Part shown: piece by piece, positions 1 to 64,000 of the stretch
How the letters are laid out: the number at the start of each line of letters is the position of its first letter
Numbering within the stretch: position 1 is the first letter of the stretch
Assembly: GCA_949288485.1 (NCBI GenBank)
Contig: CASEKC010000001.1
Coordinates: forward strand, 71,070 to 135,069
DNA length: 64,000 nucleotides
Source: an uncultured bacterium
Lineage (GTDB): Bacteria; Bacillota_I; Bacilli_A; RFN20; CAG-826
Reading direction: 5' to 3'
The notes under the pieces: model-generated
What the model saw: the letters and a program-made list of their open reading frames with translations, nothing else
Databases searched by the model: none
Told to the model about the DNA's origin: nothing
Translations under genes and position numbers: made by a program

Positions 1-984
1 TTAAATGAATTAATAATAGATTTAAACAAAACAATAAATGAATATAAAAAGTTTAAGAGCATTTATATAGGGGGTGGAACACCCTCTATTTTAAATTGCA
101 ATGATTTAGAATCGATTTTGAAAATTTTAAAAAAAGTAAGGGCTTTTAATTGTGAATTTACAATTGAATGTAATCCAGAAGACATCAATATAGAAAAGTT
201 AAAATTATTTAAAAAATATGGAGTTAATAGAATATCAATCGGTATACAATCTTTTGATAAAAAAATATTGAAAGAAATTAAAAGAGATTATGGAATAGAT
301 TACTATAACTTAATAAGTTTGGTTAAAAAATATATTAAAAATATAAATGTTGACTTAATTTATGGATTTAAAGAACAAACTTTAAATGATTTAGAAGAAG
401 ATTTAAATAAATTTATAAAATTAAATATCAATCATTTATCAATTTATTCTTTAATAGTAGATAAAAATTCTATTTTTCATAATAATGGATATAAAGAACA
501 AAATGAAGATGATTCACGCATTTTCTATGATTATATAGTTTCATTTTTAAGAAAACATGGTTTTAAAAGATATGAAGTTTCTAATTTTGCTAAAAAACAT
601 AAATTTAGTAAGCATAATATGAATTATTGGAAAAATAATGAATATTTAGCATTAGGAATTGGTGCTAGTGGTTATATTGATAACATTCGTTATCGAATTT
701 CTCCTTCGTTTAAAGATTATATAAAAGGCAATAGAATTATAGAAAAAGAAGTTCTTACTAAAGATTTGGTTAAAGAATATTTCTTCATTACAAATTTAAG
801 ATTAGAAGATGGTTTTATGATAAGAAAATTCAATAAAATATTTAAAACGGATTTTTTAATTGATTATAAAGATATTATTTCAGACTTATTAAAAAATGAT
901 CTTGTTAAAATAAAAAATGGTAATTTTTCCTGTACTGATAAAGGCTTAATTATTTTAGATAGAATTTTATTAAAATTTTTATAA
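1..984 (+). CDS. hemW: radical SAM heme chaperone HemW (coproporphyrinogen-III-oxidase-like), 5' partial
   Basis: Frame is open from nt 1 and encodes ...IYIGGGTPSIL..., upstream of the track's Met at 118. HemN/HemW-like C-terminal region. Conserved position ahead of hrcA-grpE-dnaK. Confidence 0.75.
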   Translation, partial: LNELIIDLNKTINEYKKFKSIYIGGGTPSILNCNDLESILKILKKVRAFNCEFTIECNPEDINIEKLKLFKKYGVNRISIGIQSFDKKILKEIKRDYGIDYYNLISLVKKYIKNINVDLIYGFKEQTLNDLEEDLNKFIKLNINHLSIYSLIVDKNSIFHNNGYKEQNEDDSRIFYDYIVSFLRKHGFKRYEVSNFAKKHKFSKHNMNYWKNNEYLALGIGASGYIDNIRYRISPSFKDYIKGNRIIEKEVLTKDLVKEYFFITNLRLEDGFMIRKFNKIFKTDFLIDYKDIISDLLKNDLVKIKNGNFSCTDKGLIILDRILLKFL

Positions 985-987
985 AAA

Positions 988-1014
988 TTAGCACCTTTTT
1001 CTTGACAGTGCTAA
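988..1014. promoter_or_regulatory. CIRCE-like inverted repeat 1 (HrcA operator), TTAGCACCT-N9-CAGTGCTAA
   Basis: Close match to the CIRCE consensus TTAGCACTC-N9-GAGTGCTAA, located directly upstream of hrcA. Confidence 0.7.
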
Positions 1015-1030
1015 TACTTATAATTATTAT
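1003..1030 (+). promoter_or_regulatory. putative sigma-70 promoter, TTGACA-N16-TATTAT, for the hrcA-grpE-dnaK-dnaJ operon
   Basis: -35 TTGACA at 1003-1008 lies inside CIRCE copy 1. TATTAT at 1025-1030. Confidence 0.4.
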
Positions 1031-1034
1031 ATTA

Positions 1035-1061
1035 TTGGCACTTGAAAGAGTATAGTGCTAG
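1035..1061. promoter_or_regulatory. CIRCE-like inverted repeat 2, TTGGCACTT-N9-TAGTGCTAG
   Basis: Second 9-N9-9 inverted repeat with a CIRCE-like half-site (GCAC...GTGC), between the promoter and the hrcA ATG. Confidence 0.5.
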
Positions 1062-1068
1062 TAAGAAT

Positions 1069-2124
1069 ATGGATTTAAATAGAAAGCAAAAAATACTTAA
1101 ACTTATTATTGAAGATTTTGTTAAATATGCTGAACCTGTTGGCTCTGAATATTTAATTAAAAAATACAAACTTCCTTATTCTAGTGCAACCATTAGAAAT
1201 GAAATGGCTGAATTAGAAAAGGATGGTTTGCTTGAAAAAACCCATACTTCAAGTGGTAGAGTCCCATCAACAAAAGGTTATCAATACTATATCGATAATC
1301 TTAGAGCTAAAAAAGTTGATGAGAAATTTAAAAATGAGATTCAAAGTATTTTTTCATCTTCTAAATCGGTTGAAGAAGTTATTAAAGAAAGTTGTGAAAT
1401 TTTATCTTCTATGACTAATTTAACAAGTATTGTTCTAGGTCCAAGTTCATCTGAAGAACGTTTATTAAGTATTCAGCTTATTCCTTTAACTAATAATAGT
1501 TGTTCAGCAATATTTGTTACAGATAAAGGATATGTTGAGAATAAGACATTTATCTTAAAAGACAATGTTTCGATGAAAGATGTAAAGAATTGTCTTGAGA
1601 TGCTTGATAAAAGATTAAAAGGAACGTACGTTAGTGAATTAGTTGATAAATTAGAATCTTTAAAACCTATATTTAAAGATTATATTGATGATTATAATTA
1701 TTTATTCACATCATTAATTAAAACTTTTTATGATTTTGCAAAATCTAGAAGCACAATTTATGGAAAAGAGAACATGCTTGTTCAGCCAGAGTTTAAAGAT
1801 GATGCAGAAGAATTGAAAAAATTGTTTGAACTTTTCTCAAATCCTGATCAATTAAATGATTATATAAAATTCTCAAAAAATGATATTATTGATGCTTCTG
1901 ATGTAAATAGTGATTTAAAGGATTTAACTATTATATCTAAAGATATTGAATCAAACGGAAATTCTTTAGGAAAGATTGCAATTATTGGACCTAAACGAAT
2001 GGATTATGAAAATGTATTGTCTGCACTTGAATATACAATAAATGAATTAATTAAACATTTAGGTGATTACGAAGATATTGAAGACGATGAAGACGGAGGA
2101 AATGGAAATGATGGAAGAGCATAA
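1069..2124 (+). CDS. hrcA: heat-inducible transcription repressor HrcA
   Basis: HrcA-like sequence (winged-helix N-terminus, LSxxQ...). Start moved to the ATG at 1069 so that the CIRCE repeats lie in the leader. Canonical position before grpE. Confidence 0.9.
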   Translation: MDLNRKQKILKLIIEDFVKYAEPVGSEYLIKKYKLPYSSATIRNEMAELEKDGLLEKTHTSSGRVPSTKGYQYYIDNLRAKKVDEKFKNEIQSIFSSSKSVEEVIKESCEILSSMTNLTSIVLGPSSSEERLLSIQLIPLTNNSCSAIFVTDKGYVENKTFILKDNVSMKDVKNCLEMLDKRLKGTYVSELVDKLESLKPIFKDYIDDYNYLFTSLIKTFYDFAKSRSTIYGKENMLVQPEFKDDAEELKKLFELFSNPDQLNDYIKFSKNDIIDASDVNSDLKDLTIISKDIESNGNSLGKIAIIGPKRMDYENVLSALEYTINELIKHLGDYEDIEDDEDGGNGNDGRA

Positions 2125-2866
2125 AGAAGGTTGTTGCTGTCACAATCACGATGAATCTTGTGGATGTGAACATAACAATGAACATAAGCACGATGAATGT
2201 GGATGTGAACACAATCATGAGTCATGTGGATGTCAACATCATCATGATGAAGAAAATTGTGAATGTGGCCATAAACATGAAGAAAAATATTGCTGTGAAA
2301 ATGAAAAAGAAAATGAAGAACCATTAGATATGAAAGCTTCATATAAGAGAAAATTAGCAAAAAAAGATGATGAAATATCTAAATTAAAAAACGATGTTGA
2401 ACATTGGAAAAATGAATATTATCGTGTTTATGCTGATATGGCTAATCTTAGAAAAGATATTCAAAAAGACCATAGTGAAGCTATTAAATATCGTTTAGAA
2501 GGATTCGTTTCCGATTTAGTAAGTGTTTTAGATTCATTCGAAATCGCTTTAAAACATGATCCTAAAACTGAAGAAACAAAAAACTTCTTAATGGGATTTA
2601 AATTTGTACATTCTAATTTATTAAATATTTTATCAAATGAGGGTATCCAAATTATTGAACCTAAAGTTGACGATAAGTTTGATGAAAAAGTAATGCAAGC
2701 TGTTGAAAAGGTTCAAGATGATGGAGAAGAAAATTTAGTAAAAGAAATTATTTTAAAAGGTTATAAACTTCACGATCATTTAGTTAGACCAGCAATGGTA
2801 AAAGTAAGTGCTCACGAAGTAGAAAATAAAAATGAAGAAAACGGCGAAAGCCATCAAGATAAATAA
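2108..2866 (+). CDS. grpE: nucleotide exchange factor GrpE with a Cys/His-rich N-terminal extension
   Basis: C-terminal 180 aa is canonical GrpE (coiled coil plus beta domain). RBS GGAGGA at 2095-2100. Start could be 2102, 2108 or 2111. Overlaps the hrcA stop. Confidence 0.9.
   Translation: MMEEHKEGCCCHNHDESCGCEHNNEHKHDECGCEHNHESCGCQHHHDEENCECGHKHEEKYCCENEKENEEPLDMKASYKRKLAKKDDEISKLKNDVEHWKNEYYRVYADMANLRKDIQKDHSEAIKYRLEGFVSDLVSVLDSFEIALKHDPKTEETKNFLMGFKFVHSNLLNILSNEGIQIIEPKVDDKFDEKVMQAVEKVQDDGEENLVKEIILKGYKLHDHLVRPAMVKVSAHEVENKNEENGESHQDK
2120..2300 (+). repeat. tandem ~33-36 nt coding repeats (gaatSttgtggatgtgaacaYaaY...) encoding CGCEHN(H/N)E-type Cys/His motifs
   Basis: Direct nucleotide-level repeat visible in the grpE 5' region. 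Protein segment: EGCCCHNHDESCGCEHNNEHKHDECGCEHNHESCGCQHHHDEENCECGHKHEEKYCCEN. Confidence 0.6.
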
Positions 2867-2888
2867 ATTTAGGAGGAAATAATATTTT

Positions 2889-4751
2889 ATGGCAAAAGAA
2901 ATTATTTTAGGTATCGATTTAGGTACTACAAACTCAGTTGTTTCTTATTTACAAAGCGATGGAACTGTTAAAGTTATTCCAAACCCAGAAGGAACAATGA
3001 CAACTCCATCAGTTGTTGGATTTAAAGCAAAAGGTGAAGAAATTGTTGGTAATGCTGCAAAAAGACAAGCTATTACAAACCCAGATACTATTTCATCAAT
3101 TAAAAGAAAAATGGGAACTGATGAAAAAGTTCATATCAATTGTTTAAATAAAGATTTCACACCACAAGAAATTAGTGCAAAAGTTCTTGCTTATATGAAA
3201 TCTTATGCAGAAAAAAATATTGGTCATGAAGTTAAAAAAGCAGTTATTACAGTTCCAGCTTATTTTAATGATTCACAAAGACAAGCAACAAAAGATGCTG
3301 GTACAATTGCAGGACTTGATGTTGTAAGAATTATTAACGAACCAACAGCTGCTGCATTAGCTTATGGTTTAGGCAAAGATAAGAGCGAAAAAATTTGTGT
3401 CTTCGACCTTGGCGGTGGCACACTCGATGTTTCAATTCTTGACATTGGGGACGGAACATTTGAAGTCGTTTCTACATCTGGCGATAATAAACTCGGTGGT
3501 GATGACTGGGATAATGTCGTTGCTGATTGGATTAAAGCTCAAATTAAAATTCAACATGGTGTAGATATTAATGACAACATGGCATTACAAAGATATAAAG
3601 ATGCTGCTGAAAAAGCAAAAATCGAATTATCTTCTAACTTAGAAACTACAATTTCATTACCATTTATTGGTATGGGTTCTAATGGTCCTATTTCTTTTGA
3701 AACAACACTTTCAAGAGCTAAATTCCAAGAATTAACTAAACATTTACTCGATAGATGTGTTGCACCACTTGAAAATGCTATTCGTGATGCTAAATTAACA
3801 TATAACGATATTGACGAAGTATTATTAATTGGCGGTTCAATTAGAATGCCAGCTGTCCAAGAATTAGTTACTAGAATTACTGGTAAAAAATTAAATCTTT
3901 CTGTTAACCCAGATGAAGCTGTTTCTATTGGTGCAGCTTTCCAAGGTGGTATTTTAAGTGGTGATGTTAAAGACGTTATTCTTCTTGATGTTACACCTTT
4001 AACATTAGGTATTGAAACTATGGGCGGTGTTATGACTCCATTAATTCCACGCAACACAACTATTCCTACAACAAAATCACAAATTTTCTCTACAGCTGCT
4101 GATAACCAACCTGCTGTTGATATTATGGTTTATCAAGGTGAAAGACCAATGGCACACGATAATAAATTACTTGGTCACTTCGCTTTAACTGGAATTAAAC
4201 CAGCTCCAAGAGGAACTCCACGTATTGAAGTTACATTCAATATTGATGTTAACGGTATTGTTAAAGTTAGTGCTAAAGATTTAGATACACAAAAAGAACA
4301 AGAAATTACTATTTCTGGATCTAATGGATTATCTAAAGAAGAAATCGATAGAATGGTTAGAGAAGCTGAAGCTAATAAAGAAGCTGATGAAAAGAGAAAA
4401 GAAGATGTCGAAGTTAAAAATAAAGCTGAGTCCTTTATTGCTGAAATCGATAACGCTTTAAGAGAAAAAGGTGATTCTCTTGATCCAAAACAAAAAGAAG
4501 AAACTCAAAAATTAAGAGATGAATTAAAAACGGCTTTAGATAACAATGATATCAACACACTTAAAAATAGATTAAGTGAACTTGAAAAAGTAGCTGCTTA
4601 TATGCAACAAGCTCAAGCAAATCCAAATGCTCAAGCTAATACTTCTAATGAGCAACCAAATAGCCAAGATACATCTTCAAGTGAATCTAGCGATAACTCA
4701 TCAACTAAAAAAGATGATGATGTAATCGATGCAGATTTCACTGATAAATAA
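2889..4751 (+). CDS. dnaK: molecular chaperone DnaK (Hsp70)
   Basis: [16 protein letters not shown] and the EEVD-less acidic C-terminus. RBS AGGAGG at 2871-2876. Confidence 0.97.
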
Positions 4752-4757
4752 TAATTA

Positions 4758-4780
4758 AAGGGAAGTTAATTCTTCCCTTT
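4758..4780 (+). terminator. intergenic hairpin AAGGGAAG-ttaa-TTCTTCCCTT between dnaK and dnaJ (attenuator or partial terminator)
   Basis: Perfect 8-bp GC-containing stem, but only a short T tract follows. Confidence 0.4.
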
Positions 4781-4809
4781 AGTTGTCTAATAAAAGGGAG
4801 GAGAGATGT

Positions 4810-5958
4810 ATGGCTGCTAGTAAAAGAGATTATTATGAAGTTTTAGGTGTTAATAAAACTGCATCTCAAGATGAAATAAAAAGTGCTTATCGTAAATTAG
4901 CAAAAAAATATCATCCAGATAATAAAGAAACTGGAGATGCTGATAAATTTAAAGAAGCTACTGAAGCTTATTCTGTTTTAAGTGATGAATCAAAACGTAG
5001 AACATATGACCAATTTGGTCAAGCTGCTTTTGATCAAGCTAGTGGTGGTCAAAATCCATTCGCTGGAAGTGGTTTTGAAGGATTTAATTTTGGCGGCGGA
5101 GATTTTGATGATTTAAACGATATCTTATCAAGAATGTTTGGTGGTTTCGGAGGAACGTCTTCAAGAAGAAGTGCTTCTGGTTCATATAGAGGTGAAGATA
5201 CATTAATGCGTATTCGTATTAATTTTATGGATGCGGTTAATGGTAAAAAAGTTACTATACCAGTAAGTTATGATGAAAAATGTAAAGATTGTAATGGAAC
5301 TGGTGCTAAAAATGGTAATGAATTTGATAAATGTCCACATTGTAATGGTCGAGGAAGAGTGGTAAGACAAACTCAAACTTTCTTTGGAACAATGCAATCT
5401 GAAAGTGCTTGTCCTTATTGTGGGGGAAGTGGAAAATTAATCAAAACTAAATGTCCTACATGTGGAGGAAAAGGTTATACCCGCGTTAAAAAAGATATTG
5501 AAATTAATATTCCTGCCGGTATTCAATCTGGTCAACAAATTCGTGTTGCTGGAAAAGGCGGAAGAGGTATAAATGGCGGAGATAATGGAGATTTATATAT
5601 CGAAGTTATAGTAAGCGAACATAATTATTTCAAAAGAGATGGAAATAATGTTCATATTACAATTCCACTCGATTTTATTGATGCTGCATTAGGTATTACA
5701 ATTACAATTCCAACAGTTTATGGAGAGGTAGATTTAAAAATACCTAGTGGAACTCAACCAGATAGCGTCTTTAGATTGAAAGATAAAGGCATTAAGGAAT
5801 TAAGAGGAAACGGATATGGTGATGAATTTGTTCACGTTGAAGTTAAAATTCCTACCTATTTAAATAAAGATCAAAAGAAAGCTTTGGAAGAATATAAACA
5901 CGCAACATCTAAAGGTGATTCATTCTTTGATAAATTCATGAAAAATTTTAAAAAATAA
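4810..5958 (+). CDS. dnaJ: molecular chaperone DnaJ
   Basis: J domain with HPD, a G/F-rich region and four CxxCxGxG zinc-finger repeats. RBS AAGGGAGGAG at 4795-4804. Start at the ATG 4810 ([11 protein letters not shown]). Confidence 0.95.
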
Positions 5959-5975
5959 TAAAATGAATCTATAAT

Positions 5976-6006
5976 AAAACTAGTTTTCAATTAAAACTAG
6001 TTTTTT
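5976..6006 (+). terminator. rho-independent terminator: two copies of the palindrome AAAACTAGTTTT followed by a T tract
   Basis: aaaactagttttcaattaaaactagtttttt lies immediately after dnaJ. Confidence 0.55.
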
Positions 6007-6012
6007 GTTTAT

Positions 6013-6825
6013 ATGGATAAAAAATATTATTGTATCGGGATTTTTTTAGGTGATTCTATTGGATCACTTTATGAGAATAAATTGTGTTTGAATAAAGAAG
6101 AAATTTATCCTCTTTTTAAAGAAGATTTAAATTCATTAAGTGATGATTCAATACTTTCTTTAGCAACTATCGATTATTTATTACATTCTATTATTAAAGA
6201 TGATTATTATTTATATTTAAAAAAACGGTATAACCTTTATCCAAATTCACGTTATGGATTAATGTTTGAAAAGCGGTCTAAATCAAATAAAATTGATGGA
6301 TATTTTTCTAAAGGTAATGGAGCTTTAATGAGGATATCACCTATTGTTTATTATTTTAATGATTTAGAGACTATAAAATCTGAAACAATTAAAAATGTTT
6401 CAACAACCCATAATAGTGATGAAGCAATTTTATCTTCTTTAATTTATGTAGAAGTGATGTTTTTATTAAAAAATAAACATACTAAACAAGATATAAAAGA
6501 TTATTTAAAAGAAAAATATCAAATCAATCCATCTAAAATTAAATTAAATAAAGATAGTCTTTTTGCTTTTGATACGCTTTTAAATTGTTTATATTTCTTT
6601 TTTAATTCCAATGATATAAAAGAAATTATTGAAAATATAATTACTTTTAATGGAGATACTGATACAATTTTAGGAATAACTTTAACTATGGGTGAATTTT
6701 ATTATAAAATAGATAAAGAGTTGATAGATATTCTATTTAATAAATTACTTAAAAAGGATTTAATAATATTTAAACTTATAAATGAATTTAATGAATATTT
6801 GATAAAAAAAGAAAGTAGAGATTAA
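6013..6825 (+). CDS. ADP-ribosylglycohydrolase (ARH/DraG) family protein, short form
   Basis: N-terminal GxxxGDSIG, an SDDS (TDDT-like) segment and the C-terminal GDTDT motif that is characteristic of the ARH family. Not part of the canonical dnaK operon. Confidence 0.55.
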   Translation: MDKKYYCIGIFLGDSIGSLYENKLCLNKEEIYPLFKEDLNSLSDDSILSLATIDYLLHSIIKDDYYLYLKKRYNLYPNSRYGLMFEKRSKSNKIDGYFSKGNGALMRISPIVYYFNDLETIKSETIKNVSTTHNSDEAILSSLIYVEVMFLLKNKHTKQDIKDYLKEKYQINPSKIKLNKDSLFAFDTLLNCLYFFFNSNDIKEIIENIITFNGDTDTILGITLTMGEFYYKIDKELIDILFNKLLKKDLIIFKLINEFNEYLIKKESRD

Positions 6826-6826
6826 A

Positions 6827-7267
6827 ATGTTAAAATGTAGAAATTGTGGTCAAAAATTAACGAAATTTCATAAAGAAATGTGCCCTTATTGTGGAATTAA
6901 AAATCCGATTGAAGATTTTACTGATTCTTCTGATACTACACAAGCAATCGACAAAATTAAAGAAGAAGAATTAGTTTTTAATGAAAAAAGTTATCGTAAT
7001 TACACGCTTTTTTCATTATTTTTAGGTATTTTTAGTGTTGATTTATTTTATTTAGGATTTAAAACATTAGCATTAATGCGTTTATTAATTAATTTTGGTA
7101 TATGGTTAGTTTCATTTTTAACAATATTTTTAATTAATAATGATTTACTTATCGTTTCAATTTTTGCGCCTTTAGGTGTTTTATATCTTTTATATTTCTT
7201 TTATGGTTTATTTAAACTTATAAAAAGAAATCATATTAAAGATAAAAATGGAGTTTATTTAAAATAA
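6827..7267 (+). CDS. zinc-ribbon (CxxC...CxxC) plus TM2-domain-like membrane protein
   Basis: N-terminal CRNCG...CPYCG. C-terminal LFLGIFSVDLFYLGFKTLALMRLL resembles the TM2-domain consensus (GxxGxhRFYLG). Two to three TM helices. Confidence 0.45.
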   Translation: MLKCRNCGQKLTKFHKEMCPYCGIKNPIEDFTDSSDTTQAIDKIKEEELVFNEKSYRNYTLFSLFLGIFSVDLFYLGFKTLALMRLLINFGIWLVSFLTIFLINNDLLIVSIFAPLGVLYLLYFFYGLFKLIKRNHIKDKNGVYLK

Positions 7268-7977
7268 TGCAAAGATATTTTTTAAAAAAGGAAAATAATT
7301 ATTCATTAACTAACGATGATATTTTTCATATTCTTAAAGTTATGAGAATGAAAATTTTTGATACTTTTGAAATTGTTAATGATAAAGGTGTTTTTTTAGT
7401 TAAAATTACATCAATTACACCATTTTTATACGATTTTGTAAAAGAAATTGAAGAAAATAATGAATTAAATGGATATATTCGTTTACTTTATTGCATACCA
7501 AAAGGTGAAAAAATAGATCTTGTTATACAAAAAGCAGTTGAGTTAGGTGTTAATGAAATTGTTTTAATTAATTCTTCCCGCTCAATTGCTAAAATCGATA
7601 ATAAAAATAAGGCCAAAAAATTCGAAAGATTTTCAAAAATTATCAAAGAAGCGAGTGAACAATCTAAAAGAGATAAATTATTAAAATTGGATGAAGTTAT
7701 TGATTTTAAAGAAATAAATAAATATAAAGCTGATTTTTCTTTCATTGCTTTTGAAAACGAATCAAAAAACGATGAAATTAAAATTTTATCATATTTGAAT
7801 AATCTTAAAGGAAAATGTGTTAATATTTTAATTGGCCCTGAGGGTGGTTTTAGTATGGAAGAAGTTGAATATGCTAAAATTAATGGATTTATCTTAACAT
7901 CTTTAGGAAAAAGAATTTTAAGAAGTGAAACAGCCTGCTTCTCATTAATTTCTTTATTAAGTTATTTTATGAATTAA
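7267..7977 (+). CDS. rsmE: 16S rRNA (uracil1498-N3)-methyltransferase RsmE
   Basis: RsmE family signature (ELGV...GPEGGFS). Conserved position after dnaJ, as B. subtilis yqeU. Confidence 0.8.
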   Translation: MQRYFLKKENNYSLTNDDIFHILKVMRMKIFDTFEIVNDKGVFLVKITSITPFLYDFVKEIEENNELNGYIRLLYCIPKGEKIDLVIQKAVELGVNEIVLINSSRSIAKIDNKNKAKKFERFSKIIKEASEQSKRDKLLKLDEVIDFKEINKYKADFSFIAFENESKNDEIKILSYLNNLKGKCVNILIGPEGGFSMEEVEYAKINGFILTSLGKRILRSETACFSLISLLSYFMN

Positions 7978-7982
7978 AAAAT

Positions 7983-8741
7983 ATGAAATTATACGAATAT
8001 TTATATTTACAAAGAAATAAAAAATTTTTCAATAATAGCGAAGAATTTATCTTTTTTAGAAATTATAAGAGAGTTTTAGAAAACGAACCTTCCTTTTTAA
8101 TTTATGCTGATAATGAAGATTTGTTTGATATCATTAAAGCAAATATCATTATAAAAGGTATTATTAATAAAAATACTTTAGAGCAAATTATAGAAGAAGA
8201 ATTTTTGAATAAGAATTTTAATACCAACGAAGAAATTATTGAAAATATAAGAGAAAGAAGTTTGGATTTACCTTATTTAAAGGTCGAAGATCAAAAAATA
8301 TTTATCCCATTTTTCAATCGTTCAACTAATTTAGTTTATTCGAAAAATTATGAAGAAATTATGAATGAACCTTATCTTGATTTAAGGAAAAAATTCGCTC
8401 CTTTCATAGTAAATCCTTTTGAAACATATCAAATTGATTTATTTGACTCACTTTTTACAAAATTTGTTAGAGTAATGGAAGATGAAACGTCTGTCGCTTT
8501 TTATCATTATGATTTAAGAACAATTTTTATTATTAATAAGCAAGGTTATCTCGATAATTATATATGTCTTTTTGATAAACACTTAAAAAATCCATCAGAA
8601 GATCGAATTATTGATAGAATAAAATTAGTTATTAAGGAGTATTATGATAATAACTTAACAGGTTTTTTATATTCAATGTATGAAAATAATTTAATAAGTT
8701 ATTATGTTTATAGAAGATTATGCAAATGGAAAAAGATTTAA
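7983..8741 (+). CDS. hypothetical protein (252 aa), lineage-specific
   Basis: Long ORF in coding-dense context with no recognisable motif. Inserted between rsmE and mtaB, which are adjacent in Bacillus. Confidence 0.4.
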   Translation: MKLYEYLYLQRNKKFFNNSEEFIFFRNYKRVLENEPSFLIYADNEDLFDIIKANIIIKGIINKNTLEQIIEEEFLNKNFNTNEEIIENIRERSLDLPYLKVEDQKIFIPFFNRSTNLVYSKNYEEIMNEPYLDLRKKFAPFIVNPFETYQIDLFDSLFTKFVRVMEDETSVAFYHYDLRTIFIINKQGYLDNYICLFDKHLKNPSEDRIIDRIKLVIKEYYDNNLTGFLYSMYENNLISYYVYRRLCKWKKI

Positions 8742-10000
8742 CATTTTTAATAGAATTTTTAGGATGCAAAGTTAATAGTTATGAAGTTGAATGTATAGCC
8801 AATGAATTAGAAAATGAAGGTTATTCACTTTTTAATGAAGCAATACATAGCGAACCAACTTTAATTTTAATCAATACCTGCGCAGTAACACATACATCAG
8901 TTATTAAAGATAGAAAAATGATACGTCATTATAAAAATAAATATCCTAATTCACTTTTAATTGTTATGGGGTGCTATGCTTCTTTTGATGCTGATTATAT
9001 TTCGTCTACTTTAGGAGCTGATATTGTAATCGGAACTCAAAATAGAAACAAATTATTGGAACTTATTAATGACTATAAAACAACTAAAAAACCACTAATT
9101 ATTAAGAATAATAATGAATGGAAATATGAAGAGATAGAATTAGACCATTTTTTATTTAATACTAGAGCTTATGTAAAAATCCAAGATGGTTGTAATAATT
9201 TTTGCTCATACTGCTTAATTCCTTTTGTTCGTGGAAGATCAAGAAGTAGGAAAAAAGAAGATATTTTATATGAGATTTCGCGTTTAATTTCACATGGCTA
9301 TAAAGAAGTAGTCTTAACTGGAATTGATATGTCTTCTTATGGTTTTGATTTATATGATGATTTTAATTTTAGCGATCTTTTAGAATATATTTTAGAAAAC
9401 AATAAAGATTTATATCGTTTAAGAATTTCTAGTATTGAAGAAAGCAATATCGATGAAAAATTTTTAAAATTACTGGGAAAATATAAAAATATTGCTAATC
9501 ATTTGCATATTCCTCTTCAAAGTGGAAGTAAAAAAATAGTTGAAAGAATGAATAGGAAATATAATTTAAACGAATTCAAGGAAAAAATTAAAAAAATAAG
9601 ACAAATCCGTCCAGATATTGCGATTTCTACCGATATAATTGTTGGTTTTCCAGGTGAAACAGAAGAAGATTTCTTGGAAACTTATAATAATGCCAAAGAA
9701 ATAAATTTTTCTAAAATTCATGTTTTCCCTTTTTCGCCTAGGAAAGGTACTTTAGCTGAAAAAATGAAGGATCAAGTAGATGGTAACATTAAAAAAGAAC
9801 GTGTAAATCGATTAATTGAACTTTCTACAAAATTGGAAAAAGATTACGAAAATAAATTTATCGGACAAAAGATGGATTTTTTATTCGAATCCGGTGAAAA
9901 CAATATTTATAAAGGACACTCTTCAAATTTTTTAGAAATTAGCATTGATTCAAAAGAAAATATTAACGGAAAAATCATCGATTTTATCTATAAAAATTAG
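8720..10000 (+). CDS. mtaB: tRNA threonylcarbamoyladenosine methylthiotransferase MtaB (MiaB-like radical SAM)
   Basis: N-terminal FLGCKVN, the MTTase Cys residues and the radical SAM motif CNNFCSYC, plus a TRAM-like C-terminus. Corresponds to yqeV after rsmE. Confidence 0.8.
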   Translation: MQMEKDLTFLIEFLGCKVNSYEVECIANELENEGYSLFNEAIHSEPTLILINTCAVTHTSVIKDRKMIRHYKNKYPNSLLIVMGCYASFDADYISSTLGADIVIGTQNRNKLLELINDYKTTKKPLIIKNNNEWKYEEIELDHFLFNTRAYVKIQDGCNNFCSYCLIPFVRGRSRSRKKEDILYEISRLISHGYKEVVLTGIDMSSYGFDLYDDFNFSDLLEYILENNKDLYRLRISSIEESNIDEKFLKLLGKYKNIANHLHIPLQSGSKKIVERMNRKYNLNEFKEKIKKIRQIRPDIAISTDIIVGFPGETEEDFLETYNNAKEINFSKIHVFPFSPRKGTLAEKMKDQVDGNIKKERVNRLIELSTKLEKDYENKFIGQKMDFLFESGENNIYKGHSSNFLEISIDSKENINGKIIDFIYKN

Positions 10001-10081
10001 TTTTTACACTGTCAAATAAAATTAGTTGATTTTTAATTATATTTCTTTATAATAATCTTTGCATTTGGAGGATTATAAAAT

Positions 10082-10267
10082 ATGGCAGTACCTGCAAGAA
10101 GAACTAGTAAAACCGCTAAAAGAATGAGAAGATCTCATTTCAAATTAAGTGTAAATGGCGTTAGTGTTTGTTCACATTGTGGAGCTATTTGCAAACCACA
10201 TACAGTTTGTAAAAATTGTGGCTACTATGATGGCAAACAAATTATTAAAGTAAAAGGTTCAAAATAA
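10082..10267 (+). CDS. rpmF: 50S ribosomal protein L32
   Basis: [19 protein letters not shown]... with a C4 zinc ribbon. RBS GGAGG at 10066-10070. Confidence 0.9.
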
Positions 10268-10292
10268 GGCTCAAAATGAGTCTTTTTTTATA
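10268..10292 (+). terminator. rho-independent terminator AGGCTCA-aaa-TGAGTCTTTTTTT
   Basis: Stem with one G-U pair followed by T7. Confidence 0.45.
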
Positions 10293-10353
10293 CTATTTTA
10301 TATTAATAAGTATTATTTTTTGATAAAATATTTACATGTTTTAGGAGATTATT

Positions 10354-10995
10354 ATGGACTATAATAAATTAATTGATCACACATTATTAAAAGCTGACGC
10401 AACTGAAGAAGAAATTATTAAACTTTGTAAGGAAGCAAAAGAATATAATTTCATGTCTGTTTGTGTAAATCCTTGTTATATTGAAACAGCAAAAAAAGCA
10501 TTGGAAGGTAGTGATGTTAAAGTTTGTGTTGTTACTGGTTTCCCTTTAGGTGCTTCTAGACCTGAAGCTAAAGCTTTTGAAAGTAAAGATGCTGTTGAAC
10601 ATGGTGCTGATGAAGTTGATGTCGTTATTAATATTGGTGCTTTAAAAGATCATAAAGACGATTACGTTTTAAATGAATTAAAAATGGTTCGTGAAGCTAT
10701 TCCAAATACAGTTTTAAAAGTTATTATTGAATGCTGCTTATTAAATGAAGAAGAAATTGTAAGAGCTTCAAGACTTGTAAAAGAATCAGGTGCTGATTTT
10801 GTTAAAACATCAACTGGTTTCTCAAAATGGGGTGCAAAATTAGAGGATGTCGCTTTAATGAGAAAAACCGTCGGTCCAAATATGGGTGTCAAAGCAGCAG
10901 GAGGAGTTAAAACTCACGAAGATATGATTAAATTTGTTGAAGCTGGTGCTACACGTATTGGAACAAGTAATGGCGTCGCTTTAATGAAGAAATAA
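10354..10995 (+). CDS. deoC: deoxyribose-phosphate aldolase
   Basis: DeoC fold motifs (VCVNP, GFPLGA, KTSTGF, AAGGV). Confidence 0.9.
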   Translation: MDYNKLIDHTLLKADATEEEIIKLCKEAKEYNFMSVCVNPCYIETAKKALEGSDVKVCVVTGFPLGASRPEAKAFESKDAVEHGADEVDVVINIGALKDHKDDYVLNELKMVREAIPNTVLKVIIECCLLNEEEIVRASRLVKESGADFVKTSTGFSKWGAKLEDVALMRKTVGPNMGVKAAGGVKTHEDMIKFVEAGATRIGTSNGVALMKK

Positions 10996-11026
10996 TCTTT
11001 AAATTCTGATTTTTTCCGAATTTTTG

Positions 11027-11055
11027 TTGATTTTCTAATGTTTTTTTAGTATATT
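11027..11055 (+). promoter_or_regulatory. putative sigma-70 promoter TTGATT-N17-TATATT for rpsU
   Basis: Hexamers at 11027-11032 and 11050-11055, with RBS AAGGAGGTGA at 11070-11079. Confidence 0.45.
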
Positions 11056-11085
11056 ATTTTAACATGTCAAAGGAGGTGAAGGTAT

Positions 11086-11259
11086 ATGTCAAAAGTCGTA
11101 GTTAGAGAAGGTGAAACTTTAGATGAAGCTTTAAGAAGATTCAAAAGACAAGTTAATAAAGCTGGAACCATCCAAGAATGTCGTAGAAGAGAATGCTTTT
11201 TAAAAAAATCATTAAAAAGAAAATTAAAGAGCGAAAATGCTAGAAAAAAGTATAGATAA
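11086..11259 (+). CDS. rpsU: 30S ribosomal protein S21 (57 aa, missed by the 60-aa ORF cutoff)
   Basis: Translates to [57 protein letters not shown], an S21 signature. Strong RBS. Confidence 0.85.
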
Positions 11260-11262
11260 GAA

Positions 11263-11290
11263 GAATCCTCATTAAGTTGAGGATTTTTTT
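11263..11290 (+). terminator. rho-independent terminator GAATCCTCA-ttaagt-TGAGGATTC followed by T8
   Basis: Perfect 9-bp stem plus T tract directly after rpsU. Confidence 0.7.
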
Positions 11291-11345
11291 AATAAAAAAA
11301 TGCATAAATTTTTTATTTTTAGCCTTCTTGTATATAGAAGGAGAA
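11291..11345 (+). repeat. copy 1 of a ~60-bp leader element: A7-TGCATAAATTTT-N8-AGCcTTCTTGTATA-ta-GAAGGAG
   Basis: Shares TGCATAAATTTT and AGCnTTCTTGTATA blocks, at the same spacing, with the reverse complements of 37194-37262 and 60844-60905. CCTTCT (11323-11328) can pair with AGAAGG (11336-11341), which overlaps the SD. Confidence 0.5.
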
Positions 11346-11349
11346 ATTT

Positions 11350-12540
11350 ATGAGTTATTTTATTAGACAAATTGGAGAAAAAGATTGCGCAATTACTTCA
11401 CTTAAAATTTTATTAGCAAATATTTATAAAAGAAAAGATTTTCTTTTTTATCCTCAGGCAAACATAAATGAGGCGCTATCTTTAAAAGATGTAATTAGAA
11501 TAGCTAAAAATGAAGGTGTAGTTTTAAGTGCTTATCGATTGAAAAACAAAAATGAAATTAAAGAATTAAAGCATAAAAAATCTTTAATAGTCATTAAAAG
11601 AAGGAATATACTTCATTTGATTTATTTGAAAAATATCAAAAGAAGAGGAGTCGTAATTTTAGATCCAAAAATCGGAAAAGTATTTATGAAGTTTCAAGAT
11701 TTTTTCGAAATTTGGAATGGAGAAGTATTAGAAACAGTAAAAGTTAATGGAAGTAATTTTAATATTAAAAAGAAAAGAATCATTCATTTATATAAAGAAA
11801 TATTAATGATAGCTTTTCAAATTTTTACTTATTCTTTATTTTTGTGTGGATTATATTTTATTAATAATACGGTAGATTTTTTAATTCCTTTGGTTTTATT
11901 TATCTCTTTTATTTTTTCTTTACTATTATTTAATTATCTCTTAATAAATTTTATGAAAAAGATAGATAACGATTTATTTAAAGGAATTTATCGAAGTGAA
12001 GGAAATTTAAAGGAAAAATATTTAAAAATCACTAAATTAAAAACATTAATATTTACTTCACCTTTAGAACTAATATCATCTATTTTGTTAGTGACTTTTT
12101 CATTAAGTATTTTAGGTATCAATAGTTATTTAAGTTTAATAATTGCCTTTTTTGTTTTATTTATTCAATTTTTATTAAAAGTTATTAGTTCTTCGTATTT
12201 GGATTATAGAAAAAATTATATTGAAAATTGTGAAAATAATTTATTTTTAAGCGAAAATGAAGAAAATGCCTTATCTAATTTTAAAGTATTAAATGATGAA
12301 GTATATAAATTTATAACTTTAAATAATTTAAAAAAATTTTTACTAATTTTAATAATTATTGTTGGATGCTTATTTCTATGTTCCTTTGAAAAAGAAATTT
12401 CCTTAAATTATCTTTTATTTCATGTTTTTGCAATTTATTATATTTCATCTAATTTTGATAAGATTTTAGATTTTAATAAAAATTATGAAGAATTAAATTA
12501 TTTAAAATCGATTTACTATTATTATTCGAAAACTTATTAA
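11350..12540 (+). CDS. standalone peptidase C39-like domain membrane protein (no ABC ATPase domain)
   Basis: N-terminal IRQIGEKDCAITSLKILL (Q...DC of the C39 bacteriocin-processing peptidase), candidate His (NILHLIYL) and Asp (VVILDP), then about five TM helices. Stops 28 nt before ybeY with no nucleotide-binding domain. Confidence 0.6.
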   Translation: MSYFIRQIGEKDCAITSLKILLANIYKRKDFLFYPQANINEALSLKDVIRIAKNEGVVLSAYRLKNKNEIKELKHKKSLIVIKRRNILHLIYLKNIKRRGVVILDPKIGKVFMKFQDFFEIWNGEVLETVKVNGSNFNIKKKRIIHLYKEILMIAFQIFTYSLFLCGLYFINNTVDFLIPLVLFISFIFSLLLFNYLLINFMKKIDNDLFKGIYRSEGNLKEKYLKITKLKTLIFTSPLELISSILLVTFSLSILGINSYLSLIIAFFVLFIQFLLKVISSSYLDYRKNYIENCENNLFLSENEENALSNFKVLNDEVYKFITLNNLKKFLLILIIIVGCLFLCSFEKEISLNYLLFHVFAIYYISSNFDKILDFNKNYEELNYLKSIYYYYSKTY

Positions 12541-12568
12541 GTATAAATTCTTTTTTTGTTATAATAGT

Positions 12569-13039
12569 TTGGCTATGGAACTTTATATTAATAACACATT
12601 AGACATTGATTTAATCGATTACGAGCCAATTTTTACAAAATTATTAAATAAAACTTTTAAAATATTATCTTTAAATGATAATGTTATTTGTTCGGTTACT
12701 TTTGTTGATGTTGAAACAATACATAAAATTAATAAAGAATATCGAAATATTGATAGACCAACAGATGTAATTTCCTTTGCTTTTTTAGATGATAAAAACG
12801 AGATAATTAAAGGCGATATCCCTTTAGATATTGGCGAAATGTATATTTGTTATGAAGTTGCTGATGAAAATAGAAAAAAATATAATAATTCAATTGAAAG
12901 AGAAATATGTTTTCTGTTTGTACACGGACTTTTACATCTTTTAGGATATGATCATATGGAAAAAGAAGATGAAGAAGTAATGTTTGCTTTACAAGATGAA
13001 ATTTTAGAAGGAGAAGATCTATGGATAAAAAAGAATTAG
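12569..13039 (+). CDS. ybeY: rRNA maturation endoribonuclease YbeY
   Basis: HGLLHLLGYDH zinc motif. Extended -10 (tTGtTATAAT) at about 12555-12564. Confidence 0.85.
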   Translation: MAMELYINNTLDIDLIDYEPIFTKLLNKTFKILSLNDNVICSVTFVDVETIHKINKEYRNIDRPTDVISFAFLDDKNEIIKGDIPLDIGEMYICYEVADENRKKYNNSIEREICFLFVHGLLHLLGYDHMEKEDEEVMFALQDEILEGEDLWIKKN

Positions 13040-13419
13040 TTAATGAAGCGATTAAAGCTAGAGAAAATGCTTTTGTTCCTTATTCAAAATTTAAAGTTGG
13101 GGCTAGTCTTTTAACGAAAGATGGAAGAATTTTTATTGGTTCTAACATGGAGTCGGCTTCTTATGGATTAACTTTATGTGCTGAAAGAAACTGTATTTTT
13201 GGAGCATATGCACGTGGAGTAAGAAAGGATGATATAGTTGCTTTTGCGGTCGTTGCTGATACTAATGGTCCTGTTTCTCCATGCGGAGCATGTAGACAAG
13301 TAATTGCTGAATATATCAATAAAGATGTACCAATTTACTTAGCAAATTTAAAAGGCGATATTATTGAATATAAAAGCGGTGAATTAATTCCTTATTTCTT
13401 TGATGGGAGCGAATTATAA
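13021..13419 (+). CDS. cdd: cytidine deaminase
   Basis: CAERN...PCGACRQ zinc-binding motifs. ybeY-cdd-era order. Confidence 0.85.
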   Translation: MDKKELVNEAIKARENAFVPYSKFKVGASLLTKDGRIFIGSNMESASYGLTLCAERNCIFGAYARGVRKDDIVAFAVVADTNGPVSPCGACRQVIAEYINKDVPIYLANLKGDIIEYKSGELIPYFFDGSEL

Positions 13420-13420
13420 G

Positions 13421-14290
13421 ATGAAAAGCGGATTTGTAACAATTTTAGGGCGACCAAATGTTGGAAAATCCACATTAATCAATACTATAATTGGTAAGAA
13501 AATATCTATTATTAGTCCAAAAAGTCAAACAACTAGAGATGCAATTCAAGGTATTTATAATGATGAAGATTCTCAAATAATTTTTGTAGATACTCCTGGA
13601 ATTCATAAGCCTAAAACCGAATTAGAAAAAGAAATGGATAAAATCGCTTATTATAATGCTAAAAATAACGATTTAGTTTTATTAATGGTCGATGCATCAA
13701 AGAGATTTTCTGATTCAGATTTATTTATAAGTAAAAATGTTCGATTTACAACACCTGTTATTATTGTTTTTAGTAAAATTGATTTAACTAATGTTTTATT
13801 AATAAATGAATTAAAAGAAAAATATAAAGAATTTTTTCCAAATTCTGAAATGGTTGAAATTTCTTCTCTTGAAAATTTTAATATCGATTTTTTAATTTCA
13901 AGAATTAAATCATATTTACCAGAAGGACCACAATATTATGATGCAAATACAATAACTAATCGTGATTTTACATTTATGGTCCAAGAAATAATAAGAGAAA
14001 AAATTTTAAAGCTATTAAAAGAAGAAGTTCCTCATTCAATCGCCGTAATATGTGATGAGATTTCTTTTTCAACTGGGAAAAATATATTTGCAAAAATAAT
14101 TGTTGAAAAAGAATCGCAAAAAGGAATAATTATCGGAAAAAAAGGCTCGATGATCAAAAAGATAGGAATTGAGTCTAGAAAAGATATTGAAAAATTACTT
14201 GGATATAATATTAATCTAGAGCTTTTAGTACAAGTAGTGGAAAACTGGAAGAATTCTAGTAGTTTTTTAGCAAAACTTGGATACAAATAA
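13421..14290 (+). CDS. era: GTPase Era
   Basis: GRPNVGKST G1 motif and a C-terminal KH domain. The track start at 13400 is also possible. Confidence 0.9.
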   Translation: MKSGFVTILGRPNVGKSTLINTIIGKKISIISPKSQTTRDAIQGIYNDEDSQIIFVDTPGIHKPKTELEKEMDKIAYYNAKNNDLVLLMVDASKRFSDSDLFISKNVRFTTPVIIVFSKIDLTNVLLINELKEKYKEFFPNSEMVEISSLENFNIDFLISRIKSYLPEGPQYYDANTITNRDFTFMVQEIIREKILKLLKEEVPHSIAVICDEISFSTGKNIFAKIIVEKESQKGIIIGKKGSMIKKIGIESRKDIEKLLGYNINLELLVQVVENWKNSSSFLAKLGYK

Positions 14291-14295
14291 TTTTA

Positions 14296-14889
14296 ATGGA
14301 AACTATAAATGGAATTATTATTTCGATAAATGAATATAAAGATAAGGAATTTATTGTTTCAATTTTAAGTAATGAAGCTTTATATTCAGCTTCAATTACA
14401 AGAAATAAAAGAAGGGAAAATACTTCTTTAAATATTTTTTCATTCGGTGAATTTGTTTTATATAAAGGCCCAACAAAATATTTTAAAATTAAAAATTTTT
14501 ATCCAAGAAAAATACTTGTAAATGTTTATGATTCTTTTGATAGATTATTAGTTTTAGATTTCTTAACAGAAATTTTAAATAAAATTAACTATGAAACCAT
14601 AAATATATCTAAATTATTTTCACTTTTAAAATTTACTTTAACAAATTTAGACAATTTATCAGTTGATAGTAATTTAATAACGCTTTACTTTTTTTATAAT
14701 CTATTAATTGAGCTTGGCTTAGATCCGACTTATACAAAACTTTATAATAATATAGATGTTGATCTTTTAAATTTGGATTTAACGAAAAGAATTGACAAAA
14801 AAACTTTTCTAATTTTATTTCGATTTTTTTCTAAGATTTTACACGATTATCTCGGCGTTTATCTTAATTCTTATTATAATTTTAAATAA
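14296..14889 (+). CDS. recO: DNA repair protein RecO (short form, 197 aa)
   Basis: Conserved position after era. N-terminal OB-fold-like region. Shorter than a typical RecO. Confidence 0.5.
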   Translation: METINGIIISINEYKDKEFIVSILSNEALYSASITRNKRRENTSLNIFSFGEFVLYKGPTKYFKIKNFYPRKILVNVYDSFDRLLVLDFLTEILNKINYETINISKLFSLLKFTLTNLDNLSVDSNLITLYFFYNLLIELGLDPTYTKLYNNIDVDLLNLDLTKRIDKKTFLILFRFFSKILHDYLGVYLNSYYNFK

Positions 14890-14923
14890 CTTTTTTAATC
14901 ATTTTACATACTCCTATAATACA

Positions 14924-14952
14924 TTGACTACAACCTATTATTTAATTAAAAT
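14924..14952 (+). promoter_or_regulatory. putative sigma-70 promoter TTGACT-N17-TAAAAT for glyQS
   Basis: Hexamers at 14924-14929 and 14947-14952. The intergenic region is only 85 nt, so there is no T-box leader. Confidence 0.4.
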
Positions 14953-14974
14953 TTTATGATTTCGGAGAAAAAAT

Positions 14975-16342
14975 ATGGAAAAAAGTTTTGAAAATATTGT
15001 TACACATTTACAAACAACAGGTTATGTTTTCCAAGGAAGCCAAATTTATGGTGGACTTGCAAATACATGGGATTATGGCCCTTTAGGAAGTCAATTAAAA
15101 AAGAATTTAAAAGATTTATGGTGGAAGAAATTCGTTCAAGAATCTGACTTAAATGTTGGTATTGATTCAGCTATTTTAATGAATCCAAATGTCTGGGTTG
15201 CTACTGGACACGTCCAAACATTTAACGATCCACAAATCGAATGTAAAAAATGTCATTCTAGATATAGAGCTGATCAACTTATTAGTGATCAATTTAAAGA
15301 TGTCGATGTAGATGGAATGACTTATGATGATTTAAACGAATTTATTAAAACACATGAAGTTAAATGTCCAACTTGTGGCCAACATGATTTTACAGATATT
15401 AAAAAATTTAACTTAATGTTTAAAACCCATATGGGAGTAACTGAAGATAGTAGTGCTGAAGTTTATCTTCGTCCTGAAACAGCTCAAGGTGTTTTTGTAA
15501 ACTTTAAAAATGTTCAAAGAGTTACTAGAAAAAAACTTCCTTTTGGTATTGCGAACACAGGTAAAGCTTTTAGAAATGAAATTACTCCAGGGAATTTTAC
15601 ATTTAGAACAAGAGAATTTGAACAAATGGAATTAGAATTCTTCTGTCAACCTGGCACTGATTTAAAATGGTTTGAGTATTGGAAAAAATATTGTATAGAT
15701 TTCGTTGAAGGTTTGGGGATTAGTCCAAATAATCTTAGATACAGAGATCATGAACCAGAAGAGTTAGCTTTTTATTCAAGAGCAACAACCGATATTGAAT
15801 ATTTATTTCCGTTTGGCTGGGGTGAAGTTTGGGGTATTGCTGATAGAACAGACTATGATTTGAAAAGACATCAGGAATATTCAAAAGAAAGTTTAGAATA
15901 TTTTGATTCTGAAACAAATTCTAAATATATTCCTTATTGCATTGAACCATCATTAGGTCTCGATAGATTATTTTTAATGGTTGTTTGCGATGCTTATGAT
16001 GAAGAAAAGTTAGAAAATGGCGAAATAAGAAAAGTAATGCATTTAAATAAGAAAATCGCTCCAATTACTGCTGCAGTTTTACCTTTAAGTAAACAATTAA
16101 GCGAAAAAGCAAAAGAAATCTTCCATTCTTTAAGAGAAGATTTCAATGTATCTTTCGATGAAACTGGTAGTATTGGTAAAAGATATAGAAGAAATGATGA
16201 AATCGGTACACCATACTGTATCACTTATGATTTTAATTCTTTTGATACTAATAAAGTCACAGTTAGAGATAGAGATACAATGTCTCAAGATTTAGTTGAT
16301 ATTAACGATTTAAAGGAATATTTAATTGGAAAACTTAAATAA
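14975..16342 (+). CDS. glyQS: glycine--tRNA ligase (dimeric class II GlyQS type)
   Basis: Class II aaRS motifs and the anticodon-binding C-terminus. era-recO-gly-dnaG-sigA synteny. Confidence 0.9.
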   Translation: MEKSFENIVTHLQTTGYVFQGSQIYGGLANTWDYGPLGSQLKKNLKDLWWKKFVQESDLNVGIDSAILMNPNVWVATGHVQTFNDPQIECKKCHSRYRADQLISDQFKDVDVDGMTYDDLNEFIKTHEVKCPTCGQHDFTDIKKFNLMFKTHMGVTEDSSAEVYLRPETAQGVFVNFKNVQRVTRKKLPFGIANTGKAFRNEITPGNFTFRTREFEQMELEFFCQPGTDLKWFEYWKKYCIDFVEGLGISPNNLRYRDHEPEELAFYSRATTDIEYLFPFGWGEVWGIADRTDYDLKRHQEYSKESLEYFDSETNSKYIPYCIEPSLGLDRLFLMVVCDAYDEEKLENGEIRKVMHLNKKIAPITAAVLPLSKQLSEKAKEIFHSLREDFNVSFDETGSIGKRYRRNDEIGTPYCITYDFNSFDTNKVTVRDRDTMSQDLVDINDLKEYLIGKLK

Positions 16343-18239
16343 AAATAACCAAAATACTGATTTATTCGATTCAATTTTAAGAAAAGTCGATATCGTTGAT
16401 ATTATCGGACATTACTTAAATTTAGAAAAAAAAGGACGTAATTATACTGCTTTATGTCCTTTTCATGATGATAAACAACTAGGTAACTTTTTTGTTTCTC
16501 AAGAAAAACAAGTTTTTAAATGTTTTGCTTGTAATAAAAGTGGTAATGCGATTGCATTTGTAAAAGAAAAAGAAAGATGTTCTTGGATTGAAGCAGCAAA
16601 AAAGGTTTGCGAAATCGCTAATATTGTTGAACCAGGATTGGAAAATTTTAAAGAAACAAAAAAAGATCCTAAAGTTGAGAAAACTTTGCAAATTTTAAAA
16701 GATATTTCACTTTTTTATTCATTATCTCTTTTTCAAAGTGATGAAGGAAAAGACGCTTTAAATTATTTGCATAATAGAGGCTTAAATGATGATATTATTC
16801 GACATTTTGGAATTGGTTATGCTTTAAAAGATGGTTCGAAGGTTATTGAATTCTTAACGAAAGAAAAAAATTATTCGTTAAAAGAAATTGATGAAACCGG
16901 AATTATTGATTTAAAAAACAATGTTATAAAAGATAAAAATTATGGCCGTATAGCTTTTTTTATAAAAAATAGTAATAACGAAGTTTGCGGTTTTAGTTGC
17001 AGAATATTTGGCGATAAAAAATCTGATGCTAAATACGTTAATACCTCAAGTACAATTGTTTTTAATAAATCCAATATTTTATATAACTATTTCGACGCTA
17101 TTAGTGAAAGTGCGAAAGTAGGGTATGTATATTTATTAGAAGGATTTATGGATGTTATTGCTTGTTATCGAGCAAACATTAAAAGTGCAGTTGGACTTAT
17201 GGGAACCTCACTAACGAAAAATCATTTAAAAATGTTAAAAGATTTGAAATGTGAAGTTCGTTTATGTCTAGATTTAGATAAACCTGGTCAGAATGCAATG
17301 TATAAAGCTTTTCCTTTATTAGAAAGTTATTCAATTCCTTATCGAGTTGTTAATAATGATGTTGATTTTAATTATAAGGATAGCGATGAAATTATAGATC
17401 ATCTAGGAAATGAAAAATTAATATCATATTTATCAAATGTGACTGATAAATTAAATTGGTTAGTTAATTATTTTAAGAAAAATCTTGATTTAAATATTTT
17501 AGAAAACAAAGAGAAGATGATTAATTTCTTCGTTACAATTCTAAAAAATAACGCTGATCAAATTTTAGTTGATTCCTATATAAAGGAATTAGAAAAAGTT
17601 ACAAATGTCTCTTATAACGTTATTAAAGACATGATTGATAAAGCAAAATTAGATACGAGTATCAACGTAGATAATTTTGAAATCGAAGATAAAGAATATA
17701 TAGATGAATTTGAATCTTCTAAAAATGAAATTAAAAGAACAAAATTACGTGAATCTAAAATTATAAAATCGGAGCGTTTGCTCCTAAGTTATATGTTAAA
17801 AAATGAAGAAGCAATTTCAATTTTTAAAGAAAAAATTAATTCATTTTATACTCCGATATTTAGCGAACTATATGAGATAGTTTCACAGTATATAAATGAA
17901 AAAAATGATTTTGCCTTTAGTAAAGATAAATTAGAAAATATCGTTAATAGTTCTTCATGTGATAAAAAAGAAGATTTAAAAATAGAAATTAGCAAGATCT
18001 TCACATTAAAAAATTATGATTCTTACAGTAAAGATATTGTTGAAGAGTTAATTGAAAATATTAAATTTGAACGAAATTTAATAAATATTAAAAAAAGTAA
18101 TCAGGAATTACTTAAAAATAAAAATGGTGACAGTGATGAATATTTACTTTCATTATTATCATCATCAAAAAATAAAATGGCAGAAAAAACGGCCTATGAA
18201 AGGGGGAAATATGGCAAAAACAGCAAAAAAATTGGATAA
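16326..18239 (+). CDS. dnaG: DNA primase DnaG
   Basis: Zinc ribbon CPFHDDKQ...CFAC and a TOPRIM domain. Probable TTG start at 16326 overlapping the glyQS stop. Confidence 0.85.
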
Positions 18240-19479
18240 AGAACAACTCACAAAAGAAGTTGGTAAAATCGTAAAGAATAAAGGTTTTGTTGATGAAGAT
18301 TCTGAAGAAGAAGGAATTGAAACACTTGATGCGATTTTAAAAAGATTTTTAAAAGAAAATGCTGATACTAAAGAAATAGATCAAGATTTTTTCATTGAGT
18401 CAACACGTAGATTCGATCTTTCTGATGAAGACATTGATAAAATTTTCCAATATTTTACTAGCAACGGATATAGTTTAGTCGGAGAAGGAAATAGTGATGA
18501 TATTGAATTTGATGAAAATTCCATTAGTGAAATAGAAGACATGGGTGATATGGATGATTTTGACGAAGATATTGATGGTGATGACGTTGATGGTTTAAAT
18601 ATCGACGTTGATAATCTTGATTCTTTCGTTTTAAGTGATGTTAAAGTTAATGATAGTGTTAAATTATATTTAAAAGAAATCGGTCGTGTTAAATTATTAA
18701 AAGCTGAAGATGAAAAAGAATTAGCTGTTCGTATTTTAAAAGGTGATCAAAAAGCTAAAAACGAATTAATTAATGCAAATTTACGTTTAGTTGTTTCAAT
18801 TGCAAAACATTATTTAGGTAGAGGTATGCCTCTTTTAGATTTAATCGAAGAAGGAAACATGGGCTTAATGAAAGCAGTTGATAAATTTGATTATACTAAA
18901 GGTTTTAAATTTTCAACTTATGCTACTTGGTGGATTCGTCAAGCTATTACAAGAGCTATCGCCGATCAAGCTAGAACTATTAGAATTCCTGTTCATATGG
19001 TTGAAACAATTAATAAAATTACAAGAGTTCAACGTCAACTTACTCAAGAATTAGGAAGAGAACCAACACCAGAAGAAATATCTTCAAAAATGGATGGTGC
19101 TATGACTCCTGATAGAATTCGTGAAATTCAAAGAATTGCCCTTGAACCAGTTTCATTAGAATCTCCAATTGGTGAAGAAGATGATTCTCATTTAGGTGAT
19201 TTCGTTGAAGATAAAGAAAGTCTTTCTCCAACCGAATTTACATCAAAAACTATGTTAAGAGAAGCTTTATATGATGTAATGAGCAACTTAACAGAAAGAG
19301 AAGAAAGAGTTTTAAAATTACGTTATGGTCTTGACGACAATAAACCTAGAACATTAGAAGAAGTAGGAAAAGAATTCGGCGTTACTAGAGAAAGAATTCG
19401 TCAAATTGAAGCTAAAGCTATAAAAAAATTAAAACATCCTACAAAACAAAAGAAGTTAGATGATTTTTCAGTTAATTAA
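18211..19479 (+). CDS. sigA: RNA polymerase sigma factor SigA (RpoD)
   Basis: Regions 1.2-4.2 complete, including [18 protein letters not shown] and the 4.2 helix-turn-helix. RBS GGGGG at 18203-18207. The track ORF from 18124 overlaps dnaG. Confidence 0.9.
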
Positions 19480-19499
19480 TTTAAAAAAGATATCGTTTT

Positions 19500-20657
19500 A
19501 TGAAAAAACAACTTAATACTTTAATAAAAAATACTTTGATAAAAGAAAGTTTAGACGATAATACCATTTCATTAATATTATCGTCCTTAAACGATCTAAT
19601 TTCTGATGATGAAAAAAATAAAATTATCGATAAAGACGATTTTTATGATTGTTTAGACGAGTTTTCATTAAAAGAATCAACCATTAAAAAGATTAAAGAT
19701 ATATTAATAAAAAATAACTTTAAAATTATAAATCACGATGAAGTAATTGTTGAAGATATTAATGATGTTTTGGAAGATGAAGAAGATATTTCAAATAACG
19801 AGAAGACTTTTTCAAGTGAAAAAGCTAATGATGATTTGCGACAATATTTTAAAAATATTGGAACCAATAAACTTTTAACTCCAAAAGAAGAAATTGAAAT
19901 TGCTAAAAGAATAAAAAATGGTGATGAAAATGCAAAAAATGAGTTAATAGAAGCCAATACTCGTTTAGTTATTTCAATTGCAAAAAGATATGTAAATAGA
20001 GGAGTTCCTCTTCAAGATTTGATTCAAGAAGGAAATTTAGGTTTAATTCGTGCAGCTGAAAAATTCGATTATAAATTAGGTAACAAGTTTTCAACTTATG
20101 CAACTTGGTGGATTCGTCAAGCTATAACAAAAGCTATTGCTGATCAAGCAAGAAATATTAGAATTCCGCTTCATGTAATTGATATTTTAAATAAAATTTC
20201 TAGAACAAAGAATGAGTTTATTCAAGAAAAAGGGTATGAACCAACCGCTGAAGAAATTTATTTAAAATTAAATAAAACTATACCAATAGAGAAGATAGAT
20301 GCCGCCTTACTTTTAGGTAAAGACACGATTTCCTTGGAAAGTAGTGTTGGTGATAATCAAGATGCTGAATTAGGGGATTTTATCGAAGATAAAACCGATA
20401 ATTCACCAATAGATTTTACTTCAAAAAATGACTTAAATCTTTTAATAAAAGATGCACTTTGTACATTAGATGAAAGAGAAAAAGATGTTATTAAACTTCG
20501 TTATGGTTTAGATGATGAAGAAGAACATACTTTAGCCGAAATTGGAAAAAAATATAATATTTCGCGTGAAAGAGTTCGACAAATTGAAACAAAAGCTCTT
20601 TTCAAGTTAAGAAAAAGTTTAAACGAGAAAAAAATATATGATAGCGAAGAGAATTGA
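19500..20657 (+). CDS. second complete sigma-70 family factor (RpoD paralog, group 1/2-like)
   Basis: Regions 1.2, 2.1-2.4, 3 and 4 all present. Region 2.4 ([25 protein letters not shown]) is nearly identical to SigA. Only 20 nt after the sigA stop, with no evident RBS. Confidence 0.8.
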
Positions 20658-21291
20658 AAAAATAGCTGAAATTATCGATTTAAATAATAAAGGTGTTTTT
20701 GATGTGGGCAGTGACCATGGATATCTTTTAACATCATTAAGAAAAAAGAATGATAAGATAAAGTTAAAAGGTGTTGAAAATAAACTTGGACCTTTTAAAA
20801 ATTTAAAGGATAATACATCTTTTTTAAGTATAGAAACAAGTTTATCTGATGGTATTGATGAATTAACTAATGATTATTCGTGTGTCGTTCTTGCTGGAAT
20901 GGGCTATAAAAATATTGTTGAAATAATTATGAAACATCTTGATAAATTAAATTTTATTGAACAAATCGTAATAGATTCTCATACAAATATTGATTTATGT
21001 CGTAAATTTTTTGTTAATTTAAATTTTTATATAGATCAAGAAGTTATTTTAAAAGAAAAAGGTATATATTATGAAATTATTTCTTTTAAAAGAGGAAATA
21101 AAAGATATACTGACAAAGAGATTTTTTATGGCCCCATTTTATTAAAAAATAAAAGCCAAATTTTTAAAGAAAAATATATCGTAAGAAATAAAAAAATCGA
21201 TGAAATTATTAAAAAAATCGATAATAAAAATTCCAAAAAATATCTTTCTTTGATAGAAGAAAAAAGATTAAATGATGAGGTTATATCGTGA
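20638..21291 (+). CDS. trmK: tRNA (adenine22-N1)-methyltransferase TrmK (YqfN family)
   Basis: DVGSDHGYL and AGMGY motifs. Conserved position after sigA. Confidence 0.7.
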
Positions 21292-22067
21292 ATACAAAAA
21301 TATTAATAAAAAAATTATCAAAAAATTTTCCAAAGTCAATTGCTAAAAAATATCATGATTATGTTGGTCTACAATATGGAAAAATAAAAAATGAGACTAA
21401 AACAATTTTACTTTGTCTTGATTTTGATAATATTGCTTTTGATGAAACTAAAAAATTAATTGATTTTAATAAGATAGATTTGATTATCACTCATCATCCA
21501 TTTATTTATGGAACATATAAGAAAGTTTTAAAACACGATCCGGTTAAAGCTGAATTAGTTAAAGAATTAGATAAATTTAAAGTTCCTATTTATTCTTATC
21601 ATACTAATTTTGATGAAGGAAATGATGGAATGAATGATGCTTTAGCAAGAGCATTAAATTTAAAAAATATACGAAAATTAGACTCCATTCCTATGTCTAG
21701 AGGTGGAGAATTAGAAGAAGAGATGGATATTGTTTCTTTCGCTAAATATGCGAAAGAAAAATTAGATGTCTCTTATGGAGAACTTTTAAATTTTGGTAAA
21801 AAAACTATTAAGAGTGTTGCAATTATTGGTGGTGGCGGATGGCATTATTATTTATATGCTAAAAATGAAGGTTATGATATTTTTATAAGTGGAGATATTC
21901 CTCACCATGGAAGAAGAGGTGTTGTTTTAAATCAATATAACTATCTCAATTTACCTCACGAAATAGAAAGAATTTTTATGAAACAAATGAAAGAAGTTCT
22001 TTTAAATATTGATAAAAGTTTTAATATTATAACTATTGATCACGAAAAATTACCAATTATCATTTAA
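21288..22067 (+). CDS. Nif3-like dinuclear metal centre protein (YqfO / GTP cyclohydrolase 1 type 2 family)
   Basis: HHP...HTNFD motifs. sigA-trmK-nif3 synteny. Confidence 0.75.
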   Translation: MNTKILIKKLSKNFPKSIAKKYHDYVGLQYGKIKNETKTILLCLDFDNIAFDETKKLIDFNKIDLIITHHPFIYGTYKKVLKHDPVKAELVKELDKFKVPIYSYHTNFDEGNDGMNDALARALNLKNIRKLDSIPMSRGGELEEEMDIVSFAKYAKEKLDVSYGELLNFGKKTIKSVAIIGGGGWHYYLYAKNEGYDIFISGDIPHHGRRGVVLNQYNYLNLPHEIERIFMKQMKEVLLNIDKSFNIITIDHEKLPIII

Positions 22068-22934
22068 AATTTTAACAAATTGTTCAACTTTTTGTCTACT
22101 TGTTGAAGTCGCTGATAAAATGGCGACTTTTTTTATATTTTGATTAATTTTTAAAGTTTTTAATTCATCAATAGTTGAAATTAAATAAGCTTCTTTGTTT
22201 GATTTTTTAATATAATTTGTTAATTCATTGGCATTTGAACTATTTTTATCACCGATAACTAAAAATAAATCATAATAATTAATATTTCTATCAATTTCAT
22301 CAAACCTTAATTTTAATGCAGGGCAGAAATTATCTATAAAAGAAAATTGATCTTTATAAGGTAGAGTATATATTTTTTCTTTGAAAGGTTTTAATGATAA
22401 TGTTGATTGGTTAATTATTATAGATTGATGATTTTCAAAATTGATTTTATCTAGGTCATCTTTTTTATCAATAATAATTAATTTTCGATATTTTTTTATA
22501 AAAGTTATTGTTGATAAACATTCTATATGATCTTTTTTACCATAATAATAAACATTTGTATTTTCAAAATCTTTATTAGCTAAAAGAGTATTTATTTTAG
22601 TAATTATTGGACAAGTTGCATCAATATATTGAATATTATTTTTATTAAAAATTTCATCGATAAGTAAATCATGTCCATGGGCTGAAAAAATAAAAATGGT
22701 ATTAGTAAGATCGTAATTAGAAATTGTTTTCATAATAGAATTCTTTTCAGGAATTATATTTAAAATTTCTATTTCTTGCTCTTTTAAAAAATCATTGGTT
22801 TCTTTATTGTGTATTAATTCACCCAATATAACGATTTTGTTGTTTTTAAACTTTTCTTTTGTTTGTAATGCGATTGTGATTGATCTTTCTACACCATTAC
22901 AAAAACCAATAGGCTTTAATAATTCGATTTTCAT
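22050..22934 (-). CDS. ispH: 4-hydroxy-3-methylbut-2-enyl diphosphate reductase IspH (LytB)
   Basis: N-terminal PIGFCNGVERSI and the conserved Cys residues. Its 3' end overlaps the nif3 3' end convergently. Confidence 0.85.
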   Translation of the reverse strand: MKIELLKPIGFCNGVERSITIALQTKEKFKNNKIVILGELIHNKETNDFLKEQEIEILNIIPEKNSIMKTISNYDLTNTIFIFSAHGHDLLIDEIFNKNNIQYIDATCPIITKINTLLANKDFENTNVYYYGKKDHIECLSTITFIKKYRKLIIIDKKDDLDKINFENHQSIIINQSTLSLKPFKEKIYTLPYKDQFSFIDNFCPALKLRFDEIDRNINYYDLFLVIGDKNSSNANELTNYIKKSNKEAYLISTIDELKTLKINQNIKKVAILSATSTSRQKVEQFVKILNDNW

Positions 22935-22985
22935 GCTGAAATTTTATCATTTTTAATGAAGATTTATTAGTAATAAGATAAAATA

Positions 22986-24341
22986 TTGATTATGAAATTT
23001 GAGTCATTTAATTTAAAACCAGATATTATTAAAGCTCTTCATGCATTAAATTATGAAGAAGCAACAAGCATTCAAGATATTGCTATTCCAAAAATTTTAA
23101 AAAAAGAAAATGTTATTGTTAAAAGCGAGACTGGAAGTGGTAAAACACATTCTTTTTTAATTCCAATTTTGAATAATTTGACGTTTGATAGAGGAATTGA
23201 AGCTTTAATCATTGTTCCAACAAATGAACTTGCTATTCAAACCTATGAATTTTTCAAAGAATTTAAAGATTATTTTCCATCACTAGCAATAAAATTAATT
23301 ATTAATGGAGTCGGTTTAAAAAAAGGAGAACAACAATTGAAAACAAATTCTCAAATAATTATTGCAACTCCTACAAGACTTTCGTATCTTTTAGAAGATA
23401 AGTCGATTAATTTGGAAAATTGTAAAACTTTGGTGCTTGATGAAGCTGATATGCTTGCTGAAACAGGTTTTTTTGGCGATATTGAAAAAGTTTATAACAA
23501 ATTAAATAACCCTCAAATTGTTGTTTTAAGTGCAACAATTTCCCAATCTGTTCGTGATTTTTTAAAGAAAAATTTACCAAACGATCTTATTATTGAAGAT
23601 GAAAAGAACTCTTTAAAAAATAAGATTACTCATTATTTTATAAATACTAAACATATAGATTTACTCGAATCTGTTGAAATTTTTCTTAAAAATATAAATC
23701 CTTATCTTCTTTTTATTTTTGCAAACACAAAAAAAGAAGTTAATGATATTTATCTATTTTTAAAGAAAAATAAATATAAAGTTGGAATTATATCAGGTGA
23801 ATTATCTTTAAGAGAACGTAAAGCAATGCTAAGAAGGGCGAATAATAATGATTTTCAAATTTTAGTTTGCTCTGATTTAGCTTCAAGGGGCATTGATGTT
23901 AATGATGTTAGCGATGTTTTAAGTGTTAATATTCCAAATAATATTGAATATTATTTTCACCGTGCTGGAAGAACTGCAAGAAACGGTAAAGAAGGCAATT
24001 CTTATGTTTTTTATAATCATGATTCTCTTGATAAAGTCAATCAACTTATTAATTTAGGTATTGATCCCAAATACTTAAAAATTACTAATAAAGAACTAGT
24101 TATTGACCAAAAGCCTGAAACTAAAAAGAAAATGAATTATGTAAACGTTGAACTTGTAAAAGAAATTAATAAAGTAACATCACGTATAAAAACAAAAAAT
24201 GTCAAACCAAATTATAAGAAAAAAGTTCGTGTTGAAGCCGAAAAAGTTAAAAGAAAATATAAAAGAAAAATGATTAAAAAAGAAATCAGAAAAGAATTAG
24301 ACAAGAAATTTAAGAGTGAAGGTAAAAAAAATGGAAGGTAA
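22986..24341 (+). CDS. cshB: DEAD-box ATP-dependent RNA helicase (CshB-like)
   Basis: Q motif, GSGKT, DEAD, SAT and HRAGRTAR, plus a basic C-terminal tail. Adjacent to nfo, as yqfR-yqfS are in Bacillus. Confidence 0.8.
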   Translation: MIMKFESFNLKPDIIKALHALNYEEATSIQDIAIPKILKKENVIVKSETGSGKTHSFLIPILNNLTFDRGIEALIIVPTNELAIQTYEFFKEFKDYFPSLAIKLIINGVGLKKGEQQLKTNSQIIIATPTRLSYLLEDKSINLENCKTLVLDEADMLAETGFFGDIEKVYNKLNNPQIVVLSATISQSVRDFLKKNLPNDLIIEDEKNSLKNKITHYFINTKHIDLLESVEIFLKNINPYLLFIFANTKKEVNDIYLFLKKNKYKVGIISGELSLRERKAMLRRANNNDFQILVCSDLASRGIDVNDVSDVLSVNIPNNIEYYFHRAGRTARNGKEGNSYVFYNHDSLDKVNQLINLGIDPKYLKITNKELVIDQKPETKKKMNYVNVELVKEINKVTSRIKTKNVKPNYKKKVRVEAEKVKRKYKRKMIKKEIRKELDKKFKSEGKKNGR

Positions 24342-25224
24342 AATTTTAATTGGTTCGCATGTAAGTATGTCGGGCCCTAATTATTTTTTGGGAAGTGTTA
24401 AAGAAGCACTTTCTTATGGAGAAAATGTATTAATGTTTTATACAGGCGCTCCTCAAAATAATAAAAGAACACCTACTGATAAATGTAAAATTGAAGAAGG
24501 ATTGAAATTAGCTAAAGAAAATAATATGGAGATTTCAAAATTTATTTGTCATGCTCCATATATGATAAATTTAGGCAATCCTGATGAAGAAAAGTTTAAA
24601 TTTTCAAAAGAATTTTTAAAATCTGAAATTTTACGTTGTGCTGATTTTAAATGTCGTTATTTAGTATTACATCCAGGATTACATGTTCACGCAGGAGAAG
24701 ATGTAGGATTAAACAATATTATTCGTGGTTTAAATGAAGTTTTAGAGGAAGTAAAAGATTTAGGTGTTATTATTTGTTTAGAAACAATGGCTGGTAAAGG
24801 AACTGAACTCGGAACAACATTTGAACAAATAAGAAGAATTATTGATGGCGTTAAATTTAAAGATAAAATCGGTGTTTGTTTAGATACTTGTCATATTAAT
24901 GATGCCGGTTATATAGTTGATGATATTGATAATGTTTTAAACGCTTTTGATTCTATTATAGGACTTGAAAGATTAAAAGTAATTCATCTTAACGATTCTA
25001 AAAACCCTTTAGGTGCCCATAAAGATCGTCATGAAAATATAGGATTTGGTGAAATTGGATTTAATTCTTTAATTAAATATGTCTATGATCCACGTTTAAA
25101 AGATATTCCTAAAATATTAGAAACGCCATATATCGAAAACAAAGCACCTTATAAAGAAGAGATTGAAATGATAAAAAAGAAGGAATTTAATCCTTCTTTA
25201 AAAGAATTTATTGCTTCGAAATAG
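24331..25224 (+). CDS. nfo: endonuclease IV (Nfo)
   Basis: TIM-barrel AP endonuclease motifs (LETMAGKG, LDTCH, HLND). RBS GAAGG at 24318-24322. A GTG at 24316 is an alternative start. Confidence 0.85.
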   Translation: MEGKILIGSHVSMSGPNYFLGSVKEALSYGENVLMFYTGAPQNNKRTPTDKCKIEEGLKLAKENNMEISKFICHAPYMINLGNPDEEKFKFSKEFLKSEILRCADFKCRYLVLHPGLHVHAGEDVGLNNIIRGLNEVLEEVKDLGVIICLETMAGKGTELGTTFEQIRRIIDGVKFKDKIGVCLDTCHINDAGYIVDDIDNVLNAFDSIIGLERLKVIHLNDSKNPLGAHKDRHENIGFGEIGFNSLIKYVYDPRLKDIPKILETPYIENKAPYKEEIEMIKKKEFNPSLKEFIASK

Positions 25225-26266
25225 ATAATTTATTAATTTCTTTAATTAATTCATCGTATAAATTCTCTTCATCAACAGTTTTAATAATTTTTTTGTTTTT
25301 AAATATAATAAACTTTTTATTAGCGCCGGCAATTCCAATGTCGGCGTTTTTACTTTCACCAATTCCATTGACAATACAACCCATTATAGCAATTTTTATG
25401 TTAATATTATTTTTTTCTAAATAATTTGTTATTTTTAAAGCGATTTCTTTAAGATTTCTAACACCGCATCTTCCACAAGTTGGACATGAAATAATTGTTG
25501 GATAATTTGGGTAAAGATTTAAATCGTGTAGCATTCTTTTAGCAGTTATAACTTCTAATAAAGGATCGTTAGTTAAAGAAACACGAATTGTATTTCCTAT
25601 ACCATCCATTAATAGTCTTGAAAGACCAATTGTTGAACGAATTATACCAATATCTTCAAAGCCGCTTTCAGTTACACCGATATGTAAAGGATATAATGTC
25701 TTTTTGGCTAATTTTTTATAAATTTTAATTGTTTTTAAAGGAGAAGATGATTTAACACTTATTACAATATTATTAAAATCATAACTTTCAAAAAAAGAAA
25801 CAATATTTAAAGTTAGTTCTACAAGTCCATTTATAGAATTAATATTCTTGCCATCAGGAGTAGTTGACCCTTCATTTAAGCCTATTCTAATTGCGACATT
25901 TTTTTCTTTTGCTTTTTTAATAATAGAAACTAATTTTTCTTTAGGAGTATTAATCGGATTGATACGAATTTTATCAATTCCATTTTCCATTGCTAAAAGT
26001 GCAAGTTCATCACTAAAATGAATATCTCCAACTAATGGAATATTAATTCTTTTTTTTATTTCTTTAATTGCTAAAGCATCATCTTTATCTAATATCGAAA
26101 CTCTCATTAAAGAAGCTCCTGCTTTTGCACAAGAATTTAGTTCGTTTACAACTTCATCTATATTAGAAGTTTTTATATCGCACATTGATTGAATTAATAC
26201 TTTATTATCACCACCAAGTGTTAAATTACCTATTTTTACAGTTTTTGTTTTTTCTCTTAATTTCAT
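25208..26266 (-). CDS. ispG: 4-hydroxy-3-methylbut-2-en-1-yl diphosphate synthase IspG (GcpE)
   Basis: RxKTR.V.VG...QSM N-terminus. Start moved to the internal Met (MKLREKTK). Its 3' end overlaps the nfo 3' end convergently. Confidence 0.85.
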   Translation of the reverse strand: MKLREKTKTVKIGNLTLGGDNKVLIQSMCDIKTSNIDEVVNELNSCAKAGASLMRVSILDKDDALAIKEIKKRINIPLVGDIHFSDELALLAMENGIDKIRINPINTPKEKLVSIIKKAKEKNVAIRIGLNEGSTTPDGKNINSINGLVELTLNIVSFFESYDFNNIVISVKSSSPLKTIKIYKKLAKKTLYPLHIGVTESGFEDIGIIRSTIGLSRLLMDGIGNTIRVSLTNDPLLEVITAKRMLHDLNLYPNYPTIISCPTCGRCGVRNLKEIALKITNYLEKNNINIKIAIMGCIVNGIGESKNADIGIAGANKKFIIFKNKKIIKTVDEENLYDELIKEINKLSISKQ

Positions 26267-26361
26267 GGGAATAATTATACTTAAAAATGAGTAAATATTG
26301 TAGAAAAATGACAACTTTTGTGTTATTATTATTTGACTTTAAGAAGTGAGGTGATTTTTTT

Positions 26362-26511
26362 ATGCGCGATAACATTATTTTAAAATGTACAGTCTGTGGT
26401 GAAGAACAATATATTACAAGCAAAAATAAGAAAAACAATCCAGATAGAATTGAAAAAAATAAATATTGTCCACATTGCCGTAAAGTTACTGTTTTCAAAG
26501 AAAAGAAATAG
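26362..26511 (+). CDS. rpmG: 50S ribosomal protein L33 (49 aa, missed by the ORF cutoff)
   Basis: Translates to [49 protein letters not shown] with a C4 zinc ribbon. RBS GAGGTGA at 26347-26353. Confidence 0.85.
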
Positions 26512-26527
26512 TAATTTTATATAAAAT

Positions 26528-27172
26528 ATGGTTAAAATTTTTCGATTTGATAGCGAATACGATGACGAATTTTGCTCTAATAGTTATGTTATTGGAGAAA
26601 AAGGTGGACCTTTTATCCTAGTTGATATTGGCTCCACTAGTGATCGTATATTAAATTATGTTAAAGAAAATCATACAAGTTGTTTAGGTGTTTTATTAAC
26701 TCATGGACATTTTGATCATTTTAGAGGTTTAGATAAATTTCTAAAACATTATAATTGCACTGTATTCATTGATAAGGATGAAGAAGAAAAATTGCATAAT
26801 GCTCGATTAAATTGTTCTAAAATGAATGGTGAAGATTTAACTATTGACTTAAATAATATTTATTTACTTGATGATGAAGATGAAATCAATTTCATAAATA
26901 AATATTATATTAAAGTTATTGAAACCACATTTCATACTAATGGAAGTGTTTGTTATTTATTAAAAACTGAAAATGCTCTTTTTACAGGCGATACCCTTTT
27001 TAAAGGAAGTATTGGTAGAACCGATTTACCTACTAGTTCAAATCGTAGTATTAAAGATAGTTTAAATAAAATTGCTAAGTTAGATCCTAATTTAACAATT
27101 TATCCAGGACATGGTGAAATAACAACTTTAAATAAAGAGTTAGGAACAATTACTTATTTTGGAGGAAATTAA
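26528..27172 (+). CDS. MBL-fold metallo-hydrolase (YqgX-like)
   Basis: THGHFDH metallo-beta-lactamase motif. Confidence 0.7.
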   Translation: MVKIFRFDSEYDDEFCSNSYVIGEKGGPFILVDIGSTSDRILNYVKENHTSCLGVLLTHGHFDHFRGLDKFLKHYNCTVFIDKDEEEKLHNARLNCSKMNGEDLTIDLNNIYLLDDEDEINFINKYYIKVIETTFHTNGSVCYLLKTENALFTGDTLFKGSIGRTDLPTSSNRSIKDSLNKIAKLDPNLTIYPGHGEITTLNKELGTITYFGGN

Positions 27173-27174
27173 AA

Positions 27175-27732
27175 ATGATTAACGTTACTGAATTAAGACC
27201 AGGAAATTATTTCGAAGATGAAGGCAATATTTATCTCGTTTTAGATATTTTATTAAATAAAACTGCAATGAGAAAAATGGTTGCTAAAGTTAAAGTTAAA
27301 AATTTAAGAACTGGTGCAATTACTGAAATGTCTGCTAATAGTGGTTATCAAGTTGACCCAATTAGATTAGATAAAAAGAAAATGGCTTATTTATATGATA
27401 GTGGAGATTTCTTAGTTTTTATGGATCAAAATACATATGAACAAGTTGAAATTTCTAAAACAAGATTACAATGGGAAATGAAATTCTTAAAAGAAAATCT
27501 TGAAGTTGAAATCGTTACATATAACGATGAAATTTTAGGTATTAATCTTCCTTCAAAAGTTGCTTTAAAAATTGTTCATACAGAACCAGCAGTCAAAGGT
27601 GACTCTGTTAACAAAGCTTTAAAAGAAGCAACACTTGAAACAGGTTTAGTTGTTAAAGTTCCATTATTTATTTCACAAGATGAAGAAGTCTTAGTAAGAA
27701 CCGACACTGGTGATTATGATGGACGTGCTTAG
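27175..27732 (+). CDS. efp: elongation factor P
   Basis: EF-P fold sequence across three OB/KOW-like domains. Confidence 0.9.
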   Translation: MINVTELRPGNYFEDEGNIYLVLDILLNKTAMRKMVAKVKVKNLRTGAITEMSANSGYQVDPIRLDKKKMAYLYDSGDFLVFMDQNTYEQVEISKTRLQWEMKFLKENLEVEIVTYNDEILGINLPSKVALKIVHTEPAVKGDSVNKALKEATLETGLVVKVPLFISQDEEVLVRTDTGDYDGRA

Positions 27733-27753
27733 TCTATAAAAAAGGAAATATAT

Positions 27754-27975
27754 ATGACAATTGAAGTTTGGCAATTTGTTGTTTATTTAATTTTAGCTTT
27801 AATTGTTGGCTTAGTTATCGGCTTTTTTGCAACAAGAGCCTTTATTAAAAAACAAATGGAAAAAAATCCACCTATAAACGAAAAAATGATTCGTGCGATG
27901 TTTATGCAAATGGGTAGAAAACCAAGCGAAGCACAAATTAAAGCTGTTATGAACAGCATGAAAAATCAAAAATAA
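27754..27975 (+). CDS. UPF0154 (YneF-like) small membrane protein
   Basis: One N-terminal TM helix followed by KKNPPINEKMIRAMFMQMGRKPSE, very similar to B. subtilis YneF, which also sits near plsY-parE-parC. Confidence 0.6.
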   Translation: MTIEVWQFVVYLILALIVGLVIGFFATRAFIKKQMEKNPPINEKMIRAMFMQMGRKPSEAQIKAVMNSMKNQK

Positions 27976-28001
27976 ATTTTAACGATTTGTAATATTAAAA
28001 A

Positions 28002-28028
28002 ATGAGAAAATCAATTTCTCATTTTTTT
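28002..28028. terminator. bidirectional rho-independent terminator ATGAGAAA-atcaa-TTTCTCAT with flanking A and T tracts
   Basis: Lies between the convergent yneF-like gene (+) and plsY (-). Confidence 0.6.
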
Positions 28029-28058
28029 ATTAGCGTTACTTTTACTAGAAGTTAAATA

Positions 28059-28835
28059 TTATTTTTTTCCGATATTATCAATCCATTTAACTTTTGACTC
28101 TGTTTTATTAATTAATCTTTTAATATTTTCACGGTGTTTGAATATTAATAATAAATTACCAAGTGTTGCAACTAGAGGATAAAAAATTGATATTGGACCA
28201 CTTATTGAAAAATACATTAAATAGTTAATAATTTCAGGATTAAAGTTAAATCCTATATATATGAAATAGACTATCCAAGTAAATATCATAAAAGAAGTAG
28301 ACATAATCATTGAAGATAGTGATACGTATTTACTAGCTTTTAAAGATATAAAGAAGATTACAATAAATATAGGGAGTGCTAAATAAGTGGTAGCAAACAT
28401 CAATCCTACAACAGTTGAAACAATTTTTCCACCTTTGAATTTAATAAAGCAACTATATGAATGGCCAATAAAACAAAATAGAGGAACTAAATAGTAACAT
28501 AAATCAGTTAATGAATTACCAAATCCATACCAATAATATACTAAATTATCACCATTCATCAAATTTATAAATGGTTCATAATATTTTGTTAAATACCAAA
28601 TTGCAATCATTGGTATAACTACCTTTAGTGCATCTAGAAAAATTGTTAAAGCGCCTGCAAAATGTGAAATTACTCGGCCAACATTTGTTCCTCCTGGATT
28701 TTTTGATCCATATTCACGAGGATCTTTATGATATATTTTTCCAATAATTACACTATTAGGTATTGAGCCGAATAAGTAACCAACAATGCAACAAGAAATA
28801 ATAATTAAAATACGATAAAAAATAATCATAAACAA
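28059..28835 (-). CDS. plsY: glycerol-3-phosphate acyltransferase PlsY
   Basis: GSIPNS and GSKNPGGTNVGR motifs. Has a long C-terminal extension. Confidence 0.8.
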   Translation of the reverse strand: MFMIIFYRILIIISCCIVGYLFGSIPNSVIIGKIYHKDPREYGSKNPGGTNVGRVISHFAGALTIFLDALKVVIPMIAIWYLTKYYEPFINLMNGDNLVYYWYGFGNSLTDLCYYLVPLFCFIGHSYSCFIKFKGGKIVSTVVGLMFATTYLALPIFIVIFFISLKASKYVSLSSMIMSTSFMIFTWIVYFIYIGFNFNPEIINYLMYFSISGPISIFYPLVATLGNLLLIFKHRENIKRLINKTESKVKWIDNIGKK

Positions 28836-28891
28836 TATTCTAATAGAAAACTTATTTTATTTCTATCGCTAAATAATTTAATATAAAAAAA

Positions 28892-28909
28892 ATACGATAT
28901 TTATCGTAT
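28892..28909. promoter_or_regulatory. 18-bp dyad ATACGAT-attt-ATCGTAT, flanked by A8 and T6, between the divergent plsY and parE starts
   Basis: Perfect 7-bp inverted repeat. No gene terminates here, so an operator or leader structure is more likely than a terminator. Confidence 0.35.
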
Positions 28910-28994
28910 ATTTTTTATAAACGAAGTTAAAATACATATTAAAAAATATAGTGAAAAATAGACTTATTTTTGTTATAATTTTAAAGGAATTTTT

Positions 28995-30932
28995 ATGGAA
29001 AATAAGAAAGAATATAACGCTAGTAGTATTGAAGTTTTAGAAGGTCTTGAAGCTGTAAGAAAAAGACCTGGTATGTATATTGGAAGTACCGATACTTATG
29101 GTCTTCATCATTTAGTGTGGGAAATTTTAAATAACTCAGTTGATGAAGCTATCAATGGTTTTGGTAATAAAATTTATTTAATTATTCATAAAGATGGTTC
29201 AATTACTATTTCCGATGAAGGTAGAGGAATTCCTTGTGATATTCATAAAAAAACCGGTATTCCTGCAATTCAATTAATTTTAACAACTCTTCATAGTGGT
29301 GGAAAATTTAACGAAAATTCATATAAAACTAGTGGTGGACTCCATGGTGTTGGTAGCAGTGTTACTAATGCATTATCTTCTTTTATGGATGTTGTTGTCC
29401 AAAAAGATGGAAATATTTATGAAATATCTTTTGAAAATGGTGGAAAACTAAAAAAACCTTTGACAGTTATAGGAAAAACTAATCGTCATGGAACATCAAC
29501 AACTTTTAAACCGGATAAAACAATTTTTAAAACTACAGAATTTAGTTTTGAAAGAATTTATAATTATTTACAAGAATCCGCTTTTTTACTTAAAAATGTT
29601 CATTTTTATTTAATTGACGAAAGAGATAATAAAAAGGTTGAATTCTTTTATGAAAACGGTATAAAAGATTATATTCACGAAATCGAAATAGAGAAAAAAC
29701 CATTAGGAAACGCTCTATATTTTGAAGATACAATCGAAGGGATTCAAGTTGAGGTTGCTTTCGAATATTTTTACGATGATTATGGTGAAAATATTAAAAG
29801 TTATGTTAATAATATTAGAACAATTGATGGCGGAAGCCATGAAATTGGTTTTAAATTAGGTATAACTCGTGCAGTTAATGACTATATTGAAAATAATGGT
29901 TTAGCAAAAAATAAACAAAAGCTTGAAGGAAGTGACATTAGAGAAGGATTAACAGCAATAATTTCTTTAAGAGTCCCTGAATCCATTCTTCAATTTGAAG
30001 GTCAAACAAAAACGAAATTAGGAACTCCACAAGCTCAAACAGTTGTTAATAATTTTATTTATCAAAATTTCACATATTATTTAAATGAAAATAAAGAATT
30101 TGCTATAAATTTAGTTAAAAAATGTATTGATTCACAAACTGCTAGATTGGCTGCAAGAAAGGCTAAAGAAGAAGCTAGAAATAAGAAAAAAACTAGTAAA
30201 GAGCAAGTTATTTTAAGTGATAAATTAACACCTGCTCAATCTAAAGATTATAAACAAAACGAACTTTTTATTGTTGAGGGAGATTCTGCTGGAGGTACAG
30301 CCAAAAAAGGAAGAGATCCAAGATATCAAGCAATATTGCCTTTAAGAGGAAAACCAAAAAATACTGATGGTTTAGCCGTTTCAAAGATTATGGAAAACCA
30401 AGAATTTGCAACAATTGTAAATACAATTGGTGCTGGAATTGGAAATGATTTTGATATTGATGATATTAAATACGATAAAATTATAATTATGACCGATGCT
30501 GATACTGACGGAGCACACATCCAAACACTTTTATTAACATTTTTCTATAATTATATGAAACCTTTAATTACGGAAGGACATGTTTTTGTTGCTGTTCCAC
30601 CTCTTTATAGAGTTTTTAAAAATGAAAAAGGTAAAACAATTGAAAAATATTGTTATGATGAAACAGATTTAGATAAAGCAAAACAAGAACTCGGAAAAGG
30701 CTATTCTATTTCACGTTTTAAAGGTTTAGGTGAAATGAGTGATAAACAATTAAAATTTACAACGATGGATAAAGAACATCGTTTATTAATGAAAGTTTCT
30801 ATCCATGATCCTGTAATTTGTGAAAAGAAAATTACTATTTTAATGGGTGATGATGCCGAAAAAAGAAGAAAATGGCTCGAAGAATATGTTGATTTTAATG
30901 AAAACGATAATTTTATAAAGGAAATTAAATAA
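28995..30932 (+). CDS. parE: DNA topoisomerase IV subunit B (ParE)
   Basis: GHKL ATPase plus TOPRIM (EGDSAGG, DxDGxH). Called ParE rather than GyrB because of the plsY-parE-parC synteny. Confidence 0.75.
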   Translation: MENKKEYNASSIEVLEGLEAVRKRPGMYIGSTDTYGLHHLVWEILNNSVDEAINGFGNKIYLIIHKDGSITISDEGRGIPCDIHKKTGIPAIQLILTTLHSGGKFNENSYKTSGGLHGVGSSVTNALSSFMDVVVQKDGNIYEISFENGGKLKKPLTVIGKTNRHGTSTTFKPDKTIFKTTEFSFERIYNYLQESAFLLKNVHFYLIDERDNKKVEFFYENGIKDYIHEIEIEKKPLGNALYFEDTIEGIQVEVAFEYFYDDYGENIKSYVNNIRTIDGGSHEIGFKLGITRAVNDYIENNGLAKNKQKLEGSDIREGLTAIISLRVPESILQFEGQTKTKLGTPQAQTVVNNFIYQNFTYYLNENKEFAINLVKKCIDSQTARLAARKAKEEARNKKKTSKEQVILSDKLTPAQSKDYKQNELFIVEGDSAGGTAKKGRDPRYQAILPLRGKPKNTDGLAVSKIMENQEFATIVNTIGAGIGNDFDIDDIKYDKIIIMTDADTDGAHIQTLLLTFFYNYMKPLITEGHVFVAVPPLYRVFKNEKGKTIEKYCYDETDLDKAKQELGKGYSISRFKGLGEMSDKQLKFTTMDKEHRLLMKVSIHDPVICEKKITILMGDDAEKRRKWLEEYVDFNENDNFIKEIK

Positions 30933-33505
30933 TGGCTACAAGAAAAAAAGAGAACCCACAATTTATTGAAAATATAGTATCTCAAGCTCTTGATGATTTA
31001 ATGAGTGACCGTTTTGCTGTTTATGCAAAATATGTTATTCAAGATAGAGCTATACCTGATGCTAGAGATGGTCTAAAACCAGTTCAAAGAAGAATTATTT
31101 ATTCGATGTTTACGAATAATAATACTTTTGATAAGCCTACAAGAAAATGTGCAAAAATTGTCGGTGATGTTATGGGCCGTTTTCATCCACATGGCGATTC
31201 ATCAATTTATGATGCATTAACAAGAATGTCTCAAACTTGGAAAATGAGTCAAACTTTAGTTGATTTCCAAGGAAATAATGGTTCGATTGATGGTGATCCA
31301 GCTGCCGCTTATCGTTATACTGAAGCTAGATTATCAAAATATTCAATGCTTTTAGTTAAAAATATTGAAAAAGAAACCGTTGATTTTACACTTAATTTTA
31401 GTGATGAAGAATTAGAACCTACTGTTTTACCTAGTTATATTCCAAATTTATTTATTAATGGTAGTAAAGGTATTGCTGTTGGTTTAGCTACAGAAATACC
31501 TCCTCACAATTTAGGTGAAATTTGTAATGCCGTTATCGAAAGACTTAACAATCCTGAATGTAGTCTTGATGATTTATTAGTTCATCTAAAAGGACCAGAT
31601 TTTCCTACTGGTGGAATAATTTATGATAATGGTGGGATTCGCCAAATGTATGAAACTGGACGTGGAAAATTTGAAATTGGTTCTAAAATAGATATTAAAT
31701 CATTAAGTGATTCTACTCAAATTGTTATAAGTGAAATACCATATGGCATCGAAAAACAAGAATTAGTCCATTCTATTGATGAAATTCGACGTGATAAAGA
31801 GGTTAATGGTGTAACCGACGTCAAAGATTTATCGAGTGGAGATGATATCAACATTGTTATTGATTTAAAAAAAGATATTGATCCAAAAATTGTTATTCAA
31901 TATCTTTATAAGAAAACAAATTTAAGAATTACTTACAACGCAAATATTGTCGCAATTTGTAATAATCACCCAAAAACTCTATCTTTAATTGATTATTTAG
32001 ATATTTATATCGACCATTTAATTACTGTTAATAAAAAAGCTCTTTCTTATGATTTAGCAAAAGCAAGAAAAAGATTAAATATTGTTTATGGATTAATTAA
32101 AGCTATTTCAATAATTGATGAAATTATTAATTTAATTAGAAACAGTATTAATAAAGAAGACGCTAAAGTTAAACTTATTGAAAAATATAGTTTTAACGAA
32201 GATCAAGCTGAAGCGATTTTAAATATTCGTCTTTATAAATTATCTCATACCGATGTAGAGGTTTATTTAAACGAGAAAAAGGAATTAGAAAAAACTATTT
32301 CTACAATTGCTTCTTTATTATCTTCAAAAGAAAAATTAACAAAATATATCAGTGATGATTTAAAAAATATCATCGAAAATTATAATTCAGATAGAAGAAG
32401 TGAAATTTCTGATAAAGTTGAAAATATTAGTATAAATAAACGTGATTTAATAGCTAAAGAAGATTTTTATGTTGTTGCAACAAAAGATGGCTATATTAAA
32501 AGATCATCAATAAAATCATATAAGGCTTGTGAAGGTCAACTTCCAGGGATTAAAGATGGCGATTCAATCGTTTTAGCTAAATTAATATCTTCTTTAGATT
32601 ATGTTTTAGCTTTTACAAATTTAGGAAATTATTTGTTTATTCCTGCTCATGAAATTTATGAAAATAAATGGAAAGATGAAGGAAAACATATAAATTACAT
32701 GATTAATTTGCCATTAAGCGAATATATTATTAAAACAATTATAGTTAATGATTTTAATATTAATTGCTCTATTGCTTTAATTAGCAAAAATGGACAAATT
32801 AAAAAGACAAAATTAAGCGAATTTTATGCTCAACGATACTCTAAACCAATTCAATGCATGAAACTTCTTAAAAATGATGAAATCGCTGATGTTGAAGTTT
32901 TAAGTAATAATAGTGATTGTTTAATTGTTACAGAAAGTGGCAATGCCACATTCTTTAATGAACAAGAAATCACCGCAACAGGTCTAAAAACAAGCGGTAT
33001 AAAAGCTATTTCAACTTTAAGAAATTCACAATTACGCGCATTAATTCCTTTAAAAAGAGATGTTAAAGAAAAAATTATGTTTTTAACGGATGGTGGAATG
33101 TATCGAATTTATGATACGTCTAATTTAACTTTAACTAAAAGACTTGGCGCAACTCAAATGATTTTTAAATCATTTAAAAGCGATCCACATAAACTTGTTT
33201 TCTATAAGAGAATACAAAATAAAGATGAAGATTTAAATTTATATGGAATTTATGAAAATAATTCATTATTTAATTTTAAAATTAATGATTTTCATTTAAC
33301 TCCAATAGATAAATATTGTAAGAAAAACATCGATGAAATGCCTGATAATTTAAAAATTAAGGATCTCTTCAAATTTGATACACCTAAAATTGATGAAAAT
33401 TTTAAAGTCGATATAGTTGCTATAAATGAAAATTCATCTTCAAATGAAGATGAAAATGAAGAAAAATATGAGCAAATCTCTATTTTTGACGATATGGGAG
33501 ATTAA
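30932..33505 (+). CDS. parC: DNA topoisomerase IV subunit A (ParC)
   Basis: Catalytic AAYRYTEARL tyrosine region. Translationally coupled to parE. Confidence 0.75.
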   Translation: MATRKKENPQFIENIVSQALDDLMSDRFAVYAKYVIQDRAIPDARDGLKPVQRRIIYSMFTNNNTFDKPTRKCAKIVGDVMGRFHPHGDSSIYDALTRMSQTWKMSQTLVDFQGNNGSIDGDPAAAYRYTEARLSKYSMLLVKNIEKETVDFTLNFSDEELEPTVLPSYIPNLFINGSKGIAVGLATEIPPHNLGEICNAVIERLNNPECSLDDLLVHLKGPDFPTGGIIYDNGGIRQMYETGRGKFEIGSKIDIKSLSDSTQIVISEIPYGIEKQELVHSIDEIRRDKEVNGVTDVKDLSSGDDINIVIDLKKDIDPKIVIQYLYKKTNLRITYNANIVAICNNHPKTLSLIDYLDIYIDHLITVNKKALSYDLAKARKRLNIVYGLIKAISIIDEIINLIRNSINKEDAKVKLIEKYSFNEDQAEAILNIRLYKLSHTDVEVYLNEKKELEKTISTIASLLSSKEKLTKYISDDLKNIIENYNSDRRSEISDKVENISINKRDLIAKEDFYVVATKDGYIKRSSIKSYKACEGQLPGIKDGDSIVLAKLISSLDYVLAFTNLGNYLFIPAHEIYENKWKDEGKHINYMINLPLSEYIIKTIIVNDFNINCSIALISKNGQIKKTKLSEFYAQRYSKPIQCMKLLKNDEIADVEVLSNNSDCLIVTESGNATFFNEQEITATGLKTSGIKAISTLRNSQLRALIPLKRDVKEKIMFLTDGGMYRIYDTSNLTLTKRLGATQMIFKSFKSDPHKLVFYKRIQNKDEDLNLYGIYENNSLFNFKINDFHLTPIDKYCKKNIDEMPDNLKIKDLFKFDTPKIDENFKVDIVAINENSSSNEDENEEKYEQISIFDDMGD

Positions 33506-33783
33506 ATATAAGCTAAAATTATATAAATTATTCCAATTATTAGAAGAAGAAGTGTTTCAAAAAAACAATAATTCATGTCGCTATCTTCCCTTTTATAAGC
33601 TAAACATAAACTAGCGATAAGAAAAGGAAGAGCTAAAATTTGCGAAAGTATCATTATAAATAAACCTATAATTTGTAAGATACGAGCTGTTAAATTTCTT
33701 GTTTTTAAACCTTTATTATCATCCATGTTTAATATTATACCTACTTTTTTAAATAATAGGTGACATATTTTATAAAAATTCAT
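33502..33783 (-). CDS. hypothetical small membrane protein (93 aa, two predicted TM helices)
   Basis: ORF convergent with parC. No SD found, so confidence is low. Confidence 0.3.
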   Translation of the reverse strand: MNFYKICHLLFKKVGIILNMDDNKGLKTRNLTARILQIIGLFIMILSQILALPFLIASLCLAYKREDSDMNYCFFETLLLLIIGIIYIILAYI

Positions 33784-33870
33784 AATTAGTAAATAATTAG
33801 TATATTTATAGTAATAAAATAGTTAATAATTTTCTTTATTTTTCTTTGTTTCTAATCTATAATTTTATTC

Positions 33871-34410
33871 ATGAAAGCAATTATTCCGAATTTTAAAGCA
33901 AAAAGTTTATTTGAAATTGATCTTAATTTTTATAAAGAACTTGATATAAAATATCTTTTTTGTGATTTAGACAATACTTTAGATTTATATACACAAAAAA
34001 TACCTTCTGAACATGTTATAAATTTCGTAAAAGAATTAAATAAAAATAATATTAATTTGATAATTTGCAGTAATAATAATAAAAAAAGAGTCATGAAATA
34101 TGCTAAAATATTAAAGGTAGATTTTATTTATAATTCATTTAAGCCATTTACTTTTAAAACAAAAAAGTTTATTAAAAAAATGAATATAGATATATCAAAA
34201 AGTCTTTTCGTAGGCGATCAATTATTAACAGATATTAAATGTGGTAATCGTTTAGGTATGAAAACCTTATATGTTGATGAAATTGCTCATAAAAATGGGT
34301 TTTTTACAAAAATAAACAAAAAAATTGAACTTATTTATAAAAAAAGACTAGAAAATTCAATTTTCTGCAAAGATTGGAGGGATATTTATGTCAATTCTCA
34401 AGAAAGTTAA
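33871..34410 (+). CDS. YqeG-family HAD-IIIA phosphatase
   Basis: DLDNTL motif I. yqeG-yqeH-yhbY-yqeK synteny. Confidence 0.7.
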   Translation: MKAIIPNFKAKSLFEIDLNFYKELDIKYLFCDLDNTLDLYTQKIPSEHVINFVKELNKNNINLIICSNNNKKRVMKYAKILKVDFIYNSFKPFTFKTKKFIKKMNIDISKSLFVGDQLLTDIKCGNRLGMKTLYVDEIAHKNGFFTKINKKIELIYKKRLENSIFCKDWRDIYVNSQES

Positions 34411-35518
34411 AAGATGTTCTCATTGTGGGGCAATTTTACAAACTGAAAATCCAGAAAAAGAAGGATATATTACTTCCTTAATTTTAAAAAAATATCCTGA
34501 TGGAGTTTTGCTTTGTGATAAATGTTTTGCAGAAGAAAAAAGCGAAGATAATATAGTCGTTTTAAATGAAGAATTTAAGAGCGTTTTAAAAACAATTAAA
34601 GAGAGAAATGCTTTAGTTGTTTATGTCATAGATATTTTCTCGTTTGAGGGCGGTTTTCCTTCAGAAGCAACAAGTTTATTAAGCGATTTAGATGTTATTG
34701 TTGTTGCTAACAAACGCGATTTAATGCCGAAAGATTGCGATGATAAAGAATTAATATCTTATGTTAACCATCGTTTAAGAGTTTCTTCTTTAAAAGTTAA
34801 AGAAACAATTTTAACATCAATTAATTCTGATTATCATATTGACGAATTAAGAAAACTTATTCGTGATAACTGTAAAGGCAGAGATGTTTATTTTGTTGGT
34901 TCATCAACAAGTGGTAAATCTGCTTTAATTAGTGAAATATTGAAGAATTTCGAAAACAAAACTAATAAATTTATAGTAACTTATACATTCCCAAATACAT
35001 CTTTAAGAGGATTTCAAATTCCAATTAGCGAAAAAACTTATATTTACGAAGTACCAGGTTTTCCAATCGATAATTCATTATTGGGTGTTTTAGAAAAACC
35101 AATCGTTAATTATATTGTTCCTAAAAAAGCTGTAGAAGACAGAAAATTTAATTTAAGCGACAAAGTTTCCTTAGCAATTGGCGGATTAGCATTAATTCAA
35201 CAATTAACTGAAGAAAAAACAACTATGCATTGCTATATTTCACCAAAAATTAGTGTAAAAGCTAAAAGAGGTGATGCTTTAAAATTCTTTGAGTCTATTT
35301 TAAAAAATGGTGATCAAACAAACACATCATTTAAATTTAGAAGTTTGAATGATTTTGATGTATATGATTTTGAAATAACTGAAACTGGTGAAAGAGATAT
35401 AGGAATTTTAGGTTTAGGTTGGGTTCAATTTAAAGGAAACAATCAAAAATTCAGAGTTTTTGTACCAAAAGGAGTGTACGTTTATACAACACGTGCAAAA
35501 TTGAAAAATGTTAAATAA
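34388..35518 (+). CDS. yqeH: ribosome biogenesis GTPase YqeH (circularly permuted)
   Basis: N-terminal CSHCG zinc motif. G4 NKRDL precedes G1 GSSTSGKS. Confidence 0.8.
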   Translation: MSILKKVKRCSHCGAILQTENPEKEGYITSLILKKYPDGVLLCDKCFAEEKSEDNIVVLNEEFKSVLKTIKERNALVVYVIDIFSFEGGFPSEATSLLSDLDVIVVANKRDLMPKDCDDKELISYVNHRLRVSSLKVKETILTSINSDYHIDELRKLIRDNCKGRDVYFVGSSTSGKSALISEILKNFENKTNKFIVTYTFPNTSLRGFQIPISEKTYIYEVPGFPIDNSLLGVLEKPIVNYIVPKKAVEDRKFNLSDKVSLAIGGLALIQQLTEEKTTMHCYISPKISVKAKRGDALKFFESILKNGDQTNTSFKFRSLNDFDVYDFEITETGERDIGILGLGWVQFKGNNQKFRVFVPKGVYVYTTRAKLKNVK

Positions 35519-35816
35519 TAAGAATAAAACATATTTAAAAAAGCTTGCTTTAGATAGAAAAATACTAAAATTTAATGTCGGAAAAGCAACATTAAACGAT
35601 AATGCTTTAAAAAACATTGATAATTATCTTGTAAAATACGAATTAGTCAAAATTTCGTTTTTAAAATCTTCATTTTCTGATGCAGAATCAAAAAATGAAT
35701 TAATTTTAGATTTAGTTTCTAATTTAAAAGCAGAAGTTGTTGAAAATATCGGTAATACCTTGCTTTTATATAGACCAAATAAAGAAGCTAAAGATCATAT
35801 TATTCTTCTTAGATAA
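35508..35816 (+). CDS. yhbY: YhbY/CRS1 (CRM-domain) RNA-binding protein
   Basis: LT.KQK..L...A.....K..VGK.G......I......ELVK pattern, ending LLLYRP. Confidence 0.7.
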   Translation: MLNNKNKTYLKKLALDRKILKFNVGKATLNDNALKNIDNYLVKYELVKISFLKSSFSDAESKNELILDLVSNLKAEVVENIGNTLLLYRPNKEAKDHIILLR

Positions 35817-35820
35817 GAAA

Positions 35821-36423
35821 ATGGAAGTAGTTTATTTTAAAAAATATCGTTTTACATTAAAAAAGGGGAAAATAGTAGATATTGACCCTTTTTTAAATAG
35901 TTATTTATGCAAAAAGCTTAAAGAAAATCGCTATTTGCATTCTTTAAGCGTTGCAAATTTAATGTATGAAATTGCCATTAATAATAAATTAGAAAATCCT
36001 TTGAAATATTATGTATGTGGTTTACTTCATGATGTAGGAAAATACGAGCCAAGTGAAGTTGAACTTAAAATTATGAAAAAGGAGTTTAAAAACTATTTAG
36101 ACTTACCACAATATGCATACCATTCTTTTGTCGGTGCTTATTTAGTTAAAAATGATTTAGGTATCGAAGAAGATGATTTATTGGATGCAATTATGTTTCA
36201 TACAACTGGTAATAAAAAAATGAGTATTATTTCAAAAATACTTTTTTCAGCTGATAAAATTGATCCTTTAAGAAATTACGATTCTTCACATATGATTAAG
36301 ATGATGAAAGAAAACTATGAAAGTGGTTTTATTGAAGTTGTTAAAGAAACAAAAAAATTTTTAAAATTTAAAAATAATGATACTAACTATTTAAGTGAAA
36401 AGATGTATGATTTTTATCTATAG
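35821..36423 (+). CDS. yqeK: HD-domain hydrolase YqeK
   Basis: HSLSVA...LLHDVGK HD motif. Start at the internal Met (MEVVYFKKY). nadD is absent between yhbY and yqeK. Confidence 0.75.
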   Translation: MEVVYFKKYRFTLKKGKIVDIDPFLNSYLCKKLKENRYLHSLSVANLMYEIAINNKLENPLKYYVCGLLHDVGKYEPSEVELKIMKKEFKNYLDLPQYAYHSFVGAYLVKNDLGIEEDDLLDAIMFHTTGNKKMSIISKILFSADKIDPLRNYDSSHMIKMMKENYESGFIEVVKETKKFLKFKNNDTNYLSEKMYDFYL

Positions 36424-36500
36424 TTTACTATTTTTTTATTGAATTTATTTTTGATTATAATTAACTTCGTATAATACCTATTATGTAAAATAAAAATCTA

Positions 36501-36528
36501 AAAAAAGCGATAAATATCGAATATTTTA
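36501..36528. terminator. weak hairpin A7-G-CGATA-aa-TATCG-aaTATTTT (member of the CGATA..TATCG family)
   Basis: 5-bp stem with A and T tracts, between the convergent yqeK and the 176-aa hypothetical. Confidence 0.35.
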
Positions 36529-36617
36529 TACTTTAAAAACAATTATATATAATTTTATTAATAATATATGGTATGTAGTTTTCCACAGTTTTAAACATAA
36601 AATCTACTAGATATCTA

Positions 36618-37148
36618 CTAACAAATATAATTGTTTTTCTTATAATTTCTATTTAATTCAAACTTTTTATTAGCTAATCTTAAATAATATAATTGTATTC
36701 TTTCAACTTGATCTATATTTAAATATCCATAACCTCTAGAAAGTATTTTATTATCTTTAATATTAACCAATTTCTTATTGATCATTTTTATTCCTTCTAA
36801 GCGAGCATAAAATATATTATTTCTACTAATTAATGGCAAAATCCCTATTTCAAGGAATTTTTTACAATCAACTTTAGTGTTCATCTTATTAAATGTTTCT
36901 AAAGGGCAAATAAAAACTGTATTATCGTTATTCATGCTATCTTCTAAAGATAAAGCTAATTTAAATATAGGATTATTATTGTTATCAAATCTTGATACAT
37001 ATTGAAATATTTGGCCCTTGTAAATTGGAAAATTATTTGTTGGTAATGGTGATCTATAACCATTGTTTAGTGAATCTTCGAGATCTTTATTAACGTTTTT
37101 AGCATATAAAGTCCGTCTTGATAAATGATAAGTATTAATGAAATCCAT
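36618..37148 (-). CDS. hypothetical protein (176 aa, soluble), lineage-specific
   Basis: Start placed at MDFINTYHLS, preceded by AGGAGG-tagaaat-ATG. The track's upstream TTG extension is unsupported. No recognisable domain. Confidence 0.45.
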   Translation of the reverse strand: MDFINTYHLSRRTLYAKNVNKDLEDSLNNGYRSPLPTNNFPIYKGQIFQYVSRFDNNNNPIFKLALSLEDSMNNDNTVFICPLETFNKMNTKVDCKKFLEIGILPLISRNNIFYARLEGIKMINKKLVNIKDNKILSRGYGYLNIDQVERIQLYYLRLANKKFELNRNYKKNNYIC

Positions 37149-37193
37149 ATTTCTACCTCCTAATAGCATATAAAATGTTAATTTATTAAGCTT

Positions 37194-37262
37194 TTCACTA
37201 TACAAGAATGCTAGAATTTTAAAATTTATGCATATTTTTTTAAAAATTTTTAAGAGAGCTAC
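37194..37262 (-). repeat. copy A of the ~60-bp leader element (sense on the minus strand)
   Basis: Reverse complement reads ttaaaaatttttaaaaaaataTGCATAAATTTTaaaattctAGCaTTCTTGTATAgtGAAAAG, 46 nt upstream of the 176-aa ORF start. Confidence 0.5.
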
Positions 37263-37273
37263 TGCTAAAAATG

Positions 37274-37303
37274 AAAAAAAGCCGATTTTTATCGACTTTT
37301 TTT
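37274..37303. terminator. hairpin A7-GC-CGAT-ttttt-ATCG-aC followed by T8, a probable bidirectional terminator
   Basis: Downstream of the permease gene (minus) and upstream of element copy A. Same family as 36501-36528 and 28892-28909. Confidence 0.45.
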
Positions 37304-37325
37304 AATATTTATTTTTTAAATTTTT

Positions 37326-38078
37326 TTATGTAATTTTCTTTTTTAATATAGATAAAATAAAATCAATAATAACAAAAATAATTATAATAATAATTATTAT
37401 TGCAAACATCATTGGATAATCAGCATTTTGATTTGCAACATAAATTAGTCTTCCAATTCCCCAAATACTACTTCTTCCAACAATTATTTCACTCATAACG
37501 GATATTTTAATTCCCATTCCTATTGAGTTAATTATTGCAACGTTTAAATACGGAAAAGTTAAAGGTAATATTACTTTAAAAATAGAATTTGGACGATAAA
37601 ATCCTTCTAAACGAAGACTATTTTTAATATTTTCATCAATATTTATTACTCCTCCAACAATTGCTTCATAAATGAGAGGAAAAATAACAATATATGATAT
37701 TAATACTGAAAAAATATTTGGTGAAAATATCGAAGAAATTATAAAAATAAAGCAAGGAACCGGTATAAAACGCATTAAATTTAAAAATGGTTTTAAAAAT
37801 TTTCTTGATTTAATAAATAAACCTGAAAGTAAGCCAAATATAATTCCTAAAATTATCGAAATTATTATTGCTACAATTGTTCTTAAAAATGTTAAACCAA
37901 AAGCTTCATAAGTGCTTTCTAAAGTTAATAAATTTAATAACGCATTAAAAGTTTGATCAATTGTTGGTAAATAAATTTTATCAAATAAAGATGAAGAGAT
38001 TAACCAAATTAAAAGAATAGTTAAGATACCTAACCATTCAAAGAGGATATTCCAACTATTCTTATATTTCTCTTTCAT
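37326..38078 (-). CDS. ABC transporter permease (NitT/TauT-like, six TM helices)
   Basis: Binding-protein-dependent permease signature and hydrophobicity pattern. No ATPase gene is adjacent. Confidence 0.65.
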   Translation of the reverse strand: MKEKYKNSWNILFEWLGILTILLIWLISSSLFDKIYLPTIDQTFNALLNLLTLESTYEAFGLTFLRTIVAIIISIILGIIFGLLSGLFIKSRKFLKPFLNLMRFIPVPCFIFIISSIFSPNIFSVLISYIVIFPLIYEAIVGGVINIDENIKNSLRLEGFYRPNSIFKVILPLTFPYLNVAIINSIGMGIKISVMSEIIVGRSSIWGIGRLIYVANQNADYPMMFAIIIIIIIIFVIIDFILSILKKKIT

Positions 38079-38093
38079 TATTCTATTTTACTA

Positions 38094-39077
38094 TTAATTT
38101 TGATTAACAATAGATAAAAATTGATTGATTACTGTTTCATCCATTTCTTCATTAATTGATGTTGGAACAACTCCAAATCCGTTTCGACCATCTTTTTGAA
38201 CATTTCTAATTAATGTTGAATTGAAACCAAATAAAGATGTTTGTTCATTTTGATCAGAAATTTTTTCTTCAATTGCTGAAGCAACATTTTCTGGATTATT
38301 AATAACATCATTAACCGCGTTATTAATTCTTTCCAAAATTTTATCAACTACTTCTTCGTTTTCTTTTTCAAATTCTTTTCTAACGAATAAAGCAGCTTGA
38401 GGAACATAATCAAATGTATAAACATCACTATTTTTTTCTTTAAAGGCTTTTTGTAAATTTATATCTAAAATTTTAGTAGTATCAATACCATTTTGAGACC
38501 ATCTAGCCATTAAATTTGTTAATTGAGGTTCACTAATTACTGTCCAATCAATTGTTTCGCCTTCAATTGTAAAATTAGATTCTAATTTTAAAAGTTCGGT
38601 TTGCAAATTTCCAACAGCATCAAAATAATTTTCTTCCTTAATAATATCCCCATAAATATTATTAAACATTTTATTAGCTGTTCCTGTTTTTTGGAAAGAA
38701 TAGATATTATCTCCTTCAACAGGTATAGTTCCAGTTTCTTTATTAAAACCTAAAAGATGAAAATTTCCACCTGTAAGCATTAACTTAAATTCATATAATG
38801 GATTTTCTTGTTTCTTTAATATATTTGCTACTTGTGTTGAATCAAATACTAAAAAATCATAATTTTCATTGGAAAATTCTGGTGGAATAGTTGTTGGTGT
38901 TGTAGTTGTTTCAACATTTTCTTCAATTAAAATTTCCATATAAAGAGGTAATGCTGGAGCACCAACCGGCATTAATAATTTATAATCGAGTTTTTCGTTA
39001 TAAATGTTTGTAGAAGCGTGGCAACTTGTTAAAGTTGAAATAATAAGCACGCTAAAAAATAAAATACTTTTTTTCAT
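38094..39077 (-). CDS. lipoprotein, putative ABC substrate-binding protein
   Basis: Signal peptide with lipobox LTSC. Location upstream of the permease. Confidence 0.6.
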   Translation of the reverse strand: MKKSILFFSVLIISTLTSCHASTNIYNEKLDYKLLMPVGAPALPLYMEILIEENVETTTTPTTIPPEFSNENYDFLVFDSTQVANILKKQENPLYEFKLMLTGGNFHLLGFNKETGTIPVEGDNIYSFQKTGTANKMFNNIYGDIIKEENYFDAVGNLQTELLKLESNFTIEGETIDWTVISEPQLTNLMARWSQNGIDTTKILDINLQKAFKEKNSDVYTFDYVPQAALFVRKEFEKENEEVVDKILERINNAVNDVINNPENVASAIEEKISDQNEQTSLFGFNSTLIRNVQKDGRNGFGVVPTSINEEMDETVINQFLSIVNQN

Positions 39078-39091
39078 TTTTTACCTTCTTT

Positions 39092-40309
39092 CTATTTAAA
39101 TAATTCTTCGATTGTTTCACCAATCATCGAATCATCTTTTTTAAGATTAAAATTAGTTAAAATTGTATCACCAATATCAGCGAAAGAATTTCTATCATTT
39201 AGCATTCTTCCATCGCTAAAACCTTTTGAATAGCATAATAAAGGTACTTGTTCTCTTGTATGATCAGTCCCTTTCCATGTTGGATCGTTACCATGATCTG
39301 CAGTAATCATTAATAAATCATCTTCATTTAAATAAGCGATTAATTCTTTTAATTGTTCATCAAAAGTTTCAATGGCTTTTCCATAACCAATTGGATTTCT
39401 TCTATGGCCATATTCACTATCAAATTCGACTAAATTTACAAAACAGAAACCTTCATCAAATTCTTTAGATTTAACAATATCCATAGTTTTATTCATTCCA
39501 TCGACATTTGAAGAAATATGAACAGTTGAAGTTACACCAACACCATTGAAAATATCATTAATTTTTCCAACACAATTAACTTGATATCCATTATCTTTTA
39601 AGATATTCATTGCAGTAATTCCACTAGGAGAAACTGCGTAATCATGTCTATTTGATGTTCTTTTAAATGTATCTTTAGTTTTTCCAACAAATGGTCTTGC
39701 AATAATTCTTCCTACAAACCATTCATCTTTCATACATAATTTACGAGCGATTTCACATACTCTATAAAGTTCTTTTAATCCAACAGTTTCTTCATTTGCA
39801 CAAATTTGAAGAACACTATCACTTGATGTGTAAATAATTAATGAATTATTTTTAATAGATTCTTCACCTAAATCTTTTAAAATTTCAGTTCCGCTAGCTG
39901 CATAATTACCAATGAATTTATAGCCAGTTTCTTTTTCAAGTTCATCGATTAATTCTTTTGGAAAACCTGTTTCAGTAAATGTTTGAAATGGTTTTTTTGT
40001 TAAAATACCCATCATTTCCCAATGGCCAGTCATAGTATCTTTGCCATTGCTTGCTTCATTTAAACGTAATGAAAAGGAGTTTGGGTGAGAAACTTTTTCA
40101 CAACCTTTAATTTCATCTAAATCTCTAATTCCAAAAGAATTTAAGGTAGGAATATTTAATCCACTTTCAAAACTTTCACTAATATGTTTAAAAGTGTTTG
40201 ATCCAAAATCATTAACTTCTTTATTTTGGTAAAAATTCGCAGCATCTTTACCATTACCGATACCTAAACTATCGAGTACAATACAAATAATTCTTTTAAA
40301 TTTTTTCAT
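39092..40309 (-). CDS. deoB: phosphopentomutase
   Basis: Matches phosphopentomutase throughout, including the Mn-site motifs (VLDSLGIG, GKDTMTGHWE, ADHGNDP). Confidence 0.92.
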   Translation of the reverse strand: MKKFKRIICIVLDSLGIGNGKDAANFYQNKEVNDFGSNTFKHISESFESGLNIPTLNSFGIRDLDEIKGCEKVSHPNSFSLRLNEASNGKDTMTGHWEMMGILTKKPFQTFTETGFPKELIDELEKETGYKFIGNYAASGTEILKDLGEESIKNNSLIIYTSSDSVLQICANEETVGLKELYRVCEIARKLCMKDEWFVGRIIARPFVGKTKDTFKRTSNRHDYAVSPSGITAMNILKDNGYQVNCVGKINDIFNGVGVTSTVHISSNVDGMNKTMDIVKSKEFDEGFCFVNLVEFDSEYGHRRNPIGYGKAIETFDEQLKELIAYLNEDDLLMITADHGNDPTWKGTDHTREQVPLLCYSKGFSDGRMLNDRNSFADIGDTILTNFNLKKDDSMIGETIEELFK

Positions 40310-40394
40310 AAATTTTACCTTATTAAAAATACCTTAATTATTATACCAATATTTAAAGTATAAATATAATAATTTACATAATTCGTTGCATAAT

Positions 40395-41276
40395 TTAGTC
40401 TTTATTCCAAAATTTATCGTAAGCATTCATTATCTTTTCTTCAGCAACATGTGTATAAATTTGAGTAGTTTCGATGTTTTCATGACCTAACATCTCTTTA
40501 ACAGTTTTTAAATCTGCTCCCTTTGATAATAAATGTGTAGCAAAAGAATGCCTTAAAGTATGAGGTGAAATTGTTTTAGTTAAATTTATAATTTTTGAAT
40601 GTTTTCTAATCATTTCAAAAATATATTGTCTTGTTAATTTATGTCCGTTTTTATTTACAAAAAGAGTTGTTTTATCAGAAGAAATTATCTTTTTTCTAAC
40701 ATTTTTTAAATATAGATCAATATAATAAAGCGCTTCGCTTCTTATCGGTACTTCTCTTTGTTTATAACCTTTTCCAAGTACTTTTATTATCTTTTCTTGA
40801 ATGTTTATGTCTTTTATTTTTAAATTTATAAGCTCTGAAACTCTTAATCCAGATGAATATATTGTTTCGATTATTGCTTTATCACGTAATTCATCATCTT
40901 TAGAAATGTCAAAGGAATTTATTAAAGAATCTACTTCATCAATCGTTAAATATTCAGGTAAATATTTTTCACTCTTTGGTGTATATATTTTTCCAATTAT
41001 ATTGGTTTCAATTCCTTCTGTTTCTAAAAAAATATAAAAATTTTTAATTGTAGAAAGTCTCCTTTTTATCGATGAAGTTTTTAAATTATTGATTGATAAA
41101 TTATAGTTAAAATCATTAATATCATCTTTTGTTAAATCTGAAGTATCTTCTATATAAGGAAAATATTTTTTAAAAAGCAAAAAATCTTCCTTATAATTTT
41201 CAATTGTTTGAGGAAGAAGATTTTTTTCAATTAATAAAAAATTTAAATATTTTTGAAAAGCTTGATTAATTTCCAT
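40395..41276 (-). CDS. xerD: tyrosine recombinase XerD (XerC/XerD family)
   Basis: R...HTLRHSFATHLL...LGHENIETTQIYTHV catalytic motifs. Near deoB, as ripX is in Bacillus. Assignment to XerC versus XerD is uncertain. Confidence 0.75.
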   Translation of the reverse strand: MEINQAFQKYLNFLLIEKNLLPQTIENYKEDFLLFKKYFPYIEDTSDLTKDDINDFNYNLSINNLKTSSIKRRLSTIKNFYIFLETEGIETNIIGKIYTPKSEKYLPEYLTIDEVDSLINSFDISKDDELRDKAIIETIYSSGLRVSELINLKIKDINIQEKIIKVLGKGYKQREVPIRSEALYYIDLYLKNVRKKIISSDKTTLFVNKNGHKLTRQYIFEMIRKHSKIINLTKTISPHTLRHSFATHLLSKGADLKTVKEMLGHENIETTQIYTHVAEEKIMNAYDKFWNKD

Positions 41277-42471
41277 GTTTATTTTTTAAATCCGAAACCC
41301 TTTTTAATACATCTTTATTAAATTTCCTATTTAATTCATTTATTAATAAGAAAGTTTCACTTTCTTTTTCGTGAATCATATAATCATCAAAAGTCATTTG
41401 AGTAACAGCTTCATTTCGATTGATTAAATTTTTAACTGAAAAACCTATTAATCTTATTAGTTGATTTTTATATGAATTTTCAAATAATTTAATAGCTGCT
41501 TCTTTGATTTTTGTTTCACTATCAGTGTAATCACCAATAGTTTTTGAATATGTAGTTGTTTTAAAATCACCGGTATTCGAAGCTTCTTTTAATGTTAATT
41601 GAATAGTTTTTGTTAATTTACCTTCGTTTTTCATATCAGCAATAATTCTATCAACTTCTTTCAAATAAAAATCGCGAATTTCTTCTCTTGAACTAGAATC
41701 ACTTAATAAAGTTCTTGTTGTTCCGATAGATTTTTGTTCATCTGAAACTACATGAACTTCATCAGACGATCTTCCTTCTAAGCATTCTAAAATATAATTT
41801 TTAGATTCCATTAAGGTTTCATTAACTTCAGGAATATTTAACTTAATTTTATAATATAAATCTCCAATAGTTTTAATGCCTAATTTATATAATTTTGGTG
41901 ATGTTTTCTTTCCGATTCCATAAAATGTTTTAACATCTAAAGGAAATAAGATTTTTTTAATATCTTTTTTTCTGATTATAGTTATTCCCATTGGTTTTTT
42001 ATAATCTGATCCCATTTTAGCTAAAAATTTAGTAGGACCAACACCAATAGAACATTTTAATTTAGTTTTTTTATATAAAGAATTTTGAATATCTTTTAAA
42101 TACCAATAAATGTTGTTTTTTCCATATTTTTTAAAAGATTCTGTTATATCAACATAACATTCATCACAAGAAATTTGTTCGATTATTTCACTATATTTTC
42201 TTATATGAGATATAAATTCCTTACTTAAAAGTTCAATAAAATTAAAATCAGGAGGCAAAATTATTAAATCTTTACATAAGGCTTTTGCTTGAAACATAGG
42301 CATTCCAGAACTAACACCATATTTCCTAGCTTCATATGAGCAAGTTGAAACGATTCCAGCTCTCCCTTCTCCTCCAATAGCGACTGGTTTACCAATAATT
42401 GAAGGATTTTTAATTTCTTCACATCTTACAAAGAAAGTATTCAAATCGATATGTAATATAATTTTGCTCAT
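41266..42471 (-). CDS. dinB: DNA polymerase IV (DinB, Y-family)
   Basis: HIDLNTFF and SCSYEARKYGV UmuC-family motifs. Confidence 0.85.
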   Translation of the reverse strand: MSKIILHIDLNTFFVRCEEIKNPSIIGKPVAIGGEGRAGIVSTCSYEARKYGVSSGMPMFQAKALCKDLIILPPDFNFIELLSKEFISHIRKYSEIIEQISCDECYVDITESFKKYGKNNIYWYLKDIQNSLYKKTKLKCSIGVGPTKFLAKMGSDYKKPMGITIIRKKDIKKILFPLDVKTFYGIGKKTSPKLYKLGIKTIGDLYYKIKLNIPEVNETLMESKNYILECLEGRSSDEVHVVSDEQKSIGTTRTLLSDSSSREEIRDFYLKEVDRIIADMKNEGKLTKTIQLTLKEASNTGDFKTTTYSKTIGDYTDSETKIKEAAIKLFENSYKNQLIRLIGFSVKNLINRNEAVTQMTFDDYMIHEKESETFLLINELNRKFNKDVLKRVSDLKNKHGN

Positions 42472-42495
42472 ATAAATATACTAATAAATTACTAT

Positions 42496-42684
42496 TTATT
42501 TACTATATTCATTTATTTTTGCTTTTGCTTCATTTAATGTATCAGTTTCTTCTTTAATTAATTTTTGAGCTTCTTCATATAAAGAAAGCATTTCATTTAA
42601 AGGAGCATTACCTTCACTCATCTTTTTAACAATTTCATCTAAACGTGCTAGTTTTTCTTCAAAGGTTAATTCTTTATTTTCCAT
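42496..42684 (-). CDS. xseB: exodeoxyribonuclease VII small subunit
   Basis: FEEKLARLDEIVKKMSEG matches the XseB consensus. Confidence 0.8.
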   Translation of the reverse strand: MENKELTFEEKLARLDEIVKKMSEGNAPLNEMLSLYEEAQKLIKEETDTLNEAKAKINEYSK

Positions 42685-43924
42685 TTTTTAATTTCTCCTT
42701 TTTTGTAATTGAAACATCGACTTCTTTATCTTTAAAAATAATTTTATTATTACCTTCATCTTTAAGTAATTTAGATTCATAAATTATTTCATCATTTTCA
42801 TCTTTAATAATACAGTATCCTTTATTTAAAATATTATAAGGATTAGATGAATCAGCAAGAATTTTATAATTGTTTATCTTATTATCTAAATTATAAATAT
42901 AATTTTTAAATAAGTTGGTAATTTTTATCTCATAATTAGTTATTTTTTCAAAATAAGCATCATAAATTTTATCTAAACTAGTTAATGATTTATTCGTTTT
43001 TAAAATAGTTAATTTATGAATATAATTTGATAAAAAATTATTCATTAAGGTATTTATATAATCTTTGTTTTGTTTTAAATCATTTAATACATCTTCTTTA
43101 TTAGGAACGACAATTTCAGCAGCTCCTGTTGGAGTTGAAGCATATTTATCAGCGATAAAATCAGTTATTGATCTATTAATTTCATGACCAACCGCACTAA
43201 TTAACGGAGTTTTTATTTTTGCTATCGTGCGAATTAATTCTTCATCATCGAAGCACGATAAATCTTCAATACTTCCGCCACCTCTAGCAATAATTAAAAC
43301 ATCATTATTATCATTATCAGCTTTAATAATATTTTTAATTAAATCTAATGGTGCTTCTTTTCCTTGAACTAAACTATAATAAAAATTTATTTCAACAAGT
43401 GTCCATCTTCTAATAATATTTGTTTCTAAATCTTTACTAGCAGCACTATTTTTTCCGACAATAATTCCAATTTTATAAGGGAAAAGAGGTAATTTTTTCT
43501 TTCTAGATTCATCAAAAAGACCTTCTTTTGATAATTTTTCAATTAATTTTTGTTTCTTTAGAAGAATATCACCTTCTCCTTCTCTAGAAATATTTTTAAC
43601 GATTAATTGATAATATCCACCGTTTGCATAAACTGATAAAGAACACGTTAAAATAACTTCATCGCCATCTTTAAAATCTTCTTTTAAAGAAAAAGCGTCA
43701 TATTTAAACATGACACATTTTATAGTGCTTGAAGAATCTTTAAGTGAAAAATAAATATGCCCAGAAATATTTTTACCTTTCCAATTTGAAATTTCACCCT
43801 TTACTTTAAGAGATTTAAAAAATGGAGAAGTATCAAAAATTTCTTTAACTAAATTATTGATTTCTAATACACTAAACGTATGGTTTTTTATATTATTATT
43901 TAATTCTTCTTCAAAATTATTCAT
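42674..43924 (-). CDS. xseA: exodeoxyribonuclease VII large subunit
   Basis: OB-fold N-terminus and catalytic core. nusB-xseA-xseB order. Confidence 0.8.
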   Translation of the reverse strand: MNNFEEELNNNIKNHTFSVLEINNLVKEIFDTSPFFKSLKVKGEISNWKGKNISGHIYFSLKDSSSTIKCVMFKYDAFSLKEDFKDGDEVILTCSLSVYANGGYYQLIVKNISREGEGDILLKKQKLIEKLSKEGLFDESRKKKLPLFPYKIGIIVGKNSAASKDLETNIIRRWTLVEINFYYSLVQGKEAPLDLIKNIIKADNDNNDVLIIARGGGSIEDLSCFDDEELIRTIAKIKTPLISAVGHEINRSITDFIADKYASTPTGAAEIVVPNKEDVLNDLKQNKDYINTLMNNFLSNYIHKLTILKTNKSLTSLDKIYDAYFEKITNYEIKITNLFKNYIYNLDNKINNYKILADSSNPYNILNKGYCIIKDENDEIIYESKLLKDEGNNKIIFKDKEVDVSITKKEKLKNGK

Positions 43925-44333
43925 TTTTTAAACAATTATCTAAAATAGCATTTACAAATTTATAATCGTCTTTTTCGCCATATTTTTTTGCTAATTCAAC
44001 CGCAATATTAATAGCAATATTTTTATTCATTCCTTCAATATATTTAAAATTGGTTACCGCTAAAATTAAAATAGCTTTAATACAAGTATTTAATCTAGAA
44101 AATTTCCAATTTTTTAAATATTGTGAAATTAAAGAAATAATTTCTTGTTCGTTTTTTAATGATTTAATAATAATTTCTTTTAAAAATGTAGGAGTTTCTT
44201 CGTAACTCATGCCTAAAAAATCTTCGAACGTTTGTTCGATATTGATTACAATTCCTTCTTCTTGACAAATCAAAAACGAAGAAAGTATTTGCATTGCGAT
44301 TTCTTGAGTTTTATTTCTACTAATCTCTTCCAT
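43917..44333 (-). CDS. nusB: transcription antitermination factor NusB
   Basis: NusB helical fold sequence and synteny. Confidence 0.8.
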   Translation of the reverse strand: MEEISRNKTQEIAMQILSSFLICQEEGIVINIEQTFEDFLGMSYEETPTFLKEIIIKSLKNEQEIISLISQYLKNWKFSRLNTCIKAILILAVTNFKYIEGMNKNIAINIAVELAKKYGEKDDYKFVNAILDNCLKNE

Positions 44334-44336
44334 ATT

Positions 44337-44669
44337 TTATTTATTTTTTATATCACTAAAACTAAAAGAAATATCAAAAGGAATAGCTTCACATTGATTT
44401 AATAAGTTAACATTTAAATTTTTAGTAACTTCTTCTTCGATTATTTCTTTACTAACATCTTTTTCAACAAGCAAATTAAATTTATAAGAAATTTTATTTC
44501 CTCTAATAATTGCTACAACACTTGGTTTAGATTTTTCATTTTTTTCATCTTTTTTAACGATTCCAACAACATCTTTTAAAGATTCTTTACCAATTGTTGT
44601 AAAAACTTTTTTACTCATTGCAAGTTTGCCATTTTTATTAAATTTATTTAAATAAATGTAATTTGCCAT
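44337..44669 (-). CDS. Asp23/Gls24 (alkaline shock protein) family protein
   Basis: Weak family pattern (VF..IGKESLKDVVGI ... N.LVEKDV.KEI). Position matches yqhY before nusB. Confidence 0.45.
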   Translation of the reverse strand: MANYIYLNKFNKNGKLAMSKKVFTTIGKESLKDVVGIVKKDEKNEKSKPSVVAIIRGNKISYKFNLLVEKDVSKEIIEEEVTKNLNVNLLNQCEAIPFDISFSFSDIKNK

Positions 44670-44670
44670 A

Positions 44671-46671
44671 TTAATTATTCTCCTTCATATAATCAAGAAT
44701 AAATTTAGTTAAATAAGGCTCTTCAAATTTGAAATGAGAAATAAGTTCATTAGCATTTCCACTAGCTCCAAAACAATCAATTCCATAAGGATGAGCACTA
44801 TATTTATGCCAACCAAATGTTGAAGCCATTTCAACAGAGAATGTTTTTTCTCTAGAAGATCTTAAGACACTTGATTTATATTTATCATCTTGAAGTTCAA
44901 AGCTATTATAAGAAGGCATTGAAACAACATCAAAATCTAAACCTGATTCAAGTAATTTTTGTTTAGTTTGAATAGCTAAAGAAACTTCACTTCCTGTAGC
45001 AATAATTGTTCCATCAGGAATTTCTTTAGTTGCTTTATCAATAATATAAGCACCTTTTTCAAAGTCTCCATCATATTTTGAATTTTCAAGTAATGGTAAA
45101 TTTTGACGTGATAAAACGATTGCGGTTGGAGTTGTTTTGCTTTTTAATGCAACTCGATATGCACCATAAGTTTCTTTTGCATCACAAGGTCTAATTAAAT
45201 TGAAATTAGGAATAGATCTAAGCATTGCAAAATGTTCAATAGGTTGATGAGTTGGGCCATCTTCTCCTACAGCAATAGAATCATGTGATAATAAATAAAT
45301 TTGAGGAACTTTCATTAAAGAAGACATTCTTATTGCGCTCTTTGCATAATCACTAAATACAAAGAAAGAACCAACATAACTTCTTAATCCACCATGGAGT
45401 AAAATTCCATTTGATGCTGTACACATCAAGAATTCACGAATACCCCAGTTTATATTTGTACCATTTGGAGTTGATGGAGTGAAAGTAATTCCATTATTTA
45501 AATGAGTTTTAACACTACTTGCAACGTCAGCACTTCCTCCAACAAGGAAAGGTAAATTTTCATGGAAATAATTTAATAAAATTCCACTAGTATTTCTTGT
45601 TGCATCTGTTTTTAATGTTGAAACATCAAATTTTAAATTATCAACAATATCATCGATATTATTATTATTATTAAATACTTTTTCTAAAACATCGATTTTA
45701 TCGCCATTTATTGCTTTTTGTTGTTGATAATAATTGTTATATTTTTCATATTTCTCATTAGCTCTTGCAATAAAAGTTTCTTTAAAATCATTGTAAACTT
45801 CTTGTGGAATATCAAATGGTTCATTTGTATAGCCGTAACTTAATTTAGCATTATTTCCATCTTCTAAGCCTAAAGGTGCACCATGTACTTTACAAGTTCC
45901 TTGATTTTTTGAACCATATCCAATAATTGTTTTAAAAATAATTAAAGTAGGTCTTTCTTCTTCTTTTTTAGCTTTTGCTAAAGCATTACGAATTTGAGTT
46001 ATATTATTACCATCTTTTACAGTAATAACATTCCATTTTGCACTTTCAAATCTCATTTTAACGTCATTTACGTCAGATTGAGCTAAAGGTCCATCTAATG
46101 TAACGTCATTTGCATCATATAAAAGAATGAGTTTATTTAATTTATTTAAACCAGCAAAAGAGATAGCTTCTTGAGAAATACCTTCTTCTAAACAACCATC
46201 GCCACAAATACAATAAGTATAATGATTGAATAAATGTTTTGAATATTGTGCAGAAAGCATTCTTTCAGAAAGAGCAATACCAACTGCTTCAGCAACGCCT
46301 TGTCCTAAAGGTCCACTTGAAGCATCAATTCCTTCAGTAACTCCAACTTCTGGATGTCCTGGGGTAATTGATCCAAATTTTCTAAATTTTTTTAAATCAT
46401 CTATTGAAATATTATATCCACATAAATGAAGAATTGTATAAAGAAGCATTGAAGCATGTCCACAACTTAAAACAACTCTATCGCGGTTAATCCAATTAGG
46501 TTTAAATGGATTTGCAACAACGAAGTCACGATATAAAACATACATAATTGGAGCAAGAGAAAGTGAGGCTCCTGGGTGACCGCTATTGGCAAGATTTATT
46601 CCGTCGATAGCTGTTGCTCTTAAAGCTGCGACACATAATTTTTGAGTTTTTCTAGATTGTGAACTTTGCAT
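44671..46671 (-). CDS. tkt: transketolase
   Basis: Thiamine-diphosphate (GHPG, GDG...E) and transketolase pyrimidine-domain motifs. Confidence 0.92.
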   Translation of the reverse strand: MQSSQSRKTQKLCVAALRATAIDGINLANSGHPGASLSLAPIMYVLYRDFVVANPFKPNWINRDRVVLSCGHASMLLYTILHLCGYNISIDDLKKFRKFGSITPGHPEVGVTEGIDASSGPLGQGVAEAVGIALSERMLSAQYSKHLFNHYTYCICGDGCLEEGISQEAISFAGLNKLNKLILLYDANDVTLDGPLAQSDVNDVKMRFESAKWNVITVKDGNNITQIRNALAKAKKEEERPTLIIFKTIIGYGSKNQGTCKVHGAPLGLEDGNNAKLSYGYTNEPFDIPQEVYNDFKETFIARANEKYEKYNNYYQQQKAINGDKIDVLEKVFNNNNNIDDIVDNLKFDVSTLKTDATRNTSGILLNYFHENLPFLVGGSADVASSVKTHLNNGITFTPSTPNGTNINWGIREFLMCTASNGILLHGGLRSYVGSFFVFSDYAKSAIRMSSLMKVPQIYLLSHDSIAVGEDGPTHQPIEHFAMLRSIPNFNLIRPCDAKETYGAYRVALKSKTTPTAIVLSRQNLPLLENSKYDGDFEKGAYIIDKATKEIPDGTIIATGSEVSLAIQTKQKLLESGLDFDVVSMPSYNSFELQDDKYKSSVLRSSREKTFSVEMASTFGWHKYSAHPYGIDCFGASGNANELISHFKFEEPYLTKFILDYMKENN

Positions 46672-46673
46672 AT

Positions 46674-48425
46674 TTAATCTTCCTCCTTCACAATTTTTAT
46701 TCCAAGCTCAGCAAGTTGATCATCATCAACATTTACTGGAGCATTTGTAACAGGACAAACAGCACTTAAATTTTTAGGGAAAGCAATAACATCTCTAATA
46801 TTGTTAGTTTCACATAAAACCATGGTTAATCTTTCAAGTCCGAAAGCCATTCCACCATGTGGAGGTGTTCCATATTTAAGTGATTCAACAAACCATCCAA
46901 ATTTTCTTTGAATATCTTCTTCACTAAACCCTAAGATTTTAAAAATTCTATCTTGTGTTTCTTGATCATAAATTCTTAATCCGCCACCACCGGCTTCATA
47001 ACCATTCATAACAATATCATAAGTATAAGAATATACATTGTATGGCTCAGTTTCTAGCTTATCTAAATCTTCATCAACTGGTCTAGTGAATGGGTGATGA
47101 CATGGAGTAATTTCACCAGTTTCTTCACTTTTTTCAAAAAGTGGGAAATCAACAACCCATAATACATCAAATGTATGAGGTTTAATTAAATTTAATTCTT
47201 CAGCTAAATCAGTTCTTAAAGCGCCAAGACCAAAATTTACATTTCTTAAAATATTGCCTTGAGCAATAAAAATAACATCATTTTCTTTTAATGAGAATCT
47301 TTCAATTAAACCATTTTTAGTTTTCTCATCGAAGAATTTAACAATTGAACCAACAAGTTCGTTATTCTCATATTTTATAACAAAATAGTTATTAAGTTTG
47401 AATTTTTTTGCTAAAAGATTATAAGTATCTTGTTTTTTTCTTGTGCAATCTTTAGCAAAATTTTCAACTTTAATACCTTTTATATATTTTGCGTTTTTAA
47501 ACGTTTCAAATTCTGAATCAACAAATAAATCTTTTATATCGGTTAATTTTAAATCAAAACGAGTATCTGGTTTATCACTACCATAAACATTTGTAGCTTC
47601 ATCATAAGAAATTCTTCTTAAAGGTAATTTAATATCAACATCAATTACTTCTTTAAAAACTTTTTGAACAAAACCTTCCATTAATGTAAGGAATTGATCT
47701 TGAGTTAAAAATGAAGTTTCAATATCAATTTGAGTAAAATCAGGTTGACGATCAGCTCTTAAATCTTCATCTCTAAAACAACGTGCAACTTGATAATATC
47801 TTTCAAAACCTGCTACCATTAACATTTGTTTATAAAGTTGAGGAGATTGAGGAAGAGCGTAAAATTGACCCTTATGAATTCTACTAGGGACAAGATAGTC
47901 TCTAGCTCCTTCTGGCGTTGAAGGTGCAAGATAAGGAGTTTCAACTTCAATAAACCCATTTTGGTCTAAATATTCATGAGCGATTTTAACAATTTTTGCT
48001 CTTGTAATAAAATTCTTTAATAAATTTGGTCTTCTTAAATCTAAATAGCGATATTTTAAACGAATATCTTCTAAAGCATCAGTTTTTTCAGCGATAATAA
48101 ATGGAGGTTGTTTAGCAGTATTAATTAAAACAACTTCACTTGCTTCAATTTCAATTTCGCCTGTTTTTAAATTTGGATTTGCTACATCTTTTTTATTAAC
48201 AACTCCAGTGATATTTAAAATATATTCATTACGAATATCAGGTACTTCAATTGAATCTGTTTTAATTAAAACTTGAATAATTCCACTTCTATCTCTTAAA
48301 TCAACAAACATTAAGCTTCCAAGATTTCTCTTTTTTGAAACCCAACCAACAACAGAGACAGTTTTATTTAAATCATTTAAAGATAATTCTCCGCAATAAT
48401 TAGTTCTTTTTATCTCTTTTTCCAT
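46674..48425 (-). CDS. aspS: aspartate--tRNA ligase
   Basis: N-terminal RTNYCGEL, class II motifs and the GAD insertion. Start at the internal Met, which avoids overlap with hisS. Confidence 0.92.
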   Translation of the reverse strand: MEKEIKRTNYCGELSLNDLNKTVSVVGWVSKKRNLGSLMFVDLRDRSGIIQVLIKTDSIEVPDIRNEYILNITGVVNKKDVANPNLKTGEIEIEASEVVLINTAKQPPFIIAEKTDALEDIRLKYRYLDLRRPNLLKNFITRAKIVKIAHEYLDQNGFIEVETPYLAPSTPEGARDYLVPSRIHKGQFYALPQSPQLYKQMLMVAGFERYYQVARCFRDEDLRADRQPDFTQIDIETSFLTQDQFLTLMEGFVQKVFKEVIDVDIKLPLRRISYDEATNVYGSDKPDTRFDLKLTDIKDLFVDSEFETFKNAKYIKGIKVENFAKDCTRKKQDTYNLLAKKFKLNNYFVIKYENNELVGSIVKFFDEKTKNGLIERFSLKENDVIFIAQGNILRNVNFGLGALRTDLAEELNLIKPHTFDVLWVVDFPLFEKSEETGEITPCHHPFTRPVDEDLDKLETEPYNVYSYTYDIVMNGYEAGGGGLRIYDQETQDRIFKILGFSEEDIQRKFGWFVESLKYGTPPHGGMAFGLERLTMVLCETNNIRDVIAFPKNLSAVCPVTNAPVNVDDDQLAELGIKIVKEED

Positions 48426-48430
48426 ATTTT

Positions 48431-49738
48431 TTATTCCTCGTGACGATGATGAGAACATGAATGATCGTCATTTTCTTTTTCATCTAAATAATCAACAATT
48501 TTATCTAATGAAACAGTCTCTTGTGTTTCTTTTCTTAAATCTTTAACAACAATTGAATTATTGTTAATTTCTTCTTCACCTAAAATCAAAGCATATTTAG
48601 AAGATAATTTAATTGCTTTTTTAAGCATTCCTTTTAATCCCTTGCCCTCTAAATTGACATCACTTTTATAACCATTAAGTCTTAAAGTTGTAGCAATTTC
48701 TAAAGCTTTATCTTGGTAAGAAATATCTAATGGCATAATATAGCAGTCTAATGAATCATCAATTTCATCAAAAAGTGAATCATCACTCATTACTGAAGCA
48801 ATTCTTTCAATTCCAATTGCAAAACCACATCCTTCAATATCTTTTGGACCACCGATTTCTTGAATAAGTTTATTATAGTGTCCTCCTCCACAAAGAGCGC
48901 CATAATTTATACCTTTTGAAGAAGTATAATGGAATTCAAAGACGACATCGCTATAATAATCTAATCCTCTAACAAGATTTCTATCGATTTCATATTCAAT
49001 TCCTAATTCATCTAAACTTTTTAAAACTTTATTAAAGTTATCTTTAGATTTATCGGTTAAATAATCTTCGATTTTTGGAGCGTTTTTGACTATTTCTTGA
49101 TCCGATGGATCTTTACAATCTAAAATTCTTAAAACATTGAGTTTAAATCTTTCTTTACAATCAGGACACATTGTTTCTAAATGTTTTTCAAAATAATTTC
49201 TTAAAACTTCTTTATAATTATTTCTTGATTCGTCATCACCTAAACAATTAATAACGAGTTTTAAAGATTTAAAACCAAGCATTTTTAAAGCAAAATAACA
49301 TAATGAAATAACTTCAACATCGCGGTATGGAGAAGTAACTCCAACACATTCAATACCAAATTGATTGAATTGACGATATCTACCTTGTTGAGGTCTTTCA
49401 TATCTAAAACAAGGTCCAACATAATAAGCTTTAACAGGAATATCTCCTAATGCTAAAAGTTTATTATTAACAATACTTCTAATAACTCCAGCAGTTAATT
49501 CTGGACGTAAAGTGATACTTCTATCACCTTTATCTAAGAATGTATACATCTCTTTTCTAACAATATCGCTACTATCTCCAACTGAACGTTGAAATAATTC
49601 GCTATATTCCATAATTGGAGTTCTAAATTCTTTATAATTAAAATATTCAGCAACTTGAATTAAAGTTTGCTCAATATATGAATATTTATCAGCCTCACTT
49701 AAAATAACATCGTGGGTACCTTTTACTAAATTAAACAT
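48431..49738 (-). CDS. hisS: histidine--tRNA ligase
   Basis: Class IIa motifs and the anticodon-binding domain. hisS-aspS pair. Confidence 0.9.
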   Translation of the reverse strand: MFNLVKGTHDVILSEADKYSYIEQTLIQVAEYFNYKEFRTPIMEYSELFQRSVGDSSDIVRKEMYTFLDKGDRSITLRPELTAGVIRSIVNNKLLALGDIPVKAYYVGPCFRYERPQQGRYRQFNQFGIECVGVTSPYRDVEVISLCYFALKMLGFKSLKLVINCLGDDESRNNYKEVLRNYFEKHLETMCPDCKERFKLNVLRILDCKDPSDQEIVKNAPKIEDYLTDKSKDNFNKVLKSLDELGIEYEIDRNLVRGLDYYSDVVFEFHYTSSKGINYGALCGGGHYNKLIQEIGGPKDIEGCGFAIGIERIASVMSDDSLFDEIDDSLDCYIMPLDISYQDKALEIATTLRLNGYKSDVNLEGKGLKGMLKKAIKLSSKYALILGEEEINNNSIVVKDLRKETQETVSLDKIVDYLDEKENDDHSCSHHRHEE

Positions 49739-49800
49739 AAATCTTTTCCCTCTAAATAGAACGAAATAATTATATATAATTATTTCTATATATTCAAAAA

Positions 49801-52101
49801 TTAATGAATTACTCTTTTAATTTCATAAACATCTTTAACATTTTTTAAAAGTTGAAATGCTTTATTTAATTCATTTATATCTTTTACATAAATTTGTGCA
49901 GAAATTGTACAAGTAAAGTTTTCGCTATGTAATTTACCACTAATTTCCGTACACTTAATTCTTGCCCCAGCTAAAGAAGATAAAATATCCGCCATTAAAT
50001 TATTACGATCATTACATTCAATAGATAAATCAACAGGATAGGAATCATCTCCTCTTTTTTCTTTCCAATGAACATCAATTAAACGTGATTTTTCATTAGC
50101 GATATTTGGGCATCCTTTACGGTGAACTGTGACTCCGTTTCCTTTAGTAACATATCCAATAATTTCATCACCTGGAATTGGAGTGCAACAATTTCCTAAT
50201 GTAATTTTAATTCCCTTACCATTTTCAATAGTAACTGGACATTTATCGTTATCAAAATTTTCTTTTTTCGATAATAATAAATCATTAGTTTTCTTTTTAA
50301 TTCCTAAAACGCTAGCTACAGCTCCAGGAGTTGGATTATGCATAGCAATTCCAACATAAACATCATCTAAAGTATCAAAATGGTAGTAATTTAGTAATTT
50401 TTGAGTATTTAATAGTTGAACCATTTCTTTTTCACTGTAACCTCTATCCTTGAAAAAATCTAAACAAATAGTTTTTCCTCTACTTATTTTTTCATCTCTA
50501 ACAAGTTCACTATTCTTTTTAAGTAAGAATTTTTTAATTCTCGATTTAGCTGATGATGTTTTAACTATATTTAGCCATGATTCATTAGGTCCAGGAGATG
50601 TTTTTGATGTTTTAATTTCACAAACATCGCCAGTTTTTAAAGGGGTATTTAATGGAACTAAATTTCCATTAACAACTGCTCCTACTGCCGATTCACCAAC
50701 CTTTGTATGAACTTTAAAAGCTAAATCGAGCGGGGTAGATCCTAAAGGTAAGTCGATAACCTTACCTTTTGGAGTAAAAACATAAACATTTGCTTCAAAA
50801 ATATCTTTAGATAATGTATCTAAATAATCTTGAGCATCTTCACCACTTAAATCTTTATCTTTACTAATTGAAACAAAATCTCTAAACCAGTGTAATTTTT
50901 CTTCAATTTCTTTTTGTTCTTGTTTTGCACTATAATGAGTTCCTTCTTTATAACGCCAATGTGCGGCAACACCGCTTTCTGCAATTTCATCCATTTCTTT
51001 AGTTCTTATTTGAACTTCAAAAATATTTGAATTTCCATCAATAACCGAAGTATGTAAAGATTGATACATATTTGGTTTTGGCATTGCGATATAATCTTTA
51101 AATCTTCCTGGAATTGGAGTAAAGTTTTGGTGAATAATACCTAAAATCTCATAACAATTGAGTTCAGTTTCAGTAATAATTCTTAAAGCTAAAACATCAT
51201 AAATATCTTCAAATTTATGATTTTTTAAAAACATTTTTTTATAAATTGAATAAATAGATTTAACCCTGGCCTCAATTTCAAATTTAAATCCTTGTCGATA
51301 TAAAATATCAGCAATTTTCTTTTTTAATTGATTAAGAGCATTTTTACGGTTTTTAATCTTTTCATTTAAAAGTTCACTAATATGCTCATATTCATCAGGT
51401 TTTTCTATTTTTAAAGATAAATCTTCTAATTCACTTTCTACTCTATAAATACCTAAACGGTGAGCGATAGGTGCAAAAACTTCTAAAGTTTCTTTAGCTA
51501 AAGCGTGTTGTCTTTCAGGTTTTAAAGCTTCAATAGTTCTTAAATTATGAAGTCGATCAGCAAGTTTAATAATAATGACACGAACGTCTTTGGCCATTCC
51601 TAAAAAAATCTTACGATGATCTTCCGCTTCAAATTCTTCTTGAGTTCTTTTTGATAATTTTAAACGTTGAATTTTTGTTAAAGAATCAACAATTCTAGCC
51701 GTTTCTTCTCCAAACATTTTTTCAATATCTTCGACAGTTGTTTCAGTATCTTCAACAACATCATGTAAAAGAGCAGCAGCAATTGTTACTGGTCCGCCTT
51801 GAAGAGTTGCTACGATATAAGCAACTTCTATTAAATGGTGAATATATGGTTCGCCAGATTTTCTTAAAATTCCAGCATGCATTTTTTCAACAAAATGAAA
51901 AGCATCTTCAATCATTTTTTGATCGCTTTCATTATGAATATATAAAGAATAAGCTGCTTTTAAATCGTCAAAAGTGTGCATTGGATAACCACCATTAGGT
52001 AATAATTTTCCAGTGCCTTCTTCAACCTTATTAGTAATAACTTGTTCGCCAAGTCCGTCTTTTTTTATTTCATCGCTTAATTTTAATTTAGTTTCTGCCA
52101 T
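49801..52101 (-). CDS. relA: bifunctional (p)ppGpp synthetase/hydrolase RelA/SpoT (Rel)
   Basis: HD hydrolase (HDVVED), synthetase, TGS and ACT domains. Confidence 0.92.
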   Translation of the reverse strand: MAETKLKLSDEIKKDGLGEQVITNKVEEGTGKLLPNGGYPMHTFDDLKAAYSLYIHNESDQKMIEDAFHFVEKMHAGILRKSGEPYIHHLIEVAYIVATLQGGPVTIAAALLHDVVEDTETTVEDIEKMFGEETARIVDSLTKIQRLKLSKRTQEEFEAEDHRKIFLGMAKDVRVIIIKLADRLHNLRTIEALKPERQHALAKETLEVFAPIAHRLGIYRVESELEDLSLKIEKPDEYEHISELLNEKIKNRKNALNQLKKKIADILYRQGFKFEIEARVKSIYSIYKKMFLKNHKFEDIYDVLALRIITETELNCYEILGIIHQNFTPIPGRFKDYIAMPKPNMYQSLHTSVIDGNSNIFEVQIRTKEMDEIAESGVAAHWRYKEGTHYSAKQEQKEIEEKLHWFRDFVSISKDKDLSGEDAQDYLDTLSKDIFEANVYVFTPKGKVIDLPLGSTPLDLAFKVHTKVGESAVGAVVNGNLVPLNTPLKTGDVCEIKTSKTSPGPNESWLNIVKTSSAKSRIKKFLLKKNSELVRDEKISRGKTICLDFFKDRGYSEKEMVQLLNTQKLLNYYHFDTLDDVYVGIAMHNPTPGAVASVLGIKKKTNDLLLSKKENFDNDKCPVTIENGKGIKITLGNCCTPIPGDEIIGYVTKGNGVTVHRKGCPNIANEKSRLIDVHWKEKRGDDSYPVDLSIECNDRNNLMADILSSLAGARIKCTEISGKLHSENFTCTISAQIYVKDINELNKAFQLLKNVKDVYEIKRVIH

Positions 52102-52136
52102 ACTTAAATATTTTACTATAATATAGATTTTTTTGC

Positions 52137-53771
52137 TTAATTTTCTATCTTTTGGGAGTAAATTTCATAATCATTTGCTTTAAATTGATACGAGGTATGT
52201 CCATTAAATTTATTAATAGAAATATACCCTAACAAATTTACTTTATTTTCTTTTAACATTTCATTTGGATAATTGAAATAAATCAAAGAAGAATCAAAAG
52301 AAATTCGAGTAATAATATGAGTTGTATCTTTTGAAAATTTTAAAGATAAAGTACTAATATCGTAAATTTTCAATAAAGGTTTTGGAAAATCTTTACCAAA
52401 TGGAGCAAAACTTGAAATTAACTCATATGAATTTTTATTTATTTCATTAAGCTTAAAATCGATAGTCTTTTTTTCTTCTTTTATAAATTTATGTGAAGAA
52501 GAATATTCTAATAATTTTTCTTCAAATAACGATAAATTTTCACTTTCAAATTCAAATCCACCGGCAAATTCATGACCACCAAAAGCTATAAATAAATCAC
52601 TATTTTCTTTTAAAAACGAAACAACATTAAATCCGTTTCTACTTCTTGCGCTACCTTTATAAGTATTATTTTTAGTTTTAATTAAAATAAATGATGGTTT
52701 ATTCGTTTTTTCTAAAAATCTATTTGCTAATAATCCGCTAATTCCTTCTTCTATATCTAATATTAATAATAAATAAGGTAATGAATCATCAATTTTTAAA
52801 TCCATATTTTCAAAATCAGTAATTAATTTTTTTCTGTTATCATTAACCGAATTAATATAGTCAAGATAAATATTAATATTTTTAGTTTTATCAATTAAAA
52901 AGTATCTAACGACATTAAATAAAGAATTATCTTTAATTATTCTACCTACAGAATTCACTTTTGGTACAAGATAAGAAGAAATATCTTCTTCATTGATATC
53001 TTCATATTTATTAACTAATAAACATATTTCATTAAATTTATTTTTATTTATAGCTTTTAAAGCTAATTTAACTATTTTATGATTTAAAAATGAAGAGAGA
53101 GGCATCAAATCTGAAATGAGCGAGATTCCTCCTAAAGAAAGTAAATATTCATCAACTTTTCCATTTAAATAAACATAAGAAAATAGAAAAGATAATGCAG
53201 CAGCTGAAATGTTATTATTAATTTCTTCAATTTTTCCCCAATGGATTAAAGAGGAAGGTTTGGCTTCTTTTTCTTTAATAATTTCATGATGATCAATAAT
53301 TATAACTTTAGCACCTTTTGAAAGAATATAATCGACATTTTCTTTTAAAGTAATTCCATTATCAACAAGGATAAATAATTTATAATCTAAAGATAAAAAC
53401 ATGTCGATATTTTCTTTTGTAATTCCATAGCCATCTTTTTCTCTAAAAGGAATATAAAAACCACATTTATAATCATCTTCTTTTTTTATTAAATTATAGA
53501 TAATTGAAGTGGACATTATTCCATCACAATCATAATCACCATAAATTATGATTTTTTCATTATTTTTTATAGCATTTTTTATTATTTCCTTACTCTTTAA
53601 AAAATCTTTATTTTCAAGCAAAAAAGAAAGAAAAGAATAATCGATACTTTCATCTTTAATTTTTAAATATTTATCAATAGTTAAATTATAATATTTTAAA
53701 AGTCTAGTTAATAAATCGTCCATAAATAAGTATTTTAAAAGCATAAAAAGTGGGATTATTATTTCTCCCAC
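52137..53771 (-). CDS. recJ: single-stranded-DNA-specific exonuclease RecJ (short, DHH-DHHA1 core only)
   Basis: DHH motif (IIIDHHE) and DHHA1 (GGHEFAGG). relA-recJ-secDF synteny. The C-terminal OB domain is absent. Confidence 0.7.
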   Translation of the reverse strand: MGEIIIPLFMLLKYLFMDDLLTRLLKYYNLTIDKYLKIKDESIDYSFLSFLLENKDFLKSKEIIKNAIKNNEKIIIYGDYDCDGIMSTSIIYNLIKKEDDYKCGFYIPFREKDGYGITKENIDMFLSLDYKLFILVDNGITLKENVDYILSKGAKVIIIDHHEIIKEKEAKPSSLIHWGKIEEINNNISAAALSFLFSYVYLNGKVDEYLLSLGGISLISDLMPLSSFLNHKIVKLALKAINKNKFNEICLLVNKYEDINEEDISSYLVPKVNSVGRIIKDNSLFNVVRYFLIDKTKNINIYLDYINSVNDNRKKLITDFENMDLKIDDSLPYLLLILDIEEGISGLLANRFLEKTNKPSFILIKTKNNTYKGSARSRNGFNVVSFLKENSDLFIAFGGHEFAGGFEFESENLSLFEEKLLEYSSSHKFIKEEKKTIDFKLNEINKNSYELISSFAPFGKDFPKPLLKIYDISTLSLKFSKDTTHIITRISFDSSLIYFNYPNEMLKENKVNLLGYISINKFNGHTSYQFKANDYEIYSQKIEN

Positions 53772-53780
53772 TTAATTTAA

Positions 53781-56555
53781 TTAATCGTTAATACCAACAA
53801 AAATTGCTTCTTCTGGTCCATCATCATTTTTCTTGTTATGTTTAGATGGATATTTTTTCCTTCTTTCTTCAATTGAAGAATTAATTTTAACTTTAATTTT
53901 ATTAAAGAAAGTTGCAAACATAAATTCTATTGGTAAAACAAGGAATCTTGTTGAAATAACTTGTATAATCATTCCAGCTAATATAAGAATGAGTAAATAT
54001 TGATTAATACCATTTACAAAGAAAAGTGAAATAACAATGAATGAAGAAATTAAAGTTAAATTAATAATACTTGGATAATAAGAATTTAAACAATATTCAT
54101 ATTGTTCTCTTCTTAATGATAAATCATTATCAATTTCTTTTCTTTTTTCACGTAATACTTCTTTTTCTTTATTAAAGTATGTAATTAAGATTATATATCC
54201 TAAAAGTGTTAATAATAATCCACCAAGAGTAATGATTGAAGCAAATGGTCCATTAATTAATGAGAAGATGCCGATTGTAACAGTTAAGCTTCCACCAACT
54301 AATAAGATAGAGGTTAATGTTTTAGAAATATTAAATCTAAATAACATATAAACACTGCTTACAGCAACTCCAATAAGGCAATAAAGCATAACATAATAAT
54401 TATTTGAATCATTATTAACGTTATAAACTTGATTTAATGTAATAGTTGGAGAACCTAAAACAGGTCTAAGTTGAATATCTAATGCTTCTTCAATTCTCAT
54501 CTCAACAACACTTCCATCATTTTGAAGTGTATAAATTAATGAATCAGAGTTATAAGCATCATCTAAAGAAACAATAAAATAATATTCTTTATTAGTAACG
54601 TTATTGACAATATAAGAATAATTATATGTTTCCATTTCGACATCATTAAACATTAATGTGTCTTCGTCTTCATAGAATTGTGTTAAGAAAACATTTCTAA
54701 TATTTTCTTCATATCTTTGAATATCACGAGAATCATCGCTAGAAACATTTCTTCTATCGATTCTAATAACAACTTCACTATTTTGTTCAGCTGAAGTTGA
54801 ATTATAAATATTTCCTCTTACAATTTGGAAGGTTGTTAATCCAATAATTGAAGCAAGTAAAAGAATTGAAGAAGCAATAGTTAAAGCAAGACTTGTCTTT
54901 TTATTATCTCTTTTCTTAAATTGATCAAAATATGTTGGTTTTTCATCCATAGAAAGATTTGGAACTTTCTTTTTATCAACACCGATTAATGATAATTTAT
55001 TAGCGACTGTAGAAGAATTATAAATTAACCATGAAAGTGCTCTTAAAAGTGCACCATTTAAAACAATATTTAAGATTGAACCAACAATAAGTAATGAACC
55101 AAATGAAATTAAGATTGAGTTTGGAATTAAATAAGCTGTAATACCTAAAATTAAAGTAATAACTGAAACATCAATTTGAGTAGCTAAACTCTTTTTATTT
55201 CCATCGATATAAGCTTTTTTAATATTTTTACCTAAATAAATTTCATCTTTAATCTTTTTAAAATAAATTCCTGAAGAGAATATAGAAAGCATTACTAAAC
55301 TAATAAGTCCAATAATTGTTCCGATATTAAATTCACTTCCAAATGTATTAAATAGACCAATTGAAGAAATAAACATAGCTACACCATTTAAAATAGCACT
55401 GATACCATTAATTCCATAATTTAAAACTAAAAATAATGAAACAACAATTGCTGCAATTAAGGTAGCGATAAATAATCCGTTTGACCAGTTAATTGAATTC
55501 ATATAAACAAGGAAATCAGTAAATGGTTTAACGGTTGTTGTATAAGCATTGTCACCATTAACATTTAATAAAGTGACATTAAAATCATAACTTGAAGAAT
55601 TAAATTTATGCATCCAAATATTAGCTTTTTTATAAGCTAAGACACGGTCACTTTCAGTTGCACCATAGAATGCATTATCTTCTGTTGAAGAAAGATTGTA
55701 CCCACCGAAATAAATTTCATTATAAACAGCATTTGTTTGATCTTCTTCTGATAAATTAGCATCATAATCCCAATAGAAAGAAGATGGATTTGTTGCATCA
55801 AAAGTAAATAAAATGTGTTCTTTAATTTGTTTTGCACTTAAAAATTCATTTCCTTTATTTTCAATTAATGTGTCGATAGTTAAACCATCAACCCAGTTAT
55901 TTAAAATAAAAATTAAATTTTCATTTGCAGTTGTTTCTTCTTCACCTTCTTCAGTTGAATTATCACTTGAGTCTTCACTATCTGCTTCTGCTTCACTTGC
56001 AGCTGTTACGATGGTTTTAAATTGTTCAGGATCAGAAAGAGAAACTACAACATAAGGATAATTATCTCTATATTCAATTCTTGCTGAACCACTTTCAAAA
56101 AAGTTAGCATCTCCACTTAAAGAAGCAATTTCACTTGGTGTTTGTCCAGCAGTTGGGTCACCACTATATGTCGAAGCCATAAATGACCATGAAAAATTTA
56201 AATATGATGAAATATCATCATATAAAGCGCTTTCAGTTTTAAAAGTGACTTTTATTGTATCAAGACCACTTGTTTCAAGACGATAATCACTAATATCAGC
56301 ATTATCAAGTCTTACTTTAAACTCATTAACGGCGTCATCTAAACGATTTTGTTTATCTTGATCAGAAATATTTCCGTCATCAGTTGTCCCACCATTAGAA
56401 ATATCGAATGTCTTTTCACTAATTTTATAGACATAGGTTCTCATTGATTCATAATCTCCAGTACCATTTACGTTAATAAATGAAGGTACGAGAGCAACTA
56501 ACAAACCAAGAAGTAATGATGCTACTACACTTATATATCCAACTATTCTTTTCAT
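53781..56555 (-). CDS. secDF: protein translocase subunit SecDF (fused, 924 aa)
   Basis: N-terminal TM helix, a large extracytoplasmic domain, then about 12 TM helices in two RND-like repeats. Position between recJ and ruvB as in Bacillus. Carries an acidic low-complexity insert. Confidence 0.75.
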   Translation of the reverse strand: MKRIVGYISVVASLLLGLLVALVPSFINVNGTGDYESMRTYVYKISEKTFDISNGGTTDDGNISDQDKQNRLDDAVNEFKVRLDNADISDYRLETSGLDTIKVTFKTESALYDDISSYLNFSWSFMASTYSGDPTAGQTPSEIASLSGDANFFESGSARIEYRDNYPYVVVSLSDPEQFKTIVTAASEAEADSEDSSDNSTEEGEEETTANENLIFILNNWVDGLTIDTLIENKGNEFLSAKQIKEHILFTFDATNPSSFYWDYDANLSEEDQTNAVYNEIYFGGYNLSSTEDNAFYGATESDRVLAYKKANIWMHKFNSSSYDFNVTLLNVNGDNAYTTTVKPFTDFLVYMNSINWSNGLFIATLIAAIVVSLFLVLNYGINGISAILNGVAMFISSIGLFNTFGSEFNIGTIIGLISLVMLSIFSSGIYFKKIKDEIYLGKNIKKAYIDGNKKSLATQIDVSVITLILGITAYLIPNSILISFGSLLIVGSILNIVLNGALLRALSWLIYNSSTVANKLSLIGVDKKKVPNLSMDEKPTYFDQFKKRDNKKTSLALTIASSILLLASIIGLTTFQIVRGNIYNSTSAEQNSEVVIRIDRRNVSSDDSRDIQRYEENIRNVFLTQFYEDEDTLMFNDVEMETYNYSYIVNNVTNKEYYFIVSLDDAYNSDSLIYTLQNDGSVVEMRIEEALDIQLRPVLGSPTITLNQVYNVNNDSNNYYVMLYCLIGVAVSSVYMLFRFNISKTLTSILLVGGSLTVTIGIFSLINGPFASIITLGGLLLTLLGYIILITYFNKEKEVLREKRKEIDNDLSLRREQYEYCLNSYYPSIINLTLISSFIVISLFFVNGINQYLLILILAGMIIQVISTRFLVLPIEFMFATFFNKIKVKINSSIEERRKKYPSKHNKKNDDGPEEAIFVGIND

Positions 56556-56674
56556 ATATTTAAAATCCTCAGACTTTATAAATATTTATATTTATAAACA
56601 ATCGTTAATAATTATATATAAAAATGGAAGTAATAACAATAAAAAATAAAACAAATACAGTTAATAAAAATCGA

Positions 56675-57631
56675 CTATTTTTTATAAAATTCTTGATAAA
56701 TTTCTTCTCCAAATTTTGTTAATTTTCTACCTTGTTTTGTCCTTTCAATAATACCTTTATTTACTAAATAAGGTTCATTAATATTTTTTAAATTATTAAC
56801 TTCATCATTTAATAATGCTGAAATTGCTTCTAAAGAGGTTGGATGAATAAATTTTTCTTTCATAATTTTAATTATTTCTAAATCTTCATTTGTTAAACCA
56901 TATTTATTAATTTTTAAAAATGAAAATGCTCTTAATAATTCATTTTTATCGAATTTATCGATTTTTTTATATATTTTATAATCAAATAAACGTTTTAATA
57001 AATTATTTAAATATCTTGGTGTATTTCGACTTCTTAAGACTATTTCTTCATAACATTCTTCATCTAATTTTAAGTTAAAAATTTTCTCATTTGATTTAAT
57101 TATTTCAATTATTTCATTCTTTTTATAATAATCAAATTTAAAAATAATTGAAAAACGATCTCTTAAAGGAATTGATAAAGTGCCTGCATTTGTTGTCGCA
57201 CCTATTAAAGTAAATGGAGGTAAAGAAAAAGATAAAGCTTTAACATTTTCCTCGCTTTTATAAGTAGCATGAATTTTAAAATCTTCCATTGCACTATATA
57301 AAATTTCCATAAACTCTTTTTTTAAACGATGTATTTCATCAATAAACAAAAAATCTCCAGGATTTAATTGACCTAAAATCGAAATTAATTCATTCCCTTT
57401 TGCAATTGATGAAGCAGTTATTGTTATAATATTTCCTTTCATTTCATTAGAAATAATATATGCTAAAGTTGTTTTTCCTAAACCAGGAGGACCATAAAAT
57501 AAAATATGATCTAAAACTGTTTTTCGACTTTTCGCACTATAAATAAAAGCTTTTAATTGAGAAATGATTTCTTTTTGGCCAAAAAATGAATTTAATGATT
57601 TAGGACGAAGATTATTATCAATATTATTCAT
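56675..57631 (-). CDS. ruvB: Holliday junction helicase RuvB
   Basis: AAA+ motifs (GPPGLGKTTLA, DEIHR). Confidence 0.92.
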   Translation of the reverse strand: MNNIDNNLRPKSLNSFFGQKEIISQLKAFIYSAKSRKTVLDHILFYGPPGLGKTTLAYIISNEMKGNIITITASSIAKGNELISILGQLNPGDFLFIDEIHRLKKEFMEILYSAMEDFKIHATYKSEENVKALSFSLPPFTLIGATTNAGTLSIPLRDRFSIIFKFDYYKKNEIIEIIKSNEKIFNLKLDEECYEEIVLRSRNTPRYLNNLLKRLFDYKIYKKIDKFDKNELLRAFSFLKINKYGLTNEDLEIIKIMKEKFIHPTSLEAISALLNDEVNNLKNINEPYLVNKGIIERTKQGRKLTKFGEEIYQEFYKK

Positions 57632-58224
57632 TTTTTCATTCCTCTTATTGCTTCTTTTAAAGCTTCATCATCGCTTAATCCATCTTTTAAATTATTCATT
57701 GAATCAGTTATTTCATTTTGTGAATAACCTAATGATTTTAAAGCTAAATAAACATTTGAATATTTTGATAAATATTCATCGTTTTTATCGATATTATCAG
57801 CTAATTTTAAAACGATAGATTCAGCAAAAACACCTATTCCTTTTATTTTTCTAAGTTCAGAAATATTTTTTGTTTTAATTAAAAAAATCAGTTCTTCCAC
57901 TTTTACATTTCCTAAAATTTGTAATGCTTTTTTAGGACCAATTCCATTTACTTCGATTAACTTAATAAATATTTCGTATTCTTTATAAGTTTTAAATCCG
58001 CAAAGTAAAACTCTATCATCTTTCAAATAATCATAGATATAAAGCTTATTTTCTTCGCTTAAAGTAAATTTTTCATTTGGTTTTGTAAAAATTTCGTAAC
58101 CGATTTTATTTACTTCAAAAATAATTTTGTTAAATTTTATATTTTTAATAGTTCCAAAAAAATATGAATACATTAAATTAATATTTTTTTTGATGAATAA
58201 ATTATTCAAAATATTCAAATTCAA
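57628..58224 (-). CDS. ruvA: Holliday junction DNA helicase RuvA
   Basis: OB, HhH (GIGPKKA) and C-terminal domains. Coupled to ruvB. Confidence 0.85.
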   Translation of the reverse strand: MNLNILNNLFIKKNINLMYSYFFGTIKNIKFNKIIFEVNKIGYEIFTKPNEKFTLSEENKLYIYDYLKDDRVLLCGFKTYKEYEIFIKLIEVNGIGPKKALQILGNVKVEELIFLIKTKNISELRKIKGIGVFAESIVLKLADNIDKNDEYLSKYSNVYLALKSLGYSQNEITDSMNNLKDGLSDDEALKEAIRGMKK

Positions 58225-59464
58225 ATTCTTTAAGTTTAACTATATCGCCATCTTTAGCGCCCATTGCTTTTAATTTTTCATCAACGCCAATTTTATTTAA
58301 ATAAGTGATTAATCTCATCATACCTTCATCAGTTGAAATGTTAATTAAATCATATGTTCTTTCAACTCTTTCACCTTTAATGATAAATAAATGTTCTTTT
58401 TCTTTAACAATATCAAAGATTTCTTCACTTTCATCAAGATTAATAACAACTTCTTTTTCTTCTTCTTTATAAATTGGGAAAATAGGAGCAGTTTCGAGTA
58501 AATCTTTACATTTATATAAAATTTCATCGATTCCTTCATTAGTTAAACAAGAAAGAGGATAAACTTTTTGATTTACATTTTTCTCAAATTCTTTTAATTT
58601 TTCTTCACTTCCTTCTTCATCCATTTTTGAAGCAACAATAACTTCTGGACGATTAACAAGATTCATTCCATATTCTTCTAATTCTTTACGAATAGTTAAA
58701 TAATCTTCATAAGGATTTTCACTACTCATATCAACCATATGAATTAAAACTCTTGTTCTTTCGATATGTCTTAAAAATGCAAGACCTAATCCTTTACCTA
58801 AATGAGCACCTTTTATTAATCCAGGCATATCAGCAAGGACAAATGATGAGCCATCTTTTAAATATGTGACACCTAAATTTGGAACAATTGTTGTAAAAGG
58901 ATAATCACCAATTTCAGCTTTTGAATTTGAAACACAACTAATAAAGGTAGATTTACCAACACTTGGAAGACCAATAATTCCTACATCAGCTAAAAGTTTA
59001 AGTTCTAAAATTAATCTTTTGTTTTCTCCAGGAAGACCGTTTTCAGCAATTTTTGGAGCTTTATTTCTCGCATTTTTAAAGCAAGCGTTTCCTCTTCCGC
59101 CTCTTCCACCTTTAGCAATTAAATATGTTTCACCAACTTTATTTAAATCACATATAAAACTATGATTTTCTTCTAAATAAACTACAGTTCCTATTGGTAA
59201 ATCAATATAAATATCTTTAGCATCTTTACCATATTGAAGTTTATTTCCACCATTTTCGCCATTTTCAGCAATAAAAACTTTACTATGACGATAATTTACT
59301 AATGTAGTTGTTGAAGATGAACATCTTAAATAAATTGATCCGCCTCTTCCTCCATTTCCACCACTAGGTCCACCTAAAGGACGATTTTTTTCATGTAAAA
59401 AAGTAAGAGCACCATCTCCTCCTTTTCCACTTTTAACTTCAATAATAGTACGATCAATAAACAT
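58202..59464 (-). CDS. obg: GTPase Obg
   Basis: Gly-rich Obg fold (GGDGG, GGNGGRGG) plus G domain. Start at the internal MFIDR. Confidence 0.9.
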   Translation of the reverse strand: MFIDRTIIEVKSGKGGDGALTFLHEKNRPLGGPSGGNGGRGGSIYLRCSSSTTTLVNYRHSKVFIAENGENGGNKLQYGKDAKDIYIDLPIGTVVYLEENHSFICDLNKVGETYLIAKGGRGGRGNACFKNARNKAPKIAENGLPGENKRLILELKLLADVGIIGLPSVGKSTFISCVSNSKAEIGDYPFTTIVPNLGVTYLKDGSSFVLADMPGLIKGAHLGKGLGLAFLRHIERTRVLIHMVDMSSENPYEDYLTIRKELEEYGMNLVNRPEVIVASKMDEEGSEEKLKEFEKNVNQKVYPLSCLTNEGIDEILYKCKDLLETAPIFPIYKEEEKEVVINLDESEEIFDIVKEKEHLFIIKGERVERTYDLINISTDEGMMRLITYLNKIGVDEKLKAMGAKDGDIVKLKEFEFEYFE

Positions 59465-59529
59465 AAGTTTTCCTTTTTTTAATTTTAAAAAAATTAAAAC
59501 CATCTGCTAAGCAGATGGTTAATTAATTA

Positions 59530-59817
59530 TTAAGCAGCTTCGTAAACAGATACACGTTTTCTATTTTTACCAACTCTTTCGTATTTAACAATACCAGCTT
59601 TTGTTGCAAAAATTGTATCATCTCCACCCTTTTTGGTATTTAACCCTGGATAGATTTTTGTTCCGCGTTGTCTATAAATAATTGCACCTGCTTTACAGAA
59701 TTGTCCATCGCTTCTTTTAGCACCGAGTCTTCTACCAGCACTATCTCTTCCGTTTTTAGTTGAACCAACACCTTTGTGGGAAGCGAAGAGTTGTAAATCA
59801 AGTTTAAATCTTAATTC
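59530..59817 (-). CDS. rpmA: 50S ribosomal protein L27 with cleavable N-terminal propeptide
   Basis: ...[21 protein letters not shown]. Firmicutes-type propeptide ending F|ASHKG. Start at 59817 or 59832. Confidence 0.88.
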
Positions 59818-59839
59818 CATAAATACTTCCATCCTTTCA

Positions 59840-60148
59840 TTACTTTTTAGTAATTTTAACGTAATCTTTATAACTATCTTCGATAGTTTTTAATTGAATA
59901 AGCATTGTTTTTAAAACAATTTTATCTTCATCGTTTTGTTTATCAGTTAATAAAGCAATCTCTACCTTACCACTTTCACTACTTATTTTATAATCATCAA
60001 TATTATTTATGGCATTTAATCCACCAATTATAATTGCACTTACTGCACTACAGACAATATCTTTGCCTTTTTTATCATAATTAGCATGACCTTCGCTTTT
60101 TAAATAAGTTATTTGATCATTATTTTTTGAATAAGCAATTTTAATCAT
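59840..60148 (-). CDS. prp: ribosomal-processing cysteine protease Prp (YsxB/DUF464)
   Basis: Conserved His/Cys dyad (EGHA...DIVCSAVSA). Located between rplU and rpmA. Confidence 0.7.
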
Positions 60149-60456
60149 TATAAGTTAATGCTTGTAACTGTTAAGCAAGTATATGGTTGTCTATGACCCA
60201 TACTTCTACGATAATTGTTTTTTGCTTTGTATTTAAAGACATGAATCTTTTTGCCAAGGCCTTGTTTTTCAACTTTTGCGACAACTTTAGCGCCTTCAAC
60301 AAATGGGTTTCCAGTTTTAATAGTTTTATCAGCAACTAATAAAACTTTATCAAAAGTATATTCTTTGCCAGCTTCAACATCTAATTTTTCAACATAAATT
60401 TTTTGGCCAACTTCTACTTTTAATTGCTTACCACCACTTAAAATTATAGCGTACAT
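60148..60456 (-). CDS. rplU: 50S ribosomal protein L21
   Basis: MYAII..GGKQ.KV L21 signature. RBS AAGGAGG. Confidence 0.88.
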
Positions 60457-60565
60457 ATGTTTCCTCCTTTAATTAAATAATTACTCGCTCTGAAGGTATT
60501 TATTAATAAAAAATAAATTTTTAAAGACCTTTTTAATGCGGTTGTAGCTAATTAAGAGTTACAAC
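60457..60565 (-). ncRNA. putative structured 5' leader of the rplU-prp-rpmA operon (L21-leader-like)
   Basis: About 108-nt leader with nested inverted repeats (GTTGTAGC...GTTACAAC, flanked by AGACCTTTT...AAAAGACT), ahead of the SD. Confidence 0.3.
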
Positions 60566-60572
60566 GTAAAAG

Positions 60573-60601
60573 ACTATATCATAAAGTATGCTTAAAATCA
60601 A
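60573..60601 (-). promoter_or_regulatory. putative sigma-70 promoter TTGATT-N17-TATAGT (minus strand) for the rplU operon
   Basis: Reverse complement reads ttgatt-ttaagcatactttatga-tatagt. Confidence 0.4.
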
Positions 60602-60647
60602 TAAAAAATAGCGTTAAAATCGAAAGAATTTGCTAGTATTTATTAAA

Positions 60648-60830
60648 TTAATTCCATGAGAACTGATATCCACCTGGAAGTTTAATTATTCCATCATTTG
60701 ATGTAAATAATTTATAAGCAGCTACCGCAATAATTGAAACAATCATAATTGCAATAATAGCAGCTAAAGTTACCGCTTCACCAGGTTTAATATTTTCTAG
60801 TTCTTCTTCACTTAAGATAACTTTATTCAT
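60648..60830 (-). CDS. hypothetical 60-aa single-pass membrane peptide
   Basis: MNKVILSEEELENIKPGEAVTLAAIIAIMIVSIIAVAAYKLFTSNDGIIKLPGGYQFSWN. Strong SD GGGAGG-ttttttg-ATG. The track's upstream extension falls inside the repeated leader element. Confidence 0.45.
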   Translation of the reverse strand: MNKVILSEEELENIKPGEAVTLAAIIAIMIVSIIAVAAYKLFTSNDGIIKLPGGYQFSWN

Positions 60831-60843
60831 CAAAAAACCTCCC

Positions 60844-60905
60844 TTCACAATACAAGAATGCTCCGAGAGGCAAAAATTATTCACTTTTTTTAAATATTTT
60901 TAATT
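60844..60905 (-). repeat. copy B of the ~60-bp leader element (sense on the minus strand), overlapping the valS stop
   Basis: Reverse complement reads aattaaaaatatttaaaaaaaGTGAATAATTTTtgcctctcgGAGCaTTCTTGTATtgtGAAGGGAGG-ttttttg-ATG. Same block spacing (41 nt) as copy A. Confidence 0.5.
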
Positions 60906-63469
60906 TTTACTTCTAATATTTCTTTTTGTTCTTTATATTTTTGATATTTTTCTTTTTCTTCATCAACTTTTTCTTTTTTAGCTTTTGATAAGAATTTTTC
61001 ATTATTTAATAAAGCTTCACTTCTTTTAATTTCTTTATTAATGTTTTCAAGTTGAAGATTTAGTTTATTAATTTTTTCTTCTTTAGAGATATTATCATCA
61101 ATATAAATAATTCCATCATTTATAACAATTGAAGTCAAATCATGACGTTCATCATTTATTAATTCAATGTTAGAAGCGAATGTGAATCTTTCAATATAAG
61201 AAAGAAGTGTAGAAATATTTTTATTTGTTTTTAATTTTAAAGAGATTTTTTGATTTGGAGCTAAAGAATTATCAACTTTATATGCTCTAATTTTTTCAAT
61301 AACATTTTTAATAAATAAAACATTTGATTCATCAAAAACAATATTTTTATCAAAAGTTGGATAAGACTCAAGCATTATTGAATCTTTATGTTCACTTAAT
61401 GAAAGATAAATTTCTTCACTAATAAATGGAGCAAATGGATAAATCGTTAAAATAATTGATTTTAATGATTTAAATAAAGCGTAATAAGTTGATTCTTTAT
61501 CAAATGATTCGTTTTGTAATGTTACTTTGCACATTTCTAAATAGAAATCACAGAAATCATCATAAACAAATGAATGTAAAATTTGACATGCAATTCCAAA
61601 TTCATATTTTTCCATCGCATTTGTAACTTTTGAAATTGTTTCATTAAGACGAGAAATAATGAATTTATCAATTTCATTTAAAGAATCAAAACTAATTTCT
61701 TCAAATTTATAATCACTTGGAAGATTCATTAAAGCAAATCTAGCACTATTCCAAATTTTATTTAAATATGCATTAGCTGCTTGAACTTTTTCTTCACTAT
61801 ATCTCATATCTAAACCAGGTGCTGCAGTTGTTGCAAGGAAATATCTAAGAGAATCCGTTCCATATTTATCAATAACTGCAACTGGATCAACACCATTTCC
61901 TAAAGATTTAGACATTTTTCTTCCTAAAGAATCTCTTACAAGTCCATGGATAACTACATCTTTAAATGGAATATTGTTAGTAAAATGGAGTGATTGGAAA
62001 ATCATTCTTGAAACCCAGAAGAAAATAATATCGTATCCTGTAACTAAACAAGATGTTGGGAAATAGTGTTTAAAGTCTTCAGTTTCTTTTGGCCAACCTA
62101 AAGTTGCAAAAGGCCAAAGTGCCGAAGAGAACCATGTATCAAGAACATCTTCATCTTGGCTCCATTCATCTGTATTACCTGGGCAAGTTTTTGAAACAAC
62201 CATTTCATCACTTCCATTTTTATACCAAACAGGAATTCGATGACCCCACCATAATTGACGAGAAATACACCAATCATCAATATTAGAAAGCCATCTTGTT
62301 AATACATTTTCAAATCTTTCAGGATAAAATTTTACTTTATTTTCTGTTTTTTGATTTTCTAAAACTCTATCAGCAAGTGGTTTCATTTTTACAAACCATT
62401 GTTTTGATAAAATAGGTTCAACGACAGAATCACTTCTTTCAGAATGGCCTACTTGGTGAGTAATTTCTTCAATTTTAATTAAGTTATCTTGTTCTTTAAT
62501 ATCATTTAATAAAGCTTCACGACAAGCAAAGCGATCCATTGAAGCATATTTACCACAATTTTCATTCATCGTTCCATCAACATTCATAATAATTGGATGT
62601 GGAAGATTATATTTTTGGCCAATGATAAAATCGTTTGGATCATGAGCAGGTGTACATTTCATCGCACCAGTTCCAAACTCAATATCAACATATTCATCAG
62701 CAATAACAGGAATTACTTCATTATTTGCAGGATTAATTACCTTTTTTCCAATAATATTTTTATATCTTTCATCGTTAGGATTAACAACAATACAAGTATC
62801 TCCAAACATTGTTTCAGGTCTAGTTGTTGCAATTTCTAAATATTTTGAAGGATCATCAATAAAACGATATTTAAAATAATAGAAATGTCCTTTATCTTCT
62901 TTATAAACAATTTCAATATTGCTTAAAGCAGTTTTCATCTCCGGATCATAATTTACGATTCTTTCTCCTCGATAAATTAATCCTTCATCAAAAAGAGTTT
63001 TAAAAACTGTATAAACAGCGTCTTGGAAACCTTCGTCAAGAGTAAATCTTTCACGAGAATAATCGATCATTATCCCCATTTTTTCCCATTGAGAATGAAT
63101 AATATCACTTTTTTCTTCTTTCCATTTAAATGCTTCTTTTAAGAAATTTTCTCTACCAATTTGAAAACGATCAGTTCCTTCTTCTTTTAATTTAGCATCA
63201 ACTTTAGCTTGAGTAGCAATTCCAGCATGATCTACTCCAGGAAGATAAAGTACATCAAAACCTTTTGCTTTTTTATAACGAGCAATTATATCTTGGAAAG
63301 TATTATCAATCGCATGACCAATATGTAAAACACCAGTAACATTTGGTGGAGGAATAACCATTGAAAAAGGTAATTTTGAAGTGTCACCAGCTTTAAAATA
63401 ACCACTTTCTTTCCATTTTTTTACTTTTCCCTTTTCAATTTCTTTAAAATCATAACGTTTATCAAGCAT
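60890..63469 (-). CDS. valS: valine--tRNA ligase
   Basis: HIGH (PNVTGVLHIGHA) and KMSKS motifs, editing domain and C-terminal coiled coil. Confidence 0.95.
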   Translation of the reverse strand: MLDKRYDFKEIEKGKVKKWKESGYFKAGDTSKLPFSMVIPPPNVTGVLHIGHAIDNTFQDIIARYKKAKGFDVLYLPGVDHAGIATQAKVDAKLKEEGTDRFQIGRENFLKEAFKWKEEKSDIIHSQWEKMGIMIDYSRERFTLDEGFQDAVYTVFKTLFDEGLIYRGERIVNYDPEMKTALSNIEIVYKEDKGHFYYFKYRFIDDPSKYLEIATTRPETMFGDTCIVVNPNDERYKNIIGKKVINPANNEVIPVIADEYVDIEFGTGAMKCTPAHDPNDFIIGQKYNLPHPIIMNVDGTMNENCGKYASMDRFACREALLNDIKEQDNLIKIEEITHQVGHSERSDSVVEPILSKQWFVKMKPLADRVLENQKTENKVKFYPERFENVLTRWLSNIDDWCISRQLWWGHRIPVWYKNGSDEMVVSKTCPGNTDEWSQDEDVLDTWFSSALWPFATLGWPKETEDFKHYFPTSCLVTGYDIIFFWVSRMIFQSLHFTNNIPFKDVVIHGLVRDSLGRKMSKSLGNGVDPVAVIDKYGTDSLRYFLATTAAPGLDMRYSEEKVQAANAYLNKIWNSARFALMNLPSDYKFEEISFDSLNEIDKFIISRLNETISKVTNAMEKYEFGIACQILHSFVYDDFCDFYLEMCKVTLQNESFDKESTYYALFKSLKSIILTIYPFAPFISEEIYLSLSEHKDSIMLESYPTFDKNIVFDESNVLFIKNVIEKIRAYKVDNSLAPNQKISLKLKTNKNISTLLSYIERFTFASNIELINDERHDLTSIVINDGIIYIDDNISKEEKINKLNLQLENINKEIKRSEALLNNEKFLSKAKKEKVDEEKEKYQKYKEQKEILEVKIKNI

Positions 63470-63486
63470 ATTTTTACCTTCCTTTA

Positions 63487-64000
63487 CTAAATTACACTAT
63501 CAATTTTATCCTTAAGTTTTTCAAGCAAGCGATAATTGCTAATTGAAACTAAAAATAATTTATTTTCATCAAAATCTTTGAATTTAGCATTTAAATTTTT
63601 CTTTATTTTTGCTTTCATCGACATATTTAATTTATCAACCTTTGTTAAAGCAAAAATAAATGGAATATTATTATACATTAAATATTCATAAAATAATAAA
63701 TCATCTTCATTTGGTTCATGACGAGAATCTAATAAAAAAACGACTAATTTTAAATATCTATTATCATGAAAATAAGAATCAATCATTTTTCCATACATTT
63801 CATAATCTAAATCTTTCTTTGAAGAATATCCATAACCAGGTGCATCAACAAAATAAAATTTATCTTCAATTAAAAAGTAATTTAATAAACGTGTCATACC
63901 AGGTTTTGAAGAAGTATAAGCAAGTTTTTTATTGTTTGTTAAAGCATTGATTAAAGATGATTTTCCAACATTTGATTTACCGACAAAAAGCACCTCACTT
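63487..64000 (-). CDS. engB: ribosome biogenesis GTP-binding protein EngB/YihA (YsxC), N-terminus beyond the window
   Basis: GKSNVGKSSLINAL G1 motif. The reading frame continues past nt 64000. Confidence 0.85.
   Translation of the reverse strand, partial: SEVLFVGKSNVGKSSLINALTNNKKLAYTSSKPGMTRLLNYFLIEDKFYFVDAPGYGYSSKKDLDYEMYGKMIDSYFHDNRYLKLVVFLLDSRHEPNEDDLLFYEYLMYNNIPFIFALTKVDKLNMSMKAKIKKNLNAKFKDFDENKLFLVSISNYRLLEKLKDKIDSVI

Follow-up and report, generated by a model that had tools for sequence, protein, structure and literature searches.

A Cys/His-rich insertion in the N-terminal tail of GrpE from an uncultured gut Bacilli lineage: a probable metal-binding element

The question raised by this locus is why GrpE, the thermosensor of the bacterial Hsp70 cycle, whose N-terminal tail is normally acidic and floppy, should begin with a dense run of cysteine and histidine residues, whether this run is part of the protein, and what it might do there. 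The locus lies in a 64-kb (64,000-nt) stretch of DNA, hereafter the window. The host belongs to a lineage of uncultured low-GC gut Bacilli, related to Ca. Onthovivens. An alternative genetic code reading TGA as Trp was considered and rejected, as the long housekeeping ORFs, read with table 11, are intact and dnaG needs no TGA read-through to stay open.

The following features were located in and around grpE.

988-1014, + strand: predicted CIRCE operator (HrcA site), TTAGCACCTTTTTCTTGACAGTGCTAA, upstream of hrcA
1002-1030, + strand: predicted sigma-70-type promoter, TTGACA-17-TATTAT, overlapping CIRCE
1035-1061, + strand: second, degenerate CIRCE-like inverted repeat, TTGGCACTT-N9-TAGTGCTAG, recognised by eye
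1069-2124, + strand: hrcA, heat-shock repressor (Pfam HrcA, E = 1.3e-45)
2094-2099, + strand: grpE ribosome-binding site GGAGGA, 8 nt upstream of ATG 2108
2108-2866, + strand: grpE, 252 aa, starting at ATG 2108 (Pfam, PDB, AF2 model)
2132-2296, + strand: Cys/His/Glu-rich block, aa 9-63, with 13 Cys and 12 His in modules of a Cys pair (CCC/CxC/CC), HxH and acidic residues
2132-2310, + strand: six direct copies of a 23-nt unit (TGTGGATGTGAACAYAAYCATGA-like) at a spacing of 27-39 nt, encoding the modules
2315-2332, + strand: EEP(L/I)DM motif, acidic-flanked hydrophobic residues right before the long helix of the core
2330-2812, + strand: canonical GrpE core, aa 75-235
2889-4751, + strand: dnaK (Pfam HSP70 in the orthologous loci)
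4810-5958, + strand: dnaJ with a CxxCxGxG zinc-finger region (Pfam DnaJ, DnaJ_CXXCXGXG and DnaJ_C in the orthologous loci)

The gene order hrcA-grpE-dnaK-dnaJ together with CIRCE is of the Firmicutes type, and the synteny was identical in all orthologous loci. The operator TTAGCACCTTTTTCTTGACAGTGCTAA fits TTAGCACTC-N9-GAGTGCTAA with 3 mismatches and was the sole CIRCE match in the window in a search allowing up to 3 mismatches, for which shuffled sequences give an expectation of 0; the second repeat, having 4 mismatches to the consensus, falls outside the limit of that search. The promoter overlapping CIRCE is the best of the operon, agreeing with the consensus at 11 of 12 positions, and was the top match of the scan. 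The hrcA stop codon TAA (2122-2124) overlaps grpE codons 5-6. As judged from the sequence, the grpE operon is under CIRCE/HrcA control.

Pfam GrpE (PF01025) matched aa 78-234 over profile positions 8-164 of 165 (E = 2.4e-42), and the best PDB match was the GrpE structure 4ANI (E = 3.6e-28), with 1DKG at E = 2.2e-12. In the AF2 model, the core (pLDDT 84-94) comprises a long helix at aa 75-148, a second helix at aa 155-177 and beta strands at aa 180-235, matching the GrpE arrangement of a long N-terminal helix, a four-helix-bundle helix and a C-terminal beta domain. The core contains no Cys. It is a canonical GrpE core by all of these comparisons, and nucleotide exchange on DnaK is its predicted activity. 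The tail preceding it consists of 74 aa, is predicted to be disordered and contains 13 His and 23 Glu/Asp. The acidic GrpE tail of E. coli was recently shown to transiently fill the DnaK substrate cleft, its DnaK-SBD-binding residues being IIM17-19, a hydrophobic motif with flanking Glu (PMC12915176). By comparison with IIM17-19, the EEP(L/I)DM motif, which is kept in relatives with and without the block, is a candidate DnaK-SBD-binding motif of the present tail.

The composition of the tail is exceptional within the window. We counted 13 Cys and 13 His in aa 1-75, in place of the 14 Cys and about 15 His given by the first-pass annotation, whose quoted Cys/His peptide is nevertheless present exactly in the grpE ORF. 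Within aa 8-64 (57 residues) there are 13 Cys, 12 His and 12 Glu, and the tail segment is 17% Cys, 17% His and 31% Glu/Asp. Against a background of 1.1% Cys and 1.4% His in the rest of the window's proteome, the binomial P is about 1e-13 for either residue, and no other real-gene segment in the 64 kb equals the block in Cys+His density. AF2 gave the block pLDDT values of about 40-50 without secondary structure; such predicted disorder of an apo tail is typical of metallothionein-like tails. The peptide EGCCCHNHDESCGCEHNNEHK comes from this tail.

The block also shows repeats at the DNA level. The copies of the 23-nt unit are 70-87% identical to the reference copy, and TRF reported a period of 27 with 2.7 copies at 2179-2251. 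Direct DNA repeats mirroring the Cys/His units had been proposed earlier and are indeed there; their period is 27-39 nt, and the earlier figure of about 33-36 nt is only approximate. These data indicate that the block is made up of five to six modules that originated by tandem duplication of 27-39-nt units. The GC content at third codon positions is 0.175 in the block and 0.14 in the core, and with values this close the block has the look of native sequence.

Nine loci, with or without the block, were compared at the start of the gene, and GGAGG was found 6-9 nt upstream of the homologous ATG in all nine. The block sits between the conserved MEEHKE and EEP(L/I)DMKASYK. In all six orthologues the grpE frame alone stays open, in-frame indels notwithstanding; the +2 frame (third forward) contains 11-18 stops across the block, and each of the remaining frames is closed in two or more of the six species. 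Identity between species is 41-62% in the tail as compared with 84-93% in the core, and the best-conserved residues of the tail are Cys: six of its 15 invariant residues are Cys, four of which show synonymous TGT/TGC variation. On this comparative evidence, we conclude that the block is translated and selectively maintained. The shared ribosome-binding site and ATG, and the frame open in six species, bear out the earlier view that it is a genuine N-terminal extension of a canonical GrpE and no frame artefact. Furthermore, at least 22 contigs, coming from many independent samples, encode the identical 252-aa protein, which argues against an artefact in the Cys/His block.

It is extremely improbable, in our estimate, that the block lies outside the protein, with translation starting at Met75 (ATG 2330) and the repeats forming a 5' leader or RNA element. 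In favour of this, Met75 is a conserved residue at which some genes are annotated to begin in the database (P0046), but ATG 2330 has no ribosome-binding site, whereas the strong GGAGG site and its start are conserved with relatives that have no block. The open frame with only in-frame indels in six species, with genomes of 26-31% GC, and the Cys codons kept with synonymous changes also speak against a start at Met75. The RNA of 2085-2335 folds somewhat better than shuffled sequences (z = -2.46); we put this down to TGT/ACA and CAT/ATG being self-complementary, and a role of the repeats in RNA structure was set aside for this reason. An antisense ORF at 2067-2360 (97 aa, His-rich) was rejected, its frame containing stops in L001, L004 and L005.

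We found the block in 5 of 80 related GTDB species representatives and in none of the other matches, hence it is lineage-restricted and no universal feature of the clade. The remaining relatives, except for the distant L067 and L075, have an acidic tail free of Cys/His, and the sister lineages L006 and L007 are without the block. Each main-clade species retains 10-13 Cys and 7-13 His. A neighbour-joining tree of HrcA, the GrpE core and DnaK placed the main clade, L005 and L006/L007 in a trichotomy (bootstrap 58% vs 34%), and does not separate one gain plus a loss from two gains. In the tail-bearing clade, neither DnaK nor HrcA nor the GrpE core showed co-evolving Cys/His.

Units have been gained and lost, the window's grpE having one unit more than L001/L002, and a 233-aa variant in the P0004 cluster being without one 12-aa unit. 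We detected no length polymorphism among the contigs of the window's species (at least 22), nor among the 9 sequence variants of the P0002 cluster. Repeat number, whose variation between strains the first-pass annotation suggested checking, is stable within species, with the P0004 variant one unit shorter. The evolution of the block appears to proceed by gain and loss of the 27-39-nt units. The same annotation had called the block a recent repeat expansion; this holds for single-unit gains and losses but not for the block as a whole, which is old, because it is common to five to six species whose cores are 84-93% identical and whose tails, at 41-62% identity, keep their Cys. In the distant GrpEs of L067 and L075, a separate 4-Cys mini motif, CxC-x5-CxC, makes the Cys-pair trait a recurrent one, and this recurrence in unrelated GrpE tails suggests a selectable function. 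Cys pairs alone are found in the His-poor tails of L005 (8 Cys, 3 His) and of L067/L075 (4 Cys, 0-1 His).

On balance, we lean towards the view that this translated, maintained and disordered insertion of about 55 aa is a metal-binding tail, comparable with domain B of HspA, the tail of SlyD, metallothioneins and the cytosol-facing tails of CDF exporters. The plausibility of a metal or redox role derives from two things, composition and analogy. The tail sequence has a metal-type chemistry, with CxC/CC/CCC and HxH modules amid Glu/Asp. In the mechanism that we propose, the metals held by its thiolate and imidazole ligands would be soft or borderline ones, such as Zn(II), Ni(II), Co(II), Cd(II) or Cu(I). 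With two tails per GrpE dimer, 26 Cys and 26 His would come together on one abundant and stress-induced protein, which could then buffer or sequester metal. Metal loading, or thiol oxidation with release of the metal, would compact the tail, and a compacted tail would probably alter GrpE-stimulated substrate release, by which the Hsp70 cycle would be coupled to metal or redox status. The His-poor tails of L005, L067 and L075 would fit a thiol/redox role at least as well as Ni/Zn storage.

Neither the 64-kb window nor the flanks examined showed a recognisable gene for metal homeostasis or for a Ni enzyme such as urease or [NiFe]-hydrogenase, ten ORFs of the window having been checked via Pfam and the others identified from their N-terminal sequences, and no Ni/Zn/Co-related gene within the window hints at a particular metal. 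A word-indexed search, phmmer (1.84 billion representative proteins), PDB (E <= 10) and Pfam (E <= 1) returned no homologue of the tail, which is weak evidence because composition-bias filters probably suppress even self-like matches. A literature search found no description of a Cys/His-rich or metal-binding GrpE.

The tail fits, by its composition and lineage restriction, the class of His/Cys tails on chaperones; searches of PDB, the 1.84 billion representative proteins and Pfam revealed no homology of its sequence with domain B of HspA or the tail of SlyD, and the class is compositional, not one of descent. Domain B of Helicobacter pylori HspA has 4 Cys and 8 His; through it each monomer binds 2 Ni, and it functions in Ni storage/detoxification (PMC5116745). 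The analogy with HspA drawn in the first-pass annotation is apt in composition: in both cases a heat-shock co-chaperone (GroES for HspA) carries a lineage-restricted His/Cys-rich terminal extension, with vicinal CC and HxH/HKH and with acidic or basic residues between. However, the HspA extension is C-terminal and 27 aa long, whereas that of GrpE is N-terminal, of about 55 aa with 13 Cys/13 His, and has repeated CxC units and many more acidic residues, in a host without known Ni dependence. The His/Cys-rich C-terminal tail of SlyD can take up several Ni or Zn ions, the Kd being micromolar, and the bound metal modulates the activity of the enzyme (PMC3292732). SlyD thus resembles the present protein in having a disordered Cys/His(/Asp/Glu) tail attached to a folding helper, but its carrier is an FKBP PPIase, the tail is at the other terminus, and SlyD is tied to [NiFe]-hydrogenase maturation.

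Metallothioneins stand alone as small proteins in which about 30% of the residues are Cys and acidic residues are few, and the bacterial forms SmtA/BmtA have some His ligands. The GrpE segment shares with them CxC/CC/CCC, disorder of the apo form, repeated modules and, with the bacterial forms, His ligands, but it is fused and has 17% Cys and 31% Glu/Asp, and no Pfam metallothionein match was obtained at E <= 1. It is not a member of the metallothioneins, but may work like one. The Zn centre of Hsp33 contains a CxC motif. Oxidation of sulfur is known to tune nucleotide-exchange factors at Cys87 of vertebrate GrpEL2 and Met155 of yeast Mge1 (PMC12987570). The likeness of GrpEL2, Mge1 and Hsp33 to the present case would be that activity is tuned by oxidation of sulfur residues near the DnaK-interacting stalk or tail; they use one or a few residues in folded regions, in contrast to a long, disordered, multi-Cys/His tail.

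A possible, if unlikely, alternative is that the tail is a thiol redox switch, in which Cys pairs, perhaps holding Zn as in Hsp33, would form disulfides upon exposure to O2/ROS in strict anaerobes. With these disulfides, the two tails of the dimer would be compacted or cross-linked and GrpE-driven release would be turned off, DnaK would keep its clients, and metal storage would be incidental. This reading is consistent with Cys being the most conserved residues of the tail, with the His-poor L005 and L067/L075 keeping only Cys pairs, with the regulation of GrpEL2 by a Cys87 disulfide and of Mge1 by Met oxidation (PMC12987570), with disulfides between vicinal Cys of HspA (PMC5116745), and with the tail adjoining the helix/tail regions that contact the DnaK SBD (PMC12915176). 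However, 13 Cys are far above the need, and the 13 His in HxH and the plentiful Glu/Asp of the main clade are superfluous for disulfides and suggest instead that metal is coordinated. Within the window, no neighbour of the thioredoxin or peroxiredoxin type was found. A redox switch and metal binding are compatible with each other.

Unused free surface thiols are usually selected against. A neutral low-complexity expansion, by replication slippage in a fast-evolving disordered tail whose sequence matters little, is improbable in our judgement. Although GrpE tails in this group are highly variable in sequence and in length (6-108 aa, the 108-aa tail of L029 being poly-acidic), the block changes fast and in whole units, and the sisters L006 and L007 are without it, 10-13 of the proteome-rare Cys are kept in every main-clade species at only 41-62% tail identity. 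The synonymous variation at invariant Cys codons, the uniform length within the window's species and the P0002 cluster, and the independent Cys-pair motifs of L067 and L075 also argue against neutrality. We consider it quite improbable that the tail is a client-directed metallochaperone, passing Zn, Ni or an Fe-S cluster to DnaK-bound clients as in Fe-S-biogenesis Hsp70 systems. The tail adjoins the DnaK substrate site (PMC12915176), SlyD and HspA are Ni chaperones for hydrogenase and urease (PMC3292732, PMC5116745), and the window encodes the Fe-S/radical-SAM proteins HemW, a MiaB-like protein, IspG and IspH, named from their N-terminal sequences, the HemW orthologue alone having a Pfam radical-SAM match. 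Such a role is nonetheless pure speculation, no known Fe-S motif consists of CxC/HxH repeats within an acidic and disordered tail, and no target enzyme was found.

If the tail is the metal-binding element that we favour, the dense Cys/His run would make the control point of the GrpE thermosensor responsive to metal load or redox state as a second input, and the Hsp70 system would join HspA and SlyD among the few chaperones known to carry a tail that binds metal. A more specific version, which we regard as unlikely, is that the tail is a pseudo-substrate gated by metal, redox state or both: the reduced apo tail would act as an ordinary acidic tail and help to eject DnaK clients, whereas the tail loaded with Zn, Ni or Cd, or oxidised, would collapse or cross-link with its partner in the dimer and stall release, turning DnaK into a holdase under metal or oxidative stress, and anaerobic gut Bacilli would have invented the thiol motifs of their GrpE tails repeatedly to this end (main clade, L005, L067/L075). 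Should the tail be a mere metal sponge, it would add only modestly to what is known. Because the protein is small and easily expressed, the idea is directly testable, and on the practical side the tail is a putative compact natural multi-metal-binding peptide.

A near-identical N-terminus, MEEHKEDCCCEHHH, starts a bona fide CDF Zn/Co/Cd exporter. In this CzcD/ZitB-type protein (L092, MEEHKEDCCCEHHHGHGCEGHEHHHEHEHGHHHHH), the first 12 residues, M-E-E-H-K-E-x-C-C-C-(E/H)-H, are nearly shared with the GrpE tail; the match was found by a 27-nt pattern derived from that tail, and the resemblance is partly by construction. In both, a Cys/His/Glu/Gly-rich run follows in an N-terminal tail, which in the Zn/Co/Cd protein faces the cytosol, and the CDF family has His-rich N-tails and CxC C-tails. 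The exporter differs in its host (42% GC, Flavobacteriia-like), in its more His-dominated tail and in its carrier, a membrane transporter. Horizontal acquisition of the GrpE tail from a CDF gene was rejected, as the DNA similarity is confined to the 27-nt search pattern, indicating that the CDF tail is an analogue and not a donor.

The first 6 kb of the window, which has a GC content of 26%, carries a heat-shock operon of the Firmicutes type with the following features.

Operon features (window positions)
To 984: hemW, 3' end
988-1014: CIRCE operator, overlapping the best promoter
1002-1030: best promoter of the operon, overlapping CIRCE
1035-1061: second, degenerate CIRCE-like repeat, read from the sequence
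1069-2124: hrcA, its stop codon overlapping grpE codons 5-6
2094-2099: RBS GGAGGA of grpE, 8 nt upstream of the ATG at 2108
2108-2866: grpE, 252-aa product
2889-4751: dnaK
4810-5958: dnaJ

The Pfam GrpE family matched residues 78-234 of the product (E = 2.4e-42), and the closest solved structure was Geobacillus GrpE in the DnaK-GrpE complex 4ANI. An AlphaFold2 model, calculated with 47 homologues as input, showed a long helix (75-148), a second helix (155-177) and a beta domain to residue 235 with a pLDDT of 84-94; residues 1-74 had no secondary structure and a pLDDT of about 40-50. The Pfam match and the fold confirm that the core downstream of the extension is a canonical GrpE.

Translation of the grpE frame reproduces exactly the peptide quoted in the first-pass annotation, whose counts of 14 Cys and about 15 His were slightly too high: residues 1-75 hold 13 Cys, 13 His and 23 Glu/Asp. 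The 57 residues at positions 8-64 contain 13 Cys and 12 His, as compared with 1.1% Cys and 1.4% His in the remaining proteome of the window (binomial P of about 1e-13 for each). There is no Cys in the GrpE core, and no comparable Cys/His segment was found in any other real gene of the 64 kb. At the DNA level, a 23-nt unit occurs in six copies at 2132-2310, spaced by 27-39 nt and with 70-87% identity to the reference copy; TRF reported a period of 27 with 2.7 copies. The modules share a regular grammar: HxH comes within a few residues of a Cys pair (CCC, CxC or CC), and Glu/Asp come next. Five to six modules were counted by eye and four complete ones by strict pattern matching. We infer that each module could provide a Cys2His2-type ligand set. 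The mRNA at 2085-2335 folds more stably than its shuffles (-50.3 kcal/mol; z = -2.46), probably as a side effect of complementarity between TGT and ACA and between CAT and ATG in the repeats.

Several lines of sequence evidence indicate that this Cys/His/Glu-rich block is translated as part of GrpE. The eight orthologous loci fetched for comparison all displayed hemW-hrcA-grpE-dnaK-dnaJ synteny and a common GGAGG-ATG-GAA-GAG start, whether block-bearing or block-free. In the protein alignment, the block is flanked by conserved M(M)EE(H/L)(K/N)E and EEP(L/I)DMKASYK(R/K)KLAKKD, the latter running into the long helix. The grpE frame alone was open in all six block-bearing orthologues, several in-frame indels notwithstanding; the +2 frame (third forward frame) contained 11-18 stops across the block, and each other frame was interrupted by stops in two or more of the six species. 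Six of the 15 invariant tail residues are Cys, and synonymous TGT/TGC variation was found in four of those six columns. A downstream translation start, leaving the block outside the protein, is contradicted by the homologous RBS and start in genes with and without the block, by the single open frame and by the synonymous variation at invariant Cys, and we consider it almost certainly wrong; no RBS is present in the sequence upstream of the internal Met75. The conserved start and the open frame with its in-frame indels bear out the earlier view of a real N-terminal extension rather than a frame artefact.

To assess its distribution, the best 120 of 367 GrpE homologues from a 5.8-billion-protein collection were inspected for tails. 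Only the six closest (P0001-P0005 and P0007; 8-13 Cys) had tail Cys/His; the others, including proteins source-named Ca. Onthovivens or Erysipelotrichaceae, had acidic Cys/His-free tails, mostly of 15-45 aa. In a second survey with one genome per GTDB species, the block was found in 5 of 80 related loci (L009-L013), from uncultured Bacilli or "bacterium" MAGs, whose GrpEs shared at most 80% full-length identity, tail included, with that of the window and up to 93% in the core. Lineage restriction, which the first-pass annotation had proposed to check against GrpE orthologs, was seen in both comparisons. At least 22 contigs, from many samples, encode an identical 252-aa protein. Several tail-bearing siblings (L001-L005 and L094-L103) recur in the same pair of ENA sample series, with accessions of the form ERZ16268xxx or ERZ17292xxx, and assembly ERZ17292901 holds both P0004 and the window's own protein (P0121); this co-occurrence suggests that they radiated inside a single type of host community.

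In a neighbour-joining tree built from HrcA, the GrpE core and DnaK, the window fell together with the tail-bearing loci L001-L004 (main clade; 99% bootstrap). Two tail-less loci (L006 and L007) and the Cys-rich, His-poor L005 joined in a trichotomy (58% versus 34%), and therefore the tree is equally compatible with a single gain plus a loss and with two independent gains. A mini-motif with four Cys, CxC-x5-CxC, immediately precedes the long helix in two distant GrpEs, one from an Erysipelotrichaceae digester MAG and the other from an uncultured MAG; the gene order there is again hrcA-grpE-dnaK.

Mini-motif in the distant loci
L067, ~2941-3040: TCECKDNETCDCKDE
L075, 2851-2960: TCKCNENESCDCQDE

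Since these loci are remote (their cores are about 51% identical to that of the window), with dozens of Cys-free lineages in between, Cys pairs appear to have arisen more than once in GrpE tails, and the mini-motif looks like an independent origin. The Cys/His tail itself appears restricted to one small clade of uncultured gut Bacilli, and there are hints that its evolution was recurrent. GrpE tails of this group are highly plastic; in a related GrpE (L029, ~2680-3000), the tail is hyper-acidic, about 108 aa long and nearly all Glu/Val/Asp.

Between main-clade species, the block shared 41-62% identity as compared with 84-93% for the core, and every species kept 10-13 Cys and 7-13 His. This, with the Cys conservation, bears the mark of selection on composition and ligand residues, not on fold. 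Length differences corresponded to whole units: the window has one CGCEH-type unit more than L001/L002, and a 12-aa unit, GGEHCCNHEHNH, is missing from one protein (233 aa) in the P0004 cluster. Repeat-number variation within species, which had been proposed as a check, was not seen in the window's cluster, where all full-length members were 252 aa, or in the P0002 cluster (243 aa in 9/9 sequence variants). As length changed by whole units and was fixed within species, "recent repeat expansion" is true of single units only; the whole block is older than the radiation of five or six species. The block is not visibly foreign, as its GC3 resembles that of the rest of the gene. No co-evolving Cys or His was found in DnaK, HrcA or the GrpE core. 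At DnaK residue 432 (4182-4184), in the substrate-binding domain, Ala has become fixed in place of Gln across the five main-clade species with the tail, and L005 and every outgroup retain Gln; the change may be a co-adaptation with the tail.

No homologue of the tail alone was found by word-indexed search, by exhaustive phmmer against 1.84 billion representatives, in PDB (E <= 10) or in Pfam (E <= 1), a weak negative because of compositional filters. Scanning metagenomes with the pattern EEH(K/N)ExCCC in back-translated form gave five loci, four of which look like chance matches. The fifth was the extreme N-terminus of a cation-diffusion-facilitator exporter (Pfam Cation_efflux and ZT_dimer).

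Fifth pattern locus
L092 (ODWE01000467.1), 1151-2137: CDF exporter with N-terminus MEEHKEDCCCEHHHGHGCEGHEHHHEHEHGHHHHH, a near-copy of the GrpE tail start

The likeness is partly by construction, the pattern having been derived from the tail, and a CDF gene as donor of the tail was rejected, as DNA similarity ends at the pattern. The CDF N-terminus is an analogue, in which the GrpE-tail motif is used in a protein handling Zn, Co and Cd; its family (Capnocytophaga and other Flavobacteriia) generally has His-rich N-tails and CxC-containing C-tails. A beta-carbonic anhydrase gene directly follows the exporter gene.

Metal-type Cys/His tails on chaperones are already known. The GroES of H. pylori (HspA) carries a unique C-terminal domain B, whose 27 residues include 4 Cys and 8 His; the domain binds two Ni per monomer and has a role in Ni storage/detoxification (PMC5116745). 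The His/Cys-rich tail of SlyD binds Ni and Zn at micromolar Kd, its activity being modulated by metal (PMC3292732). On GrpE such a tail is apparently new, no report of a Cys/His-rich or metal-binding GrpE tail having come up in literature searches. In E. coli, the disordered acidic N-terminal tails of GrpE use a short, Glu-flanked hydrophobic motif to bind DnaK at its canonical substrate site, and in this way promote release of the substrate (PMC12915176). The conserved EEP(L/I)DM before the helix fits this description, and the block is inserted immediately N-terminal to it. If the tail gates the Hsp70 cycle, the finding would be considerably more interesting.

Taken together, the finding is real and was essentially correctly described, and the earlier interpretation as a metal/redox module appears reasonable by analogy. 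With moderate confidence, we prefer the hypothesis that the block binds soft or borderline metals through thiolate and imidazole ligands and, carried on an abundant, dimeric co-chaperone under HrcA control, would serve to buffer or sequester metal. A function primarily as a redox switch is favoured by the His-poor tail variants and by known redox tuning in the GrpE family, through Cys87 of GrpEL2 and a Met of Mge1 (PMC12987570); we regard it as unlikely. Neutral low-complexity expansion is quite improbable, given the conserved Cys, the length fixed within species and the recurrent Cys motifs, and we give still less credence to a client-directed metallochaperone or Fe-S role, which is speculative.

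The window and its flanks held housekeeping genes only, with no pointer to which metal would matter for the tail. Three ORFs (7983-8741, 36618-37169 and 38094-39077) matched no Pfam family, the last being a putative lipoprotein that adjoins an ABC permease (37326-38078). A 396-aa protein (11350-12540) has an N-terminal peptidase C39 domain of the bacteriocin-processing type without a recognisable ABC transporter part. Directly 3' of dnaG lie two tandem full-length sigma-70 paralogues (18211-19479 and 19500-20657), both with regions 1.2, 2, 3 and 4, a pair that is unusual in a small reduced genome.

Follow-up and report, generated by a model that had tools for sequence, protein, structure and literature searches.

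We identified a short two-block DNA element that occurs three times in the stretch of 64,000 nucleotides that we analysed (hereafter the window) and that, judging from its sequence and from the genes that follow it, is a highly specific, conserved cis-acting signal for a regulon of DNA uptake and recombination (competence). In related genomes, the same motif precedes com genes and recA, and it is kept at orthologous positions upstream of the window's own genes, so we consider the window's three genes to be members of the regulon. On balance, we think it probable that the element is the regulon's common promoter, and that this promoter is bipartite and is read by a putative alternative sigma factor.

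Three copies of a two-block element in the window

The window has a GC content of 26%, and its housekeeping genes are those of a member of the Bacilli that has a small genome. TGA seems to serve as a stop codon, as open reading frames called with genetic code 4 overrun their neighbours and gain little length over those called with code 11. An earlier note had described three similar segments in this DNA, and all three are where it placed them: at 11291-11345 on the plus strand (copy 1) and at the reverse complements of 37194-37262 (copy A) and 60844-60905 (copy B). We could reproduce the match of copies A and B at 18 of 19 positions, the presence of ATGCATAAATTTT in both copy 1 and copy A, the Shine-Dalgarno sequence (SD) and ATG directly 3' of copies 1 and B, and the terminators 5' of copies 1 and A. 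The block spacing had been given as identical, but the best register (TGCATAA or TGAATAA as the upstream block) gives 14 nt in copy B as against 13 nt in the other two. Also, TGCATAAATTTT is not enriched by itself: with up to 2 mismatches, we found 49 matches and expected 66.

The other block is far more specific. AGCNTTCTTGTAT has exactly three exact matches in the window, all of them sense-upstream of a gene (the block iii rows of Table 1), and TG(C/A)ATAA lies 13-14 nt 5' of each. If one mismatch is allowed, 0.58 matches are expected by chance, and none of 100 shuffles reached 3. Similarly, a search for the 19-mer AGCATTCTTGTATNGTGAA that tolerated up to 3 mismatches hit these three sites and no others (0.06 expected). 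Copies 1 and A form the longest of the 1671 inverted repeats in the window (53 nt, 81%). Finally, we built a position matrix for the two blocks from 18 copies (see below for the copies in other genomes). The three window copies score 38-43 bits, the rest of the window scores under 10 bits, and the maximum in 10 Markov-shuffled windows was 17 bits.

Block i is [T/G]G-N-[A/T][T/A]AA, typically (G/T)TGAATAA. It is followed in every copy by 13 or 14 nt of free sequence and then by block iii, which is [A/G/T][A/G/T]C-N-TTCTTG-(T/A)(A/T)(T/A). In most copies, the SD begins 0-8 nt 3' of block iii, and the distance from the start of block iii to the start codon is 27-34 nt (55-64 nt in one lineage). 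The motif is asymmetric: the two blocks are not repeats of one another, whether direct or inverted, and the gene-linked copies are all in the sense orientation. The element is non-coding, as the earlier note had it.

Table 1. Features of the three copies in the window and of the adjacent genes
Feature	Coordinates	Strand	Remarks
rpsU intrinsic terminator, hairpin and T-run	11264..11292	+	terminator scan; directly 5' of copy 1
Copy 1 block i TGCATAA, proposed -35-like	11301..11307	+	second-position G invariant in 20 copies
Copy 1 variable spacer, 13 nt	11308..11320	+	
Copy 1 block iii AGCCTTCTTGTAT, proposed -10 and start region	11321..11333	+	TTCTTG core invariant
SD GAAGGAG of C39 gene	11337..11343	+	complementary to CCTTCT within block iii
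Gene for standalone C39-peptidase membrane protein, 396 aa	11350..12540	+	PF03412, 51.5 bits
Terminator hairpin and T-run 5' of copy A	37274..37303	-	
Copy A block i TGCATAA	37226..37232	-	
Copy A block iii AGCATTCTTGTAT	37200..37212	-	exact match, 19-mer, matrix
Gene for 176-aa MazF-fold protein (predicted fold)	36618..37148	-	SD 39 nt 3' of block iii in this lineage
Copy B block i TGAATAA	60877..60883	-	6 nt after valS stop codon (60890-60892), no terminator between
Copy B anti-SD GCCTCTC within 14-nt spacer	60865..60871	-	pairs with SD GGGAGG
Copy B block iii AGCATTCTTGTAT	60850..60862	-	exact match, 19-mer, matrix
SD GGGAGG of 60-aa peptide gene	60838..60843	-	
Gene for 60-aa membrane peptide, leader LSEEELENIKPG	60648..60830	-	inserted between valS and rplU

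The three downstream genes are as described earlier: a standalone C39 peptidase, a 176-aa protein, and a 60-aa membrane peptide. The C39 protein matches Peptidase_C39 (Table 1) and, by our reading of its translation, it retains the Q...DC and H motifs. Its best match in NCBIfam is the Mbov_0121 family of peptidase-domain ABC transporters from Mycoplasma. An identical protein is encoded on a contig that was assembled from sequencing run ERR10610666. The 60-aa peptide has a double-glycine-like leader (LSxxELxxIxPG) followed by a hydrophobic helix, and it has a weak match to TIGR03949 (17.1 bits, under the cut-off of 21.5).

The 176-aa protein belongs to a rare family, with 13 proteins at E ≤ 0.001 among representatives of 50%-identity clusters. 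AF2 run with 4 sequences gave an unusable model (pLDDT 35); the model that we used has a pLDDT of 74.5. Foldseek matched it to the MazF proteins of S. aureus, B. subtilis, and M. tuberculosis (E 6e-5, TM 0.69), so the predicted structure is a MazF/PemK fold flanked by extra helices. A sequence-profile search against PDB gave a ribokinase match only, which is spurious.

The motif precedes competence genes in related genomes

The earlier note had suggested a search of related genomes with a list of the downstream genes. We scanned 185,579 species genomes with the pattern ATACAAGAANGCTN{7,12}AAAWTTATKCA and obtained 13 matches: 12 in three related metagenome-assembled genomes (8 in CASFZN01, 3 in CASEVI01, and 1 in CALVYH01) and 1 in Sebaldella (apparently by chance). 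The consensus from the scan is TTTAAAAAAAGTGAATAATTTTT-N8-9-AGCGTTCTTGTAT(AGT/ATA), followed by an SD within a few bases, with the start codon about 30 nt from AGC. Together, the scan and look-ups of orthologues added about 20 copies, spread over no fewer than 10 assemblies of related, low-GC Bacilli (individual loci are given below by their L numbers), and these copies precede recA, com genes, and orthologues of the window's genes. The matrix found no additional copies in about 200 kb of related loci. Its only other match there (L135, 23.0 bits) is one that the search pattern had seeded, and we take it to be due to chance.

Downstream of the motif we identified recA (TIGR02012, 493 bits) and comEA (HHH_3 and SLBB domains; TIGR00426, 67 bits, cut-off 53). 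comEA is followed by comEC and then holA; comEC has the Competence and Lactamase_B domains, and it scores 162 bits against TIGR00361, which is under the cut-off of 190. Another copy precedes a comFA-like zinc-finger DEAD helicase and then comFC (zinc finger and PRTase; TIGR00201, 71 bits, under the cut-off of 233.55). We read this pair as comFA-comFC from the domain architecture and the synteny. Another locus encodes a T2SSE ATPase that matches VirB11 and TadA best, and at its head are two secreted proteins, each preceded by a separate copy of the motif. The motif is also found 5' of orthologues of the window's genes: the C39 gene (L131), the 60-aa peptide gene (L129, L130, and L133), and a homologue of the 176-aa protein (L126; 198 aa, 32% identity, E 5e-17). 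Hence, the idea of a dispersed regulon that is marked by a shared cis-regulatory element has held up, but the description of its members as unrelated, lineage-specific accessory genes has not, as the motif precedes competence genes in the relatives.

Two orphan copies (L124 and L134) have no open reading frame downstream. They lie inside a possible small RNA that might be driven by sigma-A, and this RNA would carry an exact 13-nt antisense match to the ribosome-binding site of comFA.

Elsewhere, the two-block pattern had no matches on viral contigs and 2 matches in JGI metagenomes (39-42% GC, in unrelated contexts), which we judged to be chance. The shorter 15-base pattern AGCNTTCTTGTATNNNGAA had at least 120 single, scattered matches on viral contigs, which we took to be chance noise. 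A literature search for the motif string found no publication in a relevant context.

The core of the motif is well conserved. All 20 aligned copies have TTCTTG and the G of block i. TGNATAA-N13/14-AGCNTTCTTGTAT is present in 15 of 15 close copies, and the same spacing is found in 9 more distant copies. In the closest genomes, block i is (A/T)(G/T)TGAATAA, and 2 of the 3 window copies have TGCATAA. In distant orthologues, the GAAT of block i becomes GCAT, GTAT, GGAT, GAAA, GTAA, or GTTA, and TTCTTG is unchanged.

The loci of the 176-aa family and of recA were examined without presupposing the motif. All of the orthologues of the 176-aa protein (25-37% identity) keep C-N-TTCTTG at 3-6 nt 5' of the SD, with a G-containing block i at 13 or 14 nt (TGTAAAA, TGAAAGA, GGTATAA, GGTTAAA, or GGCATAA). 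The gene order pgsA-cinA-recA is found in all five recA loci (72-86% identity of RecA). In four of the five (75-86% identity), the motif lies between cinA and recA, in one case within the end of cinA; in the recA locus of Ca. Onthovivens (72% identity), the motif is absent. Block iii is also unchanged where about 40 nt separate it from the SD (copy A and L138-140) or where there is no SD (L124 and L134), which argues for a role at the level of DNA.

A candidate bipartite promoter and its alternatives

The asymmetry of the motif, its sense orientation, and a spacing that is fixed to within 1 nt in non-orthologous copies point to a promoter-type DNA signal, so the promoter-like behaviour that was suggested earlier is supported. 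We propose that the motif is recognized by RNA polymerase that carries a dedicated, putative alternative sigma factor from the sigma-70 family. Block i would be the -35 element and the 5' part of block iii would be the -10 element, with the geometry KTGAAT-N18/19-NTTCTT. The start site would be within GTAT or just 3' of it, and the resulting leader would be short, with its 5' end immediately upstream of the SD. The evidence thus favours most of the element being upstream of the transcription start, and "leader", the name that it was first given, is probably a misnomer. We observe the motif with its conservation, specificity, fixed geometry, and gene set; the two promoter elements, the start site, the sigma factor, and the silencing of read-through RNA (see below) are inferred. 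A canonical promoter of this genome, upstream of rplU (TTGATT-N17-TGATATAGT), is unlike the element. We rejected TATAGT or TATATA in block iii as a -10 for sigma-A because strong SDs begin 0-5 nt after it. The proposal has weak points: NTTCTT is without an A at -11 and unlike any known -10 element, and the roughly 13 conserved positions of block iii are long for a -10.

The copies that lack a terminator and that follow a co-directional gene suggest a further feature of this promoter. These copies lie between valS and the peptide gene (in the window and in close relatives), between an upstream open reading frame and comEA (L128), and between cinA and recA. In each, a stretch of 7-8 nt is complementary to the copy's own SD. 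This stretch lies in the spacer (GCCTCTC, with CCTCTC as the arm; CCTCCTTT; or CCTCTT) or is formed by block iii (UCUUGUAU with AUACGAGG), and such sequestering arms are always upstream of GTAT. The peptide orthologue at L130 has a terminator and no anti-SD. For copy B, the predicted probability that the SD is unpaired is 0.02 if the spacer is in the RNA and 0.66 for an RNA that starts after TTCTTG. More broadly, this predicted probability is at or below 0.02 for 4 of the 7 copies without a terminator and for 1 of the 13 copies with one. (By a hand calculation, Fisher's test at the 0.02 threshold gives about 0.03. If all copies are ranked, the association of terminators with SD pairing is marginal: one-sided Mann-Whitney p = 0.066.) In these copies, the sequence 5' of the proposed start would pair with the SD and keep read-through RNA translationally silent, while the regulon's own transcript would start downstream of the arms, near GTAT, and would be free for translation. 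We prefer a start near GTAT because a start further upstream would leave the mRNAs of recA, comEA, and the peptide translationally blocked even though they were induced.

A similar arrangement is known as fold-back inhibition from the transposases of IS10 and IS50: in RNA from outside, the 5' arm pairs with the ribosome-binding site, and the transposase's own transcript starts inside the hairpin. We propose the same logic for the anti-SD arms of the copies without terminators. The genes here are chromosomal members of a regulon rather than a transposase gene, and the arrangement is a prediction from sequence and RNA folding.

We also looked for the regulator. Using phmmer with SigH, ComX, and SigW as queries against 393 open reading frames of the window and the roughly 200 kb of related loci, we found only two tandem, full-length paralogues of rpoD. 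By our reading of the translation, the second of these (19500-20657) has residues that match RpoD at the contacts with the -10, the extended -10, and the -35, so we rejected it as the regulon's sigma factor. We also rejected the 176-aa protein as a ComK or a sigma factor, given its lack of Pfam matches even at E 10 and its predicted MazF fold. No regulator was found among all of the related loci that we obtained or among the window's hypothetical open reading frames.

The main live rival assigns the -10 to block i and makes block iii an operator or part of a leader, a reading that includes the "promoter plus operator" of the earlier note. We do not prefer this reading and think it doubtful. 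Block i would be a box of the ComX or sigma-H type (RNNGAATWW, or TTNCGAATAA) or a weak sigma-A box (nATAAt after TG); the start site would be in the T-run or the spacer; and block iii, at about +10 to +25, would be an operator for a competence repressor or a site in the 5'-UTR for a protein or small RNA. Block i does fit the -10 consensus of B. subtilis sigma-H. In addition, GTGAATAA of block i and the streptococcal cin-box core CGAATAA agree at 6 of 7 positions (PMC9300618), a resemblance that is another weak point of the bipartite promoter and favours the rival. Of the two blocks, block iii is the better conserved, and it lies at a near-constant 3-8 nt before the SD. Moreover, predicted folds of most copies pair UUCUU with the SD, with a median predicted probability of an unpaired SD of 0.23 for the long RNA and 0.82 for an RNA that starts after TTCTTG, so a role of this sequence in RNA is possible. 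The location of the orphan copies (L124 and L134) within a possible sigma-A-driven small RNA fits the rival as well. However, GAAT varies in distant orthologues and TTCTTG never does, and a strict spacing of 13 or 14 nt in non-orthologous copies would be unexpected for a promoter with a separate operator. Block iii is asymmetric, unlike typical repressor operators, and it is kept in copy A, where the SD is 40 nt away. Also, if transcription began that far upstream, then the mRNAs of comEA, recA, and the peptide would carry anti-SD stems of 7-8 bp, with the SD unpaired at a predicted probability of 0.00-0.02.

Activation of a sigma-A promoter by a ComK-like or other master regulator, bound to block i or to both blocks, is unlikely. 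ComK-type activation is one established way to drive competence genes in the Bacilli, and an alternative sigma factor was not found in the window or the related loci of about 200 kb. A candidate sigma-A core, nAGCNT, keeps A2 and T6, so TAGCAT, GAGCAT, and AAGCGT retain the two most important positions of a -10. But the ComK family was not found among the proteins that we scanned, there are no paired AAAA-N5-TTTT boxes, the blocks are not the repeats or the dyad expected for a dimeric factor, and the conserved TTCTTGTAT 3' of such a hexamer would be left unexplained. We consider a structured cis-regulatory RNA that is common to the three mRNAs (a riboswitch, thermometer, or leader) to be very improbable, although the earlier note listed an RNA structure among its options. 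Folds of single sequences do give hairpins that include the SD, and anti-SD:SD stems do form, differing by locus (CCUCCUUU:AAAGGAGG or CCUCUC:GGGAGG). But the blocks are invariant in sequence rather than co-varying, the partners in the stems differ among copies, the stems are strongest where the terminator is missing, RNAalifold finds no consensus pairs across 20 copies, and Rfam has no matches in the window at its gathering thresholds. Chance similarity in AT-rich DNA, or a small mobile MITE-like repeat, is effectively refuted. The low GC content and the abundance of TGCATAAATTTT-like strings (see above) would make chance matches less surprising, but the shuffles rule out chance for the motif itself, and the motif sits at orthologous positions in genomes whose proteins are 25-75% identical. 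It has no terminal inverted repeats or target duplications, it is always in the sense orientation to a gene, and the specific two-block pattern is missing from the viral contigs and has only the two chance-like matches in JGI metagenomes.

Known competence and recombination regulons

By analogy, we regard this regulon as functionally of the same kind as the streptococcal cin-box regulon, and as closer still to the sigma-20 regulon of Mycoplasma. The likeness is functional: the motif's sequence fits neither consensus. The cin-box or com-box (TTNCGAATAA, read by ComX/SigX) is likewise a short, asymmetric motif upstream of dispersed late competence operons and accessory genes, and the accessory genes of streptococci include competence-induced double-glycine bacteriocins. 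Its operons are comEA-EC, comFA-FC, and cinA-recA; our motif precedes comEA/EC, comFA/FC, and recA. In the closest genomes, the TGAATAA core of block i is one base away from the cin-box core CGAATAA, which acts at -10 and drives late com genes, including recA, in that other class of Bacilli (PMC9300618). Nevertheless, the cin-box is a single -10 box, while here there is a second and better conserved block, C-N-TTCTTG, 13-14 nt downstream and just before the SD. Furthermore, GAAT is not conserved in distant members, the motif lies between cinA and recA instead of before cinA, and, in contrast to streptococci, no ComX gene was found in the window or the approximately 200 kb of related loci.

In M. 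genitalium, the promoter of sigma-20 (MG428) is TTGTCA-N18/19-ATTWAT near the ATG, with a start mapped 9 nt downstream, and the regulon includes recA, ruvAB, the sunT-like peptide exporter MG_390, small ORFs, and ncRNAs (PMC4446450, PMC6105099). Another consensus, for M. genitalium and M. pneumoniae, is TTGGCR-N18/19-ATTYAT (PMC4446450, PMC6105099). Our proposal shares with this system a dedicated promoter of the sigma-70 family, an unusually long spacer of 18/19 nt, and a position 15-17 nt from the ATG, and Mycoplasma, a relative of the Bacilli, likewise has a reduced genome. In both, the genes driven would include recA, a protein of the C39/SunT type for peptide export, uncharacterised small ORFs, and ncRNAs. 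If the motif is read as KTGAAT-N18/19-NTTCTT, then the spacing is the same and, in the window's lineage, the -10 also starts with ATT (ATTCTT versus ATTCAT). The hexamers nevertheless fail the sigma-20 consensus, with about 3 of 6 matches at the -35 and 3-5 of 6 at the -10. Other differences are that ruvA/ruvB in the window (56675-58224) lack the motif, that our regulon includes comEA, comEC, comFA, and comFC, and that strong SDs and genetic code 11 are used here.

The regulon also resembles that of ComK in being a competence regulon of Bacilli that is defined by a shared upstream DNA motif. The K-boxes of B. subtilis ComK are paired AAAA-N5-TTTT dyads upstream of sigma-A promoters. Here, an A-run and a T-run flank the 8-nt GTGAATAA, and a second K-box is absent from the 20 aligned copies. 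Regulators of the LytTR type (ComE/BlpR/AgrA) bind two 9-bp direct repeats that are 12 bp apart; GTGAATAAT and AGCGTTCTT, at 21 nt apart, share 2 of 9 positions. We also compared the motif by eye to the consensuses for sigma-54, sigma-B, sigma-E/F/G/K, Rex, CRP/FNR, ArgR, TnrA, and CodY, and none of them fits both blocks and the spacing.

A promoter box for a competence regulon is a known kind of element, while the accessory gene set is unusual and possibly novel. It is a speculative idea, to which we give fairly little credence, that the regulon encodes an undescribed system for natural transformation. Such a system would combine a new sigma/promoter specificity, a C39-matured uptake filament or exporter that is built from the 60-aa peptide and powered by a VirB11/TadA-type ATPase, a co-induced MazF-fold protein, and a small RNA antisense to comFA. 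Possibly the C39 peptidase would take the place of a prepilin peptidase, and the MazF-fold protein might serve in growth arrest or fratricide.

The motif provides a sequence handle on competence in a lineage that is known only from metagenome bins, and scanning the lineage's genomes for it should list the whole regulon. It points to a putative regulator with an unusual promoter specificity, and it gives a biological context to three orphan families: the standalone C39 membrane peptidase, the 60-aa peptide with a double-glycine leader, and the rare protein with a predicted MazF fold. We predict that these small-genome gut Bacilli are naturally transformable. The parallel with the sigma-20 recombination regulon of Mycoplasma suggests that such regulons may be widespread in reduced Bacilli and Mollicutes.

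Anti-SD arms, terminators and read-through

Several motif copies that lack a terminator and follow a co-directional gene have, upstream of GTAT, a segment complementary to their own SD. SD block is predicted to be near-complete in four of the seven terminator-less copies. (The terminator-less copy at L146, from a related bacterium, has no SD block.) Most copies with a terminator lack the SD complement. The exception is copy 1 in the window, which precedes the C39 peptidase gene: its CCTTCT pairs with the SD, whose predicted probability of being unpaired is 0.01. These arms look like a way to insulate translation from read-through transcription.

Many intrinsic terminators of this lineage are built around one palindromic core, (A)CGATA-N2-4-TATCG(T), with a run of T after it. 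There were two exact matches to the core in the window, versus 0.1 expected. In the relative whose motif lies within cinA, a variant of block iii (TTCTTGAAT) supplies the TGA stop codon of that gene.

Features discussed in this part (L-numbers are loci from related uncultured Bacilli)
Feature	Location	Strand	Remark
Orphan motif copies	L124:3320-3455; L134:6205-6340		both from bin CASFZN01
Anti-SD arms in spacers	window 60865-60871; L128, L125, L145, L148
Terminator-core sites, window	28895-28906; 36508-36519; 37281-37296
Terminator-core sites, relatives	upstream regions of L126, L130, L137, L141, L142
Motif within cinA 3' end	L145:1462-1474		entire; one relative
Peptide gene-rplU intergenic region	window 60457-60647	-
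Tandem full-length sigma-70 (rpoD-type) genes	window 18124-19479; 19500-20657	+
Standalone C39 peptidase	window 11350-12540	+	membrane domain present, ABC ATPase absent
60-aa peptide	window 60648-60830	-	double-glycine-like leader; predicted cleavage after KPG
176-aa "hypothetical" protein	window 36618-37148	-	predicted MazF/PemK fold
VirB11/TadA-type ATPase locus	L123:1638-6336		relatives; two secreted proteins at its head

A candidate small RNA

Both orphan copies of the motif are enclosed in a repeat of ~130 nt that contains no ORF. The repeat starts with a sigma-A-like promoter (TTGACA-N17-AATAGT in L134) and closes with the hairpin TTGTAT-GTAT-ATACAA. Within it, TCACCCCCTTACA is the exact reverse complement of TGTAAGGGGGTGA, which is the ribosome-binding region of comFA in the same genome (L127). 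The repeat could encode a small RNA that belongs to the regulon and acts as an antisense or as a decoy. In this respect the regulon would resemble the sigma-20 regulon of Mycoplasma genitalium, which also includes ncRNAs (PMC4446450, PMC6105099).

Sigma factors and the rplU leader

The tandem rpoD-type genes are 71% identical over 300 nt. Both proteins have regions 1.2-4.2, and by our reading of the translations, their DNA-contact residues are the same. Two such genes are unusual in so small a genome, and the pair appears to have no relation to the motif.

Between the peptide gene and rplU lies a canonical extended -10 promoter (TTGATT-N17-TGATATAGT), followed by a leader of ~120 nt. An L21 leader is expected at this position; nothing in the rplU upstream region was found in Rfam at gathering score.

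Accessory proteins of the regulon

The 176-aa protein has extra N- and C-terminal helices around its predicted fold and a near-invariant cysteine at its C-terminal end, and it was detected by no Pfam or NCBIfam model. Its gene is solitary in every case and is placed after an ABC-permease gene; we noticed no antitoxin partner.

The regulon's gene set joins the peptide with the double-glycine-like leader, the standalone C39 peptidase, and (in relatives) the VirB11/TadA-type ATPase locus. Transformation that depends on Flp/Tad is known from Micrococcus luteus (PMC4322843). Together these components could serve as a bacteriocin or fratricide system induced during competence, or else form an unconventional pilus, in which the C39 peptidase would take the place of the prepilin peptidase.

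Follow-up and report, generated by a model that had tools for sequence, protein, structure and literature searches.

A family of C39 peptidase membrane proteins without an ABC ATPase, and a candidate double-glycine-leader peptide substrate, in uncultured gut and rumen Bacilli

The locus and its gene family

The stretch of DNA analyzed here (the window) is 64,000 nt long, has a G+C content of 26%, and reads cleanly in code 11. We found that it carries an open reading frame (ORF) with an ATG start and a TAA stop whose 396-aa product joins an N-terminal C39 peptidase domain to a six-helix membrane domain (Table 1). Downstream of this gene lie, in order, ybeY, cdd, era, recO, and glyQS. Upstream of it, the hairpin and T-run after rpsU are predicted to mark where a separate transcription unit begins, with the 396-aa gene at its head. 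A SecDF of the mollicute type is also encoded in the window (53781-56555).

Table 1. Features of the C39 peptidase gene and of the candidate substrate gene in the 64,000-nt window
Feature	Position	Strand	Basis and remarks
Hairpin and T-run after rpsU	11264..11292	+	Stem 11264-11285 (terminator scan); T-run read from the sequence
Upstream region: A-tract and TGCATAAATTTT, 13-nt core AGCCTTCTTGTAT (11321-11333), Shine-Dalgarno GAAGGAG (11337-11343)	11293..11343	+	Sequence
Gene for C39 peptidase and six-helix membrane protein	11350..12540	+	396 aa; ORF, Pfam, homologs, AF2, fold matches
C39 (double-glycine leader) peptidase domain, aa 3-129	11356..11736	+	PF03412 and profile matches
Gln7 codon, oxyanion-hole residue	11368..11370	+	Kept in 129/133
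Cys13 codon, catalytic nucleophile	11386..11388	+	Kept in 133/133
His89 codon, catalytic	11614..11616	+	Kept in 132/133
Asp105 codon, catalytic	11662..11664	+	Kept in 131/133; 16 residues past His89
Six-helix membrane domain (predicted), aa 147-393	11788..12528	+	AF2 helices, Foldseek, full-length profile alignment, conservation
ybeY	12569..13039	+	TTG start, 28 nt 3' of the 396-aa ORF; ORF call
60-aa precursor peptide gene, candidate substrate	60648..60830	-	ORF with Shine-Dalgarno; family and leader logo
Mature membrane peptide (predicted), 43 aa, aa 18-60	60651..60779	-	Leader logo
Peptide leader (predicted), aa 1-17	60780..60830	-	Leader logo
13-nt core, copy at the peptide gene	60850..60862	-	20 nt 5' of the peptide start codon

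An exhaustive HMMER search returned 407 homolog cluster representatives, of which 276 have E<=1e-10; at least 276 homolog clusters have the typical size of about 390-400 aa. Among the best 150 of the 407, the homologs are about 390-420 aa long or are fragments, so the truncation relative to full-length exporters, first noted in the initial annotation, is conserved in orthologs. Among 80 loci drawn from the genomes of different species, 63 have ybeY directly 3' of the gene, and another 8 stop at the gene itself. This gene for a C39 membrane protein without a nucleotide-binding domain (NBD) is a vertically inherited housekeeping gene at the head of a ybeY-cdd-era operon. Its 5' neighbor is variable among the 80 loci (rpsU/deoC or dnaJ). 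Other contexts occur in five loci (L014, L016, L019, L021, and L022), with ribF on the 5' side and a DnaD-like protein, nth, or ileS-lspA on the 3' side; all of these are housekeeping genes and uninformative.

The genomes nearest to the window are MAGs of uncultured bacteria from gut and rumen, and their labels read Bacilli, Ca. Onthovivens, 'Mollicutes', or 'Erysipelotrichaceae'. The host clade consists of small-genome gut and rumen Bacilli, the MAGs of which bear the labels Ca. Onthovivens, Ca. Enteromonas, 'Mollicutes', and 'Erysipelotrichaceae'.

The C39 domain is a predicted-active peptidase

The initial annotation had placed a C39 peptidase domain at the N-terminus, and we found that the Pfam profile PF03412 (Peptidase_C39) matches there at 51.5 bits (cutoff 22, E=1.2e-13). 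The same profile matches 17/17 family members tested. Corroborating these results, the family profile matches solved C39 domains, namely those of LahT150 (6mpz, E=2.7e-19), PCAT1, and ComA, and the predicted C39 fold superposes on LahT150 and on the ComA peptidase domain with a TM of about 0.7 (Foldseek).

The active-site motif is Q7-x4-D12-C13, with H89 inside NILHLIYL and D105 inside VVILDP; the Cys, His, and Asp picked earlier as candidate catalytic residues were thus the right ones, as judged by their conservation in a 133-sequence homolog alignment with identities down to about 20% (Table 1). The spacing between His and Asp is also 16 residues in PCAT1. Since the catalytic set is kept in 97-100% of the 133 homologs, the C39 domain is a genuine peptidase, predicted from its sequence to be active and under selection, and not a degenerate C39-like domain.

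A conserved peptide carries a predicted double-glycine-type leader

The window also encodes, on the opposite strand, a 60-aa peptide that consists of a predicted leader, MNKVILSEEELENIKPG, and a predicted mature part, EAVTLAAIIAIMIVSIIAVAAYKLFTSNDGIIKLPGGYQFSWN. It is the sole match to the double-glycine-leader (GG-leader) pattern among the six-frame ORFs of the window and of the 80 loci (about 1.3 Mb of related loci). When six-frame ORFs of the 80 loci were scanned by phmmer, hmmsearch, and regular expressions, no GG-leader ORF was found within 10 kb of the C39 membrane protein gene. The statement that no double-glycine peptide gene is adjacent is literally true, but the distant 60-aa gene itself has a predicted GG-type leader, which went unrecognized in the initial annotation. 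This peptide is likely the best candidate substrate.

A profile search placed the peptide in a family with at least 92 members, which are 58-61 aa long and come from MAGs of the same kinds; the profile was built from close homologs and from syntenic copies 5' of rplU in metagenome contigs. Two family members bear the JGI name 'bacteriocin-like protein'. A typical member has the leader MEELSQEEMLTLSGG followed by a mature part that begins EPVSLAAVMAVM.

In the leader logo (n=93), Gly occupies position -1 in 93/93 sequences, and position -2 is divided among G (51), P (19), C (17), V (5), and Y (1). The other logo positions are I/L at -4, L/M at -7, E/D at -8, S/T at -11, and L/I at -12. At -2, the peptide of the window carries Pro, so that its leader ends in PG, whereas GG is found in 51/93 members. 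Pro at -2 is unusual for C39 substrates. Double-glycine leaders measure about 15-18 aa and have hydrophobic residues at -4, -7, and -12, an acidic residue at -8, and Gly at both -2 and -1; the family logo fits at -1, -4, -7, -8, -11, and -12. The family logo agrees with the published double-glycine consensus M(R/K)ELX3E(I/L)X2(I/V)XG(G/A), in the form quoted in PMC3140520.

The mature part is strongly conserved and measures 43 aa in 86 of the 93 members; it is laid out as a single transmembrane (TM) helix followed by ...PGG(F/Y)xFxW(K/N). TIGR03949 matches the 60-aa peptide weakly, at 17.1 bits (E=0.0035), which is below its cutoff of 21.5.

In every locus examined that holds it, the peptide gene lies directly 3' of valS and 5' of radC or of the L21 leader and rplU. 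In one locus (L071), valS adjoins the C39 membrane protein gene, yet there is no peptide gene within the 18 kb examined. Like the protease, the peptide is encoded by a vertically inherited core gene. Vertical core inheritance is not typical of bacteriocins or pheromones. The quorum-type role that had been suggested for the protease is unlikely, given a candidate substrate that is a membrane peptide, hydrophobic and strongly conserved, and that is encoded in a housekeeping setting.

The protease and peptide genes share distribution and an upstream element

The two genes lie 49 kb apart in the window, and they are found together again, about 40 kb apart, on the 212,428-bp contig CASFZN010000020.1. 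A third same-contig case appears to exist if the records P0017 and P0207 (130,700 bp each) and the L004 record (130,685 bp) are read as one contig. Among the further candidates for such pairs, P0282, P0241, P0219, and P0229/P0016 lie on other contigs. Both families carry the same taxonomic labels.

As the initial annotation had noticed, the 396-aa ORF and the 60-aa gene have a repeated upstream element in common. We found three exact copies of its 13-nt core, AGCMTTCTTGTAT, in the window versus 0.00 expected in shuffles; one is 17 nt 5' of the start of the 396-aa ORF, and another is 20 nt 5' of the start of the peptide. Among 180 loci, the exact core occurs only 5' of C39 membrane protein genes (L003 and L007) and 5' of a peptide gene (L081). 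The upstream element is conserved 5' of six orthologs (L001-L004, L007, and L025), and relaxed forms precede many others.

Two readings of the core itself were considered. We rejected a generic promoter box, given that CTTGTAT-type boxes were not found 5' of other genes in the window. A hairpin that sequesters the Shine-Dalgarno sequence was weakly supported (z of about -1.8 to -2.0), and folding fails in the third copy. The leader region of the 396-aa gene has no match to a known RNA family.

The membrane domain is predicted to adopt an exporter fold

AlphaFold (AF2), run on the 133-sequence alignment, produced a model with a pLDDT of 96.1 and a pTM of 0.90. It has six long TM helices (147-169, 178-214, 220-258, 260-299, 304-347, and 352-393), and not about five as had been estimated. 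The top Foldseek matches in the PDB are inward-facing PCAT1 structures (6v9z, 8vp5, and 4ry2; E 1e-11 to 5e-14, TM 0.63-0.68), and the superposition on PCAT1 spans the whole chain, peptidase and membrane domain both, over about 460 alignment columns. Next come HlyB and then the peptidase-free TAP, TM287/288, and PCAT1 core; since these last three lack a peptidase, they can match through the membrane domain alone. Similarly, the full-length family profile aligns continuously to PCAT1 residues 16-352.

The ABC_membrane profile that had been proposed as a check, PF00664, gave no match at E<=1 in 17/17 members tested, and when the membrane domain was searched against the PDB as a separate profile, no match was significant (MsbA, E=6.2). 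Because there is no match to PF00664 or for the membrane domain by itself, the exporter fold rests on the AF2 model, Foldseek, and the full-length profile. Hence, the membrane domain is confidently predicted to have a type I ABC exporter fold, which is a structural prediction and not sequence-proven homology.

Within the membrane domain, the polar residues D206, K231, N258, and E295 are near-invariant, at 95-98% in the 133-sequence alignment, which suggests a role for this domain beyond anchoring the protease. In the AF2 model, the cytoplasmic turns between TM2 and TM3 and between TM4 and TM5 have 4-5 residues and lack a separate coupling helix. Past helix 6, only 3 residues remain before the chain ends, at the point where the NBD would begin in PCAT1.

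It is conceivable that the six helices only tether the C39 domain and that its substrates insert via YidC/Sec or spontaneously. LahT150 alone reportedly cleaves GG leaders in vitro. Consistent with a tethered protease, isolated LahT150 crystallized with a leader peptide bound (PDB 6mpz), Sec components are present in the window (SecDF), and the mature peptide, being one hydrophobic helix, could enter the membrane unaided. We nevertheless consider a tether unlikely: the membrane domain is as conserved in length as the peptidase, its four polar residues are retained as described, and the very-high-confidence model, PCAT1-like and inward-facing with the peptidase docked, points to more than a passive anchor.

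No ABC ATPase is encoded near the gene

The initial annotation described the ORF as ending 28 nt before ybeY with no NBD, and both the ORF call and the lack of an ABC_tran match in the 396-aa ORF bear this out; a gap of 28 nt leaves no room for an NBD before ybeY. A motif scan of the 64-kb window found no encoded protein that combines Walker A with LSGGQ, and an ABC ATPase was found within three genes on each side in 0/80 related loci. Truncation by a frameshift or in a pseudogene is ruled out by the TAA stop, by ybeY at 28 nt, and by the size and active site kept in hundreds of homologs. Hence, as judged across the homologous sequences, the loss of the NBD is permanent, ancestral to a large family, and not an artefact.

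Three observations could have overturned the earlier reading, namely a missing C39 profile match, catalytic residues that vary among orthologs, and an ATPase recovered by correcting a frameshift; all three were looked for, and none refutes it. The earlier proposal of a truncated and neofunctionalized exporter or a peptide-processing protease fits an intact C39 domain, an exporter-type membrane domain by prediction, and a family-wide truncation.

The same proposal also invoked a separately encoded ATPase. In such a split ABC transporter, the peptidase-permease half would pair with an ATPase polypeptide encoded elsewhere and would be driven by ATP as in canonical PCATs, in which, as PMC11491471 states, ATP hydrolysis is coupled with both processing and export. 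The predicted fold and domain arrangement are indeed those of PCAT1, and, since the inspected DNA is 64 kb of a genome, an orphan ATPase or a full-length PCAT may be encoded elsewhere in it. Against this, no ABC ATPase appeared in the window or near the gene in the 80 loci. Split bacterial ABC subunits are normally operon partners. Moreover, the loops that would meet an ATPase are 4-5-residue turns with no coupling helix, the chain stops directly after TM6, and the membrane domain has about 250 aa, in contrast to the roughly 460 columns over which the peptidase and membrane domain of PCAT1 are aligned. We therefore regard a split transporter as quite improbable.

Proposed mechanism and significance

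We slightly favor the reading in which the 396-aa protein is an NBD-less derivative of the PCAT/AMS type that processes the conserved 58-61-aa peptide and lets its product go with no ATP hydrolysis of its own; here, we infer cleavage and its site, membrane insertion or export, and ATP independence. That the protease has other GG-leader substrates and that the 60-aa peptide is unrelated, being matured otherwise or left uncleaved, is very unlikely: although 49 kb separate the genes, the window's peptide has PG and not GG, and L071 has no peptide gene near valS, no other GG-type leader turned up in the window or in related loci totalling about 1.3 Mb, the two families have the same clade distribution and share a contig in three cases (one of them inferred), and outside the window the 13-nt element occurs only at these two gene classes.

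In the favored reading, NBD-less processing of the peptide would proceed as follows. A C39 double-glycine-leader peptidase is predicted to be docked on a six-helix membrane domain of the exporter type. The amphipathic leader (L-12, S-11, E-8, L-7, and I-4) would bind the groove of the peptidase in the cytoplasm, and Cys13 would cut after the invariant Gly-1, which in the window's peptide falls between ...IKPG and EAVTL... (G17/E18). The hydrophobic 43-residue product may then be held in or beside the cavity of the membrane domain and let go into the membrane or to its far side with no ATP hydrolyzed by this protein; hydrophobic partitioning or the proton-motive force are possible sources of energy.

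More tentatively, and with somewhat less confidence than we place in NBD-less processing itself, the protein may be an ATP-independent 'leader peptidase-insertase' of the PCAT lineage that delivers the 43-residue peptide, driven by partitioning or a proton gradient and possibly acting through D206, K231, and E295. It would then form, with the peptide, a previously undescribed two-gene core system of Mollicutes-like gut Bacilli with dispersed genes and a common upstream control element.

PCATs are the textbook case of ATP-driven coupling of leader cleavage and export. Here, a large natural family keeps the protease and, by prediction, the translocation domain and has dropped the ATPase, and this conserved loss of the ATP motor suggests that the PCAT type can work without ATP. 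Either the membrane domain moves or releases hydrophobic cargo without ATP, in which case the PCAT lineage would have moved, much like SbmA, from primary transport to a secondary or passive mode, or the membrane domain has turned into a substrate-holding platform for a membrane-bound protease. In addition, an uncharacterized, strongly conserved small membrane protein emerges as a core component of abundant uncultured gut and rumen bacteria, and double-glycine leaders may serve housekeeping proteins too, beyond bacteriocins and pheromones. Full-text literature searching found no account of an NBD-less PCAT family.

Comparison with known systems

The closest parallels are the PCATs. Like PCAT1 of Clostridium (Acetivibrio) thermocellum, ComA, BlpA, LagD, CvaB, and SunT, the 396-aa protein has an N-terminal C39 domain with Gln, Cys, His, and Asp; like PCAT1, it is predicted to combine a six-helix domain resembling a type I exporter with a peptidase docked on the inward-facing state; and, as for PCATs, its likely cargo is a peptide with a double-glycine leader. 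Unlike PCATs, it has no NBD and measures 396 aa and not about 700-730 aa, and unlike PCAT1, it has shorter cytoplasmic helix extensions and no predicted coupling helices. The genes differ as well: the candidate cargo gene is 49 kb away and not in a joint operon as with classical PCATs and their cargo, and both genes sit in clade-conserved housekeeping operons instead of variable bacteriocin or quorum-sensing loci. Whereas PCATs carry diversifying toxins and pheromones, the cargo proposed here is a membrane peptide that is conserved.

The nearest curated family is NCBIfam NF045998 (the Mbov_0121 family of mycoplasmas), which aligns residues 7-200 with positions 2-191 of its 673-position model (E=2e-13). 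The score of 49.5 is far from the cutoff of 500, and NF045998 proteins, unlike the 396-aa protein, are full length with an ATPase.

On the cargo side, the peptide resembles class II bacteriocin precursors (TIGR03949, lactobin A/cerein 7B) in its predicted leader architecture and hydrophobic mature part. Unlike those precursors, it scores below the cutoff, its mature part is strongly conserved across the clade, P, C, or V is frequent at position -2, and no immunity or transporter genes are near; its gene lies between valS and rplU/radC.

HlyB-type proteins with a C39-like domain (CLD) likewise carry a papain-like domain N-terminal to an exporter membrane domain, and structural matches to them were obtained (7sgr and 8dck). 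CLDs have no catalytic Cys and do not cleave. In contrast to the CLD of HlyB, Cys13 is invariant here.

SbmA provides a mechanistic analogy only: PMC13316013 describes an NBD-less membrane domain that is structurally related to those of ABC transporters and that transports peptides by means of the proton gradient. The 396-aa protein is like SbmA/BacA (the SLiPT family) in having a membrane domain, here by prediction, that is related to that of ABC transporters and has no NBD (PMC13316013). Unlike it, SbmA/BacA are importers without a C39 domain, and no sequence similarity was detected here (no Pfam match).

Finally, the predicted fold and the catalytic residues of the peptidase are those of isolated C39 domains (LahT150 6mpz, 3k8u, 5xe8, and 7n87). 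Those four are laboratory truncations, whereas the protein described here is a natural one that keeps its membrane domain and is missing only the ATPase.

Putative control elements of the C39-TM and peptide genes

The C39-TM gene encodes a C39 peptidase with a membrane domain, and the peptide gene a 60-aa precursor, its candidate substrate; coordinates of the features described here are listed below. The 13-nt element found upstream of both genes has a third exact copy, followed by a 176-aa ORF with no matches in Pfam or NCBIfam. The ORF may share a regulon with both genes. As at the other copies, an A-tract and TGCATAAATTTT lie upstream of the third one.

In the short valS-peptide spacer, we found a hairpin whose 3' arm is the Shine-Dalgarno sequence of the peptide gene (CCUCCUUU...AAAGGAGGUUUUUU). 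Compensatory changes preserve the stem across three genomes, and the hairpin reaches z = -5.3 in the related locus L081. This hairpin might terminate valS transcription, control translation, or do both.

The related loci L014, L016, L021 and L022 have the C39-TM gene after ribF, not after rpsU/dnaJ. About 60 nt ahead of the gene, these loci carry a CGTCTTGTATAGTGAAGG box, with a leader hairpin (GAAGGCAC...GTGCCTTC) after it. This arrangement points to the conserved CTTGTAT box as a promoter or operator mark, not an element of the ribosome-binding region.

Features of the window and of related loci
Feature	Position	Strand	Location or basis
13-nt element, third exact copy	37200-37212	-	upstream of 176-aa ORF
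176-aa ORF	36621-37148	-	downstream of third 13-nt copy
GC-rich hairpin, then U-run	60831-60875; L081 4958-4998; L083 3615-3643	- (window)	short valS-peptide spacer
CGTCTTGTATAGTGAAGG box, then leader hairpin	L021/L022 about 9920-10000; also L014/L016		box ~60 nt upstream of C39-TM gene
Ribosomal protein L21 leader (RF00559)	60473-60553	-	between peptide gene and rplU
Small membrane protein, zinc-ribbon and TM2 domain	6827-7267	+	between dnaJ and mtaB
252-aa ORF	7983-8741	+	between dnaJ and mtaB
924-aa membrane protein, divergent mollicute-type SecDF	53781-56555	-	NF046001 match

Genomic surroundings

Where the lineage's peptide carries a true GG leader (L164-L168, L170, L173-L178), the peptide gene (about 4001-4177, or the corresponding interval) is inside a valS-peptide-radC unit: it comes about 45 nt after valS, and its end shares 26 nt with the start of radC. 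No radC follows the peptide gene in the window's lineage. The L21 leader of the window scored 34.2 bits (E = 3.4e-5), slightly below the gathering score of 36, and was not reported by the default Rfam scan.

In L071, from a horse-gut MAG, valS (4492-7128) immediately precedes the C39-TM gene; it is apparently split into two ORFs, either by a frameshift or by an error of assembly. The 18 kb of this locus that were analysed contain no peptide gene.

The hrcA-grpE-dnaK-dnaJ...mtaB region of the window is classical except for two uncharacterised insertions, the small membrane protein and the 252-aa ORF; a family search with the latter gave no matches. The 924-aa protein had no Pfam matches and matched NF046001 at E = 1.5e-38, with a score far under the cutoff. 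This mollicute-type SecDF fits a Mollicutes-like, fast-evolving lineage.
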